Part shown: in pieces, positions 1 to 64,000 of the stretch | Layout of the letters: every line of letters begins with the position of its first letter | Position numbering within the stretch: the stretch's first letter is position 1 | The notes under the pieces: model-generated | What the model was told of the DNA's origin: nothing | Seen by the model: the letters and a program-made list of their open reading frames with translations, nothing else | Databases searched by the model: none | Made by a program: the position numbers and the translations under genes | Assembly (NCBI RefSeq): GCF_048593235.1 | Contig: NC_133618.1 | Span: forward strand, 388,944,562 to 389,008,561 | Source of the DNA: Sminthopsis crassicaudata | Taxonomy: Eukaryota | Direction of reading: 5' to 3' | Length of the DNA: 64,000 nt

Positions 1-1000
1 GACCCTGCCTAAACTACCCCCGCCTTTAGGTGCGAAAGAGCTCTTCGTCCACACCAGACGGGTCTCCTTGGTGCAGCGCGGCACACACCTGTGCCAGGCC
101 CTCCGACCCTCGCGGGCCTAGCTTACACTCTCCGCCGCCCCACCGCGGACGCTCGCGCACCGCACAAAGATGCCCAATCTGGGTGTTCGACCCAGGACCG
201 ACATCATCGGGACTCGCCTGCCCGTGCGCCCCCGGAACTCGCGGAGTGCGGGGGCGTGGCCGCAGCTGCGCACTGAGCGCCCCGGGGGAAAATGGCGGAT
301 GACAAGGTGAGTGTCCGTGCAGGCGTGGGGCTGTGGGGAGGAGGGCTGTTCTCTGTCCCCTGTGCTCCTCAGACACTGTTCCGGGTGCCGGATCCGCTGT
401 CTCCGCCTTGCAGACTCCAGCCCCACGAGAGCTCTGGGAGCTGGGGGCTCAGGACACTGGAGTCTGGTTTTAGCGCTTGACATTTAAACTCGCTGGGTGG
501 CCTGAGTGCATTACTCCCCTTCCTGGGCCTGGCTTGTGGAAAGTCGCCGGCTGGGCCGCCTCCCCGCCGAGCCTGCCTCCCAGGCCGCTCAGCCCGCCCT
601 CCGGCTCCCATCCATTTTGTAGAAGGCTGAGTCCGGGAAGGGCAGAAGGGACCCCGGCGGGGGCGGTACCCCGTGTCCATGGCCCCCCGCCGGCCGGGAG
701 GGAGAGTTCTCCCACTCGCGGGCCGGTGCGGCTCCCCCGCCGGCCCTCTGTTTCTAGGTTAGTCTAGCCGTCTGGGAAGCACTTAGCCTTGGGGGAGCAG
801 GTCACCCAGACCGAGGATGGGCCTTCCCACACGCGGGTCGGATTCAGAGCCGGGAAGTTCACAATTCTCCGCACGCTCGGAGGAACAGTGCTCATGTCAG
901 TACCGTCTGCCGGCTCCGGGCAGTTCTCTAAATTTCAGGCTCACGGCCGAAGAATTGGGGCCAGAAAGAATTCTGCTTTACCTAAGTACCAAATCGGTTA
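1..1000. promoter_or_regulatory. CpG island / probable bidirectional promoter of SLC35A4 and an upstream minus-strand gene
   Basis: Very GC- and CpG-rich. A YY1-like AAAATGGCGG overlaps the uORF ATG (289-298). The boundaries are approximate. Confidence 0.75.
127..290 (-). other. Possible non-coding first exon of the upstream head-to-head gene (APBB3 by synteny)
   Basis: A minus-strand donor-like GTAAGC lies at 126-121 inside the CpG island. No APBB3 coding sequence is recognisable in the window, so identity rests on synteny only. Confidence 0.3.
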
Positions 1001-2013
1001 TCTCTCCGTAGAAAGGCCTGAATCTGGCTAACTTGTATGGAAAGGGCGCTCTCATCCATCAGTTCAAAGGGAAACCCCTTGGGTAAAGGGCTCCTGCTTT
1101 GGGACATTCTTGTTTGGAGCTGCCAGTGCTAGGCCGGGGTAGTAAGAGAAGGTTCCAGAAGGTGGACCTTAGAAAGCAAAAGAACTGTTCTGGGACATGA
1201 TTTACTTCTTGAGTTCTCCTTGTGCGTTCTTGAGCTTTGGTAGACATGAAGAAGGGGGAGGGGGGACAGAGTACAGAGGACTCAGTCAAACTGCCCTGTA
1301 AAAGCTGCTCTCTTGCCCTAGGACTCCATGCCAAAGGTGAAAGACCTGGCATTCCTAAAGAATCAGCTGGAACATCTACAGCGGCGACTGGAGGAGGAGG
1401 TCAAGACAGGTGTGGAACAGGTAATTGACAAGGTTGGCATGAGGGCACAAGTACACTCACACAGTTCCCACCTGATACCACCTGATGGTGGTCGTGGTGT
1501 AGCTGAGGTCTGGTACTTTGCTGGATCGTATTCTCCCTCCTTCTGATGTCTGCAGTTTTATAACAGAGTATAGACAAGAGCCGTGTGAGCTACAGAAAAG
1601 GAACTGTGGCAGGGAAGAACAAAGGCTTAAAGTGGTAGACCACCGGCAGACTGACTAGTATTCTTCTGGGGTTTTCCGACCAAACAAACTTGAGAAAATA
1701 TCTGTGTACTCCCTAAGTTCCTGGCGGGAAAAGGAGGCAGAGGTTTTCAGCCTCATTGATAAGGCCTGTGTTCCATCTTGATTTTCCATGCTCCCTGTCT
1801 CTGATTTTCTTGCAGGAAGGCTCGTTCCTGTCATCTCCTTTTCTCAAGGGCTTCCTGGCTGGCTATGTAGTAGCCAAGTTAAGAGCATCTGCAGTAATGG
1901 GCTTCGCAGTTGGTTTGTGCACCGGCATCTATGCGGCACAGTCTTACGCTGTCCCCAACGTGGAGAAGACGTTGCAGGATTATCTCCGATCCCTTCGGAA
2001 GGGACCTGACTAG
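292..2013 (+). CDS. SLC35A4: SLC35A4 upstream-ORF microprotein (SLC35A4-MP/STREMI-like, 103 aa)
   Basis: Exons 292-306, 1322-1420 and 1816-2013, all GT-AG and phase 0. They translate to MADDK DSMPKVKDLAFLKNQLEHLQRRLEEEVKTGVEQ EGSFLSSPFLKGFLAGYVVAKLRASAVMGFAVGLCTGIYAAQSYAVPNVEKTLQDYLRSLRKGPD*, which matches the human 103-aa altORF as recalled. Confidence 0.95.
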
Positions 2014-2447
2014 TGGCCTTCAGCAGTCCTCCCTCCAGGTCATCTCTAGGAGGGCTCTCTTGAGAAGACTTGGAATCTGGGTCAGCATGGATAGGCAGCA
2101 CACCTGACTGTATAGTTATCGAGGATAGAGTCAGGCTATCTTGCCCTATATCCAGCTTCCCCAGGATTTTAATTGCCTCAGCTGCTCCAGACCACAGATG
2201 TTTTCTCCTTGTCCTGTACCTCTATCCTTCCTTCTTCCCACCAGCATCTGTGCTTCTAAACTGTGTGTATGTTCAAACCTGCTTCTTCCACTACTGATTA
2301 TCCTATGGCATACTTAGTTCCTCATCAGTCTGATAGTGTAGGAGCCAGCTCCATCACTCAATTTTACCAGATGGACTATAGGCTTCCCCCCCACTCTTCT
2401 TCTTGCCATTACTTACCTACCTAAAGGCCTAGGTTGGTAGAGTGGGG

Positions 2448-3410
2448 ATGAATGTGGAAGAAGGGGGCATACCGGGCATAGGGCGCCCAAGCCAGGCCCG
2501 ATGGGTGCTTATGCTCCTCCTGTCCACGACCATGTATGGTGCCCACGCCCCGCTGTTGGCCTTGTGTCGAATAGATGGCCATGTCCCTTTCCGCCCCTCT
2601 TCAGCTGTGCTTTGGACGGAACTGACCAAATTGCTGCTATCAGCATTCTCTCTGATGGCCCGACGGCAGCCCAGACTGTGGGACACTCTCCCGTGGCGCC
2701 AGGCTGCCCCTTTTGCACTCTCTGCACTGCTCTACGGTGCCAACAATAACCTCGTCATTCACCTGCAGCGGTACATGGATCCCAGCACCTACCAAGTGAT
2801 GAGCAACCTCAAGATTGGCAGTACAGCTCTCCTGTACTGCCTCTGCCTGAACCGCCGTCTCTCTGCCAGACAGGGGCTGGCACTGCTGCTGCTGACTGGT
2901 GCCGGAGCCTGTTACGCCGCCGCAGGCCTCCAGGATCCGCAAGGCCTCCTCCCACCCCCGCCAGCTGCGGCCATGCCCCTCCACGTGACCCCCCTGGGGC
3001 TGCTGCTGCTGCTCCTCTACTGCCTCATCTCAGGCCTCTCCTCAGTCTACACCGAGCTGCTCATGAAGAGGCAGCGCCTGCCCCTGGCCTTGCAGAACAT
3101 GTTCCTGTACTCCTTTGGGGTACTTATGAACTTGGGGCTCTATGTGGGAGGTGGGCCAGGCCCCGGGCTCCTAGAAGGCTTCTCAGCCTGGGCAGCATTG
3201 GTGGTTCTGAGCCAGGCCCTCAATGGACTGCTCATGTCAGCCATCATGAAGCATGGGAGCAGCATTACCCGGCTCTTTGTCGTCTCCTCTTCCCTGATTG
3301 TCAATGCTGTGCTCTCAGCCACCCTGCTTCACCTCCAGCTCACAGCTGCCTTCTTCCTGGCCCTCCTGCTTATTGGACTGGCTGTACATCTCTATTATGG
3401 AGGCCGGTAG
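2448..3410 (+). CDS. SLC35A4: Probable UDP-sugar transporter SLC35A4 (320 aa, single coding exon)
   Basis: ORF MNVEEGGIPG...LYYGGR with multi-TM nucleotide-sugar transporter motifs (LYGANNNL, TYQVMSNLKI, SGLSSVYTE). The ATG is at 2448; the ORF track starts at an upstream GTG. Confidence 0.97.
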   Translation: MNVEEGGIPGIGRPSQARWVLMLLLSTTMYGAHAPLLALCRIDGHVPFRPSSAVLWTELTKLLLSAFSLMARRQPRLWDTLPWRQAAPFALSALLYGANNNLVIHLQRYMDPSTYQVMSNLKIGSTALLYCLCLNRRLSARQGLALLLLTGAGACYAAAGLQDPQGLLPPPPAAAMPLHVTPLGLLLLLLYCLISGLSSVYTELLMKRQRLPLALQNMFLYSFGVLMNLGLYVGGGPGPGLLEGFSAWAALVVLSQALNGLLMSAIMKHGSSITRLFVVSSSLIVNAVLSATLLHLQLTAAFFLALLLIGLAVHLYYGGR

Positions 3411-4371
3411 AGCCCGCCCTCTGCAGCTACTTGGCCCTCCGATGCTATTAATGCAGGCTCAGTATTACTGTAGTCAACATTGTCCTTTCCAGTAACAAGG
3501 ACTCACCTTGTGGAGAAGGTGCTTCTCTTCTTCCTTGTTGGAGTTGGAAGGCCCATCAGGATGGGGGCCGCAGGGGGTCAATAGAGGTGTTAATGATTCC
3601 AGTCTTATCTTAGCCTCTTTCTACCTATCTGCTGACTCTTAAGTGACTGCACGTCTTCCTTCCCTTGTGGCTTTAGCCTGCTATTTCCTCCTGCTAGTCC
3701 CAGCCAGAAACCCTGATTGAAGTGCCTTTGAGAGGACAGGGCTGCAGTCAGATACAGGGAAGCCCCTGGTAGAAGGAAGAGGTCTGAAGCAGAACTGAGT
3801 TTTTGCTATGGAAACACTGTTATTGGCTCAAGTTTGTCCCCCAGGTTCTGACAACTCCTGCTTCCTTCATTGTGTAGAACAAAGGGGAAATCAGTTAGGG
3901 ATTCTGCCTCTATCAGCTGCTGTCTGGAAGACCAGAGGCCTAGCTCTCACTGTATCAATCCTGATGTCCCAAGCAGTGAGCCATTCTTCTCACTCCATCC
4001 CTCCTGTCCTGGTCATTTAAACTCCATCCTGGATTACTGAGATGTGAGCTCTGAAAACTAGCCAGAGTTAGGCAACAGAAAGTCTTTTCCTGTTTTGAGT
4101 ACTGAGTATTTTGTTCCCATAGGTAATACTTGCTTTTCTAATACATCTCTCATCTAGAGCAGAAATGGGCTTGTTTTAAGTCTTTCTCCACTTTATTGAC
4201 TCAGATCCTATAGCAATGCACCAAAAAGCCAAAATGTTGCAGGCAACTTTGACCTCCTTTGTCCCATCCCAATCTTTCTGAAAAGTTCTGCCAGTGCCAT
4301 GGTCCATAATGTCTGGCAACTCTACCAATTGGGTGTGTCTCTTCTCTCTTCCCCCACCCTCCCTTACATCC

Positions 4372-4670
4372 AATAAACTCCTGTAATTACAGAGGGAAAC
4401 TCAACTCTTCCCCTCTATGCTGCTGTTTGTCCAGAGTCATGACCAAGTCTCCTTTATCAAATCAGGGATGAGCAGGTTCAGAAGGAATGGTACTTGCCCT
4501 CTCTTATGGCCCATATGCTTTTGTTACAGTCTGGAGGGCTCTCATCAGCTCTGTTGCTTTATACTCCTGGATTCTGCTCCTGCTAGGAAATCTTGGCCCT
4601 TGGCTTGGCCACTTGTCCTGTGATATACCCTTAATTCCTAGTAAGCCAGAAACTCCTTTTCAGGAATAAA
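4372..4670 (+). terminator. Candidate polyadenylation signals for SLC35A4
   Basis: AATAAA at 4372-4377 and 4665-4670, with another at 4744-4749. Which one is used is not determinable from sequence. Confidence 0.5.
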
Positions 4671-6057
4671 TTAGACTAGGGCATGTAGGATTTTTCTATA
4701 GCTCAAATCAGTGTCTCCTTCATTGTATAAGCAATAAGGTCTCAATAAAATGTATTTGGGAGTAGGGATTTCCCTACCATCTGCCATGCTGCCTGTGTCT
4801 TGTGTCCTCTGTAAATTGAAACCATCCCTGATTCTAATTGAGTTTTTTGCTGCTGCTGAATTGAAGATCTTGGAGAGTCTCATATATCTTAGATGGTAAG
4901 TTAATGGTGTTAGGTGTCATGTTTCAGGCACCATGAGGTCACTGAGTGCCAGAATGGTTTGTGCTTTCATTGAGTTTTAAGACAAGAATGAGTCAGTAGA
5001 GTAGGACCCCCAAGCCTAGGTCCTTTCATACTATACTATACTATTTTCATACTATAAATTCCAGGGGAAAATGAAAACAAAAACCAAACATAAACAAATT
5101 TAAACCATGCAACTCTCAACCCAATGCAATCTGGCTTCTGATCATCATCAGTAAAATTATTTCCTCAAAGTTTATCCATAATTTAAATAGCTAAATCAAA
5201 TTAACTTTTCTATATTCTAATCCTTTGATCTGTCACTTAATATTGTTGATATACCTCTCTTGGATAGTAATCCATCTATATACTTCTGTGATCATCTCTC
5301 TTCTGATTTTCCTGTATATTTTTTTATATATACCTGAATTTTCTTCCATTTCTTGCCTCTTTAAAATGGATACTATCCTAGACCTATCTCTCCACTCCCA
5401 CTCTTATGATTTCTCCCTTGTCAATTTCATCAGTTACCACAGATTTCAACTATCTTTTTGCATGTGATTCTCAATGAAACCTGAATCTATCTACTGGATG
5501 TTTGTAGTACATTTCCCCACCTACCTGGATATCCATTTGACTGCAAATTTAAATTGTCCAAAAGACCTGAAATCTTCCCTTCTACTACTCTTCTCCACAA
5601 CCAACACTTAGAGATATGTAACCTCAGGTTTCATCTTTGTTCTCTCATCACCATCTCCCTTATACATTCACATTCACTCAGTTTTGTCCAGTCTATTTCC
5701 ATATCATTTCTCATATTCATCCCTTTCTTTCCCTCTGACTCAGAAAAAATAGCCTGTCTCCTAATCATGCCATTTCCTGACTCCCATTTTCAATTTGGTG
5801 CTTTTCAGAGAGCAAATTTGTTACATGCGTAGCTATATCTCTGTAATGGAACATGCTAATCTGCATTTGTACAGAGAATTTGCTCACTGGAAGTTCCTTG
5901 TACCAGAGAATTTGAAGGTTTAGCCCCAAAAGTAATTTTCTTTGGGTAAAGATATAAATTATCCCTTTTCTTAGGGATCTTAAATTTCATTGGTGGCTAT
6001 AACAGTCAGACATAAATATATGTATCTGAAATACTTTTTTTTCTTGAAAGTTGGACT

Positions 6058-6206
6058 TTTTAAAATCTTTTGTGAAGCAATTGGGGTTAAGTGACTTGCC
6101 CAGGGTCACACAGTTAGGAGTGTAAAGTGTTTGAGATCACATTTGAACTCAGGTCCTCCTGACTCCAGAGCTGGTGTTCTATCTACTGCACCACCTAGCT
6201 GCCCCC
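6058..6206 (-). mobile_element. Marsupial tRNA-derived SINE (WSINE1-like)
   Basis: The reverse complement carries the GGGGCAGCTAGGTGG head and B-box. Flanks aaagttggact / aaagtgggact look like an imperfect TSD. Confidence 0.85.
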
Positions 6207-6449
6207 AAAAAGTGGGACTCTAAGAGGCAGAGGTGAAGAGGACAAACTCCAGGCATGGGTGATGGCTTATTTAAAGACATGCATATAGAAAGTGAAATGT
6301 TTTATACAGGGGACTGCACATAGGCCAGTCTGGCTGGATTGTAAGATGCACATTAGGAAGTACTAATAAGAATCAGACTGGGAATATAAATTGTAATCAA
6401 ATTGCTATTAAAGTATTTATCCTAAGTTTATAAAGAAGCTTGGAAGTCT

Positions 6450-8460
6450 TTCTGCCAAGATAAAGCCGGGAACAAAATGAACACAATTATAAAACACGTC
6501 ACACAAAATTTGAACTTTAAACAATTGAAAGAATATATCAAGTGTTCGTGGATAGGCTGAGCTAATATAATACAAATGACAATTCTACCTAAATTAATCT
6601 ACTTATTCATTGCCATACTAATCAAATTGCCTAGAAATTATATATATAGTTTGAAAATTACAAAATTTATCTAGGAAAAAAGGTCAAGAATTTCAAGGAA
6701 ATTAATGGGGAAAAAAATTGCAAACGAAGGTGGCTGTGCCAAATCTAAAACAAAAGCAGTGGTCATCAAAACCATTTGGTAGTGGCTAAGAAATAGACCA
6801 GTGGAAAAATGGAATATGTTAGATTCATAAGAAACAATAGTCAAATGTATACATATATTGTATTTAACTTATACTTTAATATATTTAACATGTATTGGTC
6901 AACCTGCCATCTGGAAGAAGGGGAAAAGTTGAAATAAAAGGTTTTGCAATTGTCAATGCTGAAAAATTACCGATGCATAAAATTTTTGTAAAAATTAAAA
7001 TAAATTAAAAAAAGAAACAATCAAGACGACAGTAATGTAACATTTAATAAGTCTAAAGACTTTTGGGATAAGAACTCACTTTTTGACAAAAATTGCTGGG
7101 AAAATTGGAAAATAGTATGGCAGAAACTTTAGTACTGATCAAGACCTAACATCTTGTATCAAGATAAGTCAAAATGGATTCACAATTTAGATACAAAGGG
7201 TGATACTATGAGCAAATTGGAAGAACAAGGGATAGTTTACCTCTTAGATCTGTGGAGAAGGAAGGAATTTATGCCAAAGAGGAACTAGAAAACATTATGA
7301 AATGCAAAATGGATAGTTTAAATTACATCCAAGAGTTGATAAAGCTTCCATTTCTAAAATATATAGAGAATAAATTGACTCAAATTTATAAGAATATAAG
7401 CTTTTCTACAATTGATAAGTGGTCAAAAGATATGAACAGACAATTTTTAGATGAAATTAAAACCATATTTAGTCATGAAAAAATGCTCCAAATCACTATT
7501 GATTAGAGAAATGCAAATTAAGACAACTGAGGTACCACTTCATACTTCTCAGATTGACTAAGATGACAGGAAAGGATAATGATAAATGTTGGATGAGGGA
7601 AAACTGTAACACTGATGCATTATTGGTGAAGTTGTGATTTGATCCAACAATTCTGCAGAGCAACTTGGAACTATGACCAAAAAGCTATAAAACTGCATTC
7701 CCTCTGATCCCGCAGTATCTCTGTTGGGTCTAATCTCAGAGATCATAAAAAAAGGGAAAAAGACCCACATGTGCAAAAATATTTGTAGCAGCTCTTTTTA
7801 TAGTGGCAAGTAATTGGAAACTGAGTGGATGCCCATCAGCTGGAGAATGGATGAATAAGTTATGGTATATAAATGTAATGCAATATTATTGTTCTATAAG
7901 AAACAATCAGCAAGTGAATTTCAAAAAGGCCTGGAGAGATTTGCATGAAATGATGCTAAGTGAAGTGAGTAGAACCAAGAAAATACATTACATACATTAT
8001 ACAAACTGTACAAAAACATTATACAAAGTATACAAAAACATTATACACAGCAATAAGATTATGTGAAGATCTCTGTGATGAACTTGGCTCTTTGCAACAA
8101 TGAGAAATTTAAGGCAATTCCAATAGACTTGTGATTCAAAGAGAAAGAGAACTATGAAGACTGTGAATCAAAACATACTATTTTCACTTTTTTGTTTGTT
8201 GTTTATTTGCTTGCCTTTTTTTTTCCTGTGTTTTTTTTTTTTCTCTTTCACCTTTTGATCTGATTTTTTCTTGTGCAGCCTGACGGATATGGAAATATGT
8301 TTAGAAGAATTACAAATGTTTAACCTAAATTGGATTGTTTGCTGTCTGAGGGAAGGGGTAGAGGAGGGAGGAAGAAAAATTTGAAATGCAAAGTTTTGCA
8401 AAAGTGAATATTGAAAACTAATTTTGCATGTATTTAGAAAAATAAAAAAGCTATTTTTAA
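6450..8460 (+). mobile_element. Decayed LINE-1 3' portion (ORF2 C-terminus and 3' UTR) with a nested L1 tail at about 6840-7011
   Basis: ORF2-like peptides IDKWSKDMNRQF and NWKLSGCPSAGEWMNKLWY. The nested tail is flanked by aagaaacaat (6829-6838, 7012-7021). Boundaries are approximate. Confidence 0.9.
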
Positions 8461-11239
8461 ACAATGGACATAAAGAAACCTGTGTGTTGGCTGTTGGATG
8501 AAAGAAGGATTGGAGAAGAGATTTGAAGCAGGTAGTCTAATTAGGAAACTATTGTATTTGTTTGGGTGAGATGATGGAACAGAACTAAGCTTGTGAGAGA
8601 GACAAAGGCAATATATGTGGAACTGACAAACCAGAGTAATAGAATGTGGGGGAGAGGAAAGTGAAGAGTAAAGTGTGACAAGTTTTGAACTTGGGAGACT
8701 TGAAGGACAGCAGTGCTCTCAACAGATAGAGGGCAGTTAAGAAGACAAATGAGTATTAGGGGAAAGATAATTTTGATTTTAGAGATGCTGAATTTGAGAT
8801 GCCTTCAGTACAACTAGATAGAGATGCCCATCAGGTATGGATATGGGACTGGGGCTTTAGAGAAAAAAAGGTTAGGAATGTGAATCAGAGAAATATGCAT
8901 GGGGTAGAATGGCATGGGGAACAGTACCTACTATATGCAATACACTGTGCTAAGTGCTTTACAAATACCTCATTTAATCTTCACAACAATTTTGTGAAGT
9001 AAGTCCTATTACTATTCCCATTTTACAGTTGAAGAAACTGAAGCAGACAGGTAAAGTGATTTGCCCAAGTCACACTGGATGAACTGAAGGTCACATCTGA
9101 ACCCAAGTCTTCCTAACTCCAAGTTCAGTGCTCTGTCCACTGTGTCCCCTAACTGTCTCTGCCTATTTAGACAGGGTAATACTTGAACCTACAGGAGAAG
9201 GAGCTGTCAGAGTACAGGAAGAGAGGATTGAGCAAAGGCTGCTGACTGAACAATTAGGAATCTATCGGTAATCTTAACAAAAAAAAAAAAAAAAAAAAAC
9301 CAACAACAACAATTTCAGCTGAACTGTGAGATCTGAAGCCAGATTTCAAGGATTTTCAAAATTCTATCTTCCCTCTAAATTCAGCTTCCTGGTCGAGTCT
9401 CCTCAGGGTATTTTCTGTTGATTGATTCCCGGTATTGTTAGAGCTATCTTTTCTTATATGACCTTGCATTAGCTTCCCTTTGCATAAATCTCTGGCAGTA
9501 TGTAAGCTTCTCCTGTGCAGAAACACCCCTTCTCTAGCAGTCTCCAATGTTGTGTGCAAGTAAGAAATATTGATGGATTTGAACTGTGCCAAATTTGCAT
9601 CAATGTTCTCTTACCCATTTTGATTTTTTCCACAAGATTTTTATCCAATGCTCCCACATCCTTCTCGGGAAACAATTCAAATTCAACCAATATTTATTAC
9701 ATAAGGTAGGCAGCACAACCTTGTGAATAATGGGCTACCTTGGAATCAGAAAGATGTCAGTGCAAGATCTACTTTCTATCCAATTGACTGAGATTTCAGG
9801 GGTCTCTTACCCTTTTTAAACCCCCAGCCTATTCTCAAAGACTGTTAAGTTACAGATAAGTGGTTGATTTGTATCTACAGAAGGAATTTCCAGACTAAGA
9901 GTTCCCTTCCCTGATGAAAGCACAGCAGATGCAAAAACAAAACCATCCCTGCCCTCAAGAAGCTCATATTTTATTTCAGGAGCTCAATGGATAGTTTACA
10001 GAGCTGCTGAGAAGAAATAGTATCAAAGGCAAGGAGGAAAAAACTAATTGACATTAAATGACATTAAAATGAAGACAATAGTAGCACCTACCCCATAGGG
10101 TTGTTATTAAGTATGAAATGAAAAGGTAAATCTGTAAAGTACTTTGCAATCCTTTAAAGCACTACATACATGAGAACTGTTATTCAGAAACGGGAATTAA
10201 AGGGACAGTTAGATGGAAAGAGCACCTCCTGGAGTCAGGAGGACCTGAGTTCAAATATGGCCTCAGACATTTAATACTTTCTAGCTGTGTGATCTTGGAC
10301 AAGTCACTTAATCCCATTTGCCTCAGCAAGAAAAAAGAAAAGAAATCGGAGCTAAAGGGGGAAAATGGAGGCTTATAGTAGGAAAGTACTAAGAGTATAA
10401 TACTATGGTCACATCATGGTATCATCTCCCTGATATCATAGTCCAATGTGACTAAAGTATTGAAGCTTCAACATTTGACCTTTCAGTGAAAAGCCCAAAA
10501 TAATTTATTTTAAGTATTAATTGATTTGACCTCTGTTATCCAATGGATGTTGTTATTCAACAGAGTAGAATAAAAGACATTAAAGATGAGGTTTTCATTG
10601 ATTATTGATGAGATGGCTATAATGACAAGGAAGAATAAAAATATTGGAGGGGGGGAAGATGAAACAATGAGCACCTATTTTAGATAATATGAATTTGGAC
10701 CAATTTGTAGCAGGTGATGGAGTGACCCCAGAGTTGAAAATATTGGCAGACCTGAATGGATCTAGGTCAGGGGAACCAAAGAGTCTAAAGCAGAAGATAA
10801 GATATAGCTAAACTAGTCAACTACCATTAAAATCATGAAAGGAGAAAACTAAGGCAAGAGTAGAACAGTCTTGGGAAGGGACATTCAGGTCAAAGTAAAT
10901 ATAAAGACTGTATTTGAGAGAGTTAAAGATAGGTCAGATTATTATCTAAGGGCAGTAATGGTAGAATTCAGAATCAGGAAGGTAACAGATCTAGGGCTTG
11001 ATGATCTCTGTGGCTGAAATGGAATGAAGCTGTAGGTCATGGTCTGATATAGGACATGGTCTGTGTGGTTAAAACACTTCCTTTTTATTAAGGAAGAATA
11101 AGTTTGCTCAGTCAGTCAAAATTAGAAGATTTTACTTAACTTTTTATGACAAAATGCTATAGGAAAATAATTTACTAGGAAGTGATTAATTTGCCAAGAT
11201 GTCTCAATAAAGAAATTTTAAAAGATATATCATGTTTAA

Positions 11240-12320
11240 TATTATATAATGGAAAATGCAAATGTTAGAGGCAATGTAGGAAAGCTGGTACACTAAGCAC
11301 TGTTAATGAAATTGTGAACTGATTCTGGAGAACAATTGGAACTATACCCAGAGGTCCAGTTTCTGGAATAAGAACTCACTATTTGACAAAAATTGCTGGG
11401 AAGGCTGAAAAATAATGTGTCAGAAATTTAGCATAGACCTACATCTCACACCCATAACAAAACAAGATCAAAATGGATATATGATTTAAACATAAAGGAT
11501 GATACCATAAACAAATTAGAACAAGGGTTAATTTACCTATATCAGATCTTTGAAGAAGGGAGGAATTTATGGCCAAAGAAGAATTAGAGAACATTATGAA
11601 AGGTAAAATGGACAACTTTTATTACATTAAACTAAAAAAATTTTGCACAAACAAAATCAACAGAAACAAGATTGAGAGAAGTATAAAGCTGGGGAAATCT
11701 TTAGAGCCAGCATTTCTAATAAAGGTCTCATTTCTAAAATATATAAAGAACTGTGTCAAATTTATAAGAATACAAATCATTCCTCAAATGATAAATGGTC
11801 AAAGGATATGAACAGACAAATTTCAAGAGATGAAATTAAACCCATATGGAACTATGCCCAGAGGGCCATAAAACCATGCGTAACGCCCTTTGATCCAGCA
11901 AAACTAAAGAGACTTTTAAAAAAGGAAAAAGAGCTATACATACAAAGATATTTATAACAGTTCTTTCTGTGGTGGCAAAGAATTGGAAAGTTAGGAGATA
12001 AATATCCATCAATTGAGGAATAGCTGAACAAATTAGTGGTATATGATTTTAATTGAATACAATTGTGTGACAAGAAATGATTGGCAAGATGCTTTCAGAA
12101 AAGCCTGGGAAAATTTACATGAATTGATGTGAAGTGAACAGAATAAGGAGAACATTATTCATAGTAACAGCAATATTGTATGATATTCAACTTTGAATGA
12201 CCTAGCCATTCTCAGCAATACAATGGTGTAGTTCTGAAGGACTTATGAAAAATGTTACCCACTTCTAGAGAAAGAACTAATGGCATCTGAATGCAAATTG
12301 AAGCATACTTTTTAATTTTT
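11240..12320 (+). mobile_element. Decayed LINE-1 ORF2/3' UTR fragments
   Basis: Peptide MAKEELENIMKGKMDNFYYIKLKKFCTNK and the DKWSKDMNRQF-type nucleotide tract. Confidence 0.85.
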
Positions 12321-13054
12321 TTTCTTTTTTTTGCTGAGGCAATCGAGATTAAGTGACTTGCCCAGGGTCAAACAGCTATGAAGTATTAAAAGGGTATACA
12401 TAATTCTGTATCTGACATACACTGCTCTATGTGAACTATGTGAATCTATGTGGATCACTTTAAACTCCTTGGACTCTATTTTTCTTATCTTTACTAGTAC
12501 TAGAAGAGGTTGGACCAAGATCATGGGATCTCATTCCAACAGATGAAGAAACTGAGTCCCAGAGAATTCATTGATCTGCTCATGATCACATAGGTTTAGT
12601 GTATCTATGAAAAAAAAAGGAAAAAAGAGTAATTGGAAATATCCAGGAAGAGGGAAGATCTTTTTTTAACCATAGTTGAGTATTTCCAGAGATAAGATGA
12701 AAAGAGAAGAAAGGGATTGTGTAAGAAGAAGAAGAAGAAGATTAAACTGGCTATGAGGTGGCAGGAAGTAGTAGAAAAGGGCAGTTTTCCGCAGACAAAT
12801 TCTAAAGCTGAGTCCCCAGAATTAGGAGTGCAAAAAGATGAGAATTTTCCAGGGCAGAAGGCCCTCCCTTCTCCAGAATTTTGTAACATTACACATTCTT
12901 CTCCAAACTCCAAGGAGCTGAGAGTAAAAAACCAGAAACTTCCAGTGATATGTAGAGATCATTAAATAGCTGATGATACCCAGAAGTGGAACTGAACTTA
13001 CACAGGTGCCAGCAAATAAAGAAGACTCCTGGCTGTGGTTGTCAGAAGCTTGTT

Positions 13055-13060
13055 TTTAAT
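13055..13060 (-). terminator. Candidate polyA signal (ATTAAA) of the kinesin-like gene
   Basis: tttaat on the + strand, about 95 nt past the predicted stop codon. Confidence 0.45.
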
Positions 13061-13152
13061 TTGACGCCTGAAGAACAGGTTTGACTCTGGGGCTGTGTCT
13101 GTTCGGAATTCCTTTTCTTTATGTAAAAGGTGTCAGGGCAGATGGCCAGAGC

Positions 13153-16100
13153 TTAAACTTTTTTTCTCCTCTCTGTGACTTCTGTTGGGAGATAGGGGAG
13201 AATCAATGAAGCCCTGCTGGAGGATAAAGGCTGGTACCCCAGTCTCATCTCCCCTACTGGTATTCCTCTGTGGTTTAGGACAGAGCTCTAGGACATACTT
13301 GTGTCTCTACTTCTATTGTCTTCCCTATACTTTTCCTATTCATAGTCCTTACCCTGCTGGAGTTGCTTGTTCTGGACTTGGAGTTGTTGGTTCTGTGTGG
13401 CCAGAGAAATGGCATCTTGTAAAACTTCGGACAACAGGATTCGGTGATGGAGCTCCCTGGCAGCTGTCTGCTCCTTCCACAACTCCCGACAAGCCCGGAA
13501 CACCTATGTTTTTCATGGGTAGCTTTGTGATTAGAAGAATTCCAAGAAATCCCACCACCTACCTATTTAGCTGGGGCTTGAGTGCAGCCTGCCAGTATAA
13601 GATGTAGAATTCACAAATAGCATCCACTACTGACCTGCAGCATGTGGCAGGTCTGGGCCCGGGCTCCTTGCACATGCAGCTCATATAGAGCCTCTAGGTC
13701 CTGCTCAGCTGCATCTCGCTCCACTCTCAGTGCCTCCAACTTCAGGACCAGTGCTGTGTGGTCCTGTACCATCCGACTCTCAGCAGTCAGATCTGGGGCC
13801 TGTGATAGAAACCAGGTGTTTACTGAGGGAGAATAAGCCTACTCATCAGCCTTATACCTGGAGATGTGGGACTGACCTGATGTGTTGCTGTTTCCTTGTC
13901 CTGTCCCAACCAGCTTAGCTCCTCTTGGATCTGGGATTGGTGATGTTCCTGAAGCAGCTGCCTATGGGCCTGAGCTAACATAAACTGCAGGGCCACATCA
14001 GGGGCCTGTGAGACAGAACAAGGAGGACTTACATCCTAGTCTTTTCATCTGACCAAGTTCCATTTTCCTCTCCCTTAGAGCAGGAGTATTTAATCAGGGA
14101 TCCATTATATTTTAGGTATCTGTGAACTTGGATGAGGAAAAAAGATTATATATTTATTTTCACTAATTGTTAACTGAATCCTAGCATTTCCTTCAATTAT
14201 GAAAGTAGGCAACAAACCTCAATAGTATTTAAGCTTCACCAGATTGCCAGATTGGGACCACAACACAAAGAAGGTTTAAGAATTCCTGTTCTTCTGATAT
14301 ACAATGTTTTGCATGATTTCAAATATGTAATCGGTATCATATTGCTTGCTTTCTCAAAAGGGGAGGGGAAGGAAGAAAAGAGAGGGAGAAGTAAAATTTG
14401 AAACAAACAACAAAAAAAAGAATATTAAAAATAAAAATTTAGTTAGATTTTAAAAAGAATACCTGCCTAACTTCCCCCATTGGGGTCTATCGGTCTTCCC
14501 CAGTACAAGGTTCCCAATTATAATTACTATCCATACCACAGATTTAGGGGTTCAGCTCTAAAGGCTGTGTATTCCTGAGCAGTAAAATCATAACTACAGT
14601 CTAAGGGAGATGGTAGCTCCTAAAAGAAAAGGAGTTGTGGTCAGACCTCTGTATTGAAGTCCCAAGAACCTGAATCTAAATGTCTATTCTTTTATTTACT
14701 ACTTAGATAGTCTCAGAAAAATAACTTAATCTCTATTGTTCTCAATTTCCTTATCTGGAGAAAATGAGATTGGACTAGATTATCTAAAAGCTTCTTTTTA
14801 GCTCTATAATCCTGTGGTTCAAAAAATGATCACCTGTTCCCGATCATCACCACTCTCACCTAGATAAAACAATGGGACTTTCTCTCCCCCTTCTATAACT
14901 CAACATGCTCCTTTGTGATTCCTTTCCTCCTTTCAGACTTCATGGTATTTATTTTAACCCAATTTCACCCCCAGGAAGGGACATTACACAATGCCATTTG
15001 CCTTCTAGGGAACCCCCCCCATACTCCCTAAAGAAACAAATGAAGCTTTGCCTGTTTCTTGGAGCCCCCAAGAGGATAATTTCTTGATGCTGCTGGCAGG
15101 GGTGACTTCCTTCCCAGGTCCAGAGTTTCTGAAGTACCTGCTGCCAAAAAGAAATATTTTTATTCTAGGCAAAGACAGACAAAGCTGAAGAATCCCAAGG
15201 AAATAGTGTCTGGGATGTAGACCTGAGACTCACCTTGAAGATGCTTCTTGAAAACAGGGGAAAAGGCCTCTTCTAGTTCTAGCACCTAAATGGAGAATGT
15301 GTTGTAATGCAACACCTTCTCTCAAGCCTTCTCTCAAGGATGGAGAGATTTTCATTTTAGTGCAAAAGGTTTGTTTTAAGCAATTATAAATATCACTAAG
15401 GTATAATTGATAACATTGAAAAGAAAGGATTCTAAAATGACAACATACAAATAACAATAACAAACTTTTCAAAAGTTTAAGAATGTTGATCAACAAATGC
15501 CATGATTTATCTTGACTCCAGAGGACTCCTGATGAAACAGGCTACTTCCTGACCAGAGAGGAAAGAATGAAGGCCCATATTGCAACACATTTTTATAGAC
15601 ATGTCCAATGCAAGGATTTGTGATTTTTAAATGGACTATTTTAAGGCAGAGGCAGCTTGATCTAGTGGACAGAGTGCTGGACTTGCAGTCTAGAACATCT
15701 GGGTTTAAATCCTACAGTGACAAGCTAGGCCATGATTATATATACTTTAAATGACAGACAATTCTGTTAAAATTGATTTGTTTGTCCTTCCTTTTTCAAT
15801 AGGGGTAAAGAATAAGTAGGAAGGGAGAGAAAATTAATTCTTAATTGAAAAAAATGAAATTAAAATTTTAAACTAAGGAATAAGATGGTGACATCAGATG
15901 TTAGGTTGCAATAATATTCAGAATACTTATCTTTTTTCCTTCAAGATAAACAGGTATCCAAATAAATAGTTATCAGTGTTTTTTAGTTTGAGTATAGTGC
16001 TTGAGATAAAAGCAGGACTAAAAGGAATACCTAGTAATCCTAGGAAGGAAAATAGTAGGGAAACATCTTTGAAAGAAGATGGAGATCTAGGAATACCTTA

Positions 16101-19100
16101 GGTGGTATATGTACTCCTGGCCATACTCTTTCCTTTCTCTTGAAAATTTGAAAATTATTACTGTTCACTGAAGCCTTTGATCTCTGATTTATTGAAATAG
16201 GACTTTACATCACAAAAATCCCTGCTGCTATAGAAAATAGAATTTTCCATTAAAGTATACAAAGGAGATAGACTTTAACATGTTTATAATTTACACATAT
16301 TGCCTGAGGAGGCTCAGCAATATTAAGTCATCATGGCCCACTTTGTCACTGTAGGATTTGAACCCAGATGTTCTAAATTGCAAGTCCAGCACTCTGTCCA
16401 CAAGACCAAGCTGCCACTGCCTTAAAATAGACCATTTTTAAAAAGCCATAGTAAAGTATTCCTCTTTGTATCCCTAATGGCTGCTTGTCCTCTTGCCTAC
16501 TTCTAGTTCTGTACCAGCTTTGGAATCAAGTACATTGTGAAAGGGTGCTGTAAGAAGAGCCTGAGCCCCAGAGCATTGCAATGTGTGCATTGCAATGAGA
16601 AGACCATATCAAGATCAAGGGAACTGGAGCCAGATACCTGCAGGTTTGGAAGCCTGGTTACAGACGCTCCAGCTCGATTGAGCACCCTGGTCCCCCAGCT
16701 CCGGCTTTGGTTTTTCAGTACCTGTAAATAGCAGGTTCAGTCCATACTTTCCAGAACCCCTGATACCCTACATAGAGGGCTAGTGTCTAGTTCTGTCTCA
16801 CCTTCAATTCCCTGAGGACCAGGCTCAGCTGGGTAAGCTGGCTCTCCTGTAGAGTCGTTCCAGAAAGCCCAGAACGCAGCTCCTGAACAGTGGCGTAACG
16901 AGTGTGGATTTCTTCCAAAGCATCCCATAGTGTGGGAGAAATCTGTTTCCCCTGGCGGGGGTCCCGAACTCCTTCGGCCCCTGCTAGTGAGGCCAAGAGC
17001 AGACCCAAGGGGATGGCTGCCAGAGAGAATAGGCAAGGAGTGGGGCCACTTTAGGTAATGGGGGGGGCCTTTGATATAGTCAAAAAACAATCCTGTCCCC
17101 TCCTCCCAACCTCTCTTGCCAAGAATCACACTGAGCAGCCTCTTTCCACCGAACTGGCACTGAGTAAAAAGCCTGGATGAGGAGCCAATGCAGAGGCCAA
17201 AGCAGGATTTGGTAGCAGAACTTCCTGGTGATTCTCCCCAGAAAGGGTTAAGTCTCATTTCCTCATTTTTTCCTTCCCTCCCTTCTCTCCTTCATACCTC
17301 GGAGATCCAAGTGAAGCAACAGGCTGTTGTAACTATTTCCAAAGAGTAACTGAGTCACGATCCAAGGCAAGGAGCCAGTATGGGCCTTAGAAGCCTTCCC
17401 TGCCAGTACCAGCAATAAGGGGCAGTCCCTACAAGGAGTGACGGCTAAGGTCAGGCACAGTTTAGCTCCTAGTTATGGGTTAAGGAGAATAACTGTCCCT
17501 TATGTGGAACCCTCAAACTGCTGCCCTGGGCTTCACCCCAAGTTGGACTCACAGAGCTTCTGGAAGCTGCAGGACTCTCAATGAGCCTCGACACATGCTT
17601 CTGGCCCAGGGCCTCTTTATGATACTGGGCCCCAGGCAGGATATCGTCAAGGTGAGAAGGGAGCAGGCCCTGGAAGAGAAGATGGTTAAGTTAGTGGCAC
17701 TTCTTCTTAGATTGAGCTCTAAGTTTGTATTTCCTCCCCTCATCCTTTCTGCCAGAGTCCACAGGCTCACAGACCTGTCCAAGCCTTTCATTGCCCTGAG
17801 ATAAAGTTGGCAGCCAGACTTGAAATCAAGGATTTCTGCTTCACTCGCACCTTCTGCTACCCTGGGGGAAAAGGGGGAAATATATAAGTTTGGAGCACTC
17901 CTGGACTATAACCCTCTGCCATAGGTCCCTTCAAAGCATTAAATCCCAGACATAAGAACAAAATGAGCAGGTAACCCATAATCACATAGACAGACTAACC
18001 CTGAATAGGACAGCTGTACAGTGGAGAGAGCACCAGCTCTGAAGTCAGGAAGCCCTGAGTGCAAATATGGTCTCAGACACTTAACACTTTCTAGCTGTGT
18101 GACCCATCACAAGTCACTTAACNNNNNNNNNNNNNNNNNNNNNNNNNNNNNNNNNNNNNNNNNNNNNNNNNNNNNNNNNNNNNNNNNNNNNNNNNNNNNN
18201 NNNNNNNNNNNNNNNNNNNNNNNNNNNNNNNNNNNNNNNNNNNNNNNNNNNNNNNNNNNNNNNNNNNNNNNNNNNNNNNNNNNNNNNNNNNNNNCAAAAC
18301 TCAGTAGTCAGGCTTTTGTGGGAATGGTGCTAGGAGGTGGGGAGGAAGGGAGAGCAGTACTAAGAAAAGATATTCACAACCTGGGCAAAGTAGCATACTT
18401 ACAGACCCAGTGGGGACACATCCAGGAAATTCAGGTCACTAGTTCCAGGTAATAATAAGTCTCGACCCGTCCCACTAGAAGTGAGCTAAAGGGAAGGAGA
18501 AAATGTGAGGGATAAGTCTGTGTAGAACTCATAAAAACTTCCAAATCTTGGAGAAAACTTTTCAGGGCTCCTCAATTACTGAAAATGACTTTTAAGCTCT
18601 TTTCACCTGCACTAGACTTAGGGTCCGGAGGGAAGGTTCAGAAGCACTGTGAAGTTGAGTTTCCTCAAACAGCATTGCCAGCAGCTGGAAATTATTAAGG
18701 TAAAGGTGGAGTGGGGATGAGAGAAAAGATTGGTTCGGAGTCCAAACAAACCCAGACTATATGGTTAGGTAAGGTGGATTCTAGATCCTCACCTGAGGAA
18801 CCAGATCCAATTGCTTGGCTTCTCTTCCCCTAATGATTACAGACACACTGTAACCTCTGGATACTGAGCCCAACACAGCCCGAATGTTCTTCATAAACTC
18901 CTGCTCTGCTTCCTAAATTAATAGGCAGGAGTTCACCTTTTTGGGGAAAGAAATCATCTCCCTGTTCCACCAGGTTCCTAGATCTTCAGATTTGGTTACC
19001 CTACTCTTCCTTTGTCCCAGCCCATGTTCCCCTCCTCTCCCCGAAATAGCATTCTCCGACTTGGAAAGGCATAGAAAATTGTCTCAAGAGCAGTATGGGG

Positions 19101-19700
19101 TATGATGTTAAGAACCAACAGAATAAGACAAGTGGCACAAGGGCTTGCCCCCCCCCACCTTTCTCCCCTCTCCCGCCTTCTTATTTTACCTGTGCATGTT
19201 CTGGGCCTAGGACTCGGTCAAATGTGAATCGATGCTCCTAGATGTAAGACCAGAGTTATGAAGATCAATTCTCATTTACAGCCTCTTTTTCCTCCATCCA
19301 TTTTTCCCACCTTTCCCAACCCCAACAATACCAGAGTCTCAGGTTCTCCTAGATCTAGCAAGAGCATTTTAGAACCATGTAGAAGGAATCTGAGGCTTCC
19401 AGTGTCATGACCTATAATAGAGAGTTCACTGTAACATTCTGTTTTTTTGGTTTGTTTGTTTGGTTTTTTTTCCATGCTGACAGCAGAAAACAGCCCCAGC
19501 CTACCACCTCCAGGATTCCTTCTAGGCTTGACCTCTTAGAAGGAATTTCTCACCTGCCTCTGACAAGGATGTTGCTTTTACAACCACTGTTACTGTTGCA
19601 GACCCAACCTGGAAGGGAGAGAAGATAATGAGGCCCCGAGCCTGAGCCAAAAGGAAGGTTCGGAGGGGAAGTTTCTGCTCACCTGCTCACTGCCAGCCAT
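13153..19700 (-). CDS. Kinesin-like protein with degenerate motor domain and C-terminal coiled coils (about 595 aa, 19 coding exons)
   Basis: Phase-compatible exons, 5' to 3': 19700-19683, 19608-19554, 19411-19332, 19237-19190, 18912-18793, 18684-18607, 18485-18403, 17861-17775, 17669-17553, 17428-17298, 17016-16802, 16721-16638, 16560-16501 (tentative), 15285-15234, 15137-15052 (GC donor), 14005-13877, 13799-13635, 13503-13353, 13181-13153. The total is 1788 nt with no internal stop. Kinesin-like segments include EHRFTFDRVLGPEHAQ, GSVSRGYSVSVIIRG, GRDLLLP, VAEGASEAEI, RACSLLTLTI and LLFGNSYNSLLLHL. The position between SLC35A4 and CD14 matches mouse E230025N22Rik as recalled. Confidence 0.85.
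18010..18122 (+). mobile_element. WSINE1-like SINE truncated by an assembly gap (intron of the kinesin-like gene)
   Basis: gtggagagagcaccagctctgaagtcaggaag...caagtcacttaac. Confidence 0.8.
18123..18294. other. Assembly gap (N run)
   Basis: 172 N. It is intronic, and the flanking exon phases join without needing a hidden exon. Confidence 0.99.
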
Positions 19701-19919
19701 GATTCTGGAGTCTCTAGGATTCTACTCAATAATTCATGACCCATCTGGTGGTTTCAGGGCGGGGTTTGCTGTCAGTATCCAACAGGATATTTTCAGTGTT
19801 CTTCTTCTGTTGCCCCTAAGTCATCAAGTTCTCAATATAATTGATTCCACACACATGTCTCCCCTAGGGAAGTGAAGTCAGAATTTCTAGATGAAGAAAA
19901 AAAAAGGGGGAGAAGAAAA

Positions 19920-20290
19920 GAGGTTCATCCCCCCCCTTTCAATAGTATAGTTTTCAACATTCATTTTTCTAAGATTTTGGGTTTCACATTTTTTCTCCCT
20001 TCCTCTCCGATTTCCCACAACAGCAAGCAATCTGATATGGGTTATATATGCACAATCATTTTTAAGCATATTTCCAAATTAATTGTGTTAGGAAACAAAA
20101 ATCACATCAAAAGAAGGAAACCACAGGAAAGAAAAAGCAAATCAAAAAAAGTGAAAATAGCATGCTTCCATCAGCTTTCAACCTCCATAGTTCTTTCCTT
20201 GGATGCATATGGCATTTTCCATCCCAAGTCTATTGGAATTGTCTTGGATCATTGCAATGCTAAGAACTAAGTGTCTCATAATTTTGCTGT
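19920..20290 (-). mobile_element. LINE-1 3' UTR fragment
   Basis: Typical marsupial L1 3' UTR tract on the minus strand. Boundaries are approximate. Confidence 0.7.
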
Positions 20291-20708
20291 TTCTGTGATA
20301 GAGGTTCCTAACATTTTTCATGAATCCCTTAATGTTTTGAAATGCTTAAAGTTATTACAAAGAAAACAAGTTATATTTAAGCGTAGAGGACTTTGTGGGT
20401 TTTTTTCCCTTAAATTCAGGAACTTCAGGGTAAGAATCTCTGGATTCGATAAACTCCAAACTTCCTTAAAGTATGAGTTTATGACTCCAGGAAGTTAGCT
20501 TCCAGTTGTGACGCTGGGGAAGCAATAGACCAGCCCTCTGCCTGGGGCTCTTCTGCTTTTTGAGGGCCTGTCCCAGTTGTGGCAGATTTTCCCTCCTCCT
20601 CCTTCCCATCCGGGCCCCGTCTTCAAATCCAGTGTATCTGAACTAGTCTTAAGAGCTGCTGGGAAGAAAGAAATGAGTTGCAGACATTTTGTTTCTCAGT
20701 TATTAGGT

Positions 20709-20714
20709 TTTATT
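20709..20714 (-). terminator. CD14 polyA signal AATAAA
   Basis: tttatt on the + strand, about 150 nt past the CD14 stop codon. Confidence 0.7.
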
Positions 20715-20864
20715 GTGGTGGTTGATTTTTTTTTTTTTGTTTTTTTTTTAAGGAAAAGTAGTAAGAGACCGATATCAGGTTACACTGCAATGCCTGGAAT
20801 CATAAAGCAATCAGGGGGACTTGGACTGTTTTCCTTTCCTCCCCACTTAGCTCTCCAGCTGCCT

Positions 20865-22920
20865 TCAGGCAAATCCTCTGACCCCGCACAGCAGCACCAA
20901 GGCTGCGGTCCCAGAGACCTGAAAGGCTAGCGGCGAGCCCACGGAGGGCCTGCTTCCTCTGGAAGGAACTCCTTCACAGTCCTCCGACGCTTCCTCCCTC
21001 CGCGACCTGGCTAACGCACTGCTTTGGGTAAAGGGGTTTCCTTCGAGGACCAGCTCGGTCCCCTGGTCCTTTAGGACCGGCTGCTTCGTCAGCAGGTTGT
21101 AGCTTAGGACCAGCTGCTGTAGCTTGTGTGGCAGAGACTTCGGCACACACCTCAGCTTTGCGTGGGACAAGTTAAGGGAGGTCAGGGTGGGTGGCCAGGT
21201 GCACTGAACGGAGGGAGCATTGCTCAGCTCGTTATAACTGATGTCCAGTCGCTGCACTTTTAGCCCCTTCGCCTCCAGACCCCGGCACACTCCTCCCAGG
21301 GACTGGAGGCTGGTGTTCCTAAGCGCCAGCTCCCGCAGCTCCTGGAGCTCCTTGAGGCAGAGGGCCGCGGTTAAGCCACTCTCTCCGATTTCTGGATTGT
21401 CCGACAGATCTAGAGAGTTTAATTCCTTGAAGGGGGCCAAGATGGAGCAGGGCACATTGCTCAGGCCCGAATCAGTCAAGCTCAGCGTCTTCAGTCCGGG
21501 TTTTAGCCAAGTCGATATCGCCGCTATTAAATTGCTCTCTCCGGCTAGCGACACTCTGTTGAGCTTCAAGGCTTTCAGGGCCAGGGCCTCATCACCAGGA
21601 GATCGCGGTTGGAGGGGCGGGTGCGAAACCCCCAGATCTTCCAGCGCCAGCTCCTGAGTCCGCGTGTAGGTCAGCGCCTGCAGGAGCTGGTACAGAAGGG
21701 GAGCCGGGACCTGGGCATCTTTTAGCTTCAGCCGTCTCAGGCGCAGCGATCGCAGCAAGTCTGCGGCTTTTCTGATGTCGGCATCGCCGCCTTTCGGCAA
21801 AAAGATTTCCAAGTTGTGACCGCCCCCGTGGATCTCCACCTCTATAGAGGAAAGGCACATCTGAAGACTATTCCAGTTGGGCTCCGGGGTGGAAAAGTTG
21901 CAGAAGCAGTTATCACCCTCTTCGTCCAGGATGCAAGTGGCTGAGGATGGCCAGGGAAGCACCAGCAGGGAGGAGAGCAGCAGCAGCGACAACCGCTGCC
22001 AGGGGACCTGGGAATGACATCAGCTGTTAATCTCAAGGCTAGCTAGTCCGCTGCTGGGAAACAGGAGAATCAGGGCAGCCGGAATGGCCGAAGTATTAGT
22101 GTCCAGGTCCAAAAGGTGACCCCCAAAGTTAGTCACAGATGGGTGTGGCCAGGTTTCTCAAAAGAATTTCCACTCTTGAACCCATCTCCAAGTCAAGGGG
22201 CAAAGTTTATTGTAATCATAACGCCAATGGAAGAAGGCTAAGTTCCTAACGGATTTAGCAAAGAACCGGGGGCTTGGGACAAATTTATCCAGTTCTTAAA
22301 GTAGATGGTATGCTAATTTTATAGTCCCGAGGTAAATTGCAGAGTGTCTATTCACTATTGTCTCAGGAATTTGGTTGTCACTGACCAGTGTTTCCTATAT
22401 CTGTCAGTAATATTTGTAGGACTATTCTAAAGGGAGGAAGACCTTAGAATCTATAACAGATTGTTAGAACAAAAGCACTCCAAAGTCGGGAGACCTCATC
22501 ACTGCTGTTTCCCCTAGAAGCATTAGGACTACTTTAACCTCAGAACCCAGCCCAAAGACTTCATTTTCTCTTTTTTCAAATACTATCTTTCCCCAATCCT
22601 CTCCCAGCCTCCCGCTCAACAACCCTAGTTAAGTAGCTCCAGACCAGCGCTGAAAAGCTTTAGGGTTTGGGAGAGGCACAGATAGAAAACTGGACCAGGG
22701 ATCCAGAGGATAGTCTCAGACATTTCCCAGGTGTGTCACCCTGTTTACCTCAGTTCCTCATCAGTAAAAATCATTTTAAAATGAGCTGGAGAAGGAAATG
22801 GCAAGCCACTGGAGTATCTTTGCCAAAACAAACAAAAACCCAAATGAGATCATAGAGAGTCGAACAGAGTTAACAACAAAAGTGGGGGGGAGGTAAGGTG
22901 CGACATAGAACACTCACCAT
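20865..22920 (-). CDS. CD14: Monocyte differentiation antigen CD14 (381 aa)
   Basis: Exon 1 contributes only the ATG (22920-22918, Kozak ccaccATG, donor GTGAGT). The intron is 22917-22008 and exon 2 is 22007-20865. The protein has a signal peptide, N-terminal CILDEEGDNCFCNFSTPEPNW, LRRs (LDLSDNP, LDISYN, LNLS, LVLSYN, LEGNPF) and a GPI-type tail VSGTAALVLLCGVRGFA. An ATG-only first exon is the known CD14 structure. Confidence 0.96.
22690..22880 (+). mobile_element. MAR1/MIR-type SINE in the CD14 intron
   Basis: aaatgagctggagaaggaaatggcaagccact...gtatctttgccaa...agagtcgaaca is the RTE-derived tail of MAR1. Confidence 0.75.
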
Positions 22921-23257
22921 GGTGGGGCCTGGTGCTCTGGTACCTATACTCCTTTTCTGCTTAGAGCTGGGCTATCTGGCTCTTGTCTTATTCAGTCTTG
23001 GGTTTTGAAAGATCTTAGGCTTTTCTATACTGTGTTATTAAACCCAAATCTTGTTTCTCCACCCCAACTTCCTCTCTGCTTAGTTTTGCAATCAAGGATG
23101 TCAGTACCAAGCAGGGCCAATCCTGGGACATGGGGGCACCAGGAAAACAAACACGGGGTTTTCCCCTCAGCCCGACTTAGTCCTCCAGCTCTTTATTACT
23201 CTCCCATCCCTAAGTTCTGCCTAGTTTGTTTCTAGTCTGGTTGGAGATAGATAGAAT

Positions 23258-24016
23258 TGAAGGGGGAGTGAAACTCAGTTCCCTTTAAAATTAACACTCT
23301 GAAACTGTGTTCCTTTTTTATCTTGGAGTCTCAGGCCTTCCTGGGAAAGCATATCTCCCTAGATAAGTTGTGTCATTATTCAATTAGAAATCTTGGTCAA
23401 AAAGCATCCCACTGATCTTCTGGGGAAGCCCGACTTTTATAAATTCTAATTGGAGATCTGGGCCAGATATTGATAAGCATCTAGGTCTGGGGACTTTGAC
23501 TTTCTTTTCAACCTGAAACTTGTGCCTCAAGATTCCTTTTTAAAGGGCAATTTCTGAACTCATTCTTTTTTTTTTTTAATTTTATTTATAAATTTTTTGA
23601 CATTATATATGCATGAGTAATATTTTTTTATAACATTATCCCTTGTATTCATTTTTCCAAATTATCCTCTCCCTCCCTCTACTCCCTCCCCTTGATGACA
23701 GGCAATCCCATATATTTTACATGTTGAACTCATTCTTTGCAGAATGTCCAAAGTAGAACCCTGCCTGCTTGATGGGGGTTGAGGTCCCTTTAAGATTCCT
23801 TTCTGATTCCCCAACCCTCATGGTGCTGAGAAGGCATTCTCTTCTCAGTGCCAGCCTCCATTCCCCTAATAGGACTTTGCTACTAAAGAAGTCAGTCTCT
23901 TAGCAAAACTGGCTTCCTATCCAACAATAAACTTCCATTTTTGCCATTAATATTTTGGGATTCGTGTATTCTTTCACCAAGAATCTGCACCTCCAACCAA
24001 AAGGGGATTTTCATCA
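23258..24016 (+). mobile_element. Solo ERV LTR (copy 1) with a nested L1 tail at 23569-23724
   Basis: Termini TGAAGGGGGAG...TCATCA, 4-bp TSD gaat (23254-57 / 24017-20) and an internal AATAAA. The nested L1 tail has TSD tgaactcattcttt (23555-68 / 23725-38). Confidence 0.88.
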
Positions 24017-24034
24017 GAATCACTGGGTATCCAC

Positions 24035-62710: not shown

Positions 62711-63037
62711 TAAATATAAAACAGACAAAGTTACACTGGGTGTAACAACAATGAACAGAGGAATCAAAAAAATTGACTTTTAGGTCTAACTAGCAACCAA
62801 GTAAACAGCTTGAGCAAAACTATAAACACAGAAGAATTAGAGGGGTGGAGGGGGGTATACCTGGCATAAAGAGATTTCCCCTCTAGATTAGCCAGGGCTA
62901 GCATTCCACTTGTCCAGCTTCAGGGCCCTGCCCTTCTTGAAGAACTAAGGAGCTCTTTACCCCCTACCTCCAACAACTAACTGGTGGAATTGACCAGGAT
63001 GGCTATGACATTATTACAGAGAGGAAATGACAGCTAT

Positions 63038-64000
63038 TTAGCAGGAAAACCACCCCAATCCTGGGCTCTCATTTTCTCTTGGCTCACCTAAAGCTTCTAG
63101 GAGGCGAAGGGACACAGCATTCTTGGCAACTTCGTGCCCGCTTGGCCCCTCTTTAGTTACAACTACCCAGATGAGGCCACTGAAAGGCATGGGGTAACCA
63201 GGAATCACTACTTGGTACCAGAAGCGGTGCCAGCCTGCGGGCCCAGCTCCCAAGCACTTAGTGAGGAATACGGGCATGCCTAGGTGCCTCTGTTGGCACA
63301 CGGCCTCGAGTGTGGTCTGGGCACAGTTGTGGGGCACTGGGGTCCCTAATTTCTCAGGTAAGGTCCTATGACTTATCTCAGGCCCCAACCCCCGAAATAA
63401 AGGACCTTCTGTTTGCTGTCGGAGTCGTTGCTTCAGGTCGGGTTTCAGCCATTCTACTGTCACCTGCTCACCACAGAGCTTTGAGCGCCCTGCCAGACAG
63501 AGGATAACATAGGAGTGATGAAAGGTGGTAACCTAAGTTTGGCAACAAGTATTTGGCCACACCCCACCCCCTCAAACACTAAACCCTTTTTACTCCCTAA
63601 CCTATTCTTGAGCTTTCCCACTCCCTCAAATGTGTATCTAGTATAACTTTCTTAGCAACAGACAAGGCTACCCTGTTTTTCTCGACTTTACCCTCTTTCT
63701 TTAATGTTACTCCTACCTTCTACTAGAGCTTTCTTGGCCATGGCTGCCGCCCGGTGGGAACTAAACTTGAGCAGTGCAATCTGTGTGTTGGGGTACATGA
63801 GGCTGGGGAGTAGCAGTGCTTCCTGCAGACCGGACCCGAGAGGCTGCAGGGCCTGAAGCAAGGCCTGGTGGTCCAGGGTTGGTGGCAGCCCATCCAGGGT
63901 CAGCTCACATTTCTCAGTGCTCCGGCAGACCAGCAGCGGGCAGGCAGGTCGAAGAGGGTGATTGTGAAGAGTGGCGATGGCAGCCTGGGCCCCGCGGCGG
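63038..64000 (-). CDS. DND1: Dead end protein homolog 1, last two coding exons (5' part outside the window)
   Basis: The exon from beyond 64000 to 63717 encodes [32 protein letters not shown]...[20 protein letters not shown]. Exon 63489-63038 encodes [25 protein letters not shown]...[11 protein letters not shown]...*, covering RRM2 and the dsRBD-like domain. Confidence 0.96.

What the first reader, a model, noticed from the sequence alone, without database searches (positions are those of the whole stretch)
13153..19700. Hidden intact 19-exon kinesin-like gene between SLC35A4 and CD14
The ORF track shows only scraps of this gene, mostly in the wrong frame. Manual splicing gives 19 small minus-strand exons with compatible phases and an open frame of about 595 aa: an N-terminal kinesin-fold region, a neck/coil, a low-complexity linker and a coiled-coil tail. 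Such a phase-consistent chain is very unlikely by chance (seen in sequence). From recall, mouse has an uncharacterised gene here (E230025N22Rik) and human has no recognised protein-coding gene here, so this may be an ancient therian gene with lineage-specific loss and no known function (inference).
Basis: partly seen in the sequence, partly recalled or inferred. Interest (0 to 1): 0.85.

Follow-up and report, generated by a model that had tools for sequence, protein, structure and literature searches.

The report
Annotated dead-kinesin gene beside CD14
The stretch holds a real, spliced, evolutionarily constrained gene, the fat-tailed dunnart counterpart of the uncharacterised mouse gene E230025N22Rik, whose protein looks like a kinesin motor that has lost its ATP-binding parts; public databases already annotate the gene, but nobody has studied it.

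Summary
The exon chain is real, but it has 18 coding exons and 575 aa, not 19 exons and about 595 aa. My spliced model from the window (ATG at 19700, stop codon at 13155-13153, minus strand) is identical to RefSeq "uncharacterized protein LOC141556791 isoform X2" of Sminthopsis crassicaudata. The gene is therefore not hidden from public annotation.

The N gap (18123-18294) lies inside intron 7. The phases fit across it, and none of 38 orthologues has extra residues at that junction.

Orthologues occur across marsupials and placentals. Several are named "Riken cDNA E230025N22 gene". A CD14-like gene lies directly upstream in four other marsupials. No ape or human protein turned up when I searched with a macaque orthologue.

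Selection is purifying: dN/dS is 0.30 against koala and 0.32 against Dromiciops. Only the linker looks neutral.

The kinesin link is consistent but below formal thresholds:
- Pfam hits fall under the gathering score.
- The family profile hits only kinesins in the PDB (best E 0.004).
- A low-confidence AlphaFold model matches kinesin motors (Foldseek E 8e-6, VIA Z 9.3).
- Language-model neighbours are mostly kinesins.

The P-loop is deleted in all 86 family members checked, and the places aligned with switch I and switch II are degenerate. It is most likely a non-catalytic pseudo-kinesin on a helical tail. No splice-junction reads could be obtained.

The parts
19683..19700 (-). coding exon 1 (aa 1-6, ATG at 19700)
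   Evidence: GT donor; start of P0144
19554..19608 (-). coding exon 2 (aa 7-24)
   Evidence: AG/GT; conserved in koala and Dromiciops
19332..19411 (-). coding exon 3 (aa 25-51)
   Evidence: needed to keep the phase between exons 2 and 4
19190..19237 (-). coding exon 4 (aa 52-67; FTFDRV motif as in kinesin motors)
18793..18912 (-). coding exon 5 (aa 68-107); place of the deleted P-loop; skipped in isoform X7 (P0001)
18607..18684 (-). coding exon 6 (aa 108-133)
18403..18485 (-). coding exon 7 (aa 134-160, ends two bases into a codon)
18123..18294 (.). assembly gap (N) inside intron 7; hides no coding exon
17775..17861 (-). coding exon 8 (aa 161-189)
17553..17669 (-). coding exon 9 (aa 190-228); places aligned with switch I and switch II, both degenerate
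17298..17428 (-). coding exon 10 (aa 229-272)
16802..17016 (-). coding exon 11 (aa 273-344); end of the motor-like part and the neck helices
16638..16721 (-). coding exon 12 (aa 345-372); skipped in isoforms X4 and X5
15234..15285 (-). coding exon 13 (aa 373-389, linker)
15052..15137 (-). coding exon 14 (aa 390-418, linker); tandem acceptor (15140 or 15137) and GC donor
13877..14005 (-). coding exon 15 (aa 419-461, start of the helical tail)
13635..13799 (-). coding exon 16 (aa 462-516)
13353..13503 (-). coding exon 17 (aa 517-566)
13153..13181 (-). coding exon 18 (aa 567-575 and TAA stop at 13155-13153)
13055..13060 (-). ATTAAA, a likely polyadenylation signal about 95 bases after the stop
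   Evidence: pattern only
20865..21992 (-). upstream neighbour: CD14-like leucine-rich-repeat ORF (375 aa)
   Evidence: the same neighbour lies upstream of the orthologue in koala, Dromiciops and opossum, and an upstream 369-aa gene without Pfam record in wallaby
2442..3410 (+). downstream neighbour: nucleotide-sugar transporter ORF (SLC35A4-like), convergent with this gene

Best explanation
This is a real protein-coding gene of the fat-tailed dunnart (RefSeq LOC141556791), the orthologue of mouse E230025N22Rik. It has 18 coding exons on the minus strand between CD14 and SLC35A4.

The 575-aa protein has four parts:
- an N-terminal domain of about 300 aa that descends from a kinesin motor;
- two neck-like helices;
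- a disordered linker that evolves close to neutrally;
- a long helical tail.

The motor-like domain lacks the phosphate-binding loop through an 11-residue deletion. The places aligned with switch I and switch II are degenerate, the stretch between strand 7 and helix 5 is about half its usual length, and the domain is acidic in most species. It therefore cannot be an ATP-driven motor.

Inference: it works as a non-catalytic kinesin-fold module held on a probably dimeric helical tail. That would make it a scaffold or a regulatory partner of other proteins, possibly of a true kinesin, rather than a transporter.

Shown here: the gene model, the orthology, the purifying selection and the loss of the P-loop. 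The loss of switch I and II rests on a weak alignment. The non-motor role and any partner are inferred.
For: Gene model:
- The spliced translation is identical to P0144.
- Splice sites and exon lengths are conserved in koala and Dromiciops.

Orthology and synteny:
- 136 to 195 mammalian proteins match at E below 1e-5, some named 'Riken cDNA E230025N22 gene'.
- A CD14-like gene lies upstream in other marsupials.

Selection:
- dN/dS is 0.30 against koala (bootstrap 0.23-0.39) and 0.32 against Dromiciops (0.23-0.41).
- By region, the tail gives about 0.2, the motor-like part 0.31-0.41 and the linker 0.7-1.1.
- dN is 0.10, against an intron distance of 0.24.

Transcription: exon 11 is held completely by nine runs labelled RNA; seven of them hold only 13-24% of the 6-kb genomic stretch, one (X1) holds 69%, and one was not among the runs listed for that stretch. 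Other runs of the same studies hold none of exon 11.

Kinesin descent:
- The family profile against PDB sequences gives 13 hits, all kinesins, best KIFC3 at E 0.004.
- In Pfam, Kinesin is the family most often hit (20 of 86 members, best E 5e-4), with Microtub_bd in 10 of 86. The dunnart domain scores E 0.0029 and 0.083.
- Foldseek places nearly only kinesins among the top 50 PDB matches, with E down to 7.8e-6.
- VIA-align gives Z 9.3 to rat kinesin 2kin_A over 153 residues at 3.6 A.
- All top 30 AlphaFold DB Swiss-Prot matches are kinesins.
- About 90 of 100 language-model neighbours are kinesin clusters.
- UniProt names two whale orthologues 'Kinesin motor domain-containing protein'.

Dead motor:
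- There is an 11-residue gap opposite GQTGAGKTYTM of KIFC3.
- No Walker A pattern occurs in any of 86 members.
- LDRAC stands where SSRSH would be, and QLPEAL where DLAGSE would be.
- The median net charge of the domain is -9.
Against: - No kinesin match reaches a curated threshold: Pfam Kinesin scores 12.3 bits against a cut-off of 29.3.
- Full-length proteins scanned singly gave no kinesin hit.
- Both structure models have low confidence (mean pLDDT 55 and 50).
- The second, domain-only model gave no significant fold match, although kinesins still ranked first.
- Only model residues 45-207 superpose on kinesins.
- The alignment of the switch I and II region to KIF14 is statistically weak (E 0.14).
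- Dromiciops has a 1-base deletion in linker exon 14, and its annotated protein skips exons 13-14.
- Old World monkey models are short and patchy, so the gene may be decaying in some lineages.
- Nothing here tests what the protein binds.
Confidence: 0.75

Rival explanations
1. The locus is a transcribed relic, a unitary pseudogene or non-coding RNA, whose open frame survives by chance or by recent descent. No functional protein is made.
For: - The linker evolves close to neutrally (dN/dS 0.7-1.1).
- Dromiciops has a 1-base deletion in exon 14.
- There are many isoforms that skip exons, including the exon at the P-loop place.
- Monkey models are patchy and no ape protein was found.
- A paper reports dN/dS above 1 in hares (PMC6065068).
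Against: - The frame is intact over 575 codons in the dunnart and across all mapped exons (1-17 of the 18) in koala. It is intact in Dromiciops apart from the linker.
- The bootstrap interval of dN/dS stays well below 1 for the motor-like part and for the tail.
- dN is less than half the intron divergence.
- Full-length orthologues exist across placentals at 45-55% identity.
Confidence: 0.08
2. It is a real gene, but its N-terminal domain is not related to kinesins. The weak matches would come from a common alpha/beta arrangement and a shared coiled-coil tail.
For: - All sequence matches are under the curated thresholds.
- TM-scores are 0.2-0.3 and the models have low confidence.
- The domain-only model gave E of 0.035 or worse.
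- The tool notes that Z of 7-8 is common for unrelated folds.
Against: - Four different methods all point to kinesin motors and to almost nothing else.
- The matches are collinear and fall on known motor landmarks: FxFDxV, GY/F-N/S-V before the P-loop place, LFEE after it, strand 6 after switch I, and helix 5, strand 8 and helix 6.
- The PDB hits lie in the motor domain, not in the coiled coil.
Confidence: 0.1
3. It is a working ATP-driven kinesin motor with an unusual active site.
For: The overall N-terminal-motor, neck and coiled-coil layout resembles transport kinesins.
Against: - No Walker A motif occurs in any of 86 members.
- The P-loop is deleted.
- The residues aligned with switch I and II are replaced.
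- The stretch between strand 7 and helix 5, which holds the usual microtubule contacts, is about half the usual length (comparison with kinesin-1 is from my own knowledge).
Confidence: 0.02

Closest known systems
Mouse E230025N22Rik and the 'uncharacterized protein LOC...' orthologues of other mammals
   Same: Full-length sequence similarity: E 1e-95 to the Mus spicilegus entry of that name, and 45-55% identity to placentals. The domain order is the same, the P-loop deletion is the same, and the neighbour CD14 is the same in marsupials.
   Different: Nothing of substance; this is the dunnart member of that group. The linker and some exons vary between species. No function is on record for any member.
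Kinesin superfamily motor domain (Pfam PF00225 and PF16796)
   Same: Collinear weak sequence matches, the predicted strand and helix order, and structural superposition of about 150 residues. The motor is followed by neck-like helices and a helical stalk, as in kinesins with N-terminal motors.
   Different: The P-loop is deleted, switch I and II are not conserved, there is no RxRP-like start, and the domain is about 60-70 residues shorter and acidic. Scores fall under the family thresholds. It is not among the 45 named mammalian KIF genes (my own knowledge).
Vik1 and Cik1 of budding yeast: non-catalytic 'motor homology domains' paired with the kinesin-14 Kar3 (PMC4338441, PMC3384419; titles and abstracts seen)
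   Same: A kinesin-like fold without a nucleotide site sits on a coiled coil and works as a partner rather than as an enzyme. This is a resemblance in kind.
   Different: Vik1's domain is C-terminal, fungal and still binds microtubules (my own knowledge). No sequence relation was tested here. Whether the dunnart protein pairs with a true kinesin or binds microtubules is unknown.
Degenerate animal kinesins: KIF26A/B (kinesin-11), Costal-2/KIF7, C. elegans VAB-8 (my own knowledge)
   Same: Kinesin-derived proteins that have given up motility and act as scaffolds or static binders.
   Different: Those proteins still score as kinesin motors and keep recognisable nucleotide-site remnants and microtubule binding. 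This family has lost far more. Not tested here.

Membership tests
E230025N22Rik orthologue group (mammals) | Full-length sequence similarity to proteins carrying that name | tested here: met
   P0129, P0140 and P0159 ('Riken cDNA E230025N22 gene') match the dunnart protein at E 1e-95 to 1e-81. They also match the cat orthologue.
E230025N22Rik orthologue group (mammals) | Position between CD14 and SLC35A4 | tested here: met
In the window, a CD14-like ORF lies upstream and a nucleotide-sugar transporter ORF downstream. A CD14-like gene lies upstream in koala, Dromiciops and opossum, and a gene of similar size in wallaby.
Kinesin superfamily | Match to the kinesin motor profile above the curated threshold | tested here: not met
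   PF00225 scores 12.3 bits (cut-off 29.3) and PF16796 17.9 bits (cut-off 27) for residues 1-345. The best family member reaches E 5e-4. There was no hit for the full-length proteins.
Kinesin superfamily | P-loop GxxxxGK[ST] | tested here: not met
   There is an 11-residue gap opposite GQTGAGKTYTM of KIFC3. The pattern is absent in all 86 members.
Kinesin superfamily | Switch I (SSRSH) and switch II (DxxGxE) | tested here: not met
   The aligned places read LDRAC and QLPEAL in the dunnart, GRAC and QLPGAL in the consensus. The alignment itself is weak (E 0.14).
Kinesin superfamily | Kinesin motor fold | tested here: inconclusive
   Model 1 gives Foldseek E 7.8e-6 and VIA Z 9.3 over 153 residues at 3.6 A, and almost all top matches are kinesins. 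However, pLDDT is 55, TM is 0.2-0.3, and the second model gave no significant match.
Kinesin superfamily | Microtubule binding and ATPase activity | not testable with these tools
   Indirect only: a shortened stretch between strand 7 and helix 5, and an acidic domain.
Non-catalytic kinesin-fold partners (Vik1/Cik1 kind) | Heterodimer with a catalytic kinesin through the coiled coil | not testable with these tools
   No partner data exist. Long helices are predicted at 305-360, 422-458 and 465-574. A simple heptad count was inconclusive.

The most novel reading that the evidence does not exclude
A mammal-wide, and possibly older, pseudo-kinesin outside the canonical list of 45 KIF genes has been kept under purifying selection for more than 100 million years after losing its whole nucleotide site. 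It would act as a non-catalytic partner or regulator of a true kinesin or of another cytoskeletal complex, as Vik1 does in yeast, and it has been lost or disabled in apes including humans.
Probability: 0.2. Interest if true: 0.65.

Novelty: new member of a known kind. Interest (0 to 1): 0.4.

Why it matters
If the reading holds, mammals carry one more kinesin-derived gene than the standard census, and it is catalytically dead yet conserved. Pseudo-enzymes of this type usually turn out to be regulators or scaffolds. A mouse knockout and a partner screen are directly feasible. The apparent absence from apes would make it a case of recent gene loss on the human lineage.

For the scan itself the lesson is more modest. 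The gene is not hidden: RefSeq already models it in this species.

Tried and rejected
- My first chain included two extra exon-like pieces (14859-14834 and 14619-14537). They break the phase, no annotated isoform uses them, and I dropped them.
- Pfam on single exons gave nothing, and Pfam on single full-length orthologues gave no kinesin hit. Only the N-terminal part alone and the survey of 86 members gave weak kinesin hits.
- A second AlphaFold run on residues 1-345 with 86 sequences was worse than the first (pLDDT 50), and its Foldseek matches were not significant.
As a substitute I compared the shares of sampled words held by RNA runs for exon 11 and for the 6-kb stretch.
- A single-register heptad count on the helices was inconclusive.
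- DNA of the opossum and wallaby loci could not be fetched, and the bilby protein was not on record, so dN/dS rests on two comparisons.
- I could not run a profile-profile comparison with kinesins or a tree with named KIFs, because no kinesin sequences were available under a session reference.
- I could not fetch the two AlphaFold DB hits that look like non-mammalian relatives.
Full report
**What is in the sequence**

Reading the minus strand from 19900 to 13000, I rebuilt the exon chain by hand and by script. Exons 1 to 13 chain in frame once a small exon at 19411-19332 is included. The last four exons chain in frame among themselves.

My first drawing of the linker region included two exon-like pieces (14859-14834 and 14619-14537), and these broke the phase. 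The answer came from a search with exon 11 alone (window 16802-17014, 71 aa) against 1.84 billion representative proteins. It found a 535-aa protein with 100% identity over that exon. That protein joins exon 14 directly to the exon at 14005 through a GC donor.

The final model has 18 coding exons, 1728 bases and 575 aa. It is identical, residue for residue, to P0144, which is RefSeq "uncharacterized protein LOC141556791 isoform X2" of Sminthopsis crassicaudata. The window therefore comes from the fat-tailed dunnart, and the gene is already annotated there with at least seven numbered isoforms (X7 is the highest seen; four distinct sequences were retrieved):
- X7 skips exon 5.
- X4 and X5 skip exon 12.
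- A tandem acceptor adds or drops one alanine at exon 14.

The count of 19 exons and the length of about 595 aa are not.

**The assembly gap**

The Ns at 18123-18294 lie in intron 7. Several results show that the gap hides no coding exon:
- Exon 7 ends two bases into a codon, and exon 8 is open only in the frame that completes it.
- In an alignment of 38 orthologues, no sequence has an insertion between dunnart residues 140 and 185, which span this junction.
- The same intron measures 333 bases in koala and 523 in Dromiciops, against 541 here with the estimated Ns.
- The flank 18122-18018 matches many places in the Dromiciops locus, so it is a dispersed repeat. That is a common cause of such gaps.

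**Neighbours and orthologues**

Upstream on the same strand lies a 375-aa leucine-rich-repeat ORF (20865-21992, CD14-like). Downstream on the other strand lies a nucleotide-sugar transporter ORF (2442-3410, SLC35A4-like).

Searches with the cat, dunnart and macaque proteins each returned 136 to 195 mammalian proteins:
- Nearly all are called "uncharacterized protein LOC...".
- Three are called "Riken cDNA E230025N22 gene".
- Two whale entries are called "Kinesin motor domain-containing protein".
- One rabbit entry is oddly called "plectin".

Marsupial orthologues include koala, Dromiciops, sugar glider, tammar wallaby, opossum, bilby and brushtail possum. In koala, Dromiciops and opossum a 380- to 382-aa leucine-rich-repeat gene sits directly upstream of the orthologue. 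Wallaby has a 369-aa gene there.

With the macaque query, the nearest hits were other Old World monkeys (mostly short models), Saimiri and lemurs. No ape or human protein was among the best 120 of 195 hits.

**Is it under selection?**

I mapped the dunnart exons onto the koala (L001) and Dromiciops (L002) loci. Exons 2 to 17 were found by blastn in order, mostly at equal length, with AG and GT at the boundaries (Dromiciops exon 17 excepted, where a 21-base deletion left the donor unplaced). Exon 1 was placed at the annotated gene start, and exon 18 (29 bases) was not mapped. Koala also keeps the GC donor.

| Measure (Nei-Gojobori) | vs koala | vs Dromiciops |
|---|---|---|
| dN | 0.097 | 0.112 |
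| dS | 0.325 | 0.350 |
| dN/dS, whole gene (bootstrap) | 0.30 (0.23-0.39) | 0.32 (0.23-0.41) |
| dN/dS, motor-like part | 0.31 | 0.41 |
| dN/dS, neck | 0.19 | 0.14 |
| dN/dS, tail | 0.23 | 0.18 |
| dN/dS, linker | 0.67 | 1.08 |

Aligned introns differ by a Jukes-Cantor distance of 0.24, and exons by 0.15. The protein is therefore constrained everywhere except in the linker. Dromiciops also has a 1-base deletion in linker exon 14, and its annotated protein skips exons 13 and 14.

**Is it transcribed?**

There is indirect evidence:
- Nine runs labelled RNA hold all sampled words of exon 11. Seven of them, from four studies, hold only 13-24% of the words of the 6-kb genomic stretch; one (X1) holds 69% and may carry unspliced or genomic material; one was not listed for that stretch.
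- Other runs of the same studies hold none of exon 11.
- This is what exon-only, sample-specific RNA would give.
- One holder is labelled as a second organism.

**Is it a kinesin?**

No curated threshold is met, but every method points the same way.

| Method | Result |
|---|---|
| Pfam on dunnart residues 1-345 | Microtub_bd E 0.0029; Kinesin E 0.083 |
| Pfam across 86 family members | Kinesin is the family most often hit (20 members, best E 5e-4) |
| Family profile against all PDB sequences | 13 matches up to E 10, all kinesin motors (KIFC3 E 0.004, then kinesin-1, KIF1A, KIF13B) |
| AlphaFold model, full length | Poor: mean pLDDT 55 |
| Foldseek of that model against PDB | Top 50 nearly all kinesin motors, E down to 7.8e-6 |
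| VIA-align second look | Z 9.3 to rat kinesin 2kin_A over 153 residues at 3.6 A; dozens of kinesins at Z 7-8 covering model residues about 45-207 |
| AlphaFold DB Swiss-Prot | All top 30 matches are kinesins |
| Protein-language-model neighbours | About 90 of 100 are kinesin clusters |

The PDB alignments are collinear: FxFDxV, then GY-x-V, then LFEE. A second model of the domain alone was worse, and its matches were not significant. I put the kinesin descent at about 0.9.

**What has been lost**

- P-loop. Opposite GQTGAGKTYTM of KIFC3, the family has an 11-residue gap. No member of 86 has a Walker A pattern in the motor-like part.
- Switch I and II. A weak alignment to KIF14 (E 0.14) places LDRAC (consensus GRAC) at SSRSH and QLPEAL at DLAGSE. 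Strand 6 and the helix 5, strand 8 and helix 6 block stay recognisable.
- First strand. It reads TVTVVVKA instead of an RxRP-type start.
- Microtubule-contact region. Between strand 7 and helix 5 there are about 19 residues, where kinesin-1 has about 36 (my own knowledge of kinesin-1). The loop 11 and helix 4 region that makes the main microtubule contact is therefore cut by about half.
- Charge. The domain has a median net charge of -9 across the family.

These losses are shared by marsupials and placentals, so they are at least as old as the split between them.

**How it most likely works**

With no nucleotide site, the protein cannot be a motor. The conserved core, the neck-like helices and the long C-terminal helices (pLDDT up to 92) suggest a folded kinesin-like module displayed on a probably dimeric stalk. 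I take it to be a scaffold or regulatory subunit.

The nearest known analogy is yeast Vik1/Cik1, non-catalytic motor-homology domains that pair with Kar3 (PMC4338441, PMC3384419). Whether this protein pairs with a kinesin, binds tubulin or binds something else is untested.

**What is known**

The literature holds only incidental mentions of the mouse gene. Six papers name it. The two I opened list it among introgressed hare genes with dN/dS above 1 and in an expression table of uterine epithelium. A search for terms such as "pseudokinesin" found one paper, whose title and abstract concern kinesin allostery and which I did not open.

My tests agree with it.

**A lead on age**

The AlphaFold DB cluster search returned a 574-aa "kinesin motor domain-containing protein" (28% identity, E 6e-17) and a 968-aa one (20% identity), with matches along the length of the model. 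Their organisms are not shown. If they are not mammals, the family is older than mammals and could reveal the parent kinesin.

**Verdict**

It is not hidden and it is not a working motor. It is an uncharacterised dead kinesin of moderate interest.

Noticed in passing
window 18018-18122: The flank of the assembly gap is a dispersed repeat. It matches at least seven separate places in the 14.6-kb Dromiciops locus at 80-87% identity.
   Followed up: partly
window 24035-24230: A second run of Ns (196 bases) lies upstream of CD14.
   Followed up: no
window 28322-29125 and 49859-50326 (minus strand): Two long ORFs (267 and 155 aa) have no Pfam match. They may be exons of neighbouring genes or repeats.
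   Followed up: no
window 15052 (donor after exon 14); L001 7497: A non-canonical GC donor is conserved between dunnart and koala. Dromiciops has a GT donor at the corresponding place.
   Followed up: partly
L002 8055-8139: Dromiciops has a 1-base deletion in linker exon 14. Its annotated protein skips exons 13 and 14, which together keep the frame.
   Followed up: partly
proteins P0147 and P0003: The koala isoform X2 and P0003 (source not named; identical to the opossum protein over most of its length) read exon 17 in another frame, which gives a different, non-helical C-terminus. For koala, from my own reading of the sequence printed, this looks like an alternative acceptor 5 bases upstream; I ran no test of it.
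   Followed up: partly
protein P0098: The rabbit orthologue is named 'plectin' in NCBI and UniRef. This looks like a naming error.
   Followed up: no
AlphaFold DB hits A0A452GF36 and A0A484CXM4: Two 'kinesin motor domain-containing' proteins match along the length of the model at 28% and 20% identity. They are possibly relatives outside mammals. Their organisms are not shown and the sequences could not be fetched.
   Followed up: no
protein P0011: A 474-aa relative with a very arginine-, alanine- and glycine-rich make-up and no source name shares the P-loop deletion. It may come from a monotreme, but this is unverified.
   Followed up: no

Follow-up and report, generated by a model that had tools for sequence, protein, structure and literature searches.

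LOC141556791 of Sminthopsis crassicaudata, a conserved mammalian gene with a probably non-catalytic, kinesin-derived head

The window, a stretch of 64,000 nucleotides from Sminthopsis crassicaudata, contains a 575-amino-acid open reading frame assembled from 18 coding exons on the minus strand (19700-13153), located between SLC35A4 and CD14. The predicted protein is identical to RefSeq isoform X2 (P0146) of the “uncharacterized” LOC141556791, and the splice sites comprise AG acceptors and GT donors, with one GC donor. The initial annotation had described an intact gene from positions 17298-18912, and the 18-exon open frame together with its identity to isoform X2 bears this out: LOC141556791 is a real, intact protein-coding gene, of which that segment is the middle. 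Its features are as follows.

19683-19700, minus strand: exon 1; start codon, MAGSEQ; matches the start of RefSeq X2 (P0146)
19554-19608, minus strand: exon 2; beta-1 equivalent; RxRP (N4) position reads VVVKAT
19332-19411, minus strand: exon 3
19190-19237, minus strand: exon 4; FTFDRVLG, beta-2 equivalent; aligned to the kinesin F.FD.VF element
18793-18912, minus strand: exon 5; alpha-1, RGYSVSV (beta-3) and P-loop remnant RGREAKQLD; in-frame cassette, absent from isoform X7
18607-18684, minus strand: exon 6; alpha-2 and beta-4 equivalents (LLAMLFEE, TLSLVQ)
18403-18485, minus strand: exon 7; RDLL element
17862-18402, minus strand: intron 7; holds the assembly gap 18123-18294
17775-17861, minus strand: exon 8; EGASE, alpha-3 equivalent; its end corresponds to the lost switch I
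17553-17669, minus strand: exon 9; RACSLLTLTIS (for SSRSH and beta-6), LRVLQLPEA (for beta-7 and DLAGSE)
17298-17428, minus strand: exon 10; DCPLLLVLAG, HTGSLPWIV, LLFGNS; alpha-4, alpha-5 and beta-8 remnants
16802-17016, minus strand: exon 11; what remains of alpha-6, with conserved neck-like helices (PTLWDA ... LRELK)
16638-16721, minus strand: exon 12; in-frame cassette, absent from isoforms X4 and X5
15234-15285, minus strand: exon 13
15052-15137, minus strand: exon 14; GC donor, NAGNAG acceptor
13877-14005, minus strand: exon 15; the Pro/Gly-poor helical tail begins here
13635-13799, minus strand: exon 16; tail
13353-13503, minus strand: exon 17; tail
13153-13181, minus strand: exon 18; includes the stop codon

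The in-frame exons 5, 9 or 12 are skipped in annotated isoforms and in many orthologue models. Seventeen sequencing runs contain the stretch, none of the 17 being recorded as RNA; in the best small-contig run the fraction of sampled words, 0.26, equals the coding proportion of the gene (1728 of 6551 bases), which is a hint only. Transcription outside the dunnart is supported by L004, a spliced transcript contig from a rodent orthologue.

Every kinesin-like string cited in the initial annotation was found on the minus strand, in kinesin order, within exons flanked by AG acceptors and GT donors. FTFDRVLG in exon 4 lies outside 17298-18912, SRGYSVSV and the P-loop-position string GREAKQLD are both in exon 5, KGLDRACS spans the exon 8/9 junction, SLLTLTI and QLPEAL are in exon 9, and HTGSLPWIV and LLFGNS are in exon 10.

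A family profile was built from 30 orthologues and searched against PDB. Matches 1-21 were all kinesin motors, the best being KIFC3 (E 1.4e-4), with a colinear stretch between profile positions 10-181 and chain residues 6-186 and a weak second one between profile positions 251-300 and residues 326-375 of the KIF1A chain. Pfam PF00225 (Kinesin), the commonest Pfam match among the 30 orthologues, was matched by 27 of them (best E 1.7e-4), all below the gathering cut-off of 29.3 bits, with 11.5-19 bits among the matches listed and 12.3 bits (E 0.083) for the dunnart. Pfam searches of single exons, which are too short as fragments, returned nothing, and full-length P0001 returned nothing kinesin-like because this isoform is without exon 5. 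The PDB profile matches and the sub-threshold PF00225 matches uphold the proposal of a kinesin-derived N-terminal part and show that a kinesin motor domain was the ancestor of the N-terminal ~290 residues. Compared with the kinesin motor domain (PF00225; KIFC3 5wde, kinesin-1 1goj, KIF1A 1i6i), the head is colinear from beta-1 to alpha-3 and weakly so from alpha-5 to alpha-6, its C-terminal half aligning only weakly, and it shares the scaffold motifs F.FD.V, GY, LF.E, DLL and LL..GN. As in N-type kinesins, the N-terminal head is followed by helices; the signals for a parent family conflict, since the best PDB match is a kinesin-14 but the domains are arranged in the N-type manner.

Unlike kinesin motors, LOC141556791 is without RxRP, the P-loop (deleted), SSRSH and DxxGxE, and its head is ~40-60 residues shorter. 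The P-loop GxxxxGK[ST] (N1) is absent: at its position the dunnart has RGREAKQLD and the family consensus RGRETEAPR. The initial annotation had treated this as a substitution by GREAKQLD; the loss itself stands, but the profile alignment to kinesins places a deletion of 11-12 residues at this site. Switch I (NxxSSRSH, N2) and switch II (DxxGxE, N3) are likewise absent, with GLDRACSLLT and LRVLQLPEA at the corresponding places in the dunnart and the same in all aligned orthologues; these two placements were made by manual alignment, the profile match not being significant over that part. The adenine-binding RxRP motif (N4, beta-1) is also missing (VVVKAT in the dunnart, VVVEVE in the consensus). 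The earlier readings of a lost switch I (KGLDRACS), a lost switch II (QLPEAL) and a replacement of HIPYRxSKLT by HTGSLPWIV, a string in exon 10, are thereby confirmed. A further ~30-50 residues are absent between helices alpha-3 and alpha-5 in the profile alignment. Judged by these alignments, none of the four motifs for nucleotide binding (RxRP, P-loop, switch I and switch II) survives, and a total of ~40-60 residues has gone from the catalytic and microtubule-binding loops.

If the catalytic motifs lay in an exon that is unrecognised or hidden by the assembly gap, the product could be a still-active kinesin, and a gap of estimated length 172 (18123-18294) does fall within the segment of the finding. 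This gap, with SINE-like sequence at its low-coordinate flank by eye, lies within intron 7 (18402-17862), far from exon 5, which holds the P-loop position, and exon 9, which holds that of switch II, both positions being fully read and aligned to those of kinesins; all letters of exons 8 and 9, which carry the switch I and II positions, are also read without a gap. The CT at the end of exon 7 and the first G of exon 8 form an in-frame Leu codon, RefSeq model P0146 from the same genome splices exon 7 directly to exon 8, and the 30-orthologue alignment has no extra residues at this junction. In the intron 7 counterparts of three other marsupials (336-686 nt, free of N), none of the forward frames shows a pattern for the P-loop, switch I or switch II. 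An exon in the gap restoring GxxxxGKT or DLAGSE had been named as what would overturn the dead-motif claim; none was found, the claim stands, and an active kinesin is hardly credible at this locus.

Matching proteins number >190 in eutherians and ~12 in marsupials. In Dromiciops the order CD14-gene-SLC35A4 is as in the dunnart, and in opossum and koala a CD14-type LRR gene lies directly upstream, the fetched flank ending before SLC35A4. An exon 11 query of the whole protein library returned mammalian proteins and repeat-type noise. One protein, P0011, is possibly from a monotreme. Identity between marsupials and eutherians is only ~50%. The initial annotation had asked whether the substitutions are common to orthologues, and they are: in alignments of 30 (A1) and 65 (A2) sequences, the motif losses are identical in all marsupial and eutherian orthologues. 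The residues at the P-loop site are themselves (near-)invariant, as holds for G96 in A1 and A2 and for R95 in A1; E98 never varies in A1 and hardly does in A2, and R97 is present in at least 90% of the rows of both. By these alignments, the motif loss is older than the marsupial-eutherian split.

Selection was estimated as dN/dS among four marsupials, with codons mapped exon by exon. Values were 0.29-0.43 overall, with bootstrap upper bounds of at most 0.69, and 0.21-0.43 for residues 1-290 versus 0.31-0.42 for the tail. The missing catalytic motifs, the fast evolution and the variation of gene models between species would also suit an artefact of gene prediction, or a pseudogene that is decaying or unitary, with a frame open by accident. 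Such an accident is very improbable given a frame open over 18 exons, the absence of stop codons and the conserved exon lengths in all four marsupials, of which the other three are dS 0.27-0.40 apart, a dN/dS well below 1, and the >190 orthologous proteins. The estimates show that purifying selection has maintained the remnant since the marsupial-eutherian split. In hares, a dN/dS >1 has been reported for the gene (PMC6065068).

On the suggestion that a kinesin fold is retained, structure prediction gave no clear answer either way. Two AlphaFold2 runs gave mean pLDDT values of 42.8 and 50.0, which are of low confidence; on these low-confidence models, two Foldseek searches gave a best kinesin match of E 0.036 and TM 0.20, and a VIA search reached Z of at most 5.7 with only the neck helices matched, to kinesin-3. 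The head might be no longer kinesin-folded, a rearranged or partly disordered remnant with the function mainly in the neck and tail helices. The low AlphaFold confidence and the lack of a significant structural match speak for this, as do the deletion of ~40-60 core residues, the in-frame skipping of exons 5 and 9 in annotated models, and rodent sequences without the head, namely Peromyscus isoform X1 (P0014) and the spliced transcript contig L004 of a rodent orthologue, both of which are without the motor-like part. If the exon-skipping isoforms are real, a compact kinesin fold would be impossible in them. However, purifying selection on the head is at least as strong as on the tail, many head positions are invariant in the orthologue alignments, and the order of the predicted secondary-structure elements is that of kinesins, if in a low-confidence model. 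We consider a head without the kinesin fold rather unlikely, while giving it serious weight.

Our preferred reading is that LOC141556791 is a conserved mammalian gene whose kinesin-derived head has lost all ATP motifs, has been kept by selection and acts without catalysis, and we regard this as probable. With the motifs gone, we infer that binding or hydrolysing ATP in the kinesin manner should be impossible for the protein, which therefore would have to act without catalysis. The degenerate head may have turned into a surface for protein interactions that carries its own motifs (RGRE, TLSLVQ, DCPLL..LAG, GSLPWIV and RPTLWDA), and the long helical, Pro/Gly-poor tail may bind partners or bring about oligomerisation. 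For the tail, a crude count of heptads gave no clear coiled-coil answer. The product would then be a scaffold or regulatory subunit and no motor, and it may be filed among the non-catalytic kinesin-like proteins.

Yeast Vik1 and Cik1, proposed as analogues in the initial annotation, are partners of Kar3, and their motor homology domains are non-catalytic (PMC3384419, PMC4338441). They are the nearest functional analogy, since each couples a long helical region to a kinesin-like head that lacks a nucleotide site, and differ in being fungal, in having a C-terminal head and in showing no detectable sequence relation to LOC141556791. On this precedent, and with its own non-catalytic, kinesin-derived head and long helical region, the protein could use its helical tail to pair with an active kinesin, whose microtubule binding it would tune. 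Against such a partnership, the head of LOC141556791 is N-terminal whereas that of Vik1 is C-terminal, the microtubule-binding elements (L11, alpha-4 and L12) are shortened or replaced, and no Vik1 or Cik1 chain occurs among the PDB profile matches at E up to 10. We judge it improbable. With similarly low expectation, an additional, unrecognised mammalian kinesin-superfamily gene might be seen here, encoding either the dead second head of a heterodimeric motor, as a counterpart of Vik1/Cik1, or a nucleotide-independent regulator of the microtubule cytoskeleton. On that view, its rapid evolution would point towards reproduction or immunity as the setting.

Among animals, KIF26A and KIF26B (kinesin-11) and Drosophila Costal2 are regarded as being without motor ATPase and act as scaffolds or regulators; their motor domain is full-length and easily recognised, and they bind microtubules. 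Compared with these proteins as they are generally described, the LOC141556791 family appears far more eroded.

Mammalian kinesin inventories hold ~45 KIF genes, and to our knowledge LOC141556791 is absent from the named ones. We found no paper in the literature that describes what the gene is. Because the remnant lacks an ATP site and selection has nonetheless kept it at least since the marsupial-eutherian split, the gene would be a clear case from nature of an enzyme fold put to non-catalytic use, and it is directly testable because a mouse-type orthologue exists. Database labels are mostly ‘uncharacterized protein LOC...’ or ‘Riken cDNA E230025N22 gene’, the latter being the UniRef name of the orthologue in Mus spicilegus and Jaculus, and two whale UniRef entries are named ‘Kinesin motor domain-containing protein’.

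The exons of LOC141556791 were built from a reverse-strand reading and joined at splice sites. The first 12, from 19700 to 16638 (minus strand), give a continuous reading frame of 372 codons, with AG acceptors and GT donors at all of them, and six further exons finish the gene, giving 18 coding exons (19700-13153, minus strand) that encode 575 residues and a stop. A whole-library search with exon 11 recovered a 535-aa protein at 100% identity, XP_074147671.1, whose record is named 'uncharacterized protein LOC141556791 isoform X7' of Sminthopsis crassicaudata. The 575-aa model was identical over its full length to isoform X2 (P0146, 575 aa). RefSeq isoforms of this gene number up to X7, and among them X7 lacks exon 5, and X4 and X5 lack exon 12. 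The following features within the gene are referred to below:

18793-18912, minus strand, exon 5, length divisible by three
18123-18294, N run inside intron 7 (18402-17862), placed by sequence reading
17553-17669, minus strand, exon 9, length divisible by three
16638-16721, minus strand, exon 12, length divisible by three
15052-15137, minus strand, exon 14, with a GC donor (15052, then gcaaag), the sole GC donor among the gene's introns

Exon 14 also has a NAGNAG acceptor, so that isoforms X4 and X5 are one Ala apart. Exon 9 is absent from the opossum and possum models, and exons 5 and 12 are absent from some dunnart isoforms; skipping of these three exons may reflect genuine alternative splicing or an error of gene prediction. 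Many eutherian models have a gap of ~42 residues that was not assigned to any exon.

The dunnart exons were mapped one by one to the Dromiciops, Monodelphis and koala loci. Exons 2-18 were found in order at all three, nearly gap-free and without stop codons. The six pairwise comparisons among the four marsupials gave a Nei-Gojobori dN/dS of 0.29-0.43 for the whole protein. With its open 18-exon frame, dN/dS below 1 and stop-free marsupial loci, the gene is intact, as the initial annotation had proposed. Taken by part, residues 1-290 gave 0.21-0.43 and the remainder 0.31-0.42; across all these ratios, bootstrap upper bounds did not exceed 0.69, at dS 0.24-0.46. The dead head is constrained at least as strongly as the tail. 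The protein is fast-evolving for a mammalian gene, yet clearly constrained. In hares, the gene is listed among those with dN/dS > 1 (PMC6065068).

Pfam gave no match on single exons and none anywhere at gathering score. Scanned orthologue by orthologue, PF00225 was matched in 27 of 30 (best E 1.7e-4) and PF16796 in 12 of 30, all below gathering score and always on the N-terminal half of the model. When a profile of the 30-orthologue alignment (A1, residues 1-345) was compared with all PDB sequences, places 1-21 were all kinesin motor domains, the best being KIFC3 (5wde, E 1.4e-4), followed by kinesin-8, kinesin-1, KIF1A and KIF13B. This match was colinear over profile positions 10-181. A second profile of 65 sequences (A2) agreed with A1 and added a weak stretch, colinear with the first, that placed GSLPWIV...LLEGN...LDP...LLQAAL on alpha-5, beta-8 and alpha-6 of KIF1A. 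We consider descent from a kinesin motor established for the first ~180 residues and likely for the remainder.

All motif strings quoted in the initial annotation were present in the exons in kinesin order. It had read the P-loop as substituted; the loss held, whereas a plain substitution did not, as the profile alignments have an 11-12-residue gap exactly at kinesin GQTGxGKT and the residues after it. RxRP on beta-1, which it had not listed, is lost too. Manual alignment placed RACS for SSRSH, LQLPEA for DLAGSE and HTGSLPWIV for HIPYRxSKLT, and the alpha-3 to alpha-5 span is ~70 residues in the family versus ~100 in kinesin-1 and ~120 in KIF1A. The same replacements stand in every aligned marsupial and eutherian sequence, so the loss is older than the marsupial-eutherian split. 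G96 does not vary in A1 or A2, nor does E98 in A1, and R97 occurs in at least 90% of rows; further conserved blocks are TLSLVQ, DCPLL..LAG, GSLPW and P..W in the neck. Judging from these alignments, the new sequence is conserved after motif loss.

A missing exon in the N run could in principle restore the motifs, as had been raised initially. No such exon was found: the gap is intronic, the junction is clean and the marsupial introns are motif-free. The P-loop position lies in exon 5, switch II in exon 9 and switch I at the exon 8/9 junction, whose 105-nt intron was read completely. The final CT of exon 7 and the initial G of exon 8 complete an in-frame codon; no residues are inserted at this junction in the 30-orthologue alignment, and the A1 and A2 kinesin profile alignments cross it without a break. 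The counterparts of intron 7 in three other marsupials are 336-686 nt long without N, and patterns for the P-loop, switch I and switch II were absent from all their forward frames. By eye, the low-coordinate flank of the gap (17940-18122, minus strand) resembles a marsupial SINE, which may be the reason for the assembly break. Intron 8 (17670-17774, minus strand) reads through without a stop in the frame of its flanking exons 8 and 9; were it retained, 35 residues, with no SSRSH among them, would enter at the lost switch I and the frame would stay intact.

AlphaFold2 models had a mean pLDDT of 42.8 on A1 and 50.0 on A2 (pTM 0.51). The A2 model kept a kinesin-like element order (beta-1, beta-2, alpha-1, beta-3, alpha-2, beta-4, alpha-3, beta-6, beta-7, two short helices, beta-8, alpha-6, two neck helices). 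The 3D arrangement of this low-confidence model did not match kinesins; the best Foldseek matches were kinesins (E 0.036-0.05, TM ~0.2), VIA Z was at most 5.7, and the neck helices alone superposed on kinesin-3 necks. The kinesin fold proposed initially is therefore putative. Because the input consisted of mammalian orthologues only, this outcome is not evidence against a kinesin fold.

LOC141556791 is a constrained coding gene with a kinesin-derived head that lacks the nucleotide motifs. We infer that ATP is neither bound nor hydrolysed by the protein as it is by kinesins, and that the protein would thus act non-catalytically. We favour a role as a scaffold or regulatory subunit: its remodelled head would offer an interaction surface, and its helical, Pro/Gly-poor tail (residues ~420-575) would serve in oligomerisation or in binding a partner. 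With the L11, alpha-4 and L12 elements shortened or replaced, binding to microtubules is doubtful. Non-catalytic kinesin-like proteins, such as KIF26 and Costal2, are already known as a class, to which this family would add a member. Vik1 and Cik1 are also of this kind (PMC3384419, PMC4338441), and by analogy a similar pairing with an active kinesin would be an attractive special case of the scaffold or regulatory reading.

With a cat-family orthologue as query, 192 proteins were found at E <= 1e-5, from carnivores, ruminants, whales, bats, rodents, lagomorphs, primates (macaques, squirrel monkey, lemurs), armadillo, aardvark and others. Almost every one bears the name 'uncharacterized protein'; the Mus spicilegus and Jaculus entries carry 'Riken cDNA E230025N22 gene', and two entries from whales have the UniRef label 'Kinesin motor domain-containing protein'. 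A marsupial query matched opossum, koala, monito del monte, wallaby, sugar glider, bilby and brushtail possum, and marsupial and eutherian orthologues share ~50% identity. A GC-rich family-related sequence (P0011) may come from a monotreme. What was already known is the RefSeq gene model and a kinesin likeness caught by automatic label in two species; our literature searches found no description of the family, and among their results the mouse-type gene name occurred in gene lists only.

None of the 17 public runs holding all or part of the stretch is recorded as RNA. Indirect signs of expression are the RefSeq isoforms up to X7 and the listing of the mouse-type orthologue in expression tables. 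A 1310-nt Logan contig (L004, SRR24475064) contains exons 11 onward, spliced and with one ORF. Its best identities (74-77%) were to gerbil and deer-mouse orthologues, and it was thus taken as rodent. Its 5' end is an alternative one and the head is missing, as in Peromyscus isoform X1 (P0014), which suggests a head-less isoform in rodents.

The surrounding features of the window are as follows:

2442-3410, plus strand, SLC35A4-type ORF (Pfam PF04142, E 1e-30)
20865-21992, minus strand, CD14-type LRR ORF (Pfam LRR families)
24035-24230, further assembly gap of 196 N that sits between the CD14-type gene and the TMCO6-like region
28322-29125 and 49859-50326, minus strand, LINE-1 ORF2 C-terminal-like ORFs with the common motif RYHYTP...CWRGCG; Pfam gave no match for the former
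42462-42833, minus strand, NDUFA2-like ORF, named by eye from its translation, no Pfam match
63038-63463, minus strand, DND1 ORF (Pfam DND1 dsRBD, E 7e-25)

The gene order is an SLC35A4-type nucleotide-sugar transporter, LOC141556791, the CD14-type LRR gene, then NDUFA2-like and IK-like exons and DND1, with the TMCO6 and IK names taken from translations read by eye. The window is part of the conserved SLC35A4 - CD14 - TMCO6 - NDUFA2 - IK - DND1 block. In Monodelphis and koala, a CD14-type LRR gene lies immediately upstream, and the flank retrieved ends before SLC35A4; in Dromiciops, the gene lies between CD14 and SLC35A4 as in the dunnart.
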